Source of the DNA: Eledone cirrhosa
Taxonomy: Eukaryota
Assembly (NCBI GenBank): GCA_964016885.1
Contig: OZ024742.1
Span: forward strand, 26,040,001 to 26,104,000
Direction of reading: 5' to 3'
Length of the DNA: 64,000 bases
Numbering within the stretch: position 1 is the stretch's first letter; each line of letters begins with the position of its first letter. A program made the position numbers and the translations under genes. The notes beneath the pieces were generated by a model. That model was not told where the DNA came from, did no database searches, and saw only the letters and a program-made list of their open reading frames with translations. Positions 1-64,000 of this stretch are shown one piece after another.

Positions 1-36
1 GAGATGTCTGAATCTACAACAAATACTATGATAGAA

Positions 37-126
37 GTAGTGGTAGTAGTGGTGGCGGTATTGTTAGTAGTAGTAGTGGTAGTACTAGTAGTGGTAGTGG
101 TAATAGTAGTAGTAGTAATGATGGCC

Positions 127-172
<46 letters not shown>

Positions 173-192
173 GTGGTAGCAGTAGCAGTAGC
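37..192. repeat. (GTA)n trinucleotide microsatellite
   Basis: Direct GTA/GTG repeats; these explain the poly-V and poly-L ORFs. Confidence 0.95.
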
Positions 193-197
193 ATACA

Positions 198-530
198 GCA
201 ATTTTGTGAAAGGAGAAAGTCAAGTATTTCAACCGCAATATTTTCTGTTCGTATAGTTTTGTTGACCCTGGAAGGAAGAGAAGCAAAAATGACCTCGGCT
301 GGTTTAGAACTCATTCTATCAACTCTAAGAATCCACCGGCCTTAATACCTAATAGTGTATTGATTAGGTAAATGGTTAACGATTTTAGGGATACGGCAAA
401 GTCAATTATATCAACACCCATTAATTAACTGGTGGTAACTTATCATGAAACAATGAAAGGCAGACTTAACCTTAGCAGATTTGAACTCGTAGCGTGAAGA
501 GCCGGTATTCATTAGGACATGTTTCCTGCC
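198..530 (-). mobile_element. Two degenerate tRNA-derived SINE copies
   Basis: Degenerate matches to the window's SINE (gaaaggca...aacct...gatttgaactc) at ~265-312 and ~455-490. Confidence 0.45.
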
Positions 531-719
531 AATGTATACTGCATTTAGCAATTATCTTTTAAATTATCATATCAAATGTTAAAACCAATCAGCAGGAAAC
601 AAAACAGTGCAATCAAATTTTTGGTGAAAAATATTTTACCTTCTCCGATAAAAATTATTCTTTTTCGAAATCCAGAGACTTTCAATAATGACCATTGGTC
701 TTTCACTGCTGTCACTCAG

Positions 720-758
<39 letters not shown>

Positions 759-1103
759 CCATTACAACTCGCGAGGCTCACGCATGCGGCTGGCCACCTC
801 AACGCTTATGGTGGTGAGTTGGGAGGTAGCCCTAGGGCCAAGGAAACCAAAAAGTCTCCACTGCCAAGGGTATGAGCGCGAACTTGTCGGAGAGCGATCG
901 GTACTTGTAGAGTTTGGCCTCCTCAGCCCGAAGTACAGCAGAACCTGGGTTAGTACATTCTACTAAATCTAAAGTTTAGTGTAATCATTCATGCATTCAA
1001 ACATGCATATACAGACACACACATAAAGGCATGCATATTTATATATATATATGTGAGTGTGTGGGGCGGGCGTGTATATATGTATATATATATATATATA
1101 TAT

Positions 1104-1228
1104 GTAAGTCCAAAGAATCATTAGATAAAATATAATATATACAGTATTTCCTCTCCCAATCAGTATAAATTAACCACACACAAAATCATATAAACGAATC
1201 TATAAGTTAAAAATGCACTTATGAAGAA
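1104..1228 (-). mobile_element. (TA)n-flanked element tail, family M
   Basis: Reverse complement matches 62503-62592 (tgtgtggtt...ttgggagagga.atact...atgattct.tggac). Confidence 0.6.
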
Positions 1229-1244
1229 ATATATATATATATAT

Positions 1245-1433
1245 AACGAAGGAAAAGTGGTAAGGAACCAGGTGGACCATAACGCACCAAAGTACTCAAT
1301 ACTTGAGGTAGTAGAGTGGGTAATAGGAACCAGTAAGACCCCGACAGCTGAGCTCAAGCCGTCTCGACGGCTAATTCAGTCCAGAATTAGCCGTCGAAAC
1401 GGCTTGAGCTCAGCTGTCGGGGTCTTACTGGTT

Positions 1434-1437
<4 letters not shown>
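1245..1437 (-). mobile_element. Family A fold-back mini-element, copy 1
   Basis: Asymmetric palindrome centred at ~1380 between (TA)n tracts; carries the HHR 3' half GAAACGGCTTGAGCTCAGCYGTC-GGGG. Confidence 0.9.
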
Positions 1438-1480
<43 letters not shown>

Positions 1481-1597
1481 GCCCGCCCCACACACGCACA
1501 TATATATATATAAATATGCATGCCTTTATGTGTGTGTCTGTATATGCATGTTTGAATGCATGAATGATTACACTAAACTTTAGATTTAGTAGAATGT

Positions 1598-1990
1598 ACT
1601 AACCCAGGTTCTGCTGCACTTCGGGCTGAGGAGGCCAAACTCTACAAGTACCGATCGCTCTCCGACAAGTTCGCGCTCATACCCTTGGCAGTGGAGACTT
1701 TTTGGTTTCCTTGGCCCTAGGGCTACCTCCCAACTTACCACCATAAGCGTTGAGGTGGCCAGCCGCATGCGTGAGCCTCGCGAGTTGTAATGGCTCTTCC
1801 AGCGCATCTCCCTTACCATCCTCCGGGGTAACGCCTGCTCCATTCTGTCTGCCGGGGTTGTGGGGAGGTCAACACGTGGGACCCCATCTGTTCACCATAC
1901 AGAGAGATGGGGAGGGCGAGAGAGATGGAGGAGGTGACAGTGGGAGTTCGGCTCTTCCACCTTCGGACCATATCCTTGTGTTTGTGTTCA
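1598..1990 (+). pseudogene. 3' end of a CRE-type (RLE) non-LTR retrotransposon; partial inverted copy at 755-957
   Basis: With one frameshift and one stop it reads SAALRAEEAKLYKYRSLSDKFALIPLAVETFGFLGPRA...WLFQRISLTILRGNACSIL, the AExxKxxKY...PLAxETxG...QRxS...RGNA restriction-like endonuclease signature. Confidence 0.8.
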
Positions 1991-2040
1991 CTATCTATAG
2001 AGATCACACACCTCAACAAGTGTGTGTATACAGCAATTGT

Positions 2041-2286
2041 AAAATCATATATTTTGGTGTCCATGAATTCTCTGGCGAATTGGTTGACCAAACACTTTGC
2101 TTAATTGTTTTATTTGTTTTAAAAAGAAATGATTCTTTTTCTTAGATTCCAGGTATTATTTGAAAGCAAAGTATTGGCCCCTAAAAAACTACAGCGGACC
2201 CTGCAGTGCTATGCGGGTAGCCGCAATGCTACGGTGCCCCCCTGGGGACCACGTGCCATTGGGCAACCTGGAAAATCCGCCATTAT
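2041..2286. mobile_element. End of a non-autonomous DNA transposon (hAT-like), copy 1
   Basis: Homologous to 3482-3735. Confidence 0.55.
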
Positions 2287-2303
2287 ATAAATATTTATAT
2301 ATA

Positions 2304-2706
2304 TGCAGAAGTTATATTTAATTTTTTGGGATTCCAGCAAGCTTAACAGTTTCTAACTAACATAAAGCACTCAACAGGAAAAACTGGAGTAAATATTCAA
2401 TATATTAATAAATGGAAACTATATTTATAAAACCATAATTATTTTATTATATATATTTCAAGGACAAACAAGGCATTCTTGGTGCGCTTTCATCAGATAA
2501 AATACAAGATTTGTTTTATAAATATTGACACAACCAGTGAACTTTCAACCGTCAAGGTTCTTTTTTCCACGGTTATGTCAATATTTATAAAACAAATCTT
2601 GTATTTTATCTGATGAAAGCGCACCAAGTATGCCTTGATTGTCCTTGAAATATATATAATAAAATAATTATGGTTTTATAAATATAGTTTCCATTTATTA
2701 ATATAT
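2304..2706 (-). mobile_element. Family B fold-back element with an HHR in each arm
   Basis: Inverted arms ~2400-2535 and 2571-2706, plus an unpaired tail at 2304-2400 homologous to 11975-12065; TA-flanked. Confidence 0.9.
2602..2666 (+). ncRNA. Type I hammerhead ribozyme motif (mirror copy on - at ~2439-2503)
   Basis: TATTTTAT-CTGATGA-AAG...CTT-GAAA-TATATA-TA-ATAAAATA: 8-bp stem I, intact core, palindromic minimal stem III. Confidence 0.8.
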
Positions 2707-2758
<52 letters not shown>

Positions 2759-2893
2759 CATTCAACAATTAAACACACATAGGAATAATATGGTTGTTAC
2801 CAAAGAGCCAGAAGTTTGACAAGTCGACCATAAATATTACTAATAGTTCTAGGAAAGCCATGAACCGACACCACAGCTTCAATTTAACTTTGA

Positions 2894-3198
2894 TTTTGAA
2901 AGTAGGTTTATAATTATTAATTTTCATCATAATTTTGTAGCTGTGTTGATAGCCTAGTTGGAAGAATCATAGACGGTGGTGATCCTCGTCTGAAGTTCGA
3001 TCCTGGTCGGGAGTAGGTTTCCTGGTAAAACTTTTCCGGTTTTTTTCTATGGGATGTAAAAAAAAAACTGAAAAAGGTTACACGTACCTCCTGACCAGGA
3101 TTGAAACCAAGACCAGGATCTCCACTACCTACCACTAGACCACTGAGACAGCTACGAAGATCTACTAAAAATTCATACTAATAAACCTACTTTCAAAA
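2894..3198. mobile_element. Fold-back element with a tRNA-like head in each arm
   Basis: Perfect 18-bp terminal IR ttttgaaagtaggtttat; imperfect arms carry A-box-like (tagcctagttgg / tggtctagtgg) and B-box-like (gttcgatcc / gtttcaatcc) motifs. Confidence 0.65.
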
Positions 3199-3481
3199 TG
3201 TTCAATACAAAATGATGTGGTGTCGTTCATGTCTTTCTTAATGTTATTGCTCCTACATAAGGTCAAGACTAAATCATTTGGGACTTCCATAAACTACATC
3301 CTCGTTTTGTTTCTCATCTATCTAGAAAATATTTTAACCTGTAATCCATGTTTTATTTCTGTTGCACGTCATCCAACCCCATTTCTCTCTTTCTTTCTCT
3401 CTGTGATATTTGATCTACTATGATTTGGGCTTATCTTATATATATATATATATGTTTTTGAATCTCAAGTTCAAACTTTCA

Positions 3482-3735
3482 CTATCATATATTTTGGTTT
3501 CTATTAATTCCCTGGGTAATTGGTTGAACAAATGCTTTGCTTAATTGTTGTATTTATTATTTTTTTTAAATTAATCTTTCTCTAAGATTTCAGCTATTTT
3601 TCGAAAGCAAAGCATTGGCCTCTAAAATACTACTGTGGGCCGTGCAATGCTACTCTGGGCCTCCGCAATGTACCGTGGGGCCCCTGAGGCTCACTTGCCA
3701 CTGGGCAACCTGACAACCTGGCCAGTCCGCTACTG
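3482..3735. mobile_element. End of a non-autonomous DNA transposon (hAT-like), copy 2
   Basis: Homologous to 2041-2286; the terminus reads CAGTAGCGGACTGGCC on the minus strand, typical of CAG-starting hAT-type MITE ends. Confidence 0.55.
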
Positions 3736-3745
3736 TATATATATA

Positions 3746-3871
3746 TAGGAAAATGTTTAAGAGCATTGCCGTCGGAGTTTTGAACATTTTCCTATTACCC
3801 AATCTACTACACTAAGTATTGAGTACTCAGGTGCGTTATGGTCCACCTGGTTCCTTACCACACTTCCTTCG

Positions 3872-3873
<2 letters not shown>
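3746..3873 (+). mobile_element. Family A mini-element, copy 2 (internally deleted)
   Basis: Short arm taggaaaatgtt; long arm ...cctattaccc...ttgagtactc...ttccttcgtt(TA)n. Confidence 0.85.
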
Positions 3874-3934
<61 letters not shown>

Positions 3935-4538
3935 CGTGTGTGCGTCTATGTGAGTGTGTGTGAGTGTGTGTGAGTGTGTGAGTGTGTGTGTGTGTGTGTG
4001 TATCTCCGTAAATACTATGTGAATGAATTAAACAGATTTATATATTTAAGAACAACACACAAATACAGTGTTTGCTTACATACAAACTCGTTATAGCTTC
4101 ATATAAAATATGTAGTTTGTGTATAGGTATGGGTTTATTGTAAACCCCACCTACGAGATGGGACATGTCTATTAAAGAGACGCCGTCGTTTATAAAATAA
4201 ATATGCTGTCCACAAAAACACAGTTAACGTTAACTGAGTCGATACGAAACTGCATGAGGTTGCGAACCAACATTATTTCCATTAATTATTCACTACTCAT
4301 ATATATAAATATATGTATATGCAGCTTTCTTCCGTGAATAAACATAATATAATATAATATATATATATATATATATATCTGTGTATGTGTGTGTGTGTGT
4401 GTGTGTGCGAGTGCGGTTTGTTTCGTGGACGAATATAAGATATGATACAATATAACACACACACACACACACACCCACACACACACACGTATATATATAT
4501 ATGCGGTTTTTCTCCGTGTGTGAATATAATATAATATA

Positions 4539-4915
<377 letters not shown>

Positions 4916-5641
4916 GCAAGCATAAAATGACCTCTACTTCACATGAAACCTAATCCTTGCTGATGAGATAAATCCAGTGAATATAGACCATTATTATTGG
5001 AATGACCAACCATCAACAACAACCCCAGGATTTGCCTAATTGGACAAACGCCAATAAAATATTCCTCAGTCTCCCCCTCTCTCTCTTATCTAGAATTGAT
5101 TTTTCTCTCTGAGAAAATCAAATCCCGCAGTTCCTAAAAATAAACGGTCATAAAAATGACTCCTGTAGCAATCCAGAAGTAGTGAGGATATATTAGGATG
5201 GTGCAGAATCGATAGCTAGACAGACAAACAAACAGTTATAAATATATATATATAAACAAAACCATCATAAACATCATACATACATACACACACATGTACA
5301 AATACTGAAGTACATACTTACACACTCTCACTCTCACACGGATAGATGTACGTAAAGGGACATTCACATACACAGAGAGAGATTGTGACAAACAGACAGA
5401 TATAAATATATATATATATATATATATACATATATATAAATAAGCATCATTAACACAGTTACCACGAAGAAGACACACATATACAAACGTGCATACACAC
5501 AACCACAATCTCTCAAAGATAGATGTACTTCGATGCTCATTCTTGTGTATACGCAGAGACAAAGAAACGGATATAAACACATACACACACACATACACAT
5601 ATACACACACACATATATATATATATATGTATATATATATG

Positions 5642-5728
<87 letters not shown>

Positions 5729-6859
5729 ATATATATATATCATAAACACAGATGCAGCTACGTACAGACTTACTAGTGCATACACACACACCCTCACTCT
5801 CTCAGAGATAGTTATGCCTAGATTCTTATTCATATGCATGCACATATATATATATATATAAATATATATATATACATATATACACACACAGACAAACTAA
5901 CAGATATAAATATAGACATAAACATCATAAAAATAGATAATCAGACACACACACACTCTCACGAACAAACTCTCACTCTCTCTCACGGATAGATATACAT
6001 AGATGCACATTCATATGTCGGGCCACACACACACACACACAATACAAACACACATAAATATAAAGATAAGCATCCTAAACAGATACCCCCCCACACACAC
6101 GCGCGCACACACATATACTCTCTATCTGCCTCTCGCAGTTAGATACCCATTGATCCACATGCACACACACATATACAAGTAAATAAATACAATTTCTCAC
6201 TCTCTCATGGATAGATATACATAGAGACACATTTATATGTACGTACACAAACACACACAGATACACAGATATAAGTATATATATAAACAGCATAAACATA
6301 GATACACACATACACATACGTACATACACAGTAATGCATACAAACAAACACTCTCACTCACAGATAGATGTACATAAAGACATTTGCATACAGCCAAACA
6401 CGCACAGACGATAACAAACATGTAAATATGGAATCAATTTAGATCGGAGAATCACGGGTTCAAAATTAACAAGATTTAAATTATTTTGTTTTTTATTTCA
6501 AAATTATTCTGTGGATGTATAAGATATTTACATCCCCGACACAATGTTTTATTTCCAGAGACAGCTCACCTGATTTTATCAGCTTTTAGTTATAGTGATC
6601 CACTGTTATTACCATCATTTACGTGAGGACGCACACACTGCAAACATAAATTTATAATTACATAATTTGTTCAGTTGCTTTAGGCTACTTACATTGTCTG
6701 TCTAATAAGGTAACATGTCATGGTTATCTATCGTTAACTGAATATTCCAACAATGGACGACATATTTATAGACGATGCAGTAATTGCCTGACAGAACAGG
6801 GTAGCTCTGGCTGTTAACTGTGTAAGTTCTTCCACCCAATGACTTGTGTGTATCAATTG

Positions 6860-7095
6860 GCAGAAGCAGATAGCAGCTTCGTTACCTAAACAGACAAACC
6901 TATCATGCAGCTTCCGAAGGCTTTAACCTGACCCTGGCTTGCGGATATTTCCTCATTGAGGTTTACCTCTCTAGGGTAATTATTTTAGTCTGGCCCTTAA
7001 CCTGTATGGCATGGATGGCCCTTCCGGGAGATGAAATCCAGCCAGTATAGTTCTTTGCACCATTGGCAAACGCAAGCCAAGCGAACATGACAAAA
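6860..7095 (-). mobile_element. RTE-clade LINE 5' UTR-like segment
   Basis: cccttaacctgtatggcatggatggccct...gccagtatagttct...attggcaaacgcaagcc...atgacaa resembles, from memory, the reverse complement of invertebrate RTE leaders. Confidence 0.5.
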
Positions 7096-7099
7096 TAAT

Positions 7100-7402
7100 A
7101 ATCATGGGCACTCTACGAATGAATACTTCCATGGTAATTTACCACCCATATCATACGTCAACAGTGAAAGAACAAGATTCACTGGACATTGCTGCAGAGC
7201 AGAGGATGAGATCATGAGCGATGTTCGTCTTTGGGAACTGAAGCAGAGGTTCGCCAATGATGGTAGACAACATTGAACCTACATGAAGCGACAGTACGAA
7301 GATTCAGAGTATACTCTACAAACTCAACCAAGATGATAACAGATCGAACAGATTTGAGAGAACGAGTCATGTTGTTCCATGCAATAAGCAAGCCCGGATG
7401 AT
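7100..7402 (+). pseudogene. RTE-clade LINE 3' coding end
   Basis: Degenerate HGNLPPIS...RTRFTGHCCRAEDEIMSDVRLW...GR...TY...MITDR...RERV, an RTE C-terminal signature, followed by a GATG-type tail. Confidence 0.7.
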
Positions 7403-7716
7403 GGATGGAGATAATGGTGATGAAGATGACATTAACAAATTACTTCACTATCATCCAGAAAACCATCAACCTACATTTTTGCTAAGTTAATTGCAGACAG
7501 GTCATTTATAATCACAGTGAGGACATCATTGCATGGGTCGTAATTTGTTGTTAATTCCTCACTAAAGCTGGGTTTCTTTTATATTCTTCAAGCATCATAA
7601 CTAAGATTTCTGGTCGTGAGGGAGGTATAAGCATTTATGTGTATGTATGTATGTATGTATGTATGTATGTATGTATGTATGTATGTATGTATGTATGTAT
7701 GTATGTATGTATGTAT

Positions 7717-8303
7717 GTCGAGTCACTCTTGAGTGCTACTAGTAACATGTAACCCAGTACAAGCTGTCGAATGGTTGGGTCGTCGGCGACTAAACCGGCA
7801 ACCCCACCAAGTTTCCTTGGTGAGGAGGGTGATTTTGGACACCCTGAAAGATAAAAAACAAAACCTGACAAAGGGCGGAAGAACTCATAAGAGTCAACAG
7901 CCATCCAAAAGTGTGTAAATATGTATATACACATGTACATATGTATGTATATGCACGGGGACATAGAAATAGTCGGGCTGGACACCCGATCACGCGGTTA
8001 AACCACTGGGAATGAAGGACCCCTAGTATTGGTCACGGCATTCTTCTAGGAGAAGGCAACGCAGGAAACTGGGATAACTCCGATATAAAACCTGCGGCTC
8101 AGTAGTTACTGATGATGTTGATCTTTTCTTCTTTTCGAGTTATAGCTACTGTCGCTCAGAGAGTGGGATTGGCTCAGTGCACAGTCTTTCCTCACTTTAG
8201 AAAATATCTTTACGCACAGGCATTGCACGATAGAATTAATTAATAATTATTATTAATGGTATATCGTGCAATGGTCATACTCGATAACGAGGGGGCAGAG
8301 ATC
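7717..8303 (+). mobile_element. Non-autonomous element within a (TATG)n microsatellite
   Basis: ~590-bp GC-richer non-coding block with (TATG)n on both sides (7636-7716, 8304-8372); contains RTE-leader-like motifs ggttgggtc...aaccccacc and ctaggagaaggcaa...ctccgatataaaacc. Confidence 0.55.
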
Positions 8304-8633
8304 ATGTATGTATGTATGTATGTATGTATGTATGTATGTATGTATGTATGTATGTATGTATGTATGTATGTATGCATGTATATATATATATATATATATG
8401 TATTTTATAAACAGCAATCAAAGAGTGTGTAGAACATTTATAAATGTATATATAGTTGCGAGAGAGAGGGAAAGAGAGAGCAGTATAAACCTGACTGCAT
8501 TGAATACTCACATGAATTGTGGTCTCACCGGTCATAGTACAGCAGACACTTCCTCTCTCCCTCTCTCTCTCTCACTCCCTCTCTATATCTTTGTCTCTCT
8601 CTCTCTAACGCACACGCACACACACACACATAC

Positions 8634-8683
<50 letters not shown>

Positions 8684-8891
8684 ATTTATTGGTAGATTGA
8701 AATATGTGTGTGTGCATTCTCTGTACGCGCGTCTGCGTTTTTATATACTTATATATGCATACAGAGTGACCGGAAAGTGAGAGATTATATATATCAGCAT
8801 CATTAATTCATTTAGTTTTAAAATACAAAATCAAATACACACAAATACTAAATTAAAATGATAATAATTCACAATATATATACATATATAG

Positions 8892-8931
<40 letters not shown>

Positions 8932-8942
8932 ACACACACATG

Positions 8943-8980
<38 letters not shown>

Positions 8981-9430
8981 TTTCAACTTTTCCAACTTTT
9001 TGGCAATCACGAAATACACCAACAGGAATATTGTTTGTATGTTTTCAGTTTATTTAGTGTCAGTGAAACTACAGTCTGACTATAAGCATTGTAACGTTAA
9101 TGTGGGAAAAAGGAATATTTAATAGTGTTTAATATGTAGAATTGTTTAAATATTAAAGAATTCTGATGCACCATATGTATCATACGCTATTACCCCAGTG
9201 ATTGTCAGCATGCTTAATAGTGGAATAAAAATATATGTGGTGAGAAGAAAAACAAAATTAGTAGATGATTTAATTATTTTATCACTCCCTATTGAAAGTA
9301 TGGGCAAAAATACATCAGACAATCTGCTCTTCTGAACACAAATGTATATTGAACATTCGAATATTTACACACGTGGTCAACACACTCAGCACATAACTAA
9401 TGACAGTGCATAAATGCACACTATTCATGC

Positions 9431-9529
<99 letters not shown>

Positions 9530-9664
9530 TACGTGTCTATAATGTTAGCTATGGTGCTTCCATAGGCGGTATGGCAAAATTAGCACTCAATATTCTTACA
9601 GAGCAGAGTCTGAATAGTATAAAAAAACGAAAAGTCAGTGATGCATCTGGACTCAGTTTATTGC

Positions 9665-9753
9665 GTGTTACAATTGTTTCGCCGGCAGGTAGCTTGAGAC
9701 ATGATCACTGTATGGATCTGGCTGATTCTGCGCCTGCAGGTTCCTTCGGACAC
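9665..9753 (-). ncRNA. Degenerate HHR motif of a TA-anchored element (tail to ~9530)
   Basis: GTGT-CCGAAGG (core with two transitions)-..CCTGCAGG[43 nt]CCTGCCGGC-GAAAC-AATT-GTA-ACAC; downstream ACTC...ATTGAGTGCT tail motif. Confidence 0.55.
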
Positions 9754-10012
9754 ATGCAATTCTTTCGGGGCAAATTTTCTCACTGGGGTGTTATCATAAA
9801 AAAAACACCTTCAAAAAACATCTTCCACTCTTTTCATGCCATTGGCTGTTGTTTTTCTACATCATCATAAATTCTGGTCACTATTTCCTGCAACACTGGT
9901 CATCAGCCATTTTCCGTCCGACACACTTCAATGGAGCCAGGGGTTTGGTATTTCACGCGTCTGTTCACACTCCCGAGTATGTACCCAGATATATACACAC
10001 ACACACACATAT

Positions 10013-10049
<37 letters not shown>

Positions 10050-10219
10050 TAGTGTGTGTGTGTGTGTATATATGTATTTTAAAGTTAAAGAGAAACAACA
10101 CAATCGGTACAGTAGACATAAGGGATATATTAGGATCACGCTTGAAATAGCAGGAAGTGGGTCTTAACGTTTAGGATGCTAGTCCTTCATCTGAAGAAAT
10201 AATGAGAAATCAACTAGAT

Positions 10220-10312
10220 TGAAGGGACGGGCGGGGTTCAAATCCCACTCAGATCAACTTTTCTTTTCACCTTTTTAGGTCGATAAAAAGAGTACCACTC
10301 TATTACTGGGAA
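10220..10312 (+). mobile_element. tRNA-derived SINE fragment
   Basis: B box gggttcaaatccc followed by ggtcgataaaaagagtacca. Confidence 0.6.
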
Positions 10313-10569
10313 TGATACTTCCTATATATCTCTCTTTAATTTCATCATTTTATCACTTTCTCTCTCTGGAATAAATCAGCCGTTCAACTTCATGCACAGA
10401 GCATGGGTTGAATCGAAATTTTGTTAAATATTTTATAACGCAGCTGGTTGTAATTTGAAGGTGCATAACTGCAAATTGGTGGAATTGTAAGGGTGACGTA
10501 GTAGCATGCATCTTTTCGCAGGAATATAAAACATTGTGGAACTCTTCCTCAACTGGTCTGAACACAATA

Positions 10570-10810
10570 GATTTCTTCCATACAAGGATTTAACATGGGG
10601 GAGAGAAATTGATAAAGAGATACAAAGGAAGTACTGAACCCAGGAGTTGGAGGCTACTATTTTTTTTTCTTTTTAATCGACCACGACAGAATGGATGAAA
10701 TGCAAATTTGACTTCGGCGGGATTTGAAATTAGAGAGCAGATAGATAGAACAAATACGGCAAAGCAATGTATACGACGTTTTCACGACTTTGTCAATTCG
10801 CCACCTTTGA
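10570..10810 (-). mobile_element. Degenerate tRNA-derived SINE
   Basis: atcgacc...ggatgaaatgcaaatttgacttcggcgggatttgaa...tgtcaattcgccacc. Confidence 0.65.
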
Positions 10811-11293
10811 CGAGAAATAAAGTTTAGTTATTTATTTCTTGAACAGTGATGTAATGCTATTTGATATTCACATTAGTACAGGCCTCCTACATTGTATAAC
10901 ATTATGTGGATGGGAGAAGATAATTTTACTATCTTTCCAGTTGATACGTAACATCTGCACTTCTAGTTAAAAGCAATGAATAGTATATGCTCATATATTC
11001 TCTTACGAAGATTGTTACATCGAGGTAAGTGTATACACTTATATATCATTTTTTTTCATTTATCTTCGTCCTTATTCTCAGGCAAGAAACTAATGAGATA
11101 TATATATGTGTGTGTGTGTGTGTTTGCGTGTGTGTACAAGGGTATGGGTGTACGCGATTATTGTGTAACTATTTATTTATAAGTCAAACCATTTTTCAAT
11201 CAGCTACTATCGGTGAGTAATCTTCACTCAAAAAATTGAATCTAGAAATAGTTTGGTGATTTATTAATTAACCTCAGGTATATAGGACCTAAC

Positions 11294-11340
<47 letters not shown>

Positions 11341-11364
11341 TATATATATATATATATTTATAAT

Positions 11365-11399
<35 letters not shown>

Positions 11400-11467
11400 C
11401 TTATATATATATACATATATATATATATGTATATACATTTATATATATAAATATATGTATATTTCTA

Positions 11468-11508
<41 letters not shown>

Positions 11509-11596
11509 TATATATATATACATATGTATATATATATATTTATAAACATATATATACATATATATCTATCTATATATATATATATATATATATATA

Positions 11597-12095
11597 GACG
11601 ATATTAATAAATGGAAACTATATTTAATAAAACCATATTAATTTCATTATACATATTTCAGGGATACAAATTAATTATGGTATGCCTTCATCAGACAAAA
11701 TACAATATATAACAGTTTTACAAATAAGCTTTTACGTACCCTTTTAAAATGCAACCATTATTTTTGGAAGCCATCTGGATAGCTTCCATCCAGATGGCTT
11801 CCAAAAATAATGATTGCATTTTTAAAAGTGGTTACGTCACAGCTTATTTGTAAAACTGTTATATATTGTATTTTGTCTGATGAAGGCATACCCATAATTA
11901 ATTTGGTATCCCTGAATTATGTATAATGAAATAAATATGATTTTATAATATAGTTTCCATTTATTAATATCGTATATCTACTCCAAATACTTGTCGAGTG
12001 CTTTATATCAGTTATAAAAATATTTTACTTGTTGTATCCCAACAATTTTAAATAGAACTTTTGCATTGCTAAAACAATCTCTATACGTCTCATTT
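11597..12095 (+). mobile_element. Family B fold-back element, copy 2, with an HHR in each arm
   Basis: Arms ~11598-11780 and 11787-11975. HHR at 11869-11933: TATTTTGT-CTGATGA-AGG..CCT-GAA(T on +, A on -)-TATGTA-TA-ATGAAATA. Tail runs to ~12095. Confidence 0.9.
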
Positions 12096-12106
12096 ATATA
12101 TATATA

Positions 12107-12155
<49 letters not shown>

Positions 12156-12226
12156 TATGTATATATATATTTTATAAATATATGTATATAATATATATAT
12201 ATATGTGTGTGTGTGTGGTTGTGTGT

Positions 12227-12316
<90 letters not shown>

Positions 12317-12329
12317 GTGTGTGTGTATG

Positions 12330-12360
<31 letters not shown>

Positions 12361-12723
12361 TCTAATCTCTAGATATGCTCGGTACATTTGGTATTTGCTG
12401 GTGGCAAAAAAAAAAAATGTAATGAGAGATAATTTGAAAAATATAAACCAATACATCGCTCACCATTCCACACTAGCAGAAAATAGACAAAAAACAATAA
12501 TAGATTAAACAAAAGTTCTTTGGGATAAATACGGATTGATAGCTTCCTGATGTTCTCTTGTTGTTCTGAAGTTTTTGAAATAAGAAGTAAAAATAAAAAG
12601 ATCTCAGATTGTATTGCCTAAGATAATCATTGAACCTTGCTTATCAATTTTCTATTTTGCATGCCTATTTGAGCAATTTCGAGAATATTTACGAAGTATT
12701 ACAAGAAATAACATGACGAAATA

Positions 12724-12910
12724 ATTGTCTCTACTTTAGGCACAAGGCCAGCAATTACCCAGTGCATTACTGGTACTTTATTTTATCGACCCCATAAGGA
12801 TGAAAGGCAAATTCAACCTCGGGATTTGAACTCAGATCGTAAAGGGGACGTAACTATGCTGGAAAGCATGGCGTCCGACTCTCTACTGATACTGCCAATC
12901 CACCGCCCTT
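12724..12910 (-). mobile_element. tRNA-derived SINE, near full length
   Basis: Minus strand: A box tggcagtatcagtag, B box gagttcaaatcc, central gcctttcatcctt..ggggtcgataaaataaagtaccag, tail ggccttgtgcctaaagtaga. Confidence 0.85.
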
Positions 12911-13061
12911 ACATGACGAAATAATATAACGAAATATAACTAAAATGGGAATTGTAATACATACGTTTTGTATAATTGGTTATCAACGTTGCAACCTCTC
13001 CTACGTCTTAGTTTTATTTATTGTATAATCTACATTCATACCCCCCCCCCCACACACACAG

Positions 13062-13186
<125 letters not shown>

Positions 13187-13373
13187 CATGCTCATTCACC
13201 CCCAGACATAATACATACACGTGCACTCATATACACAGGTGCGTTTGTTTTTATTGGCAGCATGATACTTCCAAATTATAACAATATCTTTTTCAACACG
13301 TTTCCAGATAAGAAATCTTGCAAAACAAATTCAAAAACGAAATACATATATGAATATATATATATCACGATTG

Positions 13374-13545
13374 CTCTATCTCAAAATTATTTTTGAAAAG
13401 CATTAGAAATGCGCAACCGGTAAAAACTTAGAACTAAAACTGAATACTAACCAATACTTATTACTAATTTATACTTATTCCTAATTAAACTATTTTATAA
13501 CTGGGAACAATTTGTCAGCATTTTCTTTTCCTTTTTACTAATATA
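13374..13545 (+). mobile_element. Family N element with an HHR-like variant, copy 1
   Basis: Homologous to 32572-32748; TTT-TTGAAAA-GCAT..ATGC-GCAA-CCGG-TA-AAA. Confidence 0.65.
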
Positions 13546-13570
13546 TCACAACTCGTGTGTCAAACCTCAA

Positions 13571-13607
<37 letters not shown>

Positions 13608-13611
<4 letters not shown>

Positions 13612-13803
13612 AACAGGTATGTCCCCGACGGCAGAGCTCAAGCCGTTTCGACGGCTATTTCTAGACTCCAGAAATAGACGTCGAAATGGCTTCAGCTCTG
13701 CCGTCGGGGTCATATTTGTTCCTATTACCCACTCCACTACCCTAAGTATTGAGTACTTTGGTGCGTTATGGTCCATCTGGTTCCTTACCACAATTCCTTC
13801 GTT
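13608..13803 (+). mobile_element. Family A mini-element, copy 4
   Basis: Palindrome centred at ~13665; (TA)n on both sides. Confidence 0.9.
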
Positions 13804-13897
13804 ATATATATATATATATATATTATATATCGGTAGTTTAATAAATGAGAACAAAAAACAGAGGCAGTACAAATGATATTAGTATTAGTTTCACGCT

Positions 13898-13963
<66 letters not shown>

Positions 13964-14977
13964 CGCGCGCGTGTGTGTAAAGCTGTTAAAACAGCTTAAT
14001 GTCAAAGACAGTGATCGGCGAAAATATCTCAGAGATCAGAAACCAGCGGCCAGTTGTCGGCAGTGAGACAATCCATAATGTGCGTGATAGTCGAATGAAA
14101 TATAGAAACACATTGAAAGACGAGGATGACAAGGACAAGTGCACTGCTGCACAGAAGAAACTGGAAGACGGCAATAAAAAAAAGCGATGTACAAGAGAAT
14201 TTCACAAACACATACATCTTCTCTGCATTAAATCCGGCCCTGGGTAACAGGCATGACAGATTGGTAGAGCATCGCACATATGCGTGACCCTGTTTGTTCT
14301 GAATGTTTAGGTTCTGATTTCATAAAGTGCCAGTCAAACACTAGGGTTAATTTAATCAATTTTTCATTTTCCCTTAAATTCCCTGGTCTAGAACTTCTAA
14401 ACTAGAAACCATTTTATGTGAGATGAGGATCCTAATTATGACGTCATATCTCTCTCATTGGTATTTGATGCCACTAGCTTTACATCTCATCCGAGAAATC
14501 ATGTTTCTTTCAACAATCCGGAAATAAATGATCTCACAGTTGATATCTCATATCAGTTGTGTTATAGGATATCATATTCCAATGTGTTGTGTATCGTATC
14601 ATGTTTTAGATTTAAAATTAATTTCGTGACAACTCTCTTAATGTTTCTCCTATTTAGGAGGAATGTTATAAATAATAATAATGTTGTGCTACCGCCTCTT
14701 GTTTTTATTATTCTATATAGTGTGCTTATTTTGTTTAGTTTTGTGTGATGGAAAATGGTGCAATGAAATTCGTCTTGTAAATACACCGACAAACGGTGGT
14801 GACGTGTGATAATTGCATGTACAATGTTAAATTTACAAATTTACATGGTCTTTAATTTTTACTCGTTTAATTTGGAAGCGACATATTACACTACTTGAGC
14901 ACACACACTCACACACATACATATATATAGAAAAACAAAATGTATATATATATATTTATATATATGCATGTATATAT

Positions 14978-15046
<69 letters not shown>

Positions 15047-15109
15047 ATATATATATATGTGTGTGTGTATGTGTGTATATAGATCTGTATATATATATAT
15101 ATATATATA

Positions 15110-15960
15110 GGCAGCAGAAATTTGAAGTATATATTTATCTTAACCTCTCCTTATATTCAGTAGGTTATTACATAGTCTGACTGACCCCAAAGTCACCAAC
15201 AAGTCACACAGTAAAATCCTAAAAGAATCTCTCTTCGTATGTCAACAACACACCACGTTTCTCAATATTGAAACATATATTACAGCATGGTCTAAAATAT
15301 AGTCATACCAGAATGGCTACTCGAAAAAAATACCGAAATAAAAACTGGTCTGAGAAAGAAATAAACCTTCAAATAAATGCATGGTACTACCTTATCCAAA
15401 CGGAAAACAAGGTACTTCATGTCTGAACGAAATTGCCAAGCAGACAGTACAGCAGATTCAAAACAAACGAAAACAAATTGAAGTTGCATTTAAATTAATT
15501 AACGTACATACTGATAAATTAAAATGTGTTTTTTTCTTCAAACATTGTTCAAGAACAACCACAAGAAATTCAGCAACAACAAGTATCTTTAAATATTGGT
15601 CACTCTGTACAACAACAGCTTCAATCACTCCTCAATGGATGACCTACTAAATGAAACCATCAACCTTGAAGATCCCAGCTACTCACAGCCGGAAACAGAA
15701 CAAATCACTTCCTCTAAATGTCACCAATAACTTCACCAAATGCTAAAACATGAAATCCAAAAATCTGCCGCTATTCTCAGCGAGACAGATTATGTCTGCA
15801 GTGTATCCTTTTATCCATCTTCAGGGTATTCGTCGCGTAAACAAAAATTAAAATAATAATCTCAACCAATAGAAAACCCACAACTACAGTCACTTACAAT
15901 TCCTTAAACAGGAAACGCCTTTTTCAGTCACAATAAATTTGGCAAAAGAACTACAATTAT
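15110..15960 (+). mobile_element. TA-flanked, degenerate, A-rich coding-like remnant, possibly a PLE 5' region
   Basis: Broken frames HTTFL...HGLKY...AWYYLIQTENKVL resemble the HxxFL...PKGL...W N-terminal region of some PLEs; the match is weak. Confidence 0.3.
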
Positions 15961-15961
15961 C

Positions 15962-16004
<43 letters not shown>

Positions 16005-16946
16005 TTGCGAGGTTTTTTATATGAAATCGTGTGTCGAAACAAATATTGTTATACTTGGGGAGGGTCATATTTGTGTAATATTGCCAGAATTAATAACAGA
16101 ACACACTCACTGTTTGGTTGGTTTTCGCTTCTCGCTGTCTTTTATATCGGTAATCTAACTTACTCGGTCCTCAATGTTGCCATTGACTGACCGACGGTCA
16201 AAAATAATACAGATACAATATAGACTAAAACACATATATATATAGTTTATCATAAATCTTTCGTTGCATATCTGCAACATCGTCAGTGGTGTTATATTTT
16301 CCTCCTTGTGTGTTGTATGTCTACGCCATTTTTATTCGGTCTGTCTATATATTTATTTATTTATTTGCTTGTTTGTTTATTTTATTTCGTCTTCTTTGCG
16401 CATGCGTTTGCGTGTGTGTATAGTGTTATGTTTGCTGTGTGATGGGTGACTAGTGTGTGTTTATGTGCTTGTTGTTATTGTGCTTGTGTTTGTATTTATT
16501 TATTTATTTATCTTATTTTATTTACTTATTTATACTTCTCTTAGGTCAGTGTTGTTTGTTTGGGTGTATTTGTTATTCCATTCATTCTTTCTGTTTAGCT
16601 TTGGTCTTCTAATTTCTATTTCACTGGCCTCTCTGATTTGCCTATCTGTTGGGTCATTTCTATGTTTAGATATCTTTTCTAATTTCTATGTTGTCTATGT
16701 TACCGTCATGTTGTTGTCTAGCATGTTCGTATATTACTGACCCGTTTTTCGTCCTTTTAGTTACCCCCCAGTGTTGGTCTATTCCATGATTTGCTCCTGT
16801 ATAATGGGCAAATTCCTTTCATGTCCAGTTCTATGAGGGTCTTATACTTTCCATGGCTCCTTCGTATACTCTGACTCTGTCTCTTAGGTTGTAGCCAGAA
16901 AACTGCATGCGGTTGATGAAGTGTTGGATGTGTCTTTCCAAAGGGC

Positions 16947-18225
16947 CACATATTTAAGTTCAATGAGAAAATCTACACCCTAAATGAGGGAGCAGCCATC
17001 GGCGTCAACATAGCTGGTGATGTTTCCAACCTTTTCATGGTATGGTGGGAAAGGAGACTTAAAGATCTCCTTAATGAAAGCTCCATAGACCTCATCATGT
17101 ACTTTCGTTATGTAGAGGATATCAATATAGTTATAAGAACACCCCCACTAGAGAGCACTAACAAGTTTGATTTTGAACGTAGCACGATGGAAAGCATCCA
17201 GCAGATAGCTAATTCCATACACCAGAGTATAACTGTATCTATCGACTTCCCTTCCAAACACGCTAACAATATACTACCTGTATTAGACACTGAACTCTGG
17301 ATTAACACTATAGACGAGAGAGCCCAAATTCTCCACTCACACTATGCTAAACCCATGGCCTCCAAATACCTGATACTCAAAAACTCAGCAATGTCCAGTA
17401 GTGCTAAGTTTAATATTCTGATCGCAGATTTGGTACGAGTGATGAAGAATGTGTCCCGCATGTGCGACCCAACAGAAATGGAAAGACACATCCAACACTT
17501 CATCAACCGCATGCAGTTCTCTGGCTACAACCAAAGAGACAGAGTCAGAGTATACGAAGGAGCCATGGAAAAGTATAAGACCCTCATAGATCTGGACATG
17601 AAAGGAATTTGCCCATTATACAGGAGCAAATCATGGAATAGCTTAGATAGGGCTAGACATAAGATAGGGAAAGCCACCTCATGGTACGATAACCAGAGAT
17701 ACCAGAGTGTCATGGTTGTGGACGCCACCCGTGGAGGGAAATTAGCTAACCAGTGTAGAAAGGCCCTGAGAAAGACCCACTTAAAAATAAAGGTGGTAGA
17801 AAAGACAGGAACCACCATAAAATCCTTGATCAGCAAAACCTACCCTTTTAAGAAAACCCACTGTACCAATAGGAAATGTATCATATGTAAGGTGAACCCC
17901 CGGATAAACTGTAAAACTAGAAACGTAGTCTATAGCATAAGATGTACAGAGGGTACTTGCAGAAACATGACAACAACATACATAGGTGAGACAGCTCGTA
18001 GCATAGGTGAAAGGATAGACCAACACTGGGAGGAACTAAAAGGACGAAAAAACGGGTCAGTAATATACGAACATGCTAGACAACAACATGAAGGTAACAT
18101 AGACAACATAGAAATTAGAATAATATCTAAACATAGAAATGACCCAGCAGATAGGCAAATCAGAGAGGCCAGTGAAATAGAAATTAGAAGACCAAAGCTA
18201 AACAGATAGAATGAATGGAATAACA
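16947..18225 (+). pseudogene. PLE reverse transcriptase C-terminal half plus GIY-YIG endonuclease
   Basis: FKFNEKIY...GAAIG...FMVWW, YFRYVED (YVDD mutated), PVLD, Cys linker C-x4-CxxC...C, NVVY...YIGETARS..ER..QH...EA.EI...LNR*NEW. Confidence 0.93.
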
Positions 18226-18502
18226 ACAACACCCAAACAAACAACACTGACCTAAGAGAAATATAAATAAGTAAATAAAATAAGATAAATAAATAAATAA
18301 ATACATACACAAGCACAATAACAACAAGCACATAAACACACACTAGTCACCCATCACACAGCAAACATAACACTATACACACACGCAAACGCATGCGCAA
18401 AGAAGACGAAATAAAAAAAACAAACAAGCAAATAAATAAATAAATACATAGACAGACTGAATAAAAATGGCGTAGACATACAACACAACAGGAGGAAAAT
18501 AT

Positions 18503-18566
18503 AACACCACTGACGATGTTGCAGATATGCAACGAAAGATTTATGATAAACTATATATATGTGTTT
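18503..18566 (+). ncRNA. HHR-like core in the family E 3' region (mirror at ~16230-16292)
   Basis: CTGACGA-T-GTTGCA-gata-TGCAAC-GAAA is clear, but stems I and III pair poorly. Confidence 0.4.
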
Positions 18567-18767
18567 TAGTCTATATTGTATCTGTATTATTTTTGACCGT
18601 CGGTCAGTCAATGGCAACATTGAGGACAGAGTAAGTTAGATTACCGATATAAAAGACAGCGAGAAGCGAAAACCAACCAAACAGTGAGTGTGTTCTGTTA
18701 TTAATTCTGACAATATTACACAAATATGACCCTCCCCAAGTATAACAATATATATATATATATATAT

Positions 18768-19029
18768 ATTAGAAAGTAAGGTTTCTTTTACAAAATGAAA
18801 AATAACCGAGGTGTTCTACGAGTGAAAGTATAAGGAAAGAAGATGAAATCGAAAATGCAACTGGAGTCTTTTTTTTTTTAAATATATATTTATTTGGCTC
18901 CTTTACCGGTTTCGCACTTCTTCTGCTTTTGAAAAGCAGAAGAACTGCGAAACTGGTAAAGGAACCAAATAAATATATATTTAAAAAAAAAAGACTCCAG
19001 TTGCATTTTCGATTTCATCTTTGTTCCCT
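18768..19029 (-). mobile_element. Family D fold-back mini-element
   Basis: Palindrome centred at ~18930 (ttcttctgctttt g aaaagcagaagaa), followed by C-GAAA-CYGG-TA-AAGGA (HHR 3' half); unpaired tail 18768-18830; TA-flanked. Confidence 0.85.
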
Positions 19030-19157
19030 ATATATATATATATATTTTAGCCATCACCCAACATCACCCTCCACTACCACCCCACTGCACAAACTCCCAT
19101 TGCTGCCATGAACCCTCCCCCCCCAAAAATCAATTAAACTCAGCCACCACTCTCGCC

Positions 19158-20075
19158 GCAACATTTTTGCTTAATACTCAAGGTATCAGCCTTTCGACCA
19201 ATGCTCAAAAATGGAAGATGAAATTTCTTGAAGATTGGGCTGATGACCATCCTAACCACATCCTTACTTCGTCCTCACCGAAACCGATCTCAATCCCCTA
19301 TACTGGAAGCCGAGGTGAAATGAAAAATGTCAAAGCTACTCGTGCAGATCGTGCAGGCAGAAGAAAGGGCGGGACTGCCATTTTTGTACACGATTCTTTT
19401 TCGGCAGATGATAAAATCATATTTTCCAATGGATACTGTGAAGCAGTCACTGTGTACAGTAAAACCAACAGCGTGATAGTAGTTGGGCTCTATAGGCCAT
19501 CCCAAACGCCTCTAACATGCTTTAAAGAATGTCTCAACAGCATAAAGTCTTTCATCCAACAGTGTCACCCTGGCAACATCTAATTAATGGGGGACTTCAA
19601 CCTCCCCAGTGTTGACTGGTTCACAAACAACTTAATACCAGATGTTTTCACCCCAACCCCTGACAAGGTGGCAGTAGAGTTGACTTCATGAATAAGTTTT
19701 TCCTGTCCCAAAATATGCTCGAACCAACAAGTGCTACAAAAAAGTCTTGGACCTAATGTTCAGTAACCACACTGGCACAATCCACAATATTGCAGTGGGA
19801 AAAAGTCTACTCTCAGAACATGACATGGTTCTTAGTGATCTGAGATTCCAACGTCCAAAAAACAAACCCAATAACATCCCTCCAGTTCATTCATTTGAAA
19901 ACTTGGATCTTCATAATGCAAACCCTGAAGCGATCAATCAGGATCTGGCACATGTCGATTGGTCATTCGCGCAAACTCACCCACCCACTAACATCAAAAA
20001 TTCCTGGCAGACATTTGTAGACACTGCAACAAATATATTTGCAAAACATACCCCTTTAAGATTTGTAAACAAATC
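19158..20075 (+). pseudogene. APE endonuclease fragment of a CR1/L2-type LINE
   Basis: LNTQG...RADR.GRRKGGTAIFV...GLYRP...MGDFNLPSVDW...LDLMFSN...LSEH; contains stops and frameshifts. Confidence 0.85.
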
Positions 20076-20123
20076 TAAGTGCAGTTGTTTTTTTGGTTAA
20101 TTCTTTTCATTTATCTGATAAAT

Positions 20124-20240
<117 letters not shown>

Positions 20241-21835
20241 CTACTCATACATGTACATCATGCGCACACTTACAGAAATATATACATACATATATGTATA
20301 TACACACGTGTCTCTGTGTATGCGTGATTTTATGTGTGTTGTATTTCATATTGGGTCATAAGCACTCTATTCACCGACTTGTCTTAAGTGGTGATTACAC
20401 GAGGAAACCTCTTAAATACCAATTTCATTTGGTGTCGTCATAAATTGTATTTTGTAATTATTTCCTGGAAAATTCTGGCATTTATCATCCATATTTCTAG
20501 AAGAGTTCCATATTTTAAGCTCACCGTTTCTAATCTGTTTAACATTGCATTACTAATATATTATTCAATAGAATCCATATAACATATAGGTGAGCTGCAG
20601 GTATTTACTATCATTTTGAACATTGTACAATCCCGAAATACAATGGCTGCTGAAAAGAGTCACATATTCTTATAACGCCATGTACGACAGATGAAATTCT
20701 GATTTATTCCAACTAAACGGTTGGTTAAAGAAAATATAATAGAATCGTTGTTCAATTATTGCGTGGGAAACGTCATCACATAATGAAACGTATGTTACTA
20801 AAGTCTTTGAATGTAGTTTCTTACAATAAGTTGTTTGAAAGAAGGTTTGCTTTTTTTTATTTTGTAAACTATGAAGGCAGTCGTCCGATATAGAGCATAT
20901 GTGAGTTCAATTCACACAGGCGCTTCAATCCATTTCATCAATCCCTTCCGGCTTTTGTCTACCTACCTTGTATGACTTACTTCATAGTAAAATAACCCTA
21001 CATCATAGCACAATTTCAAACCACGTTAAATAATTTCAAAAGATCAAAAATTCTGCAACGCTTATTAAATATGATTGTTTCTGTATTCTATAGAATCTCA
21101 ATATTTGTAACCATGTTACTTGTTGTTGTTGGATTCGTTTATTGCGATGTCTGAGACAGTGTCAGTATATCGCATCTGCCAACCTCCAAAACCCCAATTG
21201 GGGAGTACCATGGGAAATGGCCCCAAAATGAAAGCTATACCTATTTTCACAAGAGAAGACACCTCTCACCCACTCCACAGTGGAAGGTAGATCTCCCCAC
21301 TGGAAGGGGAGATTTGACAGGTCTGGTATATTCTTTTGTCGCCCTCACATTACCAGAGTTGATAAAGTGGTGCAATTAAGGGAAAATCTTAGGCGGAGCA
21401 AGTCTCCAGAACGTGAAAGTTCCTGTAAGTGAAGTGAACAGTATAACCTGAAAGAGGATTATAAACAGTAATAGTGACGACTGAATGGCTTTTAATATCG
21501 ATGTGTTTTATAGAGAACTACTTCAAGTCATTGGCGTTTTCTGATTGTGCTATTATGTCCTTTTCGAATTATGTTGAGTCGATGAGGCAACAATAAAGAA
21601 GTTTATGAATAATACATATGTAATTGGACAGAAGGTGACAACATATATTCTGAGGGGGCCTGACAATTAGATCGTTCTATTAAATTGGTGGGTAAAATAG
21701 TTAAAATTATGTTACCCCATAATGGAGTTGTAAGGGCACAGAAGTGATACATGATGGCGTATATTAGTAATTTTGAACCTGATGGAAAGCATCCCGCTCC
21801 AGGTCAAAATGCAGCTGATTTTTTCGGGAGAGGGT

Positions 21836-21918
<83 letters not shown>

Positions 21919-21964
21919 ACAGACAGACAGAGACAGAGACAGAGAGGGAGAGAAAGAGAGAGAG
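21836..21964. repeat. (GA)n microsatellite
   Basis: Direct observation. Confidence 0.95.
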
Positions 21965-22189
21965 ATGATTATGATGATTCCAGTTCAGCGAAGGGTAATA
22001 TTTAGATCGTGAGGTTGAACAGCAAACAATGTCCATATTGGGAATACTTTTCTATATACATCGGTTGGCTTTGAATGTTCCATGATGTTAATATAACTGA
22101 CCAAACTGAGGCTGTGGTTTCATACAGACAATGATCGTCTTACCACAGCACTTTTTCTCACCTGCTGCCCTTCTATAACCATATTTTAA

Positions 22190-22284
22190 TACTTTGCCTT
22201 TCATACTTACGGGATCGATAAACTAAAGAACCAGTAATACACTGAAATAATTGCTCGCCTTGTACTAAAAAGTAGAAACAATTA
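22190..22284 (+). mobile_element. SINE 3' half
   Basis: actttgccttttcatacttacgggatcgataaactaaagaaccag...gccttgtactaaaaagtagaaac. Confidence 0.7.
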
Positions 22285-22362
22285 TATACATATATATAAA
22301 TATATATATATGTATATTCGGTTAGCTTTCCCCTGTTTGTTTACTTGTCTCACTCGCTTTAC

Positions 22363-22534
22363 GCGTTTTAATTGTCCTAATAACTTATTTTAGTTATTAT
22401 TGCACCAACGTGAGGTATATGATTTTTAATGCAATAAAATACCAATGACCTTTGGCAAATCACTGATGAGGGACTCATTTTATAACATGTTATCCATGTG
22501 CAACCATGCAGTATTCTTCTCCCCATATTTTTCA
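22363..22534 (+). mobile_element. TA-anchored element tail, family H, copy 1
   Basis: Homologous to 54267-54436; both end tctccccat..ttca(TA)n. Confidence 0.75.
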
Positions 22535-22564
22535 TATATATATATATATATATATAGATATATA

Positions 22565-22889
22565 TAAGAACACAAGATGGTTAAAAGAGTTCCATGTATT
22601 TTATTATGAGCATTTCAAAAACAAATATCATCATGGGATGATATTTGCGTTCTCATCAGATAAAAAACGGACACATGATATGAAGCTTAAAAAACACTTG
22701 CGAGCAGTGAATTGTTAAATCAACATATGCTGATGTTTGTTTTGAAATGCGCATAATAAAATACATGGAACTCTTTTAACCATATTTTGTTCTTATATTA
22801 TTTATACTCCAGTCCTATAAACTGTGGAGTGCTACTTATCCGATATTTGCTTTGCTTTATTGTGCTACAATAAAACTCACCTTCTACAT
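22565..22889 (+). mobile_element. Family C fold-back element
   Basis: Arms 22565-22627 and 22733-22796; tail with ACTCCA...TGGAGTGCT; ends aactcaccttctaca(TA)n. Confidence 0.85.
22599..22665 (-). ncRNA. Type I HHR motif
   Basis: TTTTAT-CTGATGA-GAA.GCAAATATCATC-ccat-GATGATATTTGT.TTT-GAAA-TGC(T/G)CA-TA-ATAAAA; stem III is the palindrome ATGCGCAT in the other arm. Confidence 0.8.
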
Positions 22890-22922
22890 ATATATATATA
22901 TATGAATATATAAAATGTAGAG

Positions 22923-22967
<45 letters not shown>

Positions 22968-23021
22968 AGAGTTATACACTCATAATAATACGTTAGTTTA
23001 CCTACTCTCATAGATAGTCTC

Positions 23022-23110
23022 ATCTCCCGCTGAGGACTGCGTCCGGGTTATCTGTTACAAACACAACTTTTCAGGGCGAAACAGATCAATCTCTAATCTG
23101 AGCGGGAGAT
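23022..23110 (+). ncRNA. Degenerate HHR motif in a TA-flanked element (~22961-23245)
   Basis: ATCTCCCG-CTGAGGA...GGGC-GAAA-CAGAT..ATCTG-AG-CGGGAGAT; the UH cleavage dinucleotide is absent. Confidence 0.5.
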
Positions 23111-23242
23111 AATAGTTATTGAAACGGTCAGTACATTTTAATTTCATCTTGTATTTTCCATTTGATTCAGAGTTTATATTCGTCAAACCAACGTGGTCTT
23201 ACTACCCTAGTAATTCTAACCACACTATTTACTGTGTTTATT

Positions 23243-23301
<59 letters not shown>

Positions 23302-23613
23302 CTGAGGACAGCATGTATATGTGAGGATATGTATATTTCCTCTGATAATTTGTAATAGTTTTACATAGATCTATATGATATACATACCAACAAACATATA
23401 AAATCCAGAGACGATCGTAATATGATGAATTTTTTAATATAAGGAACTTGTTCATTGTTGTTATTTCATTGTTTTTATTAATTTATCTTGACTCTGTTTT
23501 CCTATGATTTTTATCGAACATTTTTGAATGCATTTTCTCTTTTCATGATATTTGGATTACGTTGAGTTCTCCATACAGATTGGACACTACCGTATATTTT
23601 GGTAGATTTATCT

Positions 23614-23713
<100 letters not shown>

Positions 23714-23714
23714 T

Positions 23715-23772
23715 ATAAGATCAAAAAATGGTTAAACTATCGTTAAACGATGGTTAAAACTCACCTCCTACA
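23715..23772 (+). mobile_element. Minimal family C copy (both ends only)
   Basis: taagatcaaaaaatggttaaa matches the C short-arm end; aaaactcacctcctaca matches the C terminus. Confidence 0.65.
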
Positions 23773-23800
23773 AAATATATACATATATATATATATCTTT

Positions 23801-23858
<58 letters not shown>

Positions 23859-24089
23859 AAGAGAGACTTAGCCCCTGAGGGTGTCTTAAGGTTACCGTCT
23901 TCACACACGGCAGATTTTGTGGTGTGTAAAACCTGATGGGGTCTATCCCTCTCCACAGAAAGAAAGAGAGAGAGAAAAAGAGATTGAGTGTGTCCTTTGT
24001 CACCTGAGTAAAAGTTAAGAGTGTCGTCTTGTCGCATAATTGAATTTGGGCAACTAAAATCTAACAGAACCCAGCCCTCTACAGGGTAG

Positions 24090-24255
24090 GAAAGAGAGAG
24101 AGTGAAATCGATCCCAGTACCGGATTGATACATTATTTATCCACCTTGAGACGATGCAATGTAAAGTGACCATCTAAGGTATTTGAAACCAAAGAATAAT
24201 GAGCCGGATCAAATATCGTGGTTTATTTAATCCGACTCTGCCAATAAATCACTGA
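24090..24255 (-). mobile_element. Degenerate SINE
   Basis: atcgatcccagtac...ttatttatccacc...gatgcaatgtaaagtgacc...atttgaa...ctgccaat. Confidence 0.5.
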
Positions 24256-24871
24256 TTTATAGTGATGTCACCAACCGTGGATCATTCAGATGATTCGTAG
24301 AGCGTGAGTCAAATGAGAGAAAAGAATAATGATAGTTCAAAATATCAAACGTTAGCAATATATTATATGAAGAAATACATGTGAATTATGGAGTTGTGTG
24401 TATGTATGTTATGTGTATGTATCATGATAGTGTATATATGTAAGTATGTATTTGGTGGTATATATTATATAATATATATATATTAAATTGTTATATATGA
24501 TGATAATGTAATATGTATGTATATACAGGGAGGGTTATTTGGGGATTGTAGTTGGTGTATAAAGTATAATGATGTGAATTTGTAAAGTCGAGCTAAATTA
24601 GTATATGCACGCGCGCGGACACGCAACAGCCCACTTACATATTCACACACACACACACACATACAAATACACACACACACATATATATATAAATATACAT
24701 ACATATAAATATGCATATATATAAATATACATGTATATAAATATGCATATATATAAGCTTATATATATATATAAATATATATATGCATATATATAAGAAT
24801 ATATGGATTTATATATATATATATATATATAACCTTATATATATGCATATTTATATACATACACACACATA

Positions 24872-24988
<117 letters not shown>

Positions 24989-25886
24989 ATGTGTGTGTGC
25001 CGTGTGTGTTTGTGGTATGTGTGTAAGCAGGTATATATACGTGACTGAATATGTGCGAACGTAGTGTGTAGAATATATGAATAGCAAGTTTGAGCAATGA
25101 TTTAGTGAATGGTTTAGCTGTGTAGATAATTATGGGCCATGAACTGCAAACCTGCAAATAATTAGCTCTTATCTACTATCACAAATGTTATTGAATCCTC
25201 TTATCTATCACAATTGTTATTAAATCTCTGTTCAGTGTAATGTCAAATGTGACTGCAGAAGCAAGTATACCAATAGTTTTCATACATAACTTACCTCTCT
25301 CTCACTCTCGCCAATATTATACAGCCTACAGTGGATAGAAATGAGCGGAAGAGATAAATTATTGTACTACCTGTGCAGAGGTCGTAAGTTCATGTCCGTT
25401 ACAGAGGATCTTCCTGCTTCTGCACAGAATATATTGTTCTATATTTCCTAGTTGCAAATTGTCAATTCGTAAGCCTGATCGATGAAGTAACATTTGGATT
25501 TTTTTGTTGATTTGCTTTACAAATACCATCATGGTCATCTTTACATTTCATCTTATCGAGGTTGACTAAATAAAGTACTAGTTTAGGGAACCAGAGTGGT
25601 GTGTATGTTAGAGCGTTACACGAGATACATTGCAGTATAATATCTGATTCTTTGTGCTCCGAGTTCCAAACACTCTATGGTCTACTTGAGTGATAAATTT
25701 AATTAATCTCCCAATTTAACACCATTCCAATGAATGCATTTAGCCTAAAATCAACTCCTTCTCAAGCATTCGGTCCTTGTGTTTGGCTTGAGAATGCAAG
25801 TAGTCCTCTCTATAGTTTAATACAGAAAGGATTTGCAGGTAAACAGTTTCATTGTGAAACACTCGTGCGCGCACACAACCATCCAT

Positions 25887-26006
<120 letters not shown>

Positions 26007-26008
26007 AT

Positions 26009-26209
26009 AACAAAGGAAATGTTGTAAGGAAACAGATGGCCCATAACGCACCAGAGTACTCAATATTTAGGGTAGTAGAGTGGGTAATAGGAAAATGTTT
26101 AACCCCGACGGCAGAGCTGAGGCCGTTTCGACGGCTATTTCTGGAAAAGAAATAGCCAGAAATAGTAGTCGAAACGACGTGAGCTCTGCCGTCGGGGTTA
26201 AACATTTTC
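26009..26209 (-). mobile_element. Family A mini-element, copy 5
   Basis: Palindrome centred at ~26150 with a small duplication at the axis; TA-flanked. Confidence 0.9.
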
Positions 26210-26239
26210 ATATATATATATATTGATATATATATATTC

Positions 26240-26273
<34 letters not shown>

Positions 26274-26284
26274 TTTTTTTAATA

Positions 26285-26395
26285 TAGATGAGATTCTACA
26301 GGACTAGAACTGTTTCATTCTTTAGAAATCATCAGGATGCTATGTATTGAGTACCTTACTTACTGTGGTTACTTCCGATTAAACCCGGAATAACG

Positions 26396-26397
<2 letters not shown>
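26285..26397. mobile_element. TA-flanked mini-element with an HHR on - (26293-26339) and a tail on +
   Basis: Minus: TC-CTGATGA-T-TTCT-aa-AGAA-T-GAAA-CAG..CTG-TA-GA. Plus: tattGAGTACC tail motif, then (TA)n. Confidence 0.6.
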
Positions 26398-26462
<65 letters not shown>

Positions 26463-26636
26463 AAGAGATGCTTGTGTGTGTGTATAATTGATAGATGTGT
26501 GTATGTAACCTCTATTTGCATTTACCACCTTTCTAGTCATGTTTACTTAACACATCCTCTCTATCTCTCTCTCTCACACACTGTACCGATTGTGTTGTTA
26601 TTTCTGTTCACACTTTACATACACGCATATATACAT

Positions 26637-26724
<88 letters not shown>

Positions 26725-26750
26725 TGTATATATATATATATATATATATA

Positions 26751-26806
26751 TAGGAACCAGTAAGACCCCGACGGCTGAGCTCAAGCCGTTTCGACGGCTA
26801 ATTCTG
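26751..26806 (-). mobile_element. Family A, copy 6 (short arm only)
   Basis: taggaaccagtaagaccccgacggctgagctcaagccgtttcgacggctaattctgg. Confidence 0.85.
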
Positions 26807-26865
26807 GGTGTATGTGTGTGTATGTCTGTATATATATATATATATACACACATACATACACACAC

Positions 26866-26917
<52 letters not shown>

Positions 26918-26922
26918 TTAAA

Positions 26923-26960
<38 letters not shown>

Positions 26961-27359
26961 TATGTGTGTGTGCGTATGGGTGTGTATGTGTGCGTGTGTG
27001 TGTGTGTTATGGACGGTTCTTGCGTGAATCTTTGGGTACGCTATATGTTTTTACATCATTTGTAATTCCTATTAAACAAATACTCACACATACGCACAAG
27101 CACACATAAATACACATATAAACACATACAAACACACGGACAAGCACACGATATATTAGCTCACTTTAGTAATTAAAATACTTTTCTACCGTTTGGGTGT
27201 TTGTAATTTAGGGGATTCTGTAAATTCGGAATCTCTACAATGAGTTTTATTAAGATGTGCAATCAGGTGGAACTATTCCTAACGTTACACTGCAGAAGGT
27301 TTGATTAGTAACGGGTATTGAAGTTGGGGTAAGGTGACATCATTGACATGTTCAACGTC

Positions 27360-27925
27360 GTCATCATCATAACCATCACCTCTACCATCAACATTACCAT
27401 CACCATCATCATTATCATCATAACCATCACCTCTACCATCAACATTACCATCACCATCATCATTATCATCATAACCATCACCTCTACCATCAACATTACC
27501 ATCACCATCATCATTATCATCATAACCATCACCTCTACCATCAACATTACCATCACCATCATCATTATCATTATAACCATCACCTCTACCATCAACATTA
27601 CCATCACCATCATCATTATCATTATAACCATCACCTCTACCATCAACATTACCATCACCATCATCATTATCATCATAACCATCACCTCTACCATCAACAT
27701 TACCATCTCCATCATCATCATCACTATAATCATCATCATACACAGCATCATCATCATCATCATCATCACCATCCTCATTATTATAATCACTACCATCATC
27801 ATCATTTTCACCATCATCATCGTCATCGTCAACATAATCATCATTATAATCATTAACATTGTTGCCATCATCATCATCCTCATCATAATCATCATCATCA
27901 TCGTCAGCTTCATCATCATCACCAC
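27360..27925. repeat. (ATC)n-derived minisatellite: ~7 copies of a 51-bp unit plus a degenerate tail
   Basis: The unit translates GDGNVDGRGDGYDDNDD on the minus strand. Confidence 0.9.
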
Positions 27926-28185
27926 CGCAACATTCACACACAGTTTATTTCCTGTTATTAGCCCTAAACTTGAGAGGTGGTAACTCCTCTCATCAACAGC
28001 TCTCTACAATAAATTAAACAACACTGTAACAATGATTGTCGAGGGAGTGTGAGGCTGTGGGCTAAGATTATATAACGGTGTTACTAATATATATTAATTA
28101 TGGCGCTAGATGGCGCTGGTGAGGAGGAAGAAGAAGTAGAGAGTGATGACGTTGTAAGAGCTATAAAAACAATAATCATAATAAT

Positions 28186-28380
28186 TATTTCTACTTTTGG
28201 CATAAGGCCAGCAAATATTCCAGTGTATTACTGGTACTTTATTTTATCGAACCCGTAAGGTTGAAAGGCAAAGTTAACCTCGCCGGAATTTGAACTCAGA
28301 CTGTAATGGGTCGTAACTATATGCGTCAAAGCATGGCGTCCGACCCTCTACCGATACTGCCAATACGCTGCCAATCCACA
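28186..28380 (-). mobile_element. tRNA-derived SINE
   Basis: Collinear with 12724-12910. Confidence 0.85.
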
Positions 28381-28564
28381 GAAATAATAAAAAATAATAA
28401 TCATGATAATGATTTCTACTATAGACACAAGGCCAGCAATTTTGGGAAAGGGGAAAATTGATTAAATAACCAATTTTCGATAATAATATTTATAGAGAAC
28501 GAATATTATTATAGTCATATATACCGGATCGCCCACATTTGAGATAAACACACTCAAACATGCC

Positions 28565-28660
<96 letters not shown>

Positions 28661-28687
28661 GTATAATATGCGCGATGTGCGTATGTT

Positions 28688-28767
<80 letters not shown>

Positions 28768-28884
28768 TTCTAAAGCTAAAATCACCCGTACTCAATTCCA
28801 TATTTAATTTCGGCAATATAATTGGAAAGGCAATTGATAAATTATTGATTACTATTGGCTTATATTGACGATACAAATGAGAAA

Positions 28885-30485
28885 TCACACAACACCACAC
28901 AACACCACACAGCACCACACAATACCAAACAAAAACACACAACACCGCACAAAACCACACAAAACCACACAACACCACAACACCACACAGCACCACATAC
29001 ACCACACAACACCACACAACACCAAACAGCACCACACAACACCACACAACATCACACCACACCACACAACACCACACAGCACCACACAACACCACACAAA
29101 ACCACACAGCACAACACAGCATCACACAACAACACACATCACCACACATCACCACACAACACCACACAATAACACACAACACCACACAACAAAACACAGC
29201 ACCACACAACACCACACAATACCAAACAGCACCACCCAGCACTACACAACACCAACACCACACAACACCACACAACACCACGCAACACCAAACAGCACCA
29301 CACAATACCACACAAAACCATACAACACCACACAACACCACACAGCACCAAACAAAACCACACAGCACACAACACGACACAACACCACACATCACTACAC
29401 AACACCACAAAACACCACACATCACCACACAACACTACACAGCACCACACAACACTACACAACACCACACAACACCAAAACGCACCACACAACACCACAC
29501 AACACCACTCAACAAAACACAGCACCATCACCACCACACAACACCACACAATACCACACAAAACCACACAAAACCACACACAACACAAAACCCTCCAATA
29601 ATCACAGAAAAACACAAGTAACACATAGAAGCCACTAACATAAACTCCACCTAATATCCACATAAAAATAATACGTACAAAACCAGACAATAACCACATA
29701 GAAACAACACAATAACTACACAATGACCACACAATAACAACACAATAACCACACAATAACCACTCAATAACCACTCAATAACCACACAATAACCACATAG
29801 AAACAACACAATAACTACACAATAACCACACAATAAACACACAACAACCACACAATAACCACGGAATAACCACACAACAATTACACAATAACCACACAAT
29901 AACCACATCATAACCACACAATAACCACACAATAACAACACAATAACAACACAATAACTACACAATAACCACATAATAACCACACGATAACCACATAATA
30001 ACCACACAATAACAACACAATAACAAGACAATAACAACACAATAACCACACAATAACCACACAATAACAACACAATAACTACATAATAACCACACAATAA
30101 CAACACAATAACAATACAATAAACACACAATAACCACACAATAACCACACAATAACCACACAATAACCACACAATAACCGCCAATAACCACACAATTACA
30201 ACACAATAACCACACAATAACAACACAATAAACACAATAACAACACAATAACCACACAATAACAACACAATAAACACACAATAACAACACAATAACCACA
30301 CAATAACAACACAATGTGAATGTATAATGTTTCACTGTATATGTTGCGAGTATATATGATGGGAGTGTATATGATATGAATGTATATGTTGCGAGTGTAT
30401 ATGTTGCGAGTGTATATGTTGCGAGTGTATATGCTGAGAGTGTATATAATGTGAGTGTATATGGTGGGAGTGTATATAATGCTTG
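28885..30485. repeat. Compound minisatellite: CACACAACAC (10-mer), CACACAATAAC (11-mer), then GAGTGTATATGTTGC (15-mer)
   Basis: Direct observation. Confidence 0.9.
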
Positions 30486-30647
30486 AGTTAGCCAGATGTG
30501 ATTAGTAATATAGTTGAAAAAATTATAACTGGGCAACTTAATTAATAAGAATGTGTGAGATTAATTAATTATTAAAGTGGATGGGGGAGGGGTGAGATGG
30601 GTGTTAAGAGGTATTTAGGCTGAGAAACATAACTTTATAATTAGTAA

Positions 30648-30648
30648 T

Positions 30649-30686
<38 letters not shown>

Positions 30687-30687
30687 A

Positions 30688-30718
<31 letters not shown>

Positions 30719-30728
30719 ACTACTGCTA

Positions 30729-30825
<97 letters not shown>

Positions 30826-30827
30826 CG

Positions 30828-30880
<53 letters not shown>

Positions 30881-30945
30881 GCTACTTCTACTACTACTTC
30901 TACTGCTATTACTATAACTACTACTACTACTGCTGCTGCTGCTAT

Positions 30946-30985
<40 letters not shown>

Positions 30986-31054
30986 GCTGCTGCTACTACT
31001 ACTACTGCTTCTACCACCACCACCACCACTACTTCTACTACCACCACTACCACA

Positions 31055-31101
<47 letters not shown>

Positions 31102-31192
31102 AACCACCACCATTACTACTACTACTACCACCACTACCACAGCCACCGCCACCACCACCACCACCACCACCAACATCACCACCAACATCACC

Positions 31193-31259
<67 letters not shown>
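30648..31259. repeat. (CTA)n/(CTG)n/(CCA)n compound trinucleotide tract
   Basis: Direct observation. Confidence 0.95.
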
Positions 31260-31291
31260 GTATGTGTTTTGTTTTTTTTCTTTTGTGACGT

Positions 31292-31615
31292 TTTATAGTA
31301 AAACACAATTTCACATGTGCATCGGAAAATCTAATATATGTATTAACTTGTTCAGGTTGTTGAGAACAATACATAGGCCACACCAAAAACAGCCTCCGCC
31401 AACGCATGACTGTCCATAGATCCCAAATCAAAATACGGGAATACAGGAAAATACCACTGAGTGAACACATTGATACCTGTGCCGCCCAAAATCATCCCAA
31501 CTTCAGAATCTTTCCCCTCTACAAATTTAAAGATAATGCGACCCACACCCAGCGCATCAGCAAGGAATCTTACTTCATTAACAAATACGGACCCCGTCTA
31601 AACACTTCTCCCTAA
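31292..31615 (+). pseudogene. GIY-YIG endonuclease fragment of a PLE (Neptune-like)
   Basis: NFTCASENLIYVLTCSGC*EQYIGHTKNSLRQRMTVHRSQI...LSEH...KESYFI..Y.P.LN. Confidence 0.9.
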
Positions 31616-31755
31616 GACGAACCCACAACATACACACGTCAATATACATACCTACATCAGCACACATCTCTACCCACATATAAACACAATGACATACGTA
31701 AACACACATGCTCTATGGTGCAACACAAAAAAATATATGTGCATATATATATGTA

Positions 31756-31796
<41 letters not shown>

Positions 31797-31939
31797 AATA
31801 TATGTATGTGTATATATATATAGTGAATATCATTTCACACCTTTTTTTGTTAAGATTTTTGATGTTCTATTAAGAGAACCGACTTTACTGAAAAAATCGA
31901 ATAATGTACACCATTTTACCAGGGGGAAAAAATACTGGT

Positions 31940-32048
<109 letters not shown>

Positions 32049-32319
32049 TACACACGCGTACATCAACATACAAAGAGACTTATATATACACACACACACA
32101 CACACACGCACTTCTCCGTATAAGACAAAAGCTGAAAAATATCTTTTGACATGCTAAAATACCCCCCATTGCTTTCAGACACAGTCTTACTGACCATCCC
32201 TGCCACCACGAATTACTCTGCTATACACACACACACACACACACACACTTATCTTAATAGCCATTTGACACACATCGCTGCTAACCATTATCACAACATC
32301 GAACACCTTACTACTACTA

Positions 32320-32395
<76 letters not shown>

Positions 32396-32571
32396 TTGTT
32401 GTGAAAGAGTCATTTCTCAATCTTGGCGCAAAACCAATTTTTTATTCACATGACCTCTACCGACCAATCAAAATTGTTTTGACCACAAGAATTTTTGCTG
32501 GAGCCACTTTTTTAACATAAAAACAGGTAGAATTCCCAAAACTAATCAGATCATAGCAAACAGCACGGACA

Positions 32572-32746
32572 CTCTATCTCAAAATTATTTTTGAAAAGCA
32601 TTTAGAAATGCGCAACCGGTAAAAACTTAAAAAACTTAAAACCACAACTGAATACTAACCCATACAATCACTAATACACTTTTATTCCTAATTAAACCAT
32701 TTTTCAACTGTGAACAATTTATCAGCATTTTCTATTCCGTTTACCA

Positions 32747-32748
<2 letters not shown>
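32572..32748 (+). mobile_element. Family N element, copy 2
   Basis: Homologous to 13374-13545; ends in (TA)n. Confidence 0.7.
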
Positions 32749-32779
<31 letters not shown>

Positions 32780-32919
32780 GGAGACAGATTTATATATATT
32801 AAAGGTATATATTGAGTTAGGAACCCAAAATAGATCCTTACAACAAAATAGCTCTAAGATTTGGGTTCGTATTTATTTTCTTATTTTGTTCTTAAATTAA
32901 GACAAGCGAACCCAATTGT

Positions 32920-33001
32920 CTATAGTTAGTATTCTTTTCACCTCAGCAAATCAGGTCCCTTACGATTTGAACACATATATCTATATAACTGTGTTCGTTT
33001 T

Positions 33002-33006
<5 letters not shown>
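32920..33006 (+). mobile_element. TA-anchored tail, family O (second copy at ~44038-44130)
   Basis: Shared tagttagtatt...agcaaa...ggtcc(c)ttacga.t.gaacacat...gtgttc. Confidence 0.6.
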
Positions 33007-33042
<36 letters not shown>

Positions 33043-33045
<3 letters not shown>

Positions 33046-34145
33046 TTATCTATAAAAGGCAGATTGTTGTTGTTGTGTGTGCGTGTGCACATGTTCCATG
33101 TTTATACATTTGCATACTTTCAAACCGATTTGACTCAACCTCTGTAAGAATGTTGTAAATGGTCTAACGTACGTCACCGACTATTTATTTCATTCAAACT
33201 CACCCACAATTATGGAAATAATCGATAAAACTAAATACTTGACGCTTTACCCCTCTAATAGAATCTGCTTAACTCTCTCTACTCCCCTTCAAATTCGATA
33301 AAACTACATACATGCTTACAAACTTCCTTTAGGAAAGCCGAAGAGAGAGAGAGAGAAAGAGCGAGAGGGAGAGAGAGAGAGAGAGAGAGAACGTTTGTTT
33401 TTTTTAGTGTGGAACGGTCAAACATTTATTTACTTTAATGACAAAGAGAAATGATTACATTTCATGCGAAACGACAATTATTCAAAAGCAACAGACAAAT
33501 TTATTCAACAACAAGCGATAAATCTTTTTTAAAACCTCTCAACGAACGCGGATTCTTACAGACTTTGCGTCGAATCGGTTTGAAATTGTGCAAATGTATA
33601 AACATGGAACATGTACCCACACACAACAACAACAATCTGCCTTTTATAGAAAATGATAAACCATAATATCCTCTATAAGGTCACTAAACCTGCTAGAAAC
33701 AGCAGCTAACTCTCCACCATATCACACCCCTGCCTACTGTCTTAAATTTAGAAAACATATCTTCTATGAGGTCACTAAACCTACTAGAAACAGCAGCTAA
33801 CTCTCCCCCATATCACACCTCTCCCTACTGTCTTAAATTTAGAAAACACACATTAGACAACCATGCAAAATAACTCCATCGCAGCTTTGTTGTTCGGCTG
33901 GCATCGTCTACGCGCATGTTGCGCAAGTACTGTGAAACAATAAATTTCAACACTTCTTTGCACAGAGATAATATCCATAGGCGAAACTACAATTGTCACT
34001 GCTGGCGCAGCTCCTGCTTCGCCAGTCCAGGTCTGCAATTCATTCACCCAGTGCCTGGCAGACAAAAAAGTGCTGCCATAAAATGGGTGGTGCAACCTAA
34101 CTTTGGTAACTTAATGACCCCGAGCAACGCCGGGCTTTAATGCTA

Positions 34146-34146
<1 letters not shown>
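33043..34146 (+). mobile_element. Non-autonomous Helitron-derived composite
   Basis: A|TC...tctataaaaggc 5' end; 3' hairpin CCCGAGCAACGCCGGG then CTAG|T at 34143-34147; a second, inverted 5' end at 33548-33656; ~95-bp tandem duplication at 33665-33850. Confidence 0.75.
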
Positions 34147-34177
<31 letters not shown>

Positions 34178-34179
34178 CA

Positions 34180-34527
34180 CCTCTGATGTCACTCCACCTT
34201 CTTCATGCGCCTTGCCCTCCTTGATCTTCTTCTTGGCTCTCTGAAGCTCCTCTCTGTCTCAATATCCAGTTCTTCAAACAGCCGCCTGATCTCGCCAGTG
34301 CTCTGGGCTCTGGAGGGCGGCTCTCCTAGTAGGGTCCTAAAATGGTCTAGCCATTTCCTCTTCTTATCCTCGGGCCCTGTTCCCTGGATCTGACTCGAAC
34401 ACCTTCTCTTCCTCCCTGTGATCTCGTTGATGATCATCCAGCTCTTCTTACATCCAGACCAAGAAACTCACTCAGATGGTGGATGGGTGCTACACGAGAA
34501 TGCTGAGGATGGCTCTGAACATTAATC
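34180..34527. pseudogene. RTE-clade LINE fragment with an internal inversion
   Basis: Minus 34180-34452: SWMIINEITGRK...QIQG...KWLDHFRTLLGEPP. Plus 34458-34527: TKKLTQMVDGCYTRMLRMALNIN. Confidence 0.8.
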
Positions 34528-34983
34528 AATATACACATATTTTCATCGTTTCTAAAATAGCAAAACAATTGATGCTTTGGATAGAGTCAAATAGAAGTCG
34601 TTAGACATGCTCAACCAACCGTGACGCCTAAACCAATCAGCTTTAGTAATCTAGTGAAACTACACGCCGATTGGTCGAAATACAGTTTGCAAAATTTAGC
34701 ATTCTGTAGCCCCTTTTTTACTGTATATAAGGCACATCATATACCCATCTCATTACAGTTGAAAATTGTAAACTTGTCTGTCACCACTGAATATGAACCT
34801 GAAGATTGCGAAAGCAGGAAAGTGCTTGTTCAATTAACACTTAACATTTAATATTCTACCATACTATTTCATTATAATATCATTATAATTTTAAAGGATT
34901 GTAAATAAAATGAGTAAATCAGACAAAGTTGGAATTCCTTTTATTAATAAAATCTTCTATACACAATCATATACACCCGTGTA

Positions 34984-35038
<55 letters not shown>

Positions 35039-35323
35039 CATTTTAATACGCCTCCGCCATTGGCTAATTTACTTTCCTTTTCTACTTTAGACTCACCATA
35101 TGTTTCCTTTATGTCTTTGTGTTACTAGTCCCTTGTTTAAAATGATAAATGCTTTATAACGTATTAAGAGAGTGCTTATATTGCCTGACGTGTGAATTTT
35201 ATTTATATTATATTCAGCTTAGTCGATGTAATCTTTCGGGCCACTGGAGTATGAATATATGTATGATGTAAGACTTAGATACATATATAAGCATATATAG
35301 ACACATATGTATATATACGTATA

Positions 35324-35378
<55 letters not shown>

Positions 35379-35433
35379 TATGTATGAATATATATATATA
35401 TATGTATGTATATATATATATATGTATGTATGC

Positions 35434-35486
<53 letters not shown>

Positions 35487-35556
35487 TTATTATTATTATT
35501 ATTATTTTATATATATATATGTATATATATATATATTACATGTATATATTTTATAC

Positions 35557-35603
<47 letters not shown>

Positions 35604-36689
35604 ATGTATATACGCACACACACATATGTATATACTTATATATATACGTGTATATGCATGTTGGCTGATGGTGTTTGTATATGTACGTGTGGGTGTATTT
35701 ATATATATATATATCACTGTGAAATCATGTGTTTTCGTGTTGCTATTGTAACCGTTCTCATCATAGGACGTAAAGAAATCACTCAATTAACCTTTATCCA
35801 GAGAAGAAGATTTAGGCTATTAATGCATCAAAAGCTAGATACGTATAGTATAAGATAGACAACTTTAACAAAAAACACATAATAACATTATATTATCAAC
35901 AATATAAAAAATCCCAAGACCAAAAGAACAACAATATAAATATCGCTCTATATTTTAAATGAGCTGTTTTTGAACTAGTTCGCGGATATTTTTTGAGCGA
36001 GAGATATACATATTTATATAATGGAGACATTGCACATCGCTGCATTACTTGTTTCCCTTTGTGTGTTCACATGAGTGAGGGCAATTAGTTGATTTATTTT
36101 AGTAAACTTGCAGAGACGAATGATAAGAAGGACTTTCCGTTTTCCTAAGAAGTCTTATTATTATGTTAAAATAAAAGAGAAGTGACGCTCTTAAAATATT
36201 TTCCCATGAATATACTATATAAATTGGCTATTAACGAAGTTGTTCAAGCTGAATACATACATTCTTATATATATATATATGTGTGTGTGTATGTGCTTGT
36301 GTGTGTGTGTGTGTGTGTGTGTACGTAATCACATTGAAACACAAACGGAGCCCTACGTAAACACATAATAATACATACGCATACATGGATTTATATATAG
36401 GCAGGTATTAGCAGATATGAATATGGATATGAATATGCATATGTAAATACTCACATATAGGAACAAATTTGTATCTCTTTGAGAGAAACCATATATACAC
36501 ACAACAACACTCACAGCAGCGCATACACCCACATATATTCTCCATCTATCTCTCCCGCACATAGTCGCACGTTCTCACATTCATACACTCATATTTATGT
36601 ACACAGGCAGAGAACGATAGAGGGAAAGAGAGCGGGGAAATGAGTGGGTGACCATGCTAGTATTTTCTAAAATAAATCTAAAGTCTGTC

Positions 36690-36870
36690 TTTAGCCTTGA
36701 GGCTTATTAAGCAAGTGCTTATCCTCGCTTCCGCGGCGTGAAGTGACTGAGAGTACAAGGCTCCCAATAGACAGGACAATAGTTATAACTCCAGCTATTG
36801 CTGGTACTCATTTTGACCTGAGTATACTGGAGCCACTTGAAATGAGGTGTTTTGCTCAAGAACACAACAC
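36690..36870 (-). mobile_element. Second SINE family fragment (CORE-like central domain)
   Basis: Minus: gtgttgtgttcttgagcaaaacac...ctccagtatactcag...aaatgagtaccagc. Confidence 0.55.
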
Positions 36871-37029
36871 ACAAACCATTATATCTAGAACATCGTTTTA
36901 TAGTTGGTTATATTTAGTTATATGTTTTTGTAACCAGAACAATTCGTGAACTCGACAAGGCCGAATAATTAAGGAGTCCACTCCGCAATCCTTAACTGCT
37001 AGTTTCGATCGCATTGCATTGAATCTTCA

Positions 37030-37296
37030 GGAAGGGTCATCTAACACTATCTCGGGTGGGTGACTCCATACCTTATGAAGGGAAAGTGGGTAGCTTCCAT
37101 TGCATGGTATGAGATTTTTGGCCAATGGGCATTTAACATAACCTCTGTTCCACACCATTCCATTGCATGATATCTTTGGCAAGGGCCATTTAATATAACT
37201 TCGGGTGGTGGATTCCATATCTTATGAAGGGAAATTGGGTAAATTCCATTGCGCGGTATCTTATCTTTAGCAAGGGTCATTAAACATAACCTCGGT
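37030..37296. repeat. Degenerate tandem sub-repeats (gggtcatttaacataacctc / ttccattgcatg)
   Basis: The motif recurs at ~37032, 37125, 37181 and 37272. Confidence 0.7.
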
Positions 37297-37817
37297 TAGT
37301 CGACTGGTGGACGCGATATGTTTGGAAGACCTTCAATTGGACGACGTCACGCTGAATCTCCCCGAGAATTAAGTTTTGTGTAGACGTGTTTGTGAAAATA
37401 CTCATATACTGATACGACAAATTTAAGAGCAAATTGTTCCGTTAATCGAATGACTAGGGCATTCCTCGTAGAAACTGACCGAGATCGATCGATCGGGCGA
37501 ATCTGAGCAATGAGAATATTGTTTACAAGCTATATATCCAGAACAATTTTACAATGGACTGATTTCAATAGTATTCTAAAGAAACATAATCGATGTTGGT
37601 TAGCATTGTCCTATAAATATACGCCTGTCCTTGGAATGGAATGGATCTCCGTCAGTTTGAATTATGACTCTTGTATTTGGTCGATGAACAGAAAAGAAAA
37701 TCAATAATAAGAATTTCACCAACAACATTAAAAATAGCAAGAATAATAAACATAAACAAAAAGTAACATTAACAACTACAACATCGACAACATCTTCAAA
37801 CTTAAAAAGAATTATAA

Positions 37818-38003
37818 TAATTGTTTCTAGTTTAGGCACAATGCCAGCAATTACCAGTACATTACTGGTACTTTATTTTATCGACCCTGTAAGGATGAAA
37901 GGCAAAGTTAACCTCGGCGGGATTTGAACTCAGACTGTAAAGGGACGTAACTATGCTAGAAAGCACGGAGTCCAACCTTCTACCGATACTGCCAATTCAC
38001 CGC
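37818..38003 (-). mobile_element. tRNA-derived SINE
   Basis: Collinear with 12724-12910. Confidence 0.85.
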
Positions 38004-38341
38004 ACACACAAAATTATAATAATAGTTGCAATAACAACAAACATGACAACAGCATCATAAACAGCAACAACAAAAACGACAACGGTACCACGAATGTTTA
38101 CAGCAACAACAACAAAAACAAACAACAAGAAAACTACAACAGCAACAATATCAACAACAACAATAAGCTACGACAACAACAACAGCATCAACAACAGCAT
38201 CAACAACAACAACAACAACATCAAACACTACGACAACAACAAAGGCTATTTTCAATAATGTATTTGGCCATAACTGACAAATTATATTCTCTCTGATATA
38301 ATAGTTGTTCCTTTTTTCTTCTTCCAATCTTTCATATTGGT

Positions 38342-39893
38342 TTGCTGTTGTTGTTGTTGTTGTTTTCATTGTTGTAGTTGTTGGTGCTGTAGTAGTTGTG
38401 GTGTTTGTTGTTGTTGCTGTAGTTGTTGTGGCTGTTGTTGTTGTAGTAGTAGTAGTTGTTGTGGTAATAGTTGTTTGTGATGTTGTTGTTATTGTAGTTG
38501 TTGTTGGTGCTGTAGTTGTTGTTGTAGTAGTAATTGTTGTGGTAGTAGTTGTTGTTATTGTAGTTGTTGTTGGTGCTGTAGTTGTTGTTGGTGTAGTAAC
38601 TATGTTAGTTGCTGTTGTTGTAGTAGTAACTAAGGTAGTTGTTATTGTTGCCGTGGTAACTATGGTAGTTGATGTTGTTGTAGTAGTAACTAAGGTAGTT
38701 GTTATTGTTGCCGTGGTAACTATGGTAGTTGTTGTTGCCGTAGTAACTATGGTAGTTGCTGTTGTTGTTGCCGTAGTAACAATGGTATTTGTTGTTGTTG
38801 CCGTAGTAACTATGGTAGTTGATGTTGTTGTAGTAGTAACTAAGGTAGTTGTTATTGTTGCCGTGGTAACTATGGTAGTTGCTGTTGTTGTTGCCGTAGT
38901 AACAATGGTATTTGTTGTTGTTGCCGTAGTAACTATGGTAGTTGGTGTTGTTGTTGTAGTAGTAACTATGGTAGTTGTTGTTGTAGTAGTAACTATGGTA
39001 GTTGATGCTGTTGTAGTAGTAACTAAGGTAGTTGTTATTGTTGCCGTGGTAACTATGGTAGTTGGTGTTGTTGTTGCCGTAGTAACTATGGTAGTTGATG
39101 CTGTTGTAGTAGTAACTAAGGTAGTTGTTATTGTTGCCGTGGTAACTATGGTAGTTGCTGTTGTTGTTGCCGTAGTAACTATGGTAGTTGCTGTTGTTGT
39201 TGCCGTAGTAACTATGGTAGTTGTTGTTGTTGGAGTAGTAACTATGGTAGTTGTTGTTGTTGCTGTAGTAACTATGGTAGTTGCTGTTGTTGTTGCCGTA
39301 GTAACTATGGTAGTTGGTGTTGTTGTTGTAGTAGTAACTATGGTAGTTGCTGTTGTTGTTGCCGTAGTAACTATGGTAGTTGTTGTTGTTGCCGTAGTAA
39401 CTATGGTAGATGTTGTTGCCGTAGTAACTATGGTAGTTGTTGTTGTTGCCGTAGTAACTATGGTAGTTGGTGTTGTTGTTGTAGTAGTAACTATGGTAGT
39501 TGTTGTTGTTGTGGTAGTAGTAACTATGGTAGTTGCTGTTGTTGTTGCCGTGGTAACAATGGTATTTGTTGTTGCCGTAGTAACTATGGTAGTTGGTGTT
39601 GTTGTTGTAGTATGAACTATGGTAGTTGTTGTTGTTGTTGTAGTAGTAACTATGGTAGTTGCTGTTGTTGTTGCCGTAATAACTATGGTAGTTGTTGTTG
39701 CCGTAGTAACTATGGTAGTTGTCGTTGTTGCCGTAGTAACTATGGTAGTTGCTGTTGTTGCTGTAGTAGTAACTATGGTAGTTGTTGCTGTTGTAGTAGT
39801 AACTATGGTAGTTGTTGTTGTTGTAGTAGTAACTATGGTAGTTGTTGTTGTAGTTGCGTCCTTTGTAAATATTGTTGTTGTTGGTGTTGTTGA
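38342..39893. repeat. (GTT/GTA)-derived minisatellite, 24-33-bp unit containing GTAGTAACTATGGTAGTT
   Basis: Direct observation; produces the poly-T and poly-V ORFs. Confidence 0.9.
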
Positions 39894-39977
39894 TTGACCT
39901 TTAATTTTATATAAACATGAATTAGAACACATCATATTGTGAAAAAATTGGAGATACACGAAATATGAGTAATTCCA

Positions 39978-39978
39978 C

Positions 39979-40037
<59 letters not shown>

Positions 40038-40084
40038 GTAGTAGTAGTGGCGGTGCTGGTGGCAGTAGTACCAGTAGTAGTAGC

Positions 40085-40127
<43 letters not shown>

Positions 40128-40209
40128 GTAGTAGTGGTAGTGGTGGTGCTGGTGGCAGTAGTAACAGTAGTAGTAGTAGTAGTAATAGAGGTAGTAGTAG
40201 TAGTAGTAT

Positions 40210-40248
<39 letters not shown>

Positions 40249-40262
40249 CGGTGGTGGTAGTA
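39978..40262. repeat. (TAG)n tract
   Basis: Direct observation. Confidence 0.95.
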
Positions 40263-40513
40263 TCAGTGATGATGTTGAATGCAGAGAAACAAAAGCAGAG
40301 TAGATGTCATATAAACCAGGGTAGACAATATAAAACGATGACAATAAATTGTAATACACACACGCAGACAAATACAGACATACACACAGACACACACACA
40401 CACAGACACAGTCACACAGACACTAACACGCTCACACACGCACACATAAACCCACACTCACACACAAACATATATGCACACACACTCACACACACACACA
40501 CAGAGTCACACAT

Positions 40514-40546
<33 letters not shown>

Positions 40547-40719
40547 CACACACACACACACTCACACACATACACGCACCTGCACAACCGCATACCCACA
40601 AACATATGGTTTTCTCCAAAACGTCTGACAGAAGAGACACGTGCTTTTCATCAGAATTTGTTTACGTTCCTCCCTCTTCTCACTTTGTATCTTGTCATTT
40701 CATTTTTTATTTCTCAATC

Positions 40720-40850
40720 TATATTTTGATGAAGGACTAGTGACCGAAACGCAAATGCACTTTCGATCTTTTCCCACTATATCAAGCGGTAAACTAATAT
40801 AATCCTTCAATGAGTTGTGTGCTTTTATGTCTCAGTTTACCTTCTGCATA
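40720..40850 (+). mobile_element. TA-anchored tail with a degenerate HHR-like motif (family J)
   Basis: TTGATGA-A-GG..CC-GAAACGC...GCGGTA; terminus accttctgca(TA) resembles families B and C. Confidence 0.4.
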
Positions 40851-40889
40851 TAAATATATATATATATACATGTATATATATATATATAT

Positions 40890-41508
40890 AGTAATAATAA
40901 TAAATTTGAAGACTAAAATCCAAAGAGGGCTCGATAAGGATAAATATATATCAAATATATAAGAACCGTAGAGCAAATATTTATTAAAATAACAGATTAA
41001 AGTTTAAACAAAGAATCGCTGCTTTCACCCTTAACGGGATCTTCTGAAACTAACAAAGCCAATCTGTAAAATGGTATAGTTGAAGTCGTAATCTACGACT
41101 TCAGCTATACCATTTACGTGGTTTTGTCTTTGCGTGCTATTGTTCTCCACGCTCCGCATATGACATATTATCTTTGTTTTTTCCGTTCATTTCCAGAGAA
41201 CGTCTCTATGAACCACCTAAGACAACATTAGTCTACGACTTCTTTAATACCATAAACGTGGTTCTGTCTTTGCGCGTAATTGTTTTTCACCGCTCCTATT
41301 AATGACGTATACTATTCGTTTTTTCCCGTTCTTTGCCAGGGAACGTTTCCACGAACCAAAGTATCGTCTTCCTGTCTTCCTCCGGTTGCAACGTTTTTTT
41401 AAATATCCACTTCTGCGTTTACAGATTGACTTTGTTAGTTTCAGAAGATCCCGTTAAGGGTGAAAGCAGCGATTCTTTGCTTAAACTTTAATCTGTTATT
41501 TTAATAAA
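40890..41508. mobile_element. Family F PLE terminal fold-back unit
   Basis: Minus-strand 3' end at 40890-41070; plus-strand 3' UTR at 41091-41508 with two ~135-bp sub-repeats; TA-flanked. Confidence 0.9.
41437..41487 (+). ncRNA. HHR-like motif with a CAGAAGA core (5 copies in the F cluster)
   Basis: AGTTT-CAGAAGA-T-CCC-gttaa-GGG-T-GAAA-GCAG..TTGC-TT-AAACT; also at ~41001-41051(-), 43711-43742(+, truncated), 43927-43977(-) and 45677-45727(+). Confidence 0.6.
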
Positions 41509-41523
41509 TATATATATATATAT

Positions 41524-43151
41524 AGTAATAATATTAATAGTAATAATAATAAATTTGAGACTAAAAGCCAAAGAGGGATCGATAAGGATAAATATATATC
41601 CAACATATAAGAACCGTAGAGCTCTTTTCTCTATCAAGGACGAATTCCCCAACGCGGGCGGTGGTTTGTACCGTGATGATGGTCTTTTGACCATGACTAA
41701 GTGCGGACCTCGTGTATGCGACAGGTTCAGAAAAGAACTCACAGCCTTATTTAAAGGCTTCAACCTCTCTATACAGGTTGAGGCCAATCTATCGGCCGTT
41801 AATTACCTCGACGTTACCCTCAATTTATCGAATGGGTTGTATTACCCGTATAGAAAGCCGAATGATACGCTTAATTACATAAGTAAGCATTCCAACCATC
41901 CTGCCAGCATAACCAAGAACGTGGTAAGAAACGTTTCGTTGAGGCTTTCGCGTCTATCTACTAACAAGCATATTTTCAACGACAATTCCACTTATTACAA
42001 TGAAGCTCGTGCTCGGAGTGGATTTGTCGATAAGGTAGCATATACAGAGTACGAAAATAGACCTAGAAGAAATAGATCCCGTCGCATTTGTTGGTATAAC
42101 CCACCATATAATATGTAGGTGGCCACACCATTAGATAAGATCTTTCTTTCCCTTATTACGAAGCATTTTCCCCCTACACATAAATATAATAACATTTTTA
42201 ATAGAAATACTATTAACATTTCTTACTCTAAGACTCCTAACGTTGCACATAACATCACCGCTTCAAATTTAGCTAAACTACCTAGCCGTAGGAATACGTG
42301 AAACCCTGTAGTTAGTACTTACTGTAGGAATCGGGTTGATTGCCCCCTATCCGGGAAATGCCTCTTTAGTAACATTGTCTACAAATGTAAGGTTGAATCA
42401 CCCACGTCCCGTAGGGCCTACATAGAGTTAACCGCCAATAGATTCAAGCAGCGTCTTTACATGCATACCCATTGTTTTCGTTACCCTCTAAGAAGGAATA
42501 TGACGTAACTTTCAGCTTATATCTGGTGTCTAAAAGACAACCACACCCAATATAAGTTACACTGGGAGATCCTAGCTAGGGCTAGATGGTATAACGGAAA
42601 TAAAAGACCATGTGACCTCTGCGCCGCTGAAGCCCTGGAAATAATCTACGCCACAGACCGCATCTTAAACAAAAAATATGAGGTAATTTCGGCTTGTAAA
42701 CATAAATTGCACAAAACCTTCCTGTATTACAGCCCCACGTTATACCCAAGGGATAGTACGATCTATACGTGGATATTTTACGTCTTGATGTGATAGCTAA
42801 GTATATGTTTTGTTTATACCATTACTTATTTGCATAGGTAAGTATATATTACCTGTATGTTTTGTGAAGGTAAGTATACTTTCTCGTACGTATATTTGAT
42901 TGTATATGTTATGGCGTATCATTTTTTATATATTCTGGTACATATGATTTGGTTATGTGTATAGGGGAGTTTTGCGTCTGTGTGAGTATGCAGGTTCGTA
43001 CGTATGTAGGGTGTGTGTATATGTGTACTTCATGTTTTGGTTCACTTACGTCTCCAACATTTGTGTATTTACATGTAGATATGTGTGTGCTCTTGTTATA
43101 TACGTATTTATTTTTTTACATACCTTTATTTAATTATTTATTTATTTGTAT

Positions 43152-43187
<36 letters not shown>

Positions 43188-43742
43188 TTATATGTGCGTG
43201 ATTTTGTATACATATGGCAAGTGTTTTCGCGTATGCTTGTTTATGTACGTATTTGCATGTGTGTATGTATTTATTTAATTTCTATTTCCTCTGTATTGTA
43301 TTTTATTTACTTTATTCTTAACTCTGTAGCGGAGATTCATTCGGTCTCCTAGTTAGAATTTTAGTCTACGACTTCAGCTATACCATTTACGTTGTTTTCT
43401 ATTTGCGTGCAATTGTTCTCCACGGTTCACATATGACGTATTATCTTCGTTTTTTTACGTTCATTGCCAGAGAACGTCTCTATGAACCATCTAAGAGAAC
43501 ATTAGTCTACGACTTCTTTTATACCATAAACGTGGTTCTGTCTTTGCGCGTAATTGTTTTTCACCGCTCCTATTAATGACGTATTATATTCGTGTTTTCC
43601 CGTTCTTTGCCAGGGAACGTTTCCATGAACCAAAGTATCGTCTTCCTGTCTTCCTCCGGTTGCAACGTTTTTTGAAATATCCACTTCTGCGTTTACTGAT
43701 TGACTTTGTTAGTTTCAGAAGATCCCGTTAAGGGTGAAAGCA
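41524..43742 (+). mobile_element. 5'-truncated PLE (family F) with an inverted tail at 41524-41622
   Basis: The inverted tail is fused to an RT/EN body and ~950 bp of 3' UTR. Confidence 0.92.
41623..42793 (+). pseudogene. PLE RT C-terminus plus GIY-YIG endonuclease (GLYRDDGL type)
   Basis: One frame with three internal stops: GLYRDDGL, NYLDVTLNL, YRKPN, SNHP, WYNPPY, CRNRVDCPLSGKCL, IVYKC...YIELT..FKQR..H, LSAYIW, CDLC..E, LNKK.E...CKH. Confidence 0.93.
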
Positions 43743-43773
43743 TGCGCCATATCACCCGTAAAATAAGTAAATT

Positions 43774-43816
<43 letters not shown>

Positions 43817-43820
<4 letters not shown>

Positions 43821-43980
43821 ATAATAATAAAATTGAAGACTAAAATCCAAAGAGGGCTCGATAAGGAAAATATATATCAAATATATAAGAACCGTAGAGC
43901 AAATATTTATTAAAATAACAGATTAAAGTTTAAGCAAAGAATCGCTGCTTTCACCCTTAACGGGATCTTCTGAAACTAAC
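43817..43980 (-). mobile_element. Family F 3' terminal fragment
   Basis: Near-identical to 40890-41054. Confidence 0.9.
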
Positions 43981-44127
43981 TGGTCTGTTACTTTTTTTTA
44001 TTTAATATTTTAAATTAATTCTGACAAACCATATTGCTGTAGTTAGTATTTTTCTTCCTAGCAAACTTGGTCCTTACGACTCGAACACATGTATGTTTAT
44101 ATTAGTGTTCATCTCTCTTGTTTTATC

Positions 44128-44171
<44 letters not shown>

Positions 44172-44569
44172 CGTGTGTGTAAGTGTGTGGGTGGGTGGGG
44201 GCGTGTACATATTGCTTTTCGAGGTAGGTGGAAGCATTACAGAATTAAATATATTTGAAATTAATAATAGAAGGGTTGTAAATTGGATTTTCATTTTAAA
44301 ATCTGAATTTGATTTATTTCAAATCATAATATTCGACTATATCCGTCCCCCGCAAAGAAAATTCAATTAATCTCTTCAAAATTACCGACAGCGGTGCACA
44401 TAGAGTGTACAAAACCCATAGTCACCTGATTAGCTCCATTCCTCATATATCTATAGGTATCCCGAGTAAAATAGAGGGTCCTCACAGTTAAAGACTGTAC
44501 TCAATACGTTAGTACAGTGTAAGCACCATTATTCAATATAGAATTGGCTTCTACAGGAATAGGGGTGTT

Positions 44570-44925
44570 TCATTCGTATGATTTCACAAGAATGAAACAA
44601 TTATAGCCCTGTACAAGTCATTTGAATGCGGGACCTGATGGTGAGGCTGCGTTTAAGAGAAATCACAGATGGTGTGCAGGAGAAAAGACTATATTGGTAC
44701 GGAGATGTGGTGCGCAAGGATGATGATCGATATGTAAAGAAGTGCTAGGAAATTCTAACATAGGTAGAACAGGAAAGACTTGAGCAGATGTGGTGAGAGC
44801 TGACCTCATGTCACTGGGCTCACAGGAGGGCAGACGAAGGAACGTGGTAAGTGGAGAGATGCTGTACTGAGAAGCACCCTCTACAAATGCAAGCGTGGAA
44901 AAACTTACGCAAAGACGATGATGAT
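44570..44925 (+). pseudogene. RTE LINE 3' end
   Basis: LREITDGVQEKRLYWYGDVVRKDDDRYVKKC...GRTGKT*ADVVRADL..LG...KWRDAVL, then a GAT-repeat tail. Confidence 0.8.
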
Positions 44926-44989
44926 CTATGTACACAGACACAAACACACACACACGCACGCATGCAAACACACAAACACACATACACAG

Positions 44990-45738
44990 GGTGAGTGTAT
45001 ATGTGTACTTCATGTTTTGGTTGACATACGTCTCCGTACATTCGTGTATTTACATGTAGGTATGTGTGTGCGCTTGTTATATACGTATTTATTTATTTAT
45101 ATACGTTTATATAATTATTTATTTATTTGTATACACGCATACACACACACACATATTTATATGTGCGTGGTTTTGTATACCTATGGTAAGTGTTTGGCGT
45201 ATGCTTGTGTATGTACGTATTTGTTTGCGTGTATGTATTTATTTATTTCTATTACTTCTGTATTGTATTTATTTACTTTGTCCTTAACTCTGTAGCGGAG
45301 ATTCATTCGGTCTCCTAGTTAGAATTTTAGTCTACGACTTCTGCTATACCATTTACGTGGTTTTGTCTTTGCATGCTATTGTTCTCTACACTCCACATAT
45401 GACGTATTATCTTCGTTTTTTTTCGTTTATTGCCAGAGAACGTCTCTATGCACCACCTAAGATAACATTAGTCTACGACCTCTTTTATACCATAAACATG
45501 GTTCTGTCTTTGCGCGTAATTGTTTTTCACCGCTCCTATTAATGACGTATTATATTCGTTTTTTCCCGTTCTTTACCAGCGAACGTTTCCACGAACCAAA
45601 GTATCGTCTTCCTGTCTTCCTCCGGTTGCAACGTTTTTTGAAATATTCACTTCTGCGTTTACAGATTGACTTTGTTAGTTTCAGAAGATCCTGTTAAGGG
45701 TGAAAGCAGCGATTCTTTGCATAAACTTTAATCTGTTA

Positions 45739-45745
<7 letters not shown>
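44990..45745 (+). mobile_element. Family F 3' UTR copy
   Basis: Collinear with 43008-43742, continuing to ttttaata(TA)n. Confidence 0.9.
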
Positions 45746-45816
<71 letters not shown>

Positions 45817-45820
<4 letters not shown>

Positions 45821-46005
45821 AAAAAGTATAACCCCGATGGCAGAGCTCAAGCCGTTTCGACGGCTATTTCTGGACTAAATTAGAATGTTTAGCTTGGTGG
45901 TAAGCACCAGGTCATACTTTTTCCTATTTCCCACTCTACTACCCTAAGTATTGAGTACTCTGGTGCGTTATGGTCCATCTGGTCCCTTACCACAATTCCT
46001 TTGTT
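45817..46005 (+). mobile_element. Family A mini-element, copy 7
   Basis: Short arm taggaaaaagtataacccc...gacggctatttctggact, ~30-nt filler, long tail to cctttgtt(TA)n. Confidence 0.88.
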
Positions 46006-46029
46006 ATATATATACATTTATATATATAT

Positions 46030-46144
<115 letters not shown>

Positions 46145-46678
46145 TATATACAGCATGAAAACGAAAGGGAGATATAGAAAGCCACCGACAGACCACAAAC
46201 TTATTATAGAAGGAAATTAGTAATTTTAAACTTGATAAGATGGAGTTTGAAGAAGAAGTGAAGAAACATCTATGTGTTTATACTTCAGTCCTTTGTGATA
46301 TTATAAACAACAAAACAAAAAACAAAATACCATGAATAATAATTTGATCTTGTGGAATGTGAAATGTCAAAGTAAAGAACAAAAAGCAGGCATCATTTGT
46401 GACTTGATAGATGGACTAAATTAGAGAAAGATTGTATTTCATTTCAGACTGAGTTCTTTTGAAATTTCACATTTGGATAATTGTGCTTTTCCTCTGTTTT
46501 ACACTTTACATACATACATATATATATATGCATACCGACACACACAAATGCATACATACACACATACACACAAGCACAGACACACACACATATTTATACA
46601 TGCATATACATATATATATATATATATATATACGTATGTATATAATTTATAATTGTATATCTTAAATATGTATATATG

Positions 46679-46714
<36 letters not shown>

Positions 46715-46850
46715 CGCAACACGCATACACATATACACACGCACGTGTATATCTATATCTATCTAAGTCTCTCTCTATGTGTATATATATATATACATAC
46801 ATACATACATACATACATACATACATACATACATACACATATACATATAT

Positions 46851-46961
<111 letters not shown>

Positions 46962-46988
46962 TATATATATATACAGATATATATATAT

Positions 46989-47102
<114 letters not shown>

Positions 47103-47917
47103 TGACTTAGAAGACATGAACTTTTGCCGAAGCTTTCAGCGCCTGTATAAGCATAAGAAGCAGCAACAGTCAGTATGGTGAGACTATGAGTATAAGCAAG
47201 CCAATCTAACTGTTCGACCAGACCGCCTTGTTCCCCCGCCACCTCAGGTTTCACAAATATTAGGCAGTGTAGGCTCTTTAATATCAACAGTGGGGACTTT
47301 CAAATACAAATAGTAAGGGCCTGCTGTTTTATGAATGTTCAGATTCTGTTTATTATCATCCTGCAGCCAAACCATTTGAGTTATGCCAGAGCCAAAGAGG
47401 CGTCTAACTTCTCATAACTATTACCGTGAAAGGGGACGTAGTATGGTTTAATGGTTAAGGATTTCCCTTCGTAATTAATAGCTCACCTGCTCTATTCTCC
47501 TCCGTGTTTTCTTGAGCAAGTTTTTTTTTTTCATACTATATCATCAGTTTGACACAGGCTTTTTGATTACAATTAGGTAGAAAGAAACTGTTTAGAAATT
47601 CGTTAAATGGAATGTAACTGTAATTGAAAGGGTCAACCGTGTCACACAAACTGAATCACGTTGAATCACATTGAGAAATACTTTATTGATACACATATCT
47701 GTAGAATGCTCAGACACGTATAGCTTAATTACTTGATTAGGATCTCCTCTTAGAGGAACAGGTACATCACTCATTGTCGAGACCAATGGGTCTCTATTAC
47801 AGAAAACGACAGCTTTATGGTCGTTAGCTTCGGTCATAGCTCTTACATACTTCTATCATATCCATCATGGAGAATTCTCTCTTCTGTTTATTTATCTAGT
47901 GTTTAGATGATCTTAAA

Positions 47918-48195
47918 CGTACGTGGTTGAGTGGCTATTGCGCTCGCTACACTCTCGTAAGTTTGTGAGCTCGATTCCCAGAGTTGCATCATGTCATTTG
48001 CAATACACTCTATTTCTTCTTGCCCCAGTCTCTTCCTCCTATAAACATGAATTGACCCTATAATACGAAGGGCCAGATTGTGACACGATGATTATCCCAG
48101 AGAACTACGTTTAGTGTAGATGTGTCTGTGTGAGGTTCAGCCATGTGATCCTTAATTTCACGAAGTAGAATAGTCGTTGTCGAAACAGACGGAAG
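47918..48195 (+). mobile_element. Degenerate tRNA-headed SINE
   Basis: A-box-like gtggttgagtgg and B-box-like gagctcgattcc, followed by a CORE-like stretch. Confidence 0.45.
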
Positions 48196-48463
48196 TCGAA
48201 CCTATATCATTTCTTTTATTTTTCTTTATTCCTCGTAAGTCTACTGTTGAGCAATTAATATATTGTGAGCCAAGATATAAACCCAGGATTTGAAGCATAA
48301 ACCGTAATTGGTGTTATACTTCTTCTCATAGATCATACAAGTGGCGAAATGTTTCTCAGGAGACGTATCGGCAAGGGGACAGTATACTGCATTGTAATAG
48401 TTGCCTTGAAAGGATTAATTATTGTAAGTCGTATACAAACTCACACACGCAACAGAAACAGAA

Positions 48464-48537
<74 letters not shown>

Positions 48538-48821
48538 TTATTTATATTTATATATATATACTTATGTGTATTATGTGTATACATATATGCGCACACATAC
48601 TACACACACTCACTCAAATATACCTATATATGTGTGGGTGTGTATACATAGAGAAATAAAAAACACATATAAATATATGTAGCCCCCGACATCTGGGTGA
48701 TATGAGGTTCGATCCCTTATAGCGGACGAGCGCAACTTCTTTTCGTCTTTAATGGTTCTTCACCCTATTTTATAAGCTATTTTACAGCATTATCTCTGCG
48801 CATGTGCACATTATTCTTTAA

Positions 48822-48859
<38 letters not shown>

Positions 48860-51454
48860 GATGAGAGAGAAGTAGGTGCGTGTGTGTGTCGGAATGCTGT
48901 ATGCTTGTGTACTATGTTTTTATATGAATGGATGTGTGAACTGTGACTTCTTTTTTCTTCTATATTTCGTCATAAATCATTTCGCCGTATTTCACCTCTT
49001 TACTAATGATCAATTTTAATAACATTTATAATTTATTTTTCTCCAATGTAATTAACAATACCCTCTCCGCGTCTCATCTCTCCAATATAAACAAGGAAAT
49101 GGCCATTTAAATCAGAAAATGTTGCTCGCCTATGACTAATGTACTACAACATTCTGGCATTCATTTTACTTTTTAAAATATACAGCCGCCACGAGAATAG
49201 ACTAAACTATATCAACCCCTTGATTGTGGAAAATTACTATGATTGTTCTTAATCACTTCGAAGCCAACGAAACTCTCATTTCCTCTGTTGGAATCAATGT
49301 GGTGTAATTTAAGTTAATCATGGGCAATATTCATTATTTTGTCCGAGCGGTGAATAAGAAAACACAGATGGTCTTACTGTTGTATGTGTATTATAAAATA
49401 GATTCGTTTCTTTCACCGTTTAGGAGCGGAGCTTTCAGGAAGGTAACTATTACATCATCTTTATTTTTACTAATTAATGTCTGATTAAAGAGAGAAATTA
49501 TTATTATTAAATAAAGACATTATCAATTAATGTCTAAATATGATATATATGATACTACTATAGAAATAAATGCGAGATGAAGCTAATTTAGTCATGTGTG
49601 TTATAACAGTAAATACTGTGTGGCCGTGAATGTACGTGTGTTTATGTATACATATTTGTGTGTAGGTGGTGGTTGTGGAGTTGAAAACTATGCGCGCATA
49701 TATAGACACAAGCAGATCTCATTGGCAACGTAGTCCGTGTCACAATCCCGAGGATACACGTTCGATATCATTGAATGGTATCTTAAGCACCTGATTTCGC
49801 CATAGTTTGGATATGACTCTAGCCAGTGAGTGAAATTGGGTAGATGTAAACTGAATGGATTATATTTGTTTATTTCAAAATTTCAACCATATCACACACC
49901 AATTCAATCCAATCCAGCGTCTTCTCAATCCTGCTGGAGGAACCCCATCCTGGTCGAATTTCACCGCTTTTGTTCGGTTTTGTTCATGTCTGGGGTGTAA
50001 CTTTACACAACAGGTTTGGCCAGTTGGGGGTTGGTGAAGCTGTTTAACCCGCAGTTGGTGTTAGGAGTTATCTGCCCTTTGACCAGAATTGTCTTTTGAG
50101 CTGGTACACTGTTACACTGTATGGTGCTAATTCATCTAGAGAATTAAGAGTACACATCTACGTACCACACAGGTACTTACTCATTTTAATTTAACAAGTA
50201 TGTTGTTCACCTTTTCGATAAACTGAAAGTGCGTCGTCCAAATGTAGATTATTTATGGTTTGGGTTCATGTGTGTAGGTATGTGTATTATATAAATAATT
50301 GTTTCTACTTTTGGCACAAGGCCAGCAATTACCCAGAGCATTACTTGTACTTTATTTTATAAATACTGGTACTTTATTTATAAAAACTGTATGAATAATA
50401 TTACTGTAATATATAAATAATGTTACTACTATATCTCTAAGGTATGTGTTCTCTATGTAAGAAATAGTAAACTACCAGAAACCTCTCAGTGTTCAGGTTT
50501 TCGGAGGATACGTTCTAAGTTCAAAGGATTTAAGGGAAAAAACAGATTTTAATTATTCTGATCAAGAGGATTCGTAGCACTAATATAGTTGGCTTCGTCG
50601 CTAATAGTTGTTTCTGATTAAGACAAAAGGCCAACATCTGTAGGGCAGGTGAAATTCGATTAAATTGACCCCAATGTGTTACCGCATAACGATGAAATAC
50701 AGAGAAAATCTCGGTGGGATTTGAACTCAGAATAGAACGTAAAGGAACGTATCTCTCTGCCGTATCTCTCTGCCACAAAGTATTTTGTTCAGTGCTATAC
50801 CAATACACCGGATACACACGATACATCCAGAAGCACATGTACCAAAATTGATGGTACTTGTTTTGATGCTCACTTCCGAGATCCCTGCATAAAATCTGTT
50901 TTCAGTCGTCCTCTCGCAACTCAATGACACAATATATTTGTATACATTTTCATGCCAGCCAGATATCAACACTCATAAATCCAAACTGAACATCTGTTTC
51001 ATAAAACTTATCAGTTTTCTTAGGGCAACAAAAAGAAAACTAGTATTTTATAACATTGATTTGGAAATCTCATTTCATTACCAAATACTTGTCTGTGCGC
51101 TTCCTTTACACATCTCTTACTTTGACCTACTCAACATATTCAACATAACAAGAAATTAAACACGACCCTTGGAAAGTCCCCTCTCCTGATAAACTCTTCA
51201 TGAAATAAACTCTATGATTTCCCAAAGGATTTTTGGTGAACACATTTAGGAAAACTCTCATTTATTAACACACCTGCTGATCACTTTAACCTTAAACAAG
51301 TGTTAAGATAGAAGAAGTAATGTTTGCTACATAGAGATAGTTCCCTAATCGCAATTCGTATATCTGTGATTATTTTTCTAACTACATTCCTTAACCTCCA
51401 CTTGGGAACTGTTAAAGTTGATTGAAACATTCTTAATATATTATTGGTTGGAGT

Positions 51455-51860
51455 TCGGCGGATTGGTAGTATCGGTAGAGCGCTGGACAACATGCTTTGC
51501 AGCATATAGTTAGAGCCCTTTACATTCTGCGTTTAAATCTTTCCGAGGTTAACTTTGCCTTTCATCCTTACGGGGTTGATAAAATAAAGCACAAATAACT
51601 CAATGGGTTAACTTAATCGATTTTCCCCTCCCCCAAAATTGTTGGCTTTTTGCCAACGTCAGAAACCAATATATTGCTGGTAGCTATATCGCAGGTTTGA
51701 TTCACTTTTTACGTTTTGAGTTCAAATCTGGCCAAGGTCAACTTTGCCTTAAACTATTCTAAGGGCCATCGAATAAAGTATCAGTACAGTACTGGAAACC
51801 ATATAAATAACTTCAACTCCCAAAAGAATGTTGTGCCTTGTGCCTTAACTAGAATTCAAA
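51455..51860 (+). mobile_element. Two tandem tRNA-derived SINE copies (51455-51670; ~51700-51860)
   Basis: ggcggattggtagtatcggtagagc...gaggttaactttgcctttcatccttacggggttgataaaata; the second copy has gagttcaaatc...ggtcaactttgcctt. Confidence 0.8.
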
Positions 51861-52876
51861 ATATTGCTGCTTTTTTATACATATTATCACTGTAGAGAAA
51901 ACGCAAAGACACAAGTTAATTTTATGAGCAGGATGTTCTGTGATCGAATATCTAGAACACTCAAGTGGAAATTGACGGAGATCCATTTCATACCACTAGC
52001 GGAAACGTAACGTCAAAATAAAGAATCGAACCTACATTTCGGAAAGTAATTGTATAAATGGAAGCTTAGCAATAAGAAGAAATATTTGCACATATTGTGA
52101 ATTTTTCTCCGGGCGAAAGAATTTCAGGTATAATTCAAAGATAAAAATTGCAAACTTGAAGTACTTACCATGTGAAATTAAGCACAATTAAAACACACGG
52201 TGTTTAATAAATTAAATTTCTGAAATTCAGAAAAAAATATATATAAGGATTATAAAAAAGAAAACGATTAAATTAAAGGTATCAAATCAAATAAGAATGC
52301 CACAAACGCACATAACAAAATCGTACATTATGTAAGAAAAAAGAGCGAAAATAGGCGAGATTATTTGTGTTTGTTTAATTATAAAAAAAATCTTATTTGT
52401 TAATACATTAAATTTAAGTAGGTAATTAAGATAGGGAAAGAAAACGAAGCAGAATAAAAAATAATGAATTAATTAATTATCCCCTCACCATAAAACGTGA
52501 ATTCCTCTCATTTTGGAAACAAATAATGCGAGATAAATGTAATTTCAGTTTAATATATTTTGTTTCATCTGTTTATCAAATGTATAGAAATAAATATATA
52601 TAAAGAGAGTTAGTGTAATCGATAGAATATCTGAGCTAACGAAATGGAATGTATGTTAAATATCGGGATTTTTTTCCATCCAGTGAGAGAGAATTGATCA
52701 GGATATATAAATTCATCCCCTTATTTTACTGTTGCTTACATCCTTCACAAAGACCAAGAAGGATATGCAAACGTTTAGGGAACGAAGGAATTTGGAAGCA
52801 AAACATTAAAATAAACTAACCTCAATGCAGGTATATTCCACTTATTAAAAACCATGCATTTTGTGTGTTAAACATA

Positions 52877-52917
<41 letters not shown>

Positions 52918-52921
<4 letters not shown>

Positions 52922-53665
52922 GAAACACACAGATACATGCCGACGCACACATATATACATGAACGCATCCGCACCCAACTGTGAGTTAAGGGTGCCAACT
53001 TCACCGATGTTGCTCAATGAATGACTGGGACAGACCAATTCAGTTTGAACTAGACTGAACCAGTATCAGAGTTAAAAATACATTATGAAGAGAGAAGAAA
53101 CATTTAGATATAATTAGTAATAAAATGTATCATACCTAAACTGTTCCTAAATTCCTCGACTACGTAGTTTCGTGGCATAAACAAAAACAATATATCAAAG
53201 ATATAGAGTCCTTGCGAGGTCTGCCGACTTATCAAGAGGATACCTCATTTTACTAGTCTCAAGAACGCGTCTACACGACGTGAGAAAGAATCCCAAAAGG
53301 CGGAGGGGGAGATAGTCACGCGATATAACGGTCGAGAAACCGAGCTAAGCCTCTTATAACCACGAAGAAAATACCACGGAGGCGGAGGGGGTATTCATAT
53401 CGAGGCCGTAGAAGAGGTAGTGAAGAAGGCGAGAAGTATGAGTAATGGAAGCTTTCCAGTTGTCCCCACGTCGTGTAGACGCGTTCTTGAGACTAGTAAA
53501 ATGAGGTATCCTCTTGATAAGTCGGCAGACCTCGCAAGGACTCTATATCTTTGATATATTGTTTTTGTTTATGCCACGAAACTACGTAGTCGAGGAATTT
53601 AGGAACAGTTTAGGTATGATACATTTTATTACTAATTATATCTAAATGTTTCTTCTCTCTTCATA

Positions 53666-53670
<5 letters not shown>
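52918..53670 (-). mobile_element. Family G fold-back element (very young)
   Basis: 204-bp arms 53079-53282 and 53467-53670 with no difference I could see; 184-bp spacer; unpaired tail 52918-53078; TA-flanked. Confidence 0.95.
53509..53596 (+). ncRNA. Type I HHR motif with a U3-A8 covariant core (mirror at 53153-53240 -)
   Basis: TCCTC-TTGATAA-GT(C)GGCA[44 nt]TGCCAC-GAAAC-TACGTA-GTC-GAGGA. Confidence 0.78.
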
Positions 53671-53715
<45 letters not shown>

Positions 53716-53859
53716 ATTCCAATGTTACTAAGTAGTTGCATTGGATGGAGTCAAGCGACGTCAGAGATTGCTCAACGTATAATAAAGTGTGTTTTAAAAT
53801 CCGGAGAAAATATGGAGAAGAAGTTTACGAAATGGAAATGCGGGTATACAGAATTTATT

Positions 53860-53976
53860 AGGTAACAATTGTTTCTATAGTGTATGGGTTACCTATACCT
53901 CGCTATTTGAATAATATAAAAATATCATCATAAACCGAAGGTACACTGTAAGCAAACACACCATGTCGTCAGACCT
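53860..53976 (-). ncRNA. Type I HHR motif in a TA-anchored element (~53711-54260)
   Basis: AGGT-CTGACGA-C-ATGGTGTGT[~70 nt]ATACACTAT-A-GAAAC-AATT-GTT-ACCT. Confidence 0.65.
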
Positions 53977-54266
53977 TTGTATTGGAATGATATGAAAATA
54001 TTTTATACACTAGATAAAAGATAAAGAAGGAGGTAGGAAGAGAAGGGGAAGAGGGAAGTGAGTAAGGTGGAGGGAGTCTTAGGATTTAAGACTGTCAGAC
54101 TAGTAGAGATTGTGAGGAGAGAATGTTTTGGCAGCAGTTAGCTTAATGAGGCGTGTTAGGGTTGGCGGGGAAGTAAATTCTTCTAGTGGTGTTGTTCGGA
54201 CAAAATTTAGTTAAAGGTGTCAAAGTGGTACAGTGTCACAGACAAGTTATTAGGGCTATTATAGTA

Positions 54267-54578
<312 letters not shown>

Positions 54579-55096
54579 AATCGACTATAATTTAATGTTA
54601 ATAAATGCTGGGATTTATTGCTTGGATCTTTGAGCATATTCCACAGGTGATATGGCGCACGATTCTGATACTTTCAGACATGACATCTTTAATCTATTTT
54701 TGGTAGTATCTACAGTTCGTAAATATTATGCAAGTCGAGATGTTTCTGTTGAAATGACTCGGTTGCTATTTCTAGCTGTCGATAACCCTATTCCTGCCAC
54801 TGGCTTAACGACGATGTGATGTGTACGTCGTTATTCCATGCTTTGCTTTTAGTGTGTAATCATAGATAGTTAAATCTTCTCCTTTGCCGAAGATCCAATA
54901 TTTGACATATATATATCAACTTCTAATTTAATGTTTATATCTATATACAAATTTAAATTTAGAAGACCAATTTGCTAAGATAAGATCCTTTTGTTATCTT
55001 GACAATTTAACATTCTCTATACGCATTGTGTTGCTTTTCAAAATTTAAATTTGTTTTTCCTATTAAAAAATGCTTCAAACAAGCTACAACACCCTG

Positions 55097-55162
<66 letters not shown>

Positions 55163-55341
55163 CAATAACAGAGATAGTTTAAAGCTAAACTCTGACTGGT
55201 AACCATCTCACTCAACAAACATTAGGTTATATTAAAACATAAACCCAATTTAAGTATTTGGGGTGCTAACAATATGTATAATGTGGAAAAACCAGTTGTA
55301 TTATTTTATGAGATATAATTAAAGTTAAAGTATGTCTCTCT

Positions 55342-55467
55342 TTCCAAACAATTGTTTCATTATAAGTTTTCTACAAGTTTGGGACAATGTTTCCAGTTTA
55401 TGTAGAAGCCTAATATATATTCATGTAAGAATATATTTAGGTGGGCACTTATAAATCATCAGTGGAA
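55342..55467 (-). ncRNA. Type I HHR motif in a TA-flanked element (~55160-56095)
   Basis: TTCCA-CTGATGA-T-TTATAAGT[~79 nt, two hairpins]ACTTATAA-T-GAAAC-AATT-GTT-TGGAA. Confidence 0.75.
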
Positions 55468-55644
55468 GCCCATTAAACATTGATATAAGAAAACAATTTC
55501 TTACCGCTGTCAAAAATCATGTCCGTAAAGTAGCTCTCTCTCGCCTCGAATGACCGCCAAATTTGAAATTCCAGGAGTTTTTGACTGAGGAAGTATCATA
55601 GCGACACGAAGCGGGAAGGGGAGACAACTCACGAAATGAGGAAA

Positions 55645-56035
55645 AAATAATATACACGCGGGTTAATTAGTTTTTTTGAAAACATTATCAATCCAACGTG
55701 TTTAAGAACTCAATTGAAAATAAAAAATAAATATATGCTTGTATAAATTACACACGTATATAGATATTTTCTTAGGCTCAATCAGAAGTTGTACCTTCTC
55801 ATAACCGCAGTAAATGCAGAAAGTTATGCTATAAAGGGCAAATGGGAATATAATTCTCCGGCCGAATTATTAAGAGTAAAATATAAAACACACGCGGGTT
55901 AATTAGTTATTTCAAAACCAATATTAATTCCTCGTGTAAAGAACTCAATTAATAAAAGAAAATAAATACATATATGCATGTAATTATATACGTAGGCATA
56001 TATATATATTTTCCTAGGCTAAAAAACAGAGAAGT
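55645..56035. repeat. Diverged ~150-bp direct repeat (55645-55790; 55880-56035)
   Basis: Shared acacgcgggttaattagtt...aagaactcaatt...attttcYtaggct. Confidence 0.8.
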
Positions 56036-56096
56036 TACAACCCCAAAAAAGCCACAATATTTCACAACATAATAAATACGGAAAGTCAAATTCATG

Positions 56097-56193
<97 letters not shown>

Positions 56194-56401
56194 GGGTATT
56201 ACTTATCGGACACCACAAAGCCATATTTTCTTCTGGCCACTCAAGATACAGGTACATACTGACATTTTATAATCTTTCTGAGTTAGCATCATAGTTGCGT
56301 CAACTATAGCATTTATTCCACACAGACGGCACTGCACAATTTGACGTGGTTGGTATTCTAAGCTTAATCGTCCACTGTACTCAACAGTGTTGTTGTCTCA
56401 C

Positions 56402-56506
56402 TCTTTAGATCACTGCATGAGAGGTAATCTTTGGATCACTGCATATGAGGTAATCTTTGGATTACTACATAAGAGATAATCTTTGAATCGCTGCATAATA
56501 GATAAT
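56402..56506. repeat. ~26-bp tandem repeat x4
   Basis: ctttggatcactgcatatgaggtaat variants. Confidence 0.8.
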
Positions 56507-56705
56507 CCCAAAAACTTTCAGTCATATATTCAGGCTTTTGCCGTTGAAATTATGTATGGAATGTCTTTCCATCAACTGCTAATTGCTTCGTCGCAGACAT
56601 TCGTCTGTTAAACTCTACTTTCCTCCCCATATTTACCTTTTCGAAAACTATTACTGCTGAAGCATAATATAGATATCGTTCGTTACTATTTATCAAGTTA
56701 TATCA

Positions 56706-58905
56706 GTCCACCTAGTGGTCTCACCACTGTACCCTATCACAGATACAGATTTAGTCCACTTAGTGGTCTCACCACTGTACCCTATCACAGATAGAGCTTT
56801 AGTCTACTTAGTGATCCCACCACTGTACCCTATCACAGATACAGCTTTAGTCCACTTGGTGGTTCCACCACTGTACCCTATCACAGATACAGCTTTAGTC
56901 CACTTAGTGGACTCACCACTGTAGCCTATCACAGATACAGCTTTAGTCCACTTAGTCGTCTCACCAATGTACCCTATCACAGATAGAGCTTTAGTCTACT
57001 TAGTGATCCCACCACTGTACCCTATCACAGATACAGCTTTAGTCCACTTGGTGATCCCACCACTGTACTCTATCACAGATACAGCTTTAGTCCACTTAGT
57101 GGTCACACCACTGTACCCTATCACAGATACAGCTTTATCCACTTAGTCGTCTCACCACTGCACCCTATCACAGATACAGCTTTAGTCCATTTAGTGGTTT
57201 CACCATTGTACCCTATCACAGATACAACTTTAGTCCACTTAGCGATCCCACCACTGTACCCTATCACAGATACAGCTTTAGTACACTTGGTGAACTCAGC
57301 ACTGTACCCTATCACAGATACGGCTTCAGTCCACTTAGTGGTCTCAACACTGTACCCTATCACAGATACAGCTTTAGTCCACTTAGTGATCCCACCACTG
57401 TACACTATCATAGATACAGCTTTAGTCCACTTAGTGGTCTCACCACTGTACCCTATCACAGATACAGCTTTAGTCCACTTAGTGGTCTCACCACTGTACC
57501 CTATCACAGATACAGCTTCAGTCCGCTTGGTGATACCACCACTATACCCTATCACAGATACAGCTTTAGTCCACTTAGTGATCCCACCACTGTACCCTAT
57601 CACAGATACAGCTTTAGTCCACTTAGTGGTCTCACCACTGTACCCTATCACAGATACAGCTTTAGTCCACTTGGTGATCCCACCACTGTACCCTATCACA
57701 GATACAGCTTTAGTCCACTTGGTGATCCCACCACTGTACCCTATCACAGATACAGCTTTTGTCCACTTAGTGATCCCACCACTGTACCTTATCACAGATA
57801 CAGCTTTAGTCCACTTAGTGATCCCACCACTGTACCCTATAACTGATACAGCTTTAGTCCACTTAGTGGTCTCACCACTGTACGTTATCACAGATACAGC
57901 TTCAGTCCACTTGGTGATCCCACCACTGTACCCTATCACAGATACAGCTTTAGTCCACTTAGTGATCCACCACTGTACCCTATCACAGATACAGCTTTAG
58001 TCCACTTAGTGGTCTCACCACTGTACCCTATCATAGATACAGCCTTTGTCCACTTAGTGGTCTCACCACTGTACTCTATCACAGATACAGCTTTAGTCCA
58101 CTTAGTGATCCCACCACTGTACCCTATCACAGATACAACTTTAGTGCACTTAGTGGTCTCACCACTGTACCCTATCACAGATACAGCTTTAGTCCACTTA
58201 GTGGTCTCACCACTGTACCCTATCACAGATACAGCTTTAGTACACTTGGTGAACTCAGCACTGTACCCTATCACAGATACAGCTTTAGTCCACTTAGTGA
58301 TTCCAACACTGTACCCTATCATAGATACAGCTTTAGTCCACTTGGTGGTCTCACCACTGTACCCTATCACAGATACAACTTTAGTCCACTTAGTGATCCC
58401 AACACTGTACCCTATCATAGATACAGCTTTAGTCCACTTGGTGGTCTCACCACTGTACCCTATCACAGATACAGCTTTAGTTCACTTAGTGATCCCACCA
58501 CTATACCCTATCACAGATACAGCTTTAGTCCACTTAGTGGTCTCACCACTGTACCCTATCATAGATACAGCTTTAGTCCACTTAGTCGTCTCACCACTGT
58601 ACCCTATCACAGATACAGCTTTAGTCCACTTAGTGATCCCACCACTGTACCCTATCAGAGATACAGCTTTAGTCCACTTAGTGGTCTCACCACTGTACCC
58701 TATCACAGATACAGCTTTAGTCCACTTAGTGATCCCACCACTGTACCCTATCACAGATACAGCTTTAGTCCACTTAGTGATCCCACCACTGTACCCTATC
58801 ATAGATACAGCTTTAGTCCACTTAGCGGTCTCACCACTGTACCCTATCACATACAGCTTTAGTCCACTTAGTGGTCTCACCACTCTACCCTATCACAGAT
58901 ACAGC
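56706..58905. repeat. 48-bp minisatellite, ~46 copies
   Basis: AGTCCACTTAGTG(GTCT/ATCC)CACCACTGTACCCTATCACAGATACAGCTTT. Confidence 0.97.
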
Positions 58906-59559
58906 CCAGTTGTTTATAGAAAGAAGCAAGTTTCATTCACGGAATTTGAACCAAAGGAGACGTTATAGCCTGCAATGCTATGATTTGTTTACGGTATTTC
59001 ATTGTTCCAAGCGCCGTCTTCCCAATCCTGATTGTGGTTGGGGTTTCATATGAAATATTATTTTGGTATAGGTGTTAAATCTTCACACTTTACTCTCTTG
59101 TAAACTTGTATGTTAAGAGATTAAAGATAGCAACGTCAATAGGTTTAGCTGTTTCTCTGTTTGTCTATTTGTTTATGGGGAGCTGAGTGTTTCTGCCTAT
59201 GTCTCTAACTATATGTTTTTGAGTATATCTGTGTGTATGTGTATGACTATATGTATATGTATATGTGTATGTCCGTGTGTATCTATATATGACTGTATGT
59301 ATATGTATTTGAGTATATATCTGTGTATGTGTCTATATGTATTTGTGTCTGTGTATGTCTGTATGTTTATATATTAGTGTATGTCTCTCTGTATGAGTCT
59401 CTAAAGGTGTGTGTGTGTGTGTGTGTGTGTGTATTTGAGTATGACTCTTTGTATGTCTCCGTGTATCCGTCTATATTTATGTGTTGTGTATAAATCTATG
59501 TATGTATGTATGTGTCTGTGTATTTATGTATATGTCTCTGTGTATACGTGCTGTGTATG

Positions 59560-61066
59560 CCTCTGTATATATGTCTCTATGTATGTGTTGTGTATGTATA
59601 TGTATGTGTATGTATGTCTATATGCCTCTGTATTTATGTCTCTATGTATGTGCTGTGTATGTCTCTATGTATGTGATGTGTATGTCTCTATGTATGTGAT
59701 GTGTATGTCTCTATGTATGTGCTGTGTATGTCTCTATGTATCTGTATATATGTTTCTATGTATGTGCTGTGTATGTCTCTATGTATGTGCTGTGTATGTC
59801 TCTATGTATGTGCTGTGTATGTCTCTATGTATGTGATGTGTATGTCTCTATGTATGTGCTGTGTATGTCTCTATGTATCTGTATATATGTTTCTATGTAT
59901 GTGCTGTGTATGTCTCTATGTATGTGCTGTGTATGTCTCTATGTATGTGCTGTGTATGTCTCTATGTATGTGCTGTGTATGTCTCTATGTATGTGCTGTG
60001 TATGTCTCTATGTATGTGCTGTGTATGTCTCTATGTATGTGCTGTGTATGTCTCTATGTATGTGCTGTGTATGTCTCTATGTATGTGCTGTGTATGTCTC
60101 TATGTATGTGCTGTATATGTCTCTATGTATGTGCTGTGTATGTCTCTATGTATGTGCTGTGTATGTCTCTATGTATGTGCTGTGTATGTCTCTATGTATG
60201 TGCTGTGTATGTCTCTATGTATGTGCTGTGTATGTCTCTATGTATGTGCTGTGTATGTCTCTATGTATGTGCTGTGTATGTCTCTATGTATGTGCTGTGT
60301 ATGTCTCTATGTATGTGCTGTGTATGTCTCTATGTATGTGCTGTGTATGTCTCTATGTATGTGCTGTGTATGTCTCTATGTATGTGCTGTGTATGTCTCT
60401 ATGTATGTGCTGTGTATGTCTCTATGTATGTGCTGTGTATGTCTCTATGTATGTGCTGTGTATGTCTCTATGTATGTGCTGTGTATGTCTCTATGTATGT
60501 GCTGTGTATGTCTCTATGTATGTGCTGTATATGTCTCTATGTATGTGCTGTATATGTCTCTATGTATGTGATGTGTATGTCTCTATGTATGTGCTGTGTA
60601 TGTCTCTATGTATGTGCTGTATATGTCTCTATGTATGTGATGTGTATGTCTCTATGTATGTGCTGTGTATGTCTCTATGTATGTGCTGTGTATGTCTCTA
60701 TGTATGTGCTGTGTATGTCTCTATGTATGTGCTGTGTATGTCTCTATGTATCTGCTGTGTATGTCTCTATGTATCTGTATATATGTTTCTATGTATGTGC
60801 TGTGTATGTCTCTATGTATGTGCTGTGTATGTCTCTATGTATCTGATGTGTTTGTCTCTATGTATGTGCTGTGTATGTCTCTATGTATGTGCTGTGTATG
60901 TCTCTATGTATGTGCTGTGTATGTCTCTATGTATGTGATGTGTATGTCTCTATGTATGTGCTGTGTATGTCTCTATGTATGTGCTGTGTATGTCTGTGAT
61001 GTGTATGTCTCTATGTATGTGCTGTGTATGTCTCTATGTATGTGCTGTGTATGTCTCTATGTATGT
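59560..61066. repeat. 23-bp minisatellite, >60 copies, with a degenerate flank from ~59210
   Basis: TGTGCTGTGTATGTCTCTATGTA. Confidence 0.97.
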
Positions 61067-61327
61067 CTGTTTCTGTCTTTATAACAATGTACGACCTCCT
61101 AGAAAGAAATCATTTGGTCTTCATTTAAGTCTAACAGATATCTCCTATATTATACACTGTGTTGTTATTGTTGTTGTTGCTGATGCAGCTGTTAATATTG
61201 TAATTACTGCTGCTGTCATTGTTGCTGCTGTTGTTGTTTCAGTTGTTGTTGCTGATGTGTCATAATTATTGTTGTGATTACTGCTGCTGTTGTTGTTGCT
61301 GCTGTTGCTGTATTAATGTTGTTGCAC

Positions 61328-61512
61328 CTGAATTGGCAGTAGCGGTAGAGGGACGGACGCCATGCTTTGCAGCAAAGAGTTACTTCCCTTTACGGACTGA
61401 GTTTAAATCCTGCCGAGGTTAACTTTGCCTTTCATCCTTATGGGGTCGATAAAATAAAGTACCAGTAATATAGGAGATAATTGCTGGCCTTGTTCCAAAA
61501 AGTAGAAACAAC
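61328..61512 (+). mobile_element. tRNA-derived SINE inserted in a (GTT/GCT)n tract (61160-61850)
   Basis: ttggcagtagcggtagag...gagtttaaatcctgccgaggttaactttgcctttcatcc...ggggtcgataaaataaagtaccag. Confidence 0.85.
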
Positions 61513-62057
61513 TAATGTTGCTGCACCTGGTGCTGGTGTTATTGCTACTTTTGTTATTGTTGTTTCCCTTGTTACTACTGCTGATGTTGTTGTTGCTGTC
61601 GTTGCTGTTGTTGCTGTTGTTGTTGTTGCTGCTGATGTTATTGCTTTTGTTGTTGTTGTTGTTGTTGTTATTGTTGTTGTTGCTCTTGCTACTACTGCTG
61701 ATGTTGTTGCTCCTACTACAGCTGTTGTTGTGGCTGATGTTGTTGTTGCTGTTGTTGATGCGCTTATTTTTATTGATCTTGCTGTTGTTACTGTTATTCT
61801 GCTTGTTCGTTCTGTTGTTGTAGTTGATGTTGTTATCGTTGTTGTTGTTTAGAATAGCCGGAGGTTATTCGCACCGCCTATATTTATCAATTGTCCTCAG
61901 ACACACGCCGAACTATGAAATATCTTATTCGCTGTATTACTAATTGCATATATAAAAAATAATTCACAAGAACAGCACCATCTTTGATTAAAAGAAAGAA
62001 ACATTGGAGAATTTGCCTCTCAGATAAAATCAATAGCTCTAAAGAAATATCAAATAA

Positions 62058-62240
62058 TGGTTTCTTATATTGGCACTAGACCAGCAATTTTAAGGGAGGG
62101 AAAGTTGATTAAATCGACCCCAGTGCGTGATTGCTACTATGTTTTATCCATCAATTAAGGATGAAAGGCAAAGCTAATCCCGGCGGGATTTGAATGCAGA
62201 ACATAAAGGGAAATAACTCTATGCCATGAAGCATGGTTTT
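62058..62240 (-). mobile_element. tRNA-derived SINE
   Basis: atcgaccccagtgc...aaggatgaaaggcaaag...cggcgggatttgaa. Confidence 0.75.
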
Positions 62241-62439
62241 GTCATTCTAGGCCACTCGTATCAACGTTATATTAGTGGTGAACATTTTAGGCGCTTTGTA
62301 GGCAACATACTGTGATGTGAGTTATTGAATTGACAATAATGGCAAGGGGTGGGATATCAATATATGACGAAAAAGACATGCTTAGATGAGTATGCAAACA
62401 CTGGCTATCTTGACGTATTTCTCTCCTGGTGTGTGTGTT

Positions 62440-62497
<58 letters not shown>

Positions 62498-62502
62498 TAT
62501 TT

Positions 62503-64000
62503 AATTGATTTTTTGTGTGGTTGATTATGCTAATTGGGAGAGGAGATACTATATATATTTTATCAAATGATTCTATGGACGTACTTTCTTGTATATATAT
62601 ATATACAAATGAGGAAACCGTCATCGGATACAAACCCTCCGAAATCGGCGATAAACTTCAAAACCTTTGCGATATTATCCAAACTATGTTCACTACTACC
62701 AACCCAGGAAAAACCAAAGAAGAACCATGTGAGATTGATTCATACAAAATGAAAATTTGAACAATTCCAAAATGGAACAAATGCCTCAGAGACAGAAAGT
62801 TGTCATTCTGGAAGATAATACAAAATCACAACAAAGCGGAGATATATGAAAAATGGCTTAACTCATCCCCTCTAGCTCTCCCCCGTAAAATACAAATAAA
62901 GTCCATTCCAAATGAACCCGAATCTCAAAGACACCTTAGGGAAATAGCATTGGAAAAAATGAAGACAGAAATTGAACTTCTTAAATTGAGGGCCCAGACA
63001 AATGAAGAAAAAATCAAAACCATGAGATCCTCCTGGAAATCAACAATAAAACTGAAGGCCCCAAGGTAGAGAAGATCTTTAAATTATGGAAAGGGGACTG
63101 CAACAGAGAAGAACTGAAATGCCTTCAACGCTGGTAAAAAAGTGCCGCTTGGTTCCTACACTATGAATCGACTTTTCAACGGATTACACCTCTAATAACC
63201 CGTTCATAAAAATAGGAAAACACATAACCGAACCGGAAAACAACTTCGCAAACCCCCCAGCCACTAACAAAAGAAGAAGGAAGCACCACACTGAAGATGA
63301 ACTTCCCAACCTCGCTACCATAAGAAGGAACAAAACCCTAGAAATCATCTCCCCCAGAATGACATTTACAACTTTCCCCCTTAAAGGAGACACCATACCA
63401 AATCACTCAACTACTACGCGGATTCCTCATCGTCAAATATAGGGAAAATATACCACCACCATGATAGATGAACAACTTCCCCGCTTCAAGGGGACAGCAA
63501 GGTAATTTCCATTTTCTCAAATCTCGCTTCCACAATACACAACAAACCCACACCACACGATACAACCAACAACGTAGGCCACCTATAACACCACAATCCA
63601 ACATGGCACATAGAAACACACATCCATACTCGCAATACAGGAACACCCAATTCAATCTACAACCACGAACCCGAACCACATTTTACAACATCAAGGAATA
63701 TAACAAACACAGGAGACCACTTAATATCAGCAGACAACCCCTCTACCCCAACCATTTTTTAGACACAACACACAGATACAAGCAAACAAAATAACACAAG
63801 ACAGGGAGCAGAAACCGAGAGTAATACAAATTATCAATCTAACTAGTGCAGAACCAACACCCAACCTTATCAACTTACTCTCCAAAGGTCTTAAATTCAC
63901 ACCGACCCCACTACGTCCTAACTACTATGAAATGAAGGAAGACATCACAGACTTCTGTAGAAAGTTACGACTCAGTGAAGAACTATTCGACCAGTACAAT
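62503..64000 (+). mobile_element. 5' part of a Penelope-like element (family K), running off the window
   Basis: Family M tail at 62503-62592, short (TA)n, ~1.2 kb of disrupted upstream coding sequence, then the PLE N-terminal motif. Confidence 0.8.
63821..64000 (+). pseudogene. N-terminus of a PLE RT-EN ORF (partial)
   Basis: VIQIINLTSAEPTPNLINLLSKGLKFTPTPLRPNYYEMKEDITDFCRKLRLSEELF matches the INLS...LLSKGLxFxPTP...FxRKLRL motif of PLEs; open to the window edge. Confidence 0.85.

What the first reader, a model, noticed from the sequence alone, without database searches (positions are those of the whole stretch)
1340..1422. The family A palindrome axis coincides with the inferred HHR stem II; the CUGANGA half is missing in all seven copies
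Seen: GTC-GAAACGGC(N9)GCYGTC-GGGG is a well-formed GAAA-stem III-GUC half. Upstream of it, copies fold back at or break within GACGGCTAWTTC-loop-GAAWTAGCCGTC (axes ~1380, 4740, 13665, 26150; copies 6 and 7 stop in the same stem; copy 2 is deleted further). Variants next to GGGG differ between loci but largely match between the two arms of each locus, implying independent fold-back events. Inference: cDNA self-primes on the ribozyme's own stem II hairpin, generating a palindrome and removing the catalytic 5' half each time.
Basis: partly seen in the sequence, partly recalled or inferred. Interest (0 to 1): 0.75.

Follow-up and report, generated by a model that had tools for sequence, protein, structure and literature searches.

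The report
Mirror-image Penelope retroelement stumps
These small DNA palindromes are cut-down, mirror-image insertions of a known kind of jumping gene (a Penelope-like element) in TA repeats; thousands of longer copies elsewhere in the genome carry the complete self-cutting RNA motif, and the short copies likely lack its first half because the copied RNA starts inside the motif.

Summary
Seven family A copies in the window carry GAAA-stem-GUC-GGGG, mostly as palindromes, and none has a CUGANGA-type half.

Family A is the 3' end of the pseudo-LTR of a Hydra-clade Penelope-like element (PLE). A full copy (pLTR-ORF-pLTR) lies 210 kb away.

It folds as a three-way hammerhead with a U3/A8 core.

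The palindromes are made anew at each insertion, but self-priming on stem II does not fit:
- In 52 of 57 head-to-head events, one arm ends at ..GTTCCTAT and the other 78 nt further at ..CCTTCGTT.
- In 7 of 57 events the arms do not overlap.
- This matches the known PLE layout: an inverted copy plus a 'tail' at one end.

Inner ends cluster (92 of 152) in loop 2, 29 nt downstream of a TATA-like box, so this is likely the RNA's 5' end. A sharp minor class of ends at G43, the predicted cleavage site, hints at ribozyme activity in vivo.

Verdict: a known kind of element, with useful mechanistic detail.

The parts
1245..1377 (-). Copy 1, long arm. Covers q8-q140: 3' strand of stem II, GAAA, helix III, GUC|GGGG, variable segment and 78-nt 'tail'. 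Ends in (TA)n.
   Evidence: blastn against the reference unit and the L039 pLTR; sequence read.
1374..1438 (+). Copy 1, short arm. Covers q-2 to q62 and ends ..GTTCCTAT next to (TA)n. The finding's GAAACGGC..GTCGGGG is at 1396-1422.
3745..3760 (-). Copy 2, remnant of the short arm (q62 back to about q47), next to (TA)n.
   Evidence: sequence printed; listing
3767..3873 (+). Copy 2, long arm, truncated at about q36.
4683..4737 (-). Copy 3, short arm (q62 to q8).
4744..4870 (+). Copy 3, long arm (q14-q140).
13607..13667 (-). Copy 4, short arm (q62 to q2).
13667..13803 (+). Copy 4, long arm. This copy defines the coordinates used in the report: q = window position - 13663.
26009..26145 (-). Copy 5, long arm (q4-q140).
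26156..26215 (+). Copy 5, short arm. The centre carries an extra partial repeat.
26750..26807 (-). Copy 6, short arm only (q62 to q5). It is followed by GT/TA microsatellite.
45816..45898 (-). Copy 7, short arm that runs on past q2 into the parental loop 2 (to about q-18).
   Evidence: compared with parental copies
45910..46005 (+). Copy 7, long arm. It starts at about q45, 2 nt from the predicted ribozyme cleavage site.

Best explanation
Family A copies are short, 5'-truncated, head-to-head insertions of the 3' end of the pseudo-LTR of a Hydra-clade Penelope-like retrotransposon into (TA)n microsatellites; they lack the ribozyme's first half most likely because the copied RNA begins inside loop 2 of the hammerhead, not because cDNA folded back on stem II.

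Shown:
- The pLTR of full and long copies holds a complete hammerhead-shaped motif: helix I ACCCC/GGGGU, core YUGANAA, stem II with a 31-33-nt loop, GAAA, helix III with a GAGCUC loop, then GUC|GGGG.
- Every insertion arm has one of two fixed 3' ends, q62 (..GTTCCTAT) or q140 (..CCTTCGTT). Both abut (TA)n.
- Head-to-head events pair one arm of each kind.
- The 5' ends vary, with a main cluster at q-5..q8 and a sharp minor class at G43.

Inferred:
- The two cut ends of the target each prime reverse transcription, one at each start site and probably on the same RNA.
- Both cDNAs run off at the RNA's 5' end and are then joined. The palindrome axis therefore marks the RNA's 5' end.
- That end is likely a transcription start. 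It lies 29 nt downstream of a TATA-like TATTTAAATA in loop 2, at an initiator-like TTAGTCC/TCAGTC.
- Transcripts that start there carry only the 3' half of that ribozyme.
- Arms starting at G43 would be copies of RNA that the complete downstream ribozyme had cut.
For: PLE identity:
- L039 holds a 474-bp direct repeat (99% identical) that ends in family A and flanks an ORF.
- The ORF aligns to the RT of a PLE from this genome at E=1e-6 and has 251 relatives of about 700 aa.
- Its translation and three relatives show DKT, RW[R/K] and CxCX5C, followed by VIY..YIG-type motifs. These are the traits listed for Hydra, as is insertion into (TA)n.
- 141 of 150 arm ends abut (TA)>=4, against 9.6% of random background windows.

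Parent hammerhead:
- 6,006 and 5,374 matches to the two parent patterns.
- In the first 100 cores, U4 and A6 are 100/100, G5 99/100, A8 and A9 100/100. N7 is G 71, U 13, A 11, C 5. Position 3 is U in 75 and C in 25.
- The unconstrained MFE of L039 q-52..q66 is the three-way hammerhead fold at -27.5 kcal/mol. The consensus fold of 28 copies is the same.

Two-armed insertion:
- Outer ends are q62 in 57 arms and q140-145 in 74 arms, of 155.
- 52 of 57 events are q62+q140 and 7 of 57 do not overlap.
- Arms match in 34 of 39 events.

RNA 5' end:
- 92 of 152 inner ends lie at q-5..q8.
- In 5 places, forward segments begin at q-1..q3 yet run 115-831 nt past q140 into the ORF. One is a tandem of three units, each restarting at q-1.

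G43 class:
- 1,966 matches have GGGG not preceded by C. By eye, about 66 of the first 100 are true junctions, and 34 of those rows are CCCC-(0-5 nt)-GGGG mini-palindromes.
- For a start at q44 there are 939 matches, about a quarter of them junctions.
- For a start at q42 there are 361 matches, and in most the C belongs to the partner arm.

Literature:
- PAc cuts and extends both strands from two internal start sites, and the 'tail' lies between them (PMC11167929, main text read).
- An inverted copy and a tail at one end are typical of PLEs (PMC8557442, passages).
- A U3-A8 core is known in Cercyon PLEs (PMC4209133, passages).
Against: - No RNA data could be obtained. The transcription start, the strand and the cleavage are inferred from DNA only.
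- Rfam hammerhead models do not match the parent even at E<=10.
- A8 replaces the canonical G8 in 100 of 100 cores. 25 of 100 have C3 with A8, which is a mismatch.
- None of the 15 predicted pairs shows a compensatory change.
- Copies are related by descent, so core conservation reflects a few lineages.
- Pfam finds neither RVT_1 nor GIY-YIG in the ORF. BLASTP of its C-terminus to another PLE's endonuclease gives only E=0.51. The endonuclease and the Hydra motifs were read by eye.
- Inner ends spread over about 14 nt with several peaks, and blastn or suffix matching fixes them only to a few nt.
- 60 of the loci were picked from exact 22-mer hits, which favours young copies.
- The rows were sorted by eye. 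Runs of G make some junctions ambiguous by 1-2 nt.
- The 'tail' here is 78 nt, against 30-40 bp in the literature.
Confidence: 0.8

Rival explanations
1. First-strand cDNA copies through the ribozyme's stem II hairpin, snaps back on itself and self-primes. This makes a palindrome and discards the catalytic 5' half at each insertion.
For: - The axis lies at stem II of the parental motif in most copies: 92 of 152 inner ends at q-5..q8.
- Arms share locus-specific variants.
- A parent with the core exists.
Against: - In 7 of 57 events the arms do not overlap.
- The inverted arm always stops at q62 instead of running on along the forward arm to q140. In 52 of 57 events one arm ends at q62 and the other at q140, and q62 is the commonest single outer end (57 of 155 arms).
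- q62 is also the 3' end of 18 partnerless arms and of 14 of 30 long copies.
- Arms ending at the mode contain no parental 5' strand of stem II (G[ACT]TCGGCTAT), which hairpin priming would need.
- Segments starting at q-1..q3 also occur in tandem and with long 3' extensions. That fits an RNA end, not a snap-back.
Confidence: 0.06
2. The insertion layout is the same two-armed one, but the clustered 5' ends are places where reverse transcriptase stalls or jumps at RNA structure rather than true RNA ends. The stall points would be the foot of stem II for q2 and the foot of helix III for q43.
For: - Both clusters sit at helix boundaries of the predicted fold.
- No RNA evidence was available.
- PAc hammerhead mutants did not change insertion products in vitro, and no RNA-seq reads began at that element's cleavage site (PMC11167929).
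Against: - At q2 the enzyme has already copied the whole 3' strand of stem II, so the helix is open.
- A stall at the foot of helix III should leave ends at q42 or q43-44 alike. Yet junctions at q43 outnumber those at q44 by about 5 to 1, and those at q42 by more.
- A TATA-like box at the canonical 29-31 nt and an initiator-like motif sit at q2.
- Tandem units restart at q-1.
Confidence: 0.12
3. Family A is a DNA-level foldback element or MITE. On this view its palindrome is ancestral, serves as terminal inverted repeats, and the hammerhead likeness is chance.
For: - There are tens of thousands of short palindromic copies.
- Some identical centres recur at several loci.
Against: - The two termini are not inverted repeats of each other (q62 end versus q140 end).
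- Junctions differ between copies of one subfamily.
- Arms occur singly and as the ends of kb-long copies with an RT ORF.
- The same junction type recurs across different subfamilies, which argues against simple inheritance.
Confidence: 0.02

Closest known systems
Hydra clade of Penelope-like elements (Craig et al. 2021, PMC8557442; section 11 and passages read)
   Same: [quoted passage not shown]
- DKT in place of DKG, an RW[K/R] motif and a CxCX5C linker.
- Insertion into (TA)n.
- pLTRs, partial tandems and an inverted copy at the 5' end.
- An extension ('tail') at one end only.
- A ribozyme motif near the 3' end.
   Different: - The unit here is about 3.5 kb, against 'generally <3 kb'.
- The hammerhead core is YUGANAA, not canonical, and is missed by Rfam.
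- The tail is 78 nt rather than 30-40 bp.
- Ultra-short two-armed stumps are very numerous: 54,367 exact 22-mers.
- Clade placement rests on motifs read by eye. No tree was built.
Hammerhead ribozymes of PLE pLTRs (Cervera & de la Pena 2014, PMC4209133; passages read)
   Same: - Type I topology within the pLTR.
- G10.1-C11.1 pair with an irregular base of helix II.
- Palindromic loop 3 (GAGCUC).
- U3-A8 instead of C3-G8, as reported for Cercyon elements of Schistosoma.
- Paired motifs on opposite strands 100-700 bp apart.
   Different: - Helix III is a stable 5-bp stem with a 9-nt loop, not the 1-2 bp minimal form.
- Loop 2 is 31-33 nt and holds a TATA-like box.
- A quarter of copies have C3 with A8.
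Two-strand, internally initiated reverse transcription of the Anolis PLE PAc in vitro (Frangieh et al. 2024, PMC11167929; main text read)
   Same: - Two reverse-transcription start sites inside the RNA, with the 'tail' as the stretch between them.
- Both target strands are cut and extended.
- AT-rich targets.
- Uncut RNA is the main template.
- One tandem here restarts after an AC-rich stretch at the start of the ORF. PAc likewise starts in an AC-rich stem-loop.
   Different: - The evidence here is genomic only.
- The start sites are 78 nt apart.
- Both sit at UAU, which could pair with the (TA)n primer. PAc starts at a site with no homology to the cut DNA.
- In this genome one site is used per DNA end (52 of 57 events).
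Twin priming of LINE-1 (Ostertag & Kazazian 2001; recalled, not read here)
   Same: A second target 3' end primes on the same RNA at an internal site, giving an inverted 5' part joined to the 3' part.
   Different: - In L1 the internal priming site is variable and the result is an inversion, not a palindrome.
- Here the internal site is fixed and both cDNAs reach the RNA's 5' end.
Animal non-LTR retrozymes (bioRxiv 10.64898/2026.07.22.740005; abstract only)
   Same: Short non-coding sequences derived from PLE pLTRs, with hammerhead sequence, and present in high copy number.
   Different: - Retrozymes are tandem units with complete ribozymes that can circularise.
- Family A stumps hold only the 3' half, as inverted pairs.

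Membership tests
Hammerhead ribozyme (type I) | Three helices around a junction, with single strands of 7 nt, 3 nt (GAA) and 1 nt (H17) | tested here: met
   The unconstrained MFE of L039 q-52..q66 has exactly this layout at -27.5 kcal/mol. The RNAalifold consensus of 28 distinct copies gives helices I, II and III. This holds for the parent only. The window's copies lack the 5' half.
Hammerhead ribozyme (type I) | Conserved GAAA box and a U-H cleavage triplet after helix III | tested here: met
   GAAA and GUC|G are seen in window copies and in 27 of 28 aligned parents. The GAAAC box was required by the search pattern that picked the parents.
Hammerhead ribozyme (type I) | Core CUGANGA, with the C3-G8 pair | tested here: not met
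   The core is YUGANAA. A8 is 100/100 and position 3 is U in 75 and C in 25 of the first 100 of 6,006 matches. U3-A8 is a covariation reported for Cercyon PLE hammerheads (PMC4209133). C3 with A8 is a mismatch.
Hammerhead ribozyme (type I) | Match to curated covariance models (Rfam hammerhead families) | tested here: not met
   No hit at E<=10 on L039:1120-1300. No hit at gathering score in the window.
Hammerhead ribozyme (type I) | Self-cleavage 3' of H17 | tested here: inconclusive
   The evidence is indirect. Insertion arms start at G43 far more often than at q42 or q44: 1,966, 361 and 939 matches, with about 66%, few, and about 25% true junctions by eye. No RNA or bench data.
Hammerhead ribozyme (type I) | Helices supported by compensatory changes | tested here: inconclusive
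   0 of 15 predicted pairs show a change on both sides. The helices are almost invariant within this genome.
Penelope-like elements, Hydra clade | One ORF with a PLE-type RT followed by a GIY-YIG endonuclease | tested here: inconclusive
   - The RT part aligns to a PLE RT of this genome (25% identity over 222 aa, E=1e-6). That partner has an RVT_1 hit and a PF01541 hit.
- 251 relatives of about 700 aa were found.
- The endonuclease motifs (VI-stop-QC..AYIGLT.., CNLC) were read by eye in L039 and in P0003, P0009 and P0012.
- Pfam gives no hit, and BLASTP of the C-terminus gives E=0.51.
- The L039 copy has in-frame stops.
Penelope-like elements, Hydra clade | Pseudo-LTRs from partial tandem insertion | tested here: met
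   A 474-bp direct repeat, 98.9% identical, flanks the ORF in L039.
Penelope-like elements, Hydra clade | Hydra motifs: DKT, RWK and a CxCX5C linker (Craig 2021, section 11) | tested here: met
   Seen in the translations, by eye and with no profile or tree: SDKTGNLY, RLRWRTFF and CNCPDRSIC in L039. DKTRNLY and MRW[R/K]AFFF appear in the relatives.
Penelope-like elements, Hydra clade | Insertion into (TA)n | tested here: met
   141 of 150 arm outer ends abut (TA)>=4, against 9.6% of random 31-nt windows. 50 of 57 events have it on both sides.
Penelope-like elements, Hydra clade | Inverted copy at the 5' end, and an extension ('tail') at one end only | tested here: met
   There are 57 head-to-head events. 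52 pair an arm ending at q62 with an arm ending at q140.
Self-primed (snap-back) cDNA palindrome | The inverted arm is templated by, and so contained in, the adjacent arm | tested here: not met
   7 of 57 events have non-overlapping arms. Several others have an inverted arm that reaches further 5' than the forward arm, for example window 45816-46005.
MITE / foldback DNA transposon | Both termini are inverted repeats of each other | tested here: not met
   The termini are q62 (..GTTCCTAT) and q140 (..CCTTCGTT). The inverted repeat is internal on one side.
Retrozyme | Units each bearing a complete ribozyme, in tandem | tested here: not met
   Window copies lack the 5' half. The tandem seen in L172 restarts at q-1, inside the motif.

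The most novel reading that the evidence does not exclude
The element's promoter sits inside loop 2 of its own hammerhead. Every pLTR-initiated transcript therefore carries a disabled ribozyme at its 5' end and an intact one at its 3' end. The roughly 1,300 genomic junctions that start exactly at G43 are then a fossil record showing that this U3-A8 hammerhead cuts in vivo. They would also show that the cut-off 3' fragment is still reverse transcribed from both target strands, one fixed start site per strand.
Probability: 0.45. Interest if true: 0.6.

Novelty: new member of a known kind. Interest (0 to 1): 0.4.

Why it matters
The finding itself turns out to be ordinary. It is the usual footprint of a Penelope-like element in a TA microsatellite.

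The value lies in what this very abundant, young family records:
- **Two start sites in vivo.** Tens of thousands of insertions show the two reverse-transcription start sites, used one per DNA end. So far this rests on one in vitro study of a lizard element.
- **Role of the hammerhead.** The function of PLE hammerheads is an open question. Here insertion ends pile up at the predicted cleavage site in about 2% of arms, while most templates are uncut. That would fit a ribozyme that is active but dispensable, and it gives a simple genomic read-out that can be applied to other PLE families.
- **A testable link.** A promoter-like box inside loop 2 would explain why the commonest copies never carry a whole ribozyme.

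Tried and rejected
1. Genome patterns with a canonical core (YTGANGA next to GACGGCTAWTTC; CTGANGA within 40 nt of GCCGTCGAAACGGC) gave only chance hits. These were a coding repeat, CTGAWGA inside palindrome centres, and degenerate left arms. The parent escaped because it has A8 and GNTCGGCTA.
2. Rfam in E-value mode was swamped by microsatellite look-alikes of miRNA families. No hammerhead appeared among the rows listed.
3. No tRNA-like origin was found: ARAGORN reports 0 genes.
4. PLEs found through PF01541 belong to other families. None carries family A at its 3' end. One family A copy in L077 lies apart from the ORF.
5. Pfam on the ORF and on four relatives gave nothing.
6. Public RNA runs could not be reached. 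Expression, strand and RNA ends remain untested.
7. One search found nothing because I set the gap one base too long. One search corrected it. Its leading V also excludes the parental context, so no ratio of parental to truncated upstream ends was obtained.
8. A recurrent upstream '..CACTGAGGAACTG' next to truncated arms (L011, L021) was considered as a possible parent and rejected. It is the 5' end of a different ~215-nt repeat joined head to head.
9. Earlier notes of this scan were looked up only after my reading was formed.

Full report
**Coordinates.** I number the repeat by copy 4 of the window, with q = window position - 13663. On this scale:
- q2 is the A of ..TTAG-TCCAG.
- q9-19 is the 3' strand of stem II.
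- q20-23 is GAAA.
- q23-41 is helix III.
- C42|G43 is the predicted cleavage site.
- q47-56 is a variable segment.
- q62 is the end of ..GTTCCTAT.
- q140 is the end of ..CCTTCGTT.

In the finding's copy, the + strand arm follows window = 1376 + q and the - strand arm follows window = 1385 - q.

**1. The observation.** The window is AT-rich and crowded with (TA)n. The motif GAAACGGC-N9-GCYGTC occurs 10 times, against 0.10 expected from shuffles.

Reading the loci gives seven copies. Four are near-perfect palindromes, one is a single arm, and two have partly deleted or odd centres. Every copy lies in (TA)n.

None has a CUGANGA- or YTGANAA-type core, and Rfam reports no hammerhead. The segment next to GGGG differs between loci but matches between the arms of a locus. 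It could be read in both arms in 39 of 57 events. In 34 of those 39 the arms differ by at most 1, against 22% of cross-locus pairs.

**2. What the repeat is.** The 22-mer GCCGTCGAAACGGCTTGAGCTC occurs 54,367 times in the 3.0-Gb genome.

I sampled the window plus the next 400 kb and 60 loci around the first listed 22-mer hits. Many copies continue 5' of q2 into a conserved sequence..GGAATTACCCC-TTGAGAA-G[A/C/T]TCGGCTATTTAAATACC..TTTAG-TCCAGAATTAGCCGTC-GAAA-..

One such copy (L039, 210 kb from the window) is a full element:
- It has a 474-bp direct repeat (98.9% identical) that ends in family A and flanks an ORF.
- The ORF aligns to the RT of another PLE of this genome (E=1e-6) and has 251 relatives of about 700 aa.
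- Its translation and three relatives show DKT, RW[R/K] and a CxCX5C linker. VIY..YIGxT, CxxC and CxH motifs follow.
- These are the traits that Craig et al. 2021 list for their Hydra clade, together with insertion into (TA)n (section 11).
- The L039 copy has in-frame stops.
- Pfam sees no domain. The endonuclease and the clade therefore rest on motifs read by eye and on one pairwise alignment.

141 of 150 arm ends abut (TA)>=4, against 9.6% of random background windows.

**3. The parent hammerhead.** My first searches fixed G8 and the mirrored stem, and found only chance hits. The real parent is CCCC-YTGANAA-GNTCGGCTA.
- TACCCC-N7-GNTCGGCTAT has 6,006 matches.
- The pattern running from the core through stem II to GAAAC has 5,374 matches.
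- Among the first 100 cores, U4 and A6 are 100/100, G5 99/100, and A8 and A9 100/100.
- N7 takes all four bases (G 71, U 13, A 11, C 5). Position 3 is U in 75 and C in 25.
- The unconstrained fold of q-52..q66 is a three-way junction with 7-, 3- and 1-nt single strands in the hammerhead places, at -27.5 kcal/mol. The consensus fold of 28 distinct copies agrees.

Against membership:
- Rfam models do not match.
- G8 is replaced by A.
- No pair shows a compensatory change.

U3-A8 in place of C3-G8 is reported for Cercyon PLE hammerheads. So are the irregular base of helix II and palindromic loops 3 (Cervera & de la Pena 2014, passages).

**4. How the palindromes arise.** I mapped 155 arms onto the pLTR.
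- Outer ends fall into two sharp classes: q62 (57 arms) and q140-145 (74 arms).
- Of 57 head-to-head events, 52 pair one q62 arm with one q140 arm. None is 62+62 or 140+140. Seven have arms that share no sequence.
- q62 is also the end of 18 unpaired arms.
- Of 30 long copies, 14 end at q62 and 13 at q140 (by eye).

A snap-back cDNA cannot give non-overlapping arms. It also has no reason to stop at q62. And it would have to copy the parental 5' strand of stem II first, which the modal arms lack.

The data fit what is known of PLEs:
- An inverted copy lies next to the 5' end, and an extension is present at one end only (Craig 2021).
- The purified Anolis enzyme cuts and extends both target strands and starts inside the RNA at two sites. 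The 'tail' lies between them (Frangieh 2024).

I infer the following sequence of events:
1. Each cut end of the (TA)n target primes at one of two UAU-containing sites, q59-61 or q140-142.
2. Priming is probably on one RNA, since the arms share rare variants.
3. Both cDNAs run to the RNA's 5' end.
4. The two ends are joined with 0-13 extra nucleotides.

**5. Why the axis is where it is.** Of 152 arms with the q12-23 anchor, 92 end at q-5..q8. Sixteen run at least 48 nt further, 9 end between, and 35 end at q9-12.
- This spot is the 3' side of loop 2.
- Loop 2 begins with TATTTAAATA (variants TATTTATTCA, TATTCATATA, TATTCAAATA), 29-31 nt upstream of TTAGTCC/TCAGTC, whose A is q2.
- In five places, forward segments start at q-1..q3 yet continue 115-831 nt past q140 into the ORF. 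In L172, three units follow each other, each restarting at q-1.
- These point to an RNA species that begins at about q2 and reads into the ORF, that is, a transcript started in the pLTR. A pLTR promoter is assumed or known for other PLEs (passages citing Schostak 2008, which I did not read).
- Such RNA carries only the 3' half of that hammerhead. This would explain why the run-off copies never hold the core.
- This step is inferred. RNA data could not be obtained.

**6. A mark of cleavage.** Three patterns compare neighbouring start positions.
- GGGG not preceded by C has 1,966 matches. By eye, about 66 of the first 100 are true junctions at G43. That includes 34 rows (about 21 loci) of CCCC-(0-5 nt)-GGGG mini-palindromes and 15 rows where flank or (TA)n meets G43 directly. 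The other 34 rows are parental variants, 27 of them with a fifth G.
- A start at q44 has 939 matches, about a quarter of them junctions.
- A start at q42 has 361 matches. In most of these the C belongs to the partner arm, so many are again G43 starts.

That makes roughly 1,300 junction rows at G43, about 2% of arms. The ratio is about 5 to 1 over q44 and higher over q42. A stall at the foot of helix III would be expected at q42 as much as at q43. Cleavage 3' of C42 predicts G43 exactly. I take this as indirect support for activity in vivo. Uncut RNA remains the main template, as found for PAc in vitro.

**7. Verdict.** The palindromes are ordinary PLE stumps. Other agents' notes on this genome, seen after my analysis, say the same.
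- Its prediction of a parent with a YTGANRA core is borne out.
- Its mechanism is replaced by two-strand priming and run-off at an RNA end.
- Three points are new for this family and remain to be tested on RNA: the strict one-site-per-end rule, the promoter-like box inside loop 2, and the G43 class.

Noticed in passing
L011:1285-1510 and L021:1290-1530 (also four more matches): A different ~215-nt repeat ending ..TTCACTGAGGAACTG is joined head to head to 5'-truncated family A long arms at varying points. One match shows this repeat's own end folded into a small palindrome. It looks like two-armed insertions that used two different RNAs.
   Followed up: partly
L172:1438-2164 (G000:C1:27009447-27010173): Three tandem units lie behind an inverted short arm. 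Each of the first two runs from q-1 through q140 to 115 nt beyond, and the third ends at q145. The units end after an AC-rich stretch at the start of the ORF (..GAAAACACAACATCGAC). This recalls the AC-rich start site of the Anolis PLE.
   Followed up: partly
L077:4000-4300 (- strand), L078, L081; and G000:C3:248802734 (L141): Another PLE family with a C-terminal endonuclease has a minimal hammerhead-like string (CTGAAGA-TTGCGAAAGCA-TGAAA-GTAC) in its 3' UTR. One genomic place joins the first part of that string directly to family A at q3. I read the motif by eye only.
   Followed up: no
window 53073-53282 / 53467-53676; 2390-2535 / 2571-2716; 40977-41070 / 41418-41511; 54435-54576: Other long, 96-99% inverted repeats are present in the window. 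They may be stumps of other PLE families or other elements.
   Followed up: no
q44-68 and q105-128 of the unit (window 13707-13731 and 13768-13791): There is an internal direct repeat, GGTC...CTGGTTCCT.TACC.AC. One copy lies just before each of the two fixed 3' ends. It might be a doubled binding site for the reverse transcriptase.
   Followed up: no
L079:2349-5364: Two 551-aa RT ORFs of another PLE family lie head to head and overlap at their 5' ends. This is the same inverted layout at kb scale.
   Followed up: no
genome-wide: A variant with five G after GTC (GTCGGGGG) is common. It accounts for 27 of the first 100 rows, mostly (17 of 27) in the TCATACTT subfamily.
   Followed up: no
window, whole: Rfam E-value scans give hundreds of below-threshold 'miRNA' matches (mir-297, mir-3149, mir-1277). 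They are (TA)n/(CA)n microsatellite and are not genes.
   Followed up: yes

Follow-up and report, generated by a model that had tools for sequence, protein, structure and literature searches.

The hammerhead-shaped motif at positions 53509-53596 of the window (the whole 64,000-nt stretch of Eledone cirrhosa DNA analysed here) raises two linked questions, namely whether a self-cleaving ribozyme can be read from a core that departs from the hammerhead consensus, and what kind of element has placed this core inside a long inverted repeat. The preliminary description of the locus answered both by proposing a functional hammerhead variant of a new kind within a very young, perfect palindrome. We find a different explanation quite probable. 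The motif would be one of two mirror-image, hammerhead-shaped U3-A8 motifs carried on a 591-nt non-coding repeat, and the apparent palindrome a pair of head-to-head, 5'-truncated copies of that repeat set in (TA)n, likely the product of one insertion by a Penelope-like reverse transcriptase and endonuclease acting in trans.

The motif itself can be drawn as a type-I hammerhead, with three helices around the core and helix I open. On the plus strand (53509..53596) it reads, in order, TCCTC, TTGATAA, helix II, GAAA, CTACGTAG, TC and GAGGA, and this sequence is the commonest variant of its family, with 31 copies in the genomic sample described below. Stem I comprises five base pairs, between TCCTC (53509-53513) and GAGGA (53592-53596). 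The base of helix II comprises six, which are G53521-C53577, T53522-A53576 and, beyond a bulged C53523, GGCA (53524-53527) with TGCC (53572-53575). GAAA at 53578-53581 supplies G12, A13, A14 and A15.1, and helix III is the 10-nt palindrome ACTACGTAGT (53581-53590), within which A53581 and T53590 provide the A15.1-U16.1 pair. Position 17 is C53591, an H17 residue and not G, and the GTC (GUC) at 53589-53591 predicts a cut between 53591 and 53592. The core strand, read from the sequence at 53514-53520, is UUGAUAA in place of the consensus C3 U4 G5 A6 N7 G8 A9 (CUGANGA). With U3 at 53514 and A8 at 53519, a Watson-Crick pair between positions 3 and 8 is possible. The core, the 5-bp stem I, the bulged 6-bp stem II, the palindrome and the GTC had all been listed at the outset, and the sequence bears them out. 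A mirror motif of identical sequence, matched by the hammerhead descriptor, occupies 53153..53240 on the minus strand, where the core runs from 53235 and the predicted cut falls after C53158.

Computed folds place the hammerhead close to the optimum. The hammerhead-constrained monomer reaches -20.7 kcal/mol against a minimum free energy (MFE) of -21.8 kcal/mol (1.1 kcal/mol apart), and two molecules cofold into a double hammerhead with a 10-bp intermolecular helix III (-57.3 kcal/mol). The monomer fold is modestly better than those of shuffled sequences (z -1.85), 10 of 200 shuffles being equally good. In 35 distinct variants of the family, 98-99% of the cells in helices I, II and III are paired. 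Within helix II, two inner hairpins had been proposed; the six-pair base below them stands, but the CCT/AGG hairpin is paired in 83.7% of cells in the same variants, against 97.1% for a single long inner helix. The long helix is also the one chosen by the MFE fold, and its G-U pairs become A-U in old subfamilies. A single rod of 57 nt (53521-53577) is therefore the better drawing of helix II, with the 6-bp base followed by an inner helix of 14 pairs. As had been anticipated for standard searches, Rfam models pass over the motif, returning no hammerhead there either at gathering score or at E values up to 10, and none at gathering score in the whole window.

We further note that the unusual core is the rule in this family. 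A 23-mer taken from the motif matches the 3.0-Gb genome without mismatch at 7,458 places, and its reversed control at none. For a 23-mer spanning the core, exact genome copies number 5,950 with U3-A8, 7 with U3-G8, 5 with C3-A8 and 0 with C3-G8. A canonical-core sister, sought with a 15-mer that joins CTGATGA to the start of helix II, gave one match against two in the reversed control. These counts, with the canonical core on the family's own helix II at background level, indicate that the family consensus is U3-A8. The double change preserves the 3-8 pair, as had been suggested, and a canonical family consensus, which would have spoken against the variant as first read, is not what the genome holds. 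Similarly, a hammerhead descriptor run over 337,774 bases found 98 family matches with U3-A8, against none for the C3-A8 control and one for the U3-G8 control, the latter being a decayed family copy. The G12-A14, A15.1-U16.1 and H17 columns are invariant in the 35 variants, in a half of the motif that was partly used to find the copies. In old subfamilies (L041, L062 and L068), which share about 80% identity with the young unit, the half of the motif that played no part in finding the copies still has its core, stems, GAAA, palindrome and GUC, and a single pair of stem I has gone from U-A to U-G.

What carries the motif is a unit of 591 nt with 41.5% GC and no open reading frame above 75 aa, carried in several thousand copies. 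Folded as a circle, the unit has an MFE of -165.2 kcal/mol (z -5.4 against 40 mononucleotide shuffles). Positions of the copies at this locus were defined by aligning a reference unit (L014:1520-2110) to the window with blastn. The minus-strand copy (52913..53469, 98.4% identity) is 557 nt long and covers unit positions 280-591 and then 1-245, and the plus-strand copy (53467..53671, 99% identity) is 205 nt long and covers 467-591 and then 1-80. Both are 5'-truncated, with 3' ends at unit 245 and unit 80, respectively. Each outer end adjoins a (TA)n microsatellite identified by Tandem Repeats Finder with period 2, one at 52878..52918 (20.5 copies) beside the 3' end of the minus copy, where it is part of the insertion target, and one at 53669..53711 (21.5 copies) beside the 3' end of the plus copy.

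The inverted repeat that first drew attention to the locus consists of two 210-nt arms, 53073-53282 and 53467-53676, lying 184 nt apart. Since the only mismatches fall at 53672 and 53674, 205 nt are identical between the arms (one more than the 204 bp first reported), and the plus copy at 53467-53671 is the reverse complement of 53078-53282. The 184-nt spacer is the minus-strand copy running on, so that the locus is not a perfect palindrome but two copies of unequal length. The recent activity ascribed to the family does look likely, with 205 of 205 positions identical between the arms and many copies 98-99% alike.

This arrangement recurs throughout a sample made up of the window and 54 segments from contig C1 of the same genome (273,774 bases). 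In all 29 two-armed insertions the minus copy precedes the plus copy, with the 5' ends facing. The inner 5' junctions are variable, differing at each of 28 independent loci, and the outer ends are fixed; 79 of 83 family 3' ends adjoin (TA)n. At least one full unit is present in 36 of 83 arms, and head-to-tail arrays extend to about 4.9 units (the longest being 2,907 nt). The median identity is 99.8% between the arms of a locus and 97.6% between copies at different loci, and this higher identity within loci fits the copying of one template into both arms in a single event.

These patterns bear directly on the palindrome that was originally proposed. A very young perfect palindrome, that is, a foldback or terminal-inverted-repeat DNA element bearing a novel functional hammerhead variant, would explain why the arms agree at 205 of 205 positions and is in keeping with a U3-A8 family consensus. 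Such an element would not be expected to leave copies as unequal as 557 and 205 nt with ends at unit 245 and unit 80, inner junctions that differ at all 28 independent loci while the outer ends stay fixed, or the same unit in head-to-tail arrays. The novelty also falls away, because U3-A8 covariation in nature was reported in 2011 (Perreault et al. 2011, PMC3088659) and the variant was described again in Penelope-like elements in 2014 (Cervera and de la Pena 2014, PMC4209133). We therefore regard a palindromic element as highly improbable, and the inverted repeat appears to be the usual two-armed insertion footprint of Penelope-like elements.

The recurrence of the arrangement is equally relevant to whether the inverted repeat might be an assembly artefact, or the hammerhead likeness a product of chance. 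The absence of an Rfam match would be compatible with chance, and an artefact would be compatible with the inner junction at 53466/53467, which no contig of four runs bridges among the matches listed. The same arrangement with different junctions at 28 independent loci, the one match in total to the mismatched-core controls (0 for C3-A8 and 1 for U3-G8) against 98 for U3-A8, and the placement of the motif near the 3' end, as described for Penelope-like element hammerheads (PMC8557442), make either possibility scarcely credible. As a separate observation on the runs, compared here with 52913-53469, the run richest in the 591-nt repeat has summed depths of about 300,000, and two runs labelled as other organisms contain one contig of about 620 nt each, self-closing as a 591-nt unit at a depth of about 8. 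The latter contigs could reflect true presence of the repeat in relatives or carry-over of an abundant repeat.

The outer ends follow a simple rule. Mapped with a multimer query, the 3' ends of 85 arms fall at unit 79-81 (41 arms), at 245-253 (38) or elsewhere (6). In 26 of the 28 independent pairs an arm with its end at unit 80 is matched by one ending near 245, and two like ends occur in none. One-armed insertions use either end about equally (13 versus 12). The longer end carries a 165-nt extension, unit 81-245. From this pairing of ends we infer that priming took place twice, in concert, on a single template, each time at a different TA-like site.

A mechanism that would join these features can be proposed. 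Tandem copies would yield transcripts in which the 10-nt palindromic helix III joins two hammerheads into a double hammerhead, with cleavage after GUC. The unit-length RNA would then be closed into a circle, unless uncut multimers took its place. Both nicked ends of a (TA)n target would prime cDNA synthesis on the unit RNA at two TA-like sites 165 nt apart, and the two priming events would give rise to two converging, 5'-truncated arms. In its most specific form, the proposal has a single circular RNA of 591 nt, cut and re-ligated, primed in concert at two fixed TA-like sites that lie 165 nt from each other, and we lean against this tentative form more than towards it. If it is true, thousands of natural insertions record how Penelope-like enzymes build inverted structures, and the 591-nt family, driven by a U3-A8 hammerhead, is the largest of the animal retrozymes.

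Two further details concern the 5' ends. Three apparent 5' ends at unit 1, which would have suggested a pile-up at the cut site, were rejected as an artefact of the query start, the real starts being unit 576, 578 and 588. The inner junctions of three loci (L007, L048 and L052; unit 576-578) lie within 3 nt of one another at the start of the GAAA/helix III palindrome, and this cluster may mark template switching at a self-complementary stretch.

The arms also speak to whether the motif cuts. They cross the predicted cut site in 75 of 83 cases, and a single 5' end among 85 (multimer query) lies within 6 nt of it. It follows that the templates were uncut or re-ligated. Arms that cross the site fit a circular RNA, and they fit an inactive motif equally well. 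The motif would then be the descendant of a hammerhead with no or negligible cutting, kept because the family is young or because retrotransposition uses this part of the RNA in another way, for instance to let the reverse transcriptase recognise it; the motif lies about 80 nt upstream of the 3' end. Along with the crossing arms and the missing pile-up of 5' ends at the cut site, the pattern of variation is in keeping with such a loss. Two-sided covariation was found in none of the 30 motif pairs among the 35 distinct variants, and shuffles do equally well; nor is low variation confined to the ribozyme, since unit 41-80 is as invariant as the block that holds stem I and the core (501-520). Published activity data point in both directions. 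In a 2023 deep mutational scan of a type III hammerhead, the reported rescue of the 3-8 pair came solely from the G:C swap (PMC9901934), and the minimal hammerheads of Penelope-like elements are described as cleaving poorly in vitro (PMC4209133), whereas Perreault et al. (PMC3088659), citing earlier work, state that ribozymes whose positions 3 and 8 covary had shown activity in vitro.

Loss of activity is harder to reconcile with the motif itself. All the defining core elements are intact, the 3-8 Watson-Crick pair is kept in 5,950 copies against 12 single revertants, and subfamilies that have diverged by about 20% elsewhere still have their core, stems and palindromic helix III. Evidence for a functional motif also comes from the low per-site variation of unit block 501-520 (0.003, against 0.01-0.09 in many other blocks) and from the variants common to several loci, which change the bulged C or the hairpin loop, or turn A-U into G-U. 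We thus consider an inactive motif rather unlikely, and we place the predicted activity of the family ribozyme in tandem transcripts slightly above an even chance. The predicted activity at the window locus is lower than this, because each strand holds a single hammerhead, helix III needs a partner and a read-through transcript would fold into a 205-bp hairpin. With one hammerhead per strand the locus is likely unable to form the dimer that the palindromic helix III needs. In all probability, then, this copy is inert, a product and not a source.

An autonomous partner was sought among Penelope-like frames. The window contains one such frame of the reverse transcriptase (RT)/GIY-YIG type at 16920-18209 (plus strand, 429 aa), 5'-truncated and accompanied by a short inverted, truncated stub upstream (16781-18209 in all), the layout also seen in the hammerhead family. 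Its best named relative is a protein of Octopus vulgaris (62% identity), and Pfam gave no match for the frame. The 3' UTR of the frame shares with the 591-nt unit only chance matches of 8-13 nt, and the Penelope-like RT fragments that tblastn finds near some family copies are separate insertions. Neither tblastn near the copies nor the 3' UTR of the window frame revealed a hammerhead or 3' end in common between any Penelope-like frame and the family. The stretch 18505-18545, some 300 nt downstream of the window frame, combines CUGACGA, an unpaired U, a 6-bp helix II (GUUGCA/UGCAAC) and GAAA. This stretch resembles the hammerhead of a Penelope-like element, and no convincing helix I was found for it.

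Other hammerhead-like families share the window. A head-to-head pair by (TA)n, at 2448-2496 (minus strand) and 2610-2658 (plus strand), has one canonical CUGAUGA hammerhead-like motif per arm, in which helix I is AU-rich and 8 bp long, helix II is long and helix III is UAUAUAUA. This canonical-core family has a two-armed layout and a 23-mer with 8,184 exact genome copies. A 3.67-kb spacing within it was considered as an element and set aside as microsatellite-like filler. A third family, found at 18880-18990, in L091/L092 and at 18 other loci, is also two-armed, with the head-to-head junction falling within its own motif, and one of its 27-mers is present in 12,499 exact copies. The sequence of full copies is CCUU / UUGAAAA / GCAG..CUGC / GAAA / CCGG / UA / AAGG, a minimal hammerhead-like arrangement with a U3-A8 core. 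Helix I of this family is doubtful because its 5' strand varies (CCUU, ACUU, AAUU) while the other side is unchanged. The descriptor further returned canonical-core hammerhead-like motifs with a long helix II at 11648-11694 and 22605-22659 (both on the minus strand), and in the 337,774 bases it found 10 further canonical-core candidates against 0-1 for unpaired or other 3-8 cores. One canonical candidate near a family copy (L033:1486-1557) scores 38.6 bits with the Rfam model Hammerhead_HH9 (E 1.9e-06), the gathering score being 52.

As the U3-A8 core is not new, the value of the 591-nt family is as material for other questions. Being young, very abundant and exclusively U3-A8 in its core, the family offers a natural test bed for the replacement of C3-G8 by U-A in a full-length, dimer-dependent hammerhead. 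The rule of one short and one long end is a countable footprint that could help to clarify how Penelope-like elements integrate. In addition, model-based ribozyme annotation with Rfam misses such families entirely.

Among known systems, the closest match for the motif is found in the Penelope-like elements of Schistosoma mansoni (Cercyon), where U3-A8 hammerheads were reported with about 1,300 matches (Cervera and de la Pena 2014, PMC4209133). As described there, Cercyon hammerheads share with the present motif the type-I form, a 5-bp helix I, a larger-than-usual helix II that begins with G10.1-C11.1, a minimal palindromic helix III that calls for a dimer and the replacement of C3-G8 by U3-A8. 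Like the present family, they occur in thousands of copies with opposite-strand pairs a few hundred bp apart, and the same report places paired hammerheads of Penelope-like elements on opposite strands at distances of 100-700 bp. The differences from that account lie in helix II, which is a 57-nt rod here and 7-8 bp in the hammerheads of Penelope-like elements; in the unpaired base, which follows 10.2 here (A9 is directly followed by G10.1, and the bulged C lies two pairs deeper) and sits between 9 and 10.1 in theirs; in helix III, which unlike that of Cercyon is a full 10-nt palindrome; and in the carrier, a 591-nt non-coding unit in place of the pseudo-LTR of an element that encodes RT/GIY-YIG.

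The unit as a whole also resembles the metazoan non-LTR retrozymes, described as non-coding units that carry type-I hammerheads and lie in tandem (Cervera and de la Pena 2020, PMC7229834), and animal retrozymes have been proposed to derive from Penelope-like elements (Li, Clavereau and Pollet 2026 preprint). Shared with the retrozymes of these accounts are the type-I hammerhead, short non-coding head-to-tail repeats, a GC content below 45% (41.5% here), a strongly structured unit, a proposed mobilisation in trans via unit-length, possibly circular RNA and a proposed Penelope-like descent. The present unit is longer (591 nt against monomers of 150-450 nt) and its core is U3-A8 where that of the metazoan retrozymes in PMC7229834 is canonical. 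Unlike them, most of its insertions are two-armed and lie in (TA)n, and cleavage and circular RNA are here predictions.

In its insertions the family follows the footprint described for Penelope-like elements by Craig, Yushenova, Rodriguez and Arkhipova (2021, PMC8557442), which includes 5' truncation, partial tandems, a bias for (TA)n, an adjacent inverted and 5'-truncated copy, and an extension or tail at one end only. The 591-nt insertions likewise have fixed 3' ends, variable 5' truncation, an inverted copy, a one-sided extension and a microsatellite target. The extension occupies the place given there to the tail, and amounts to 165 nt here (unit 81-245) and to 30-40 bp in the Penelope-like elements of that report, and the 591-nt unit, unlike Penelope-like elements, has no RT/GIY-YIG frame inside it. 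What sets the family apart is thus its 591-nt unit length, its long helix II and its 165-nt one-sided extension.
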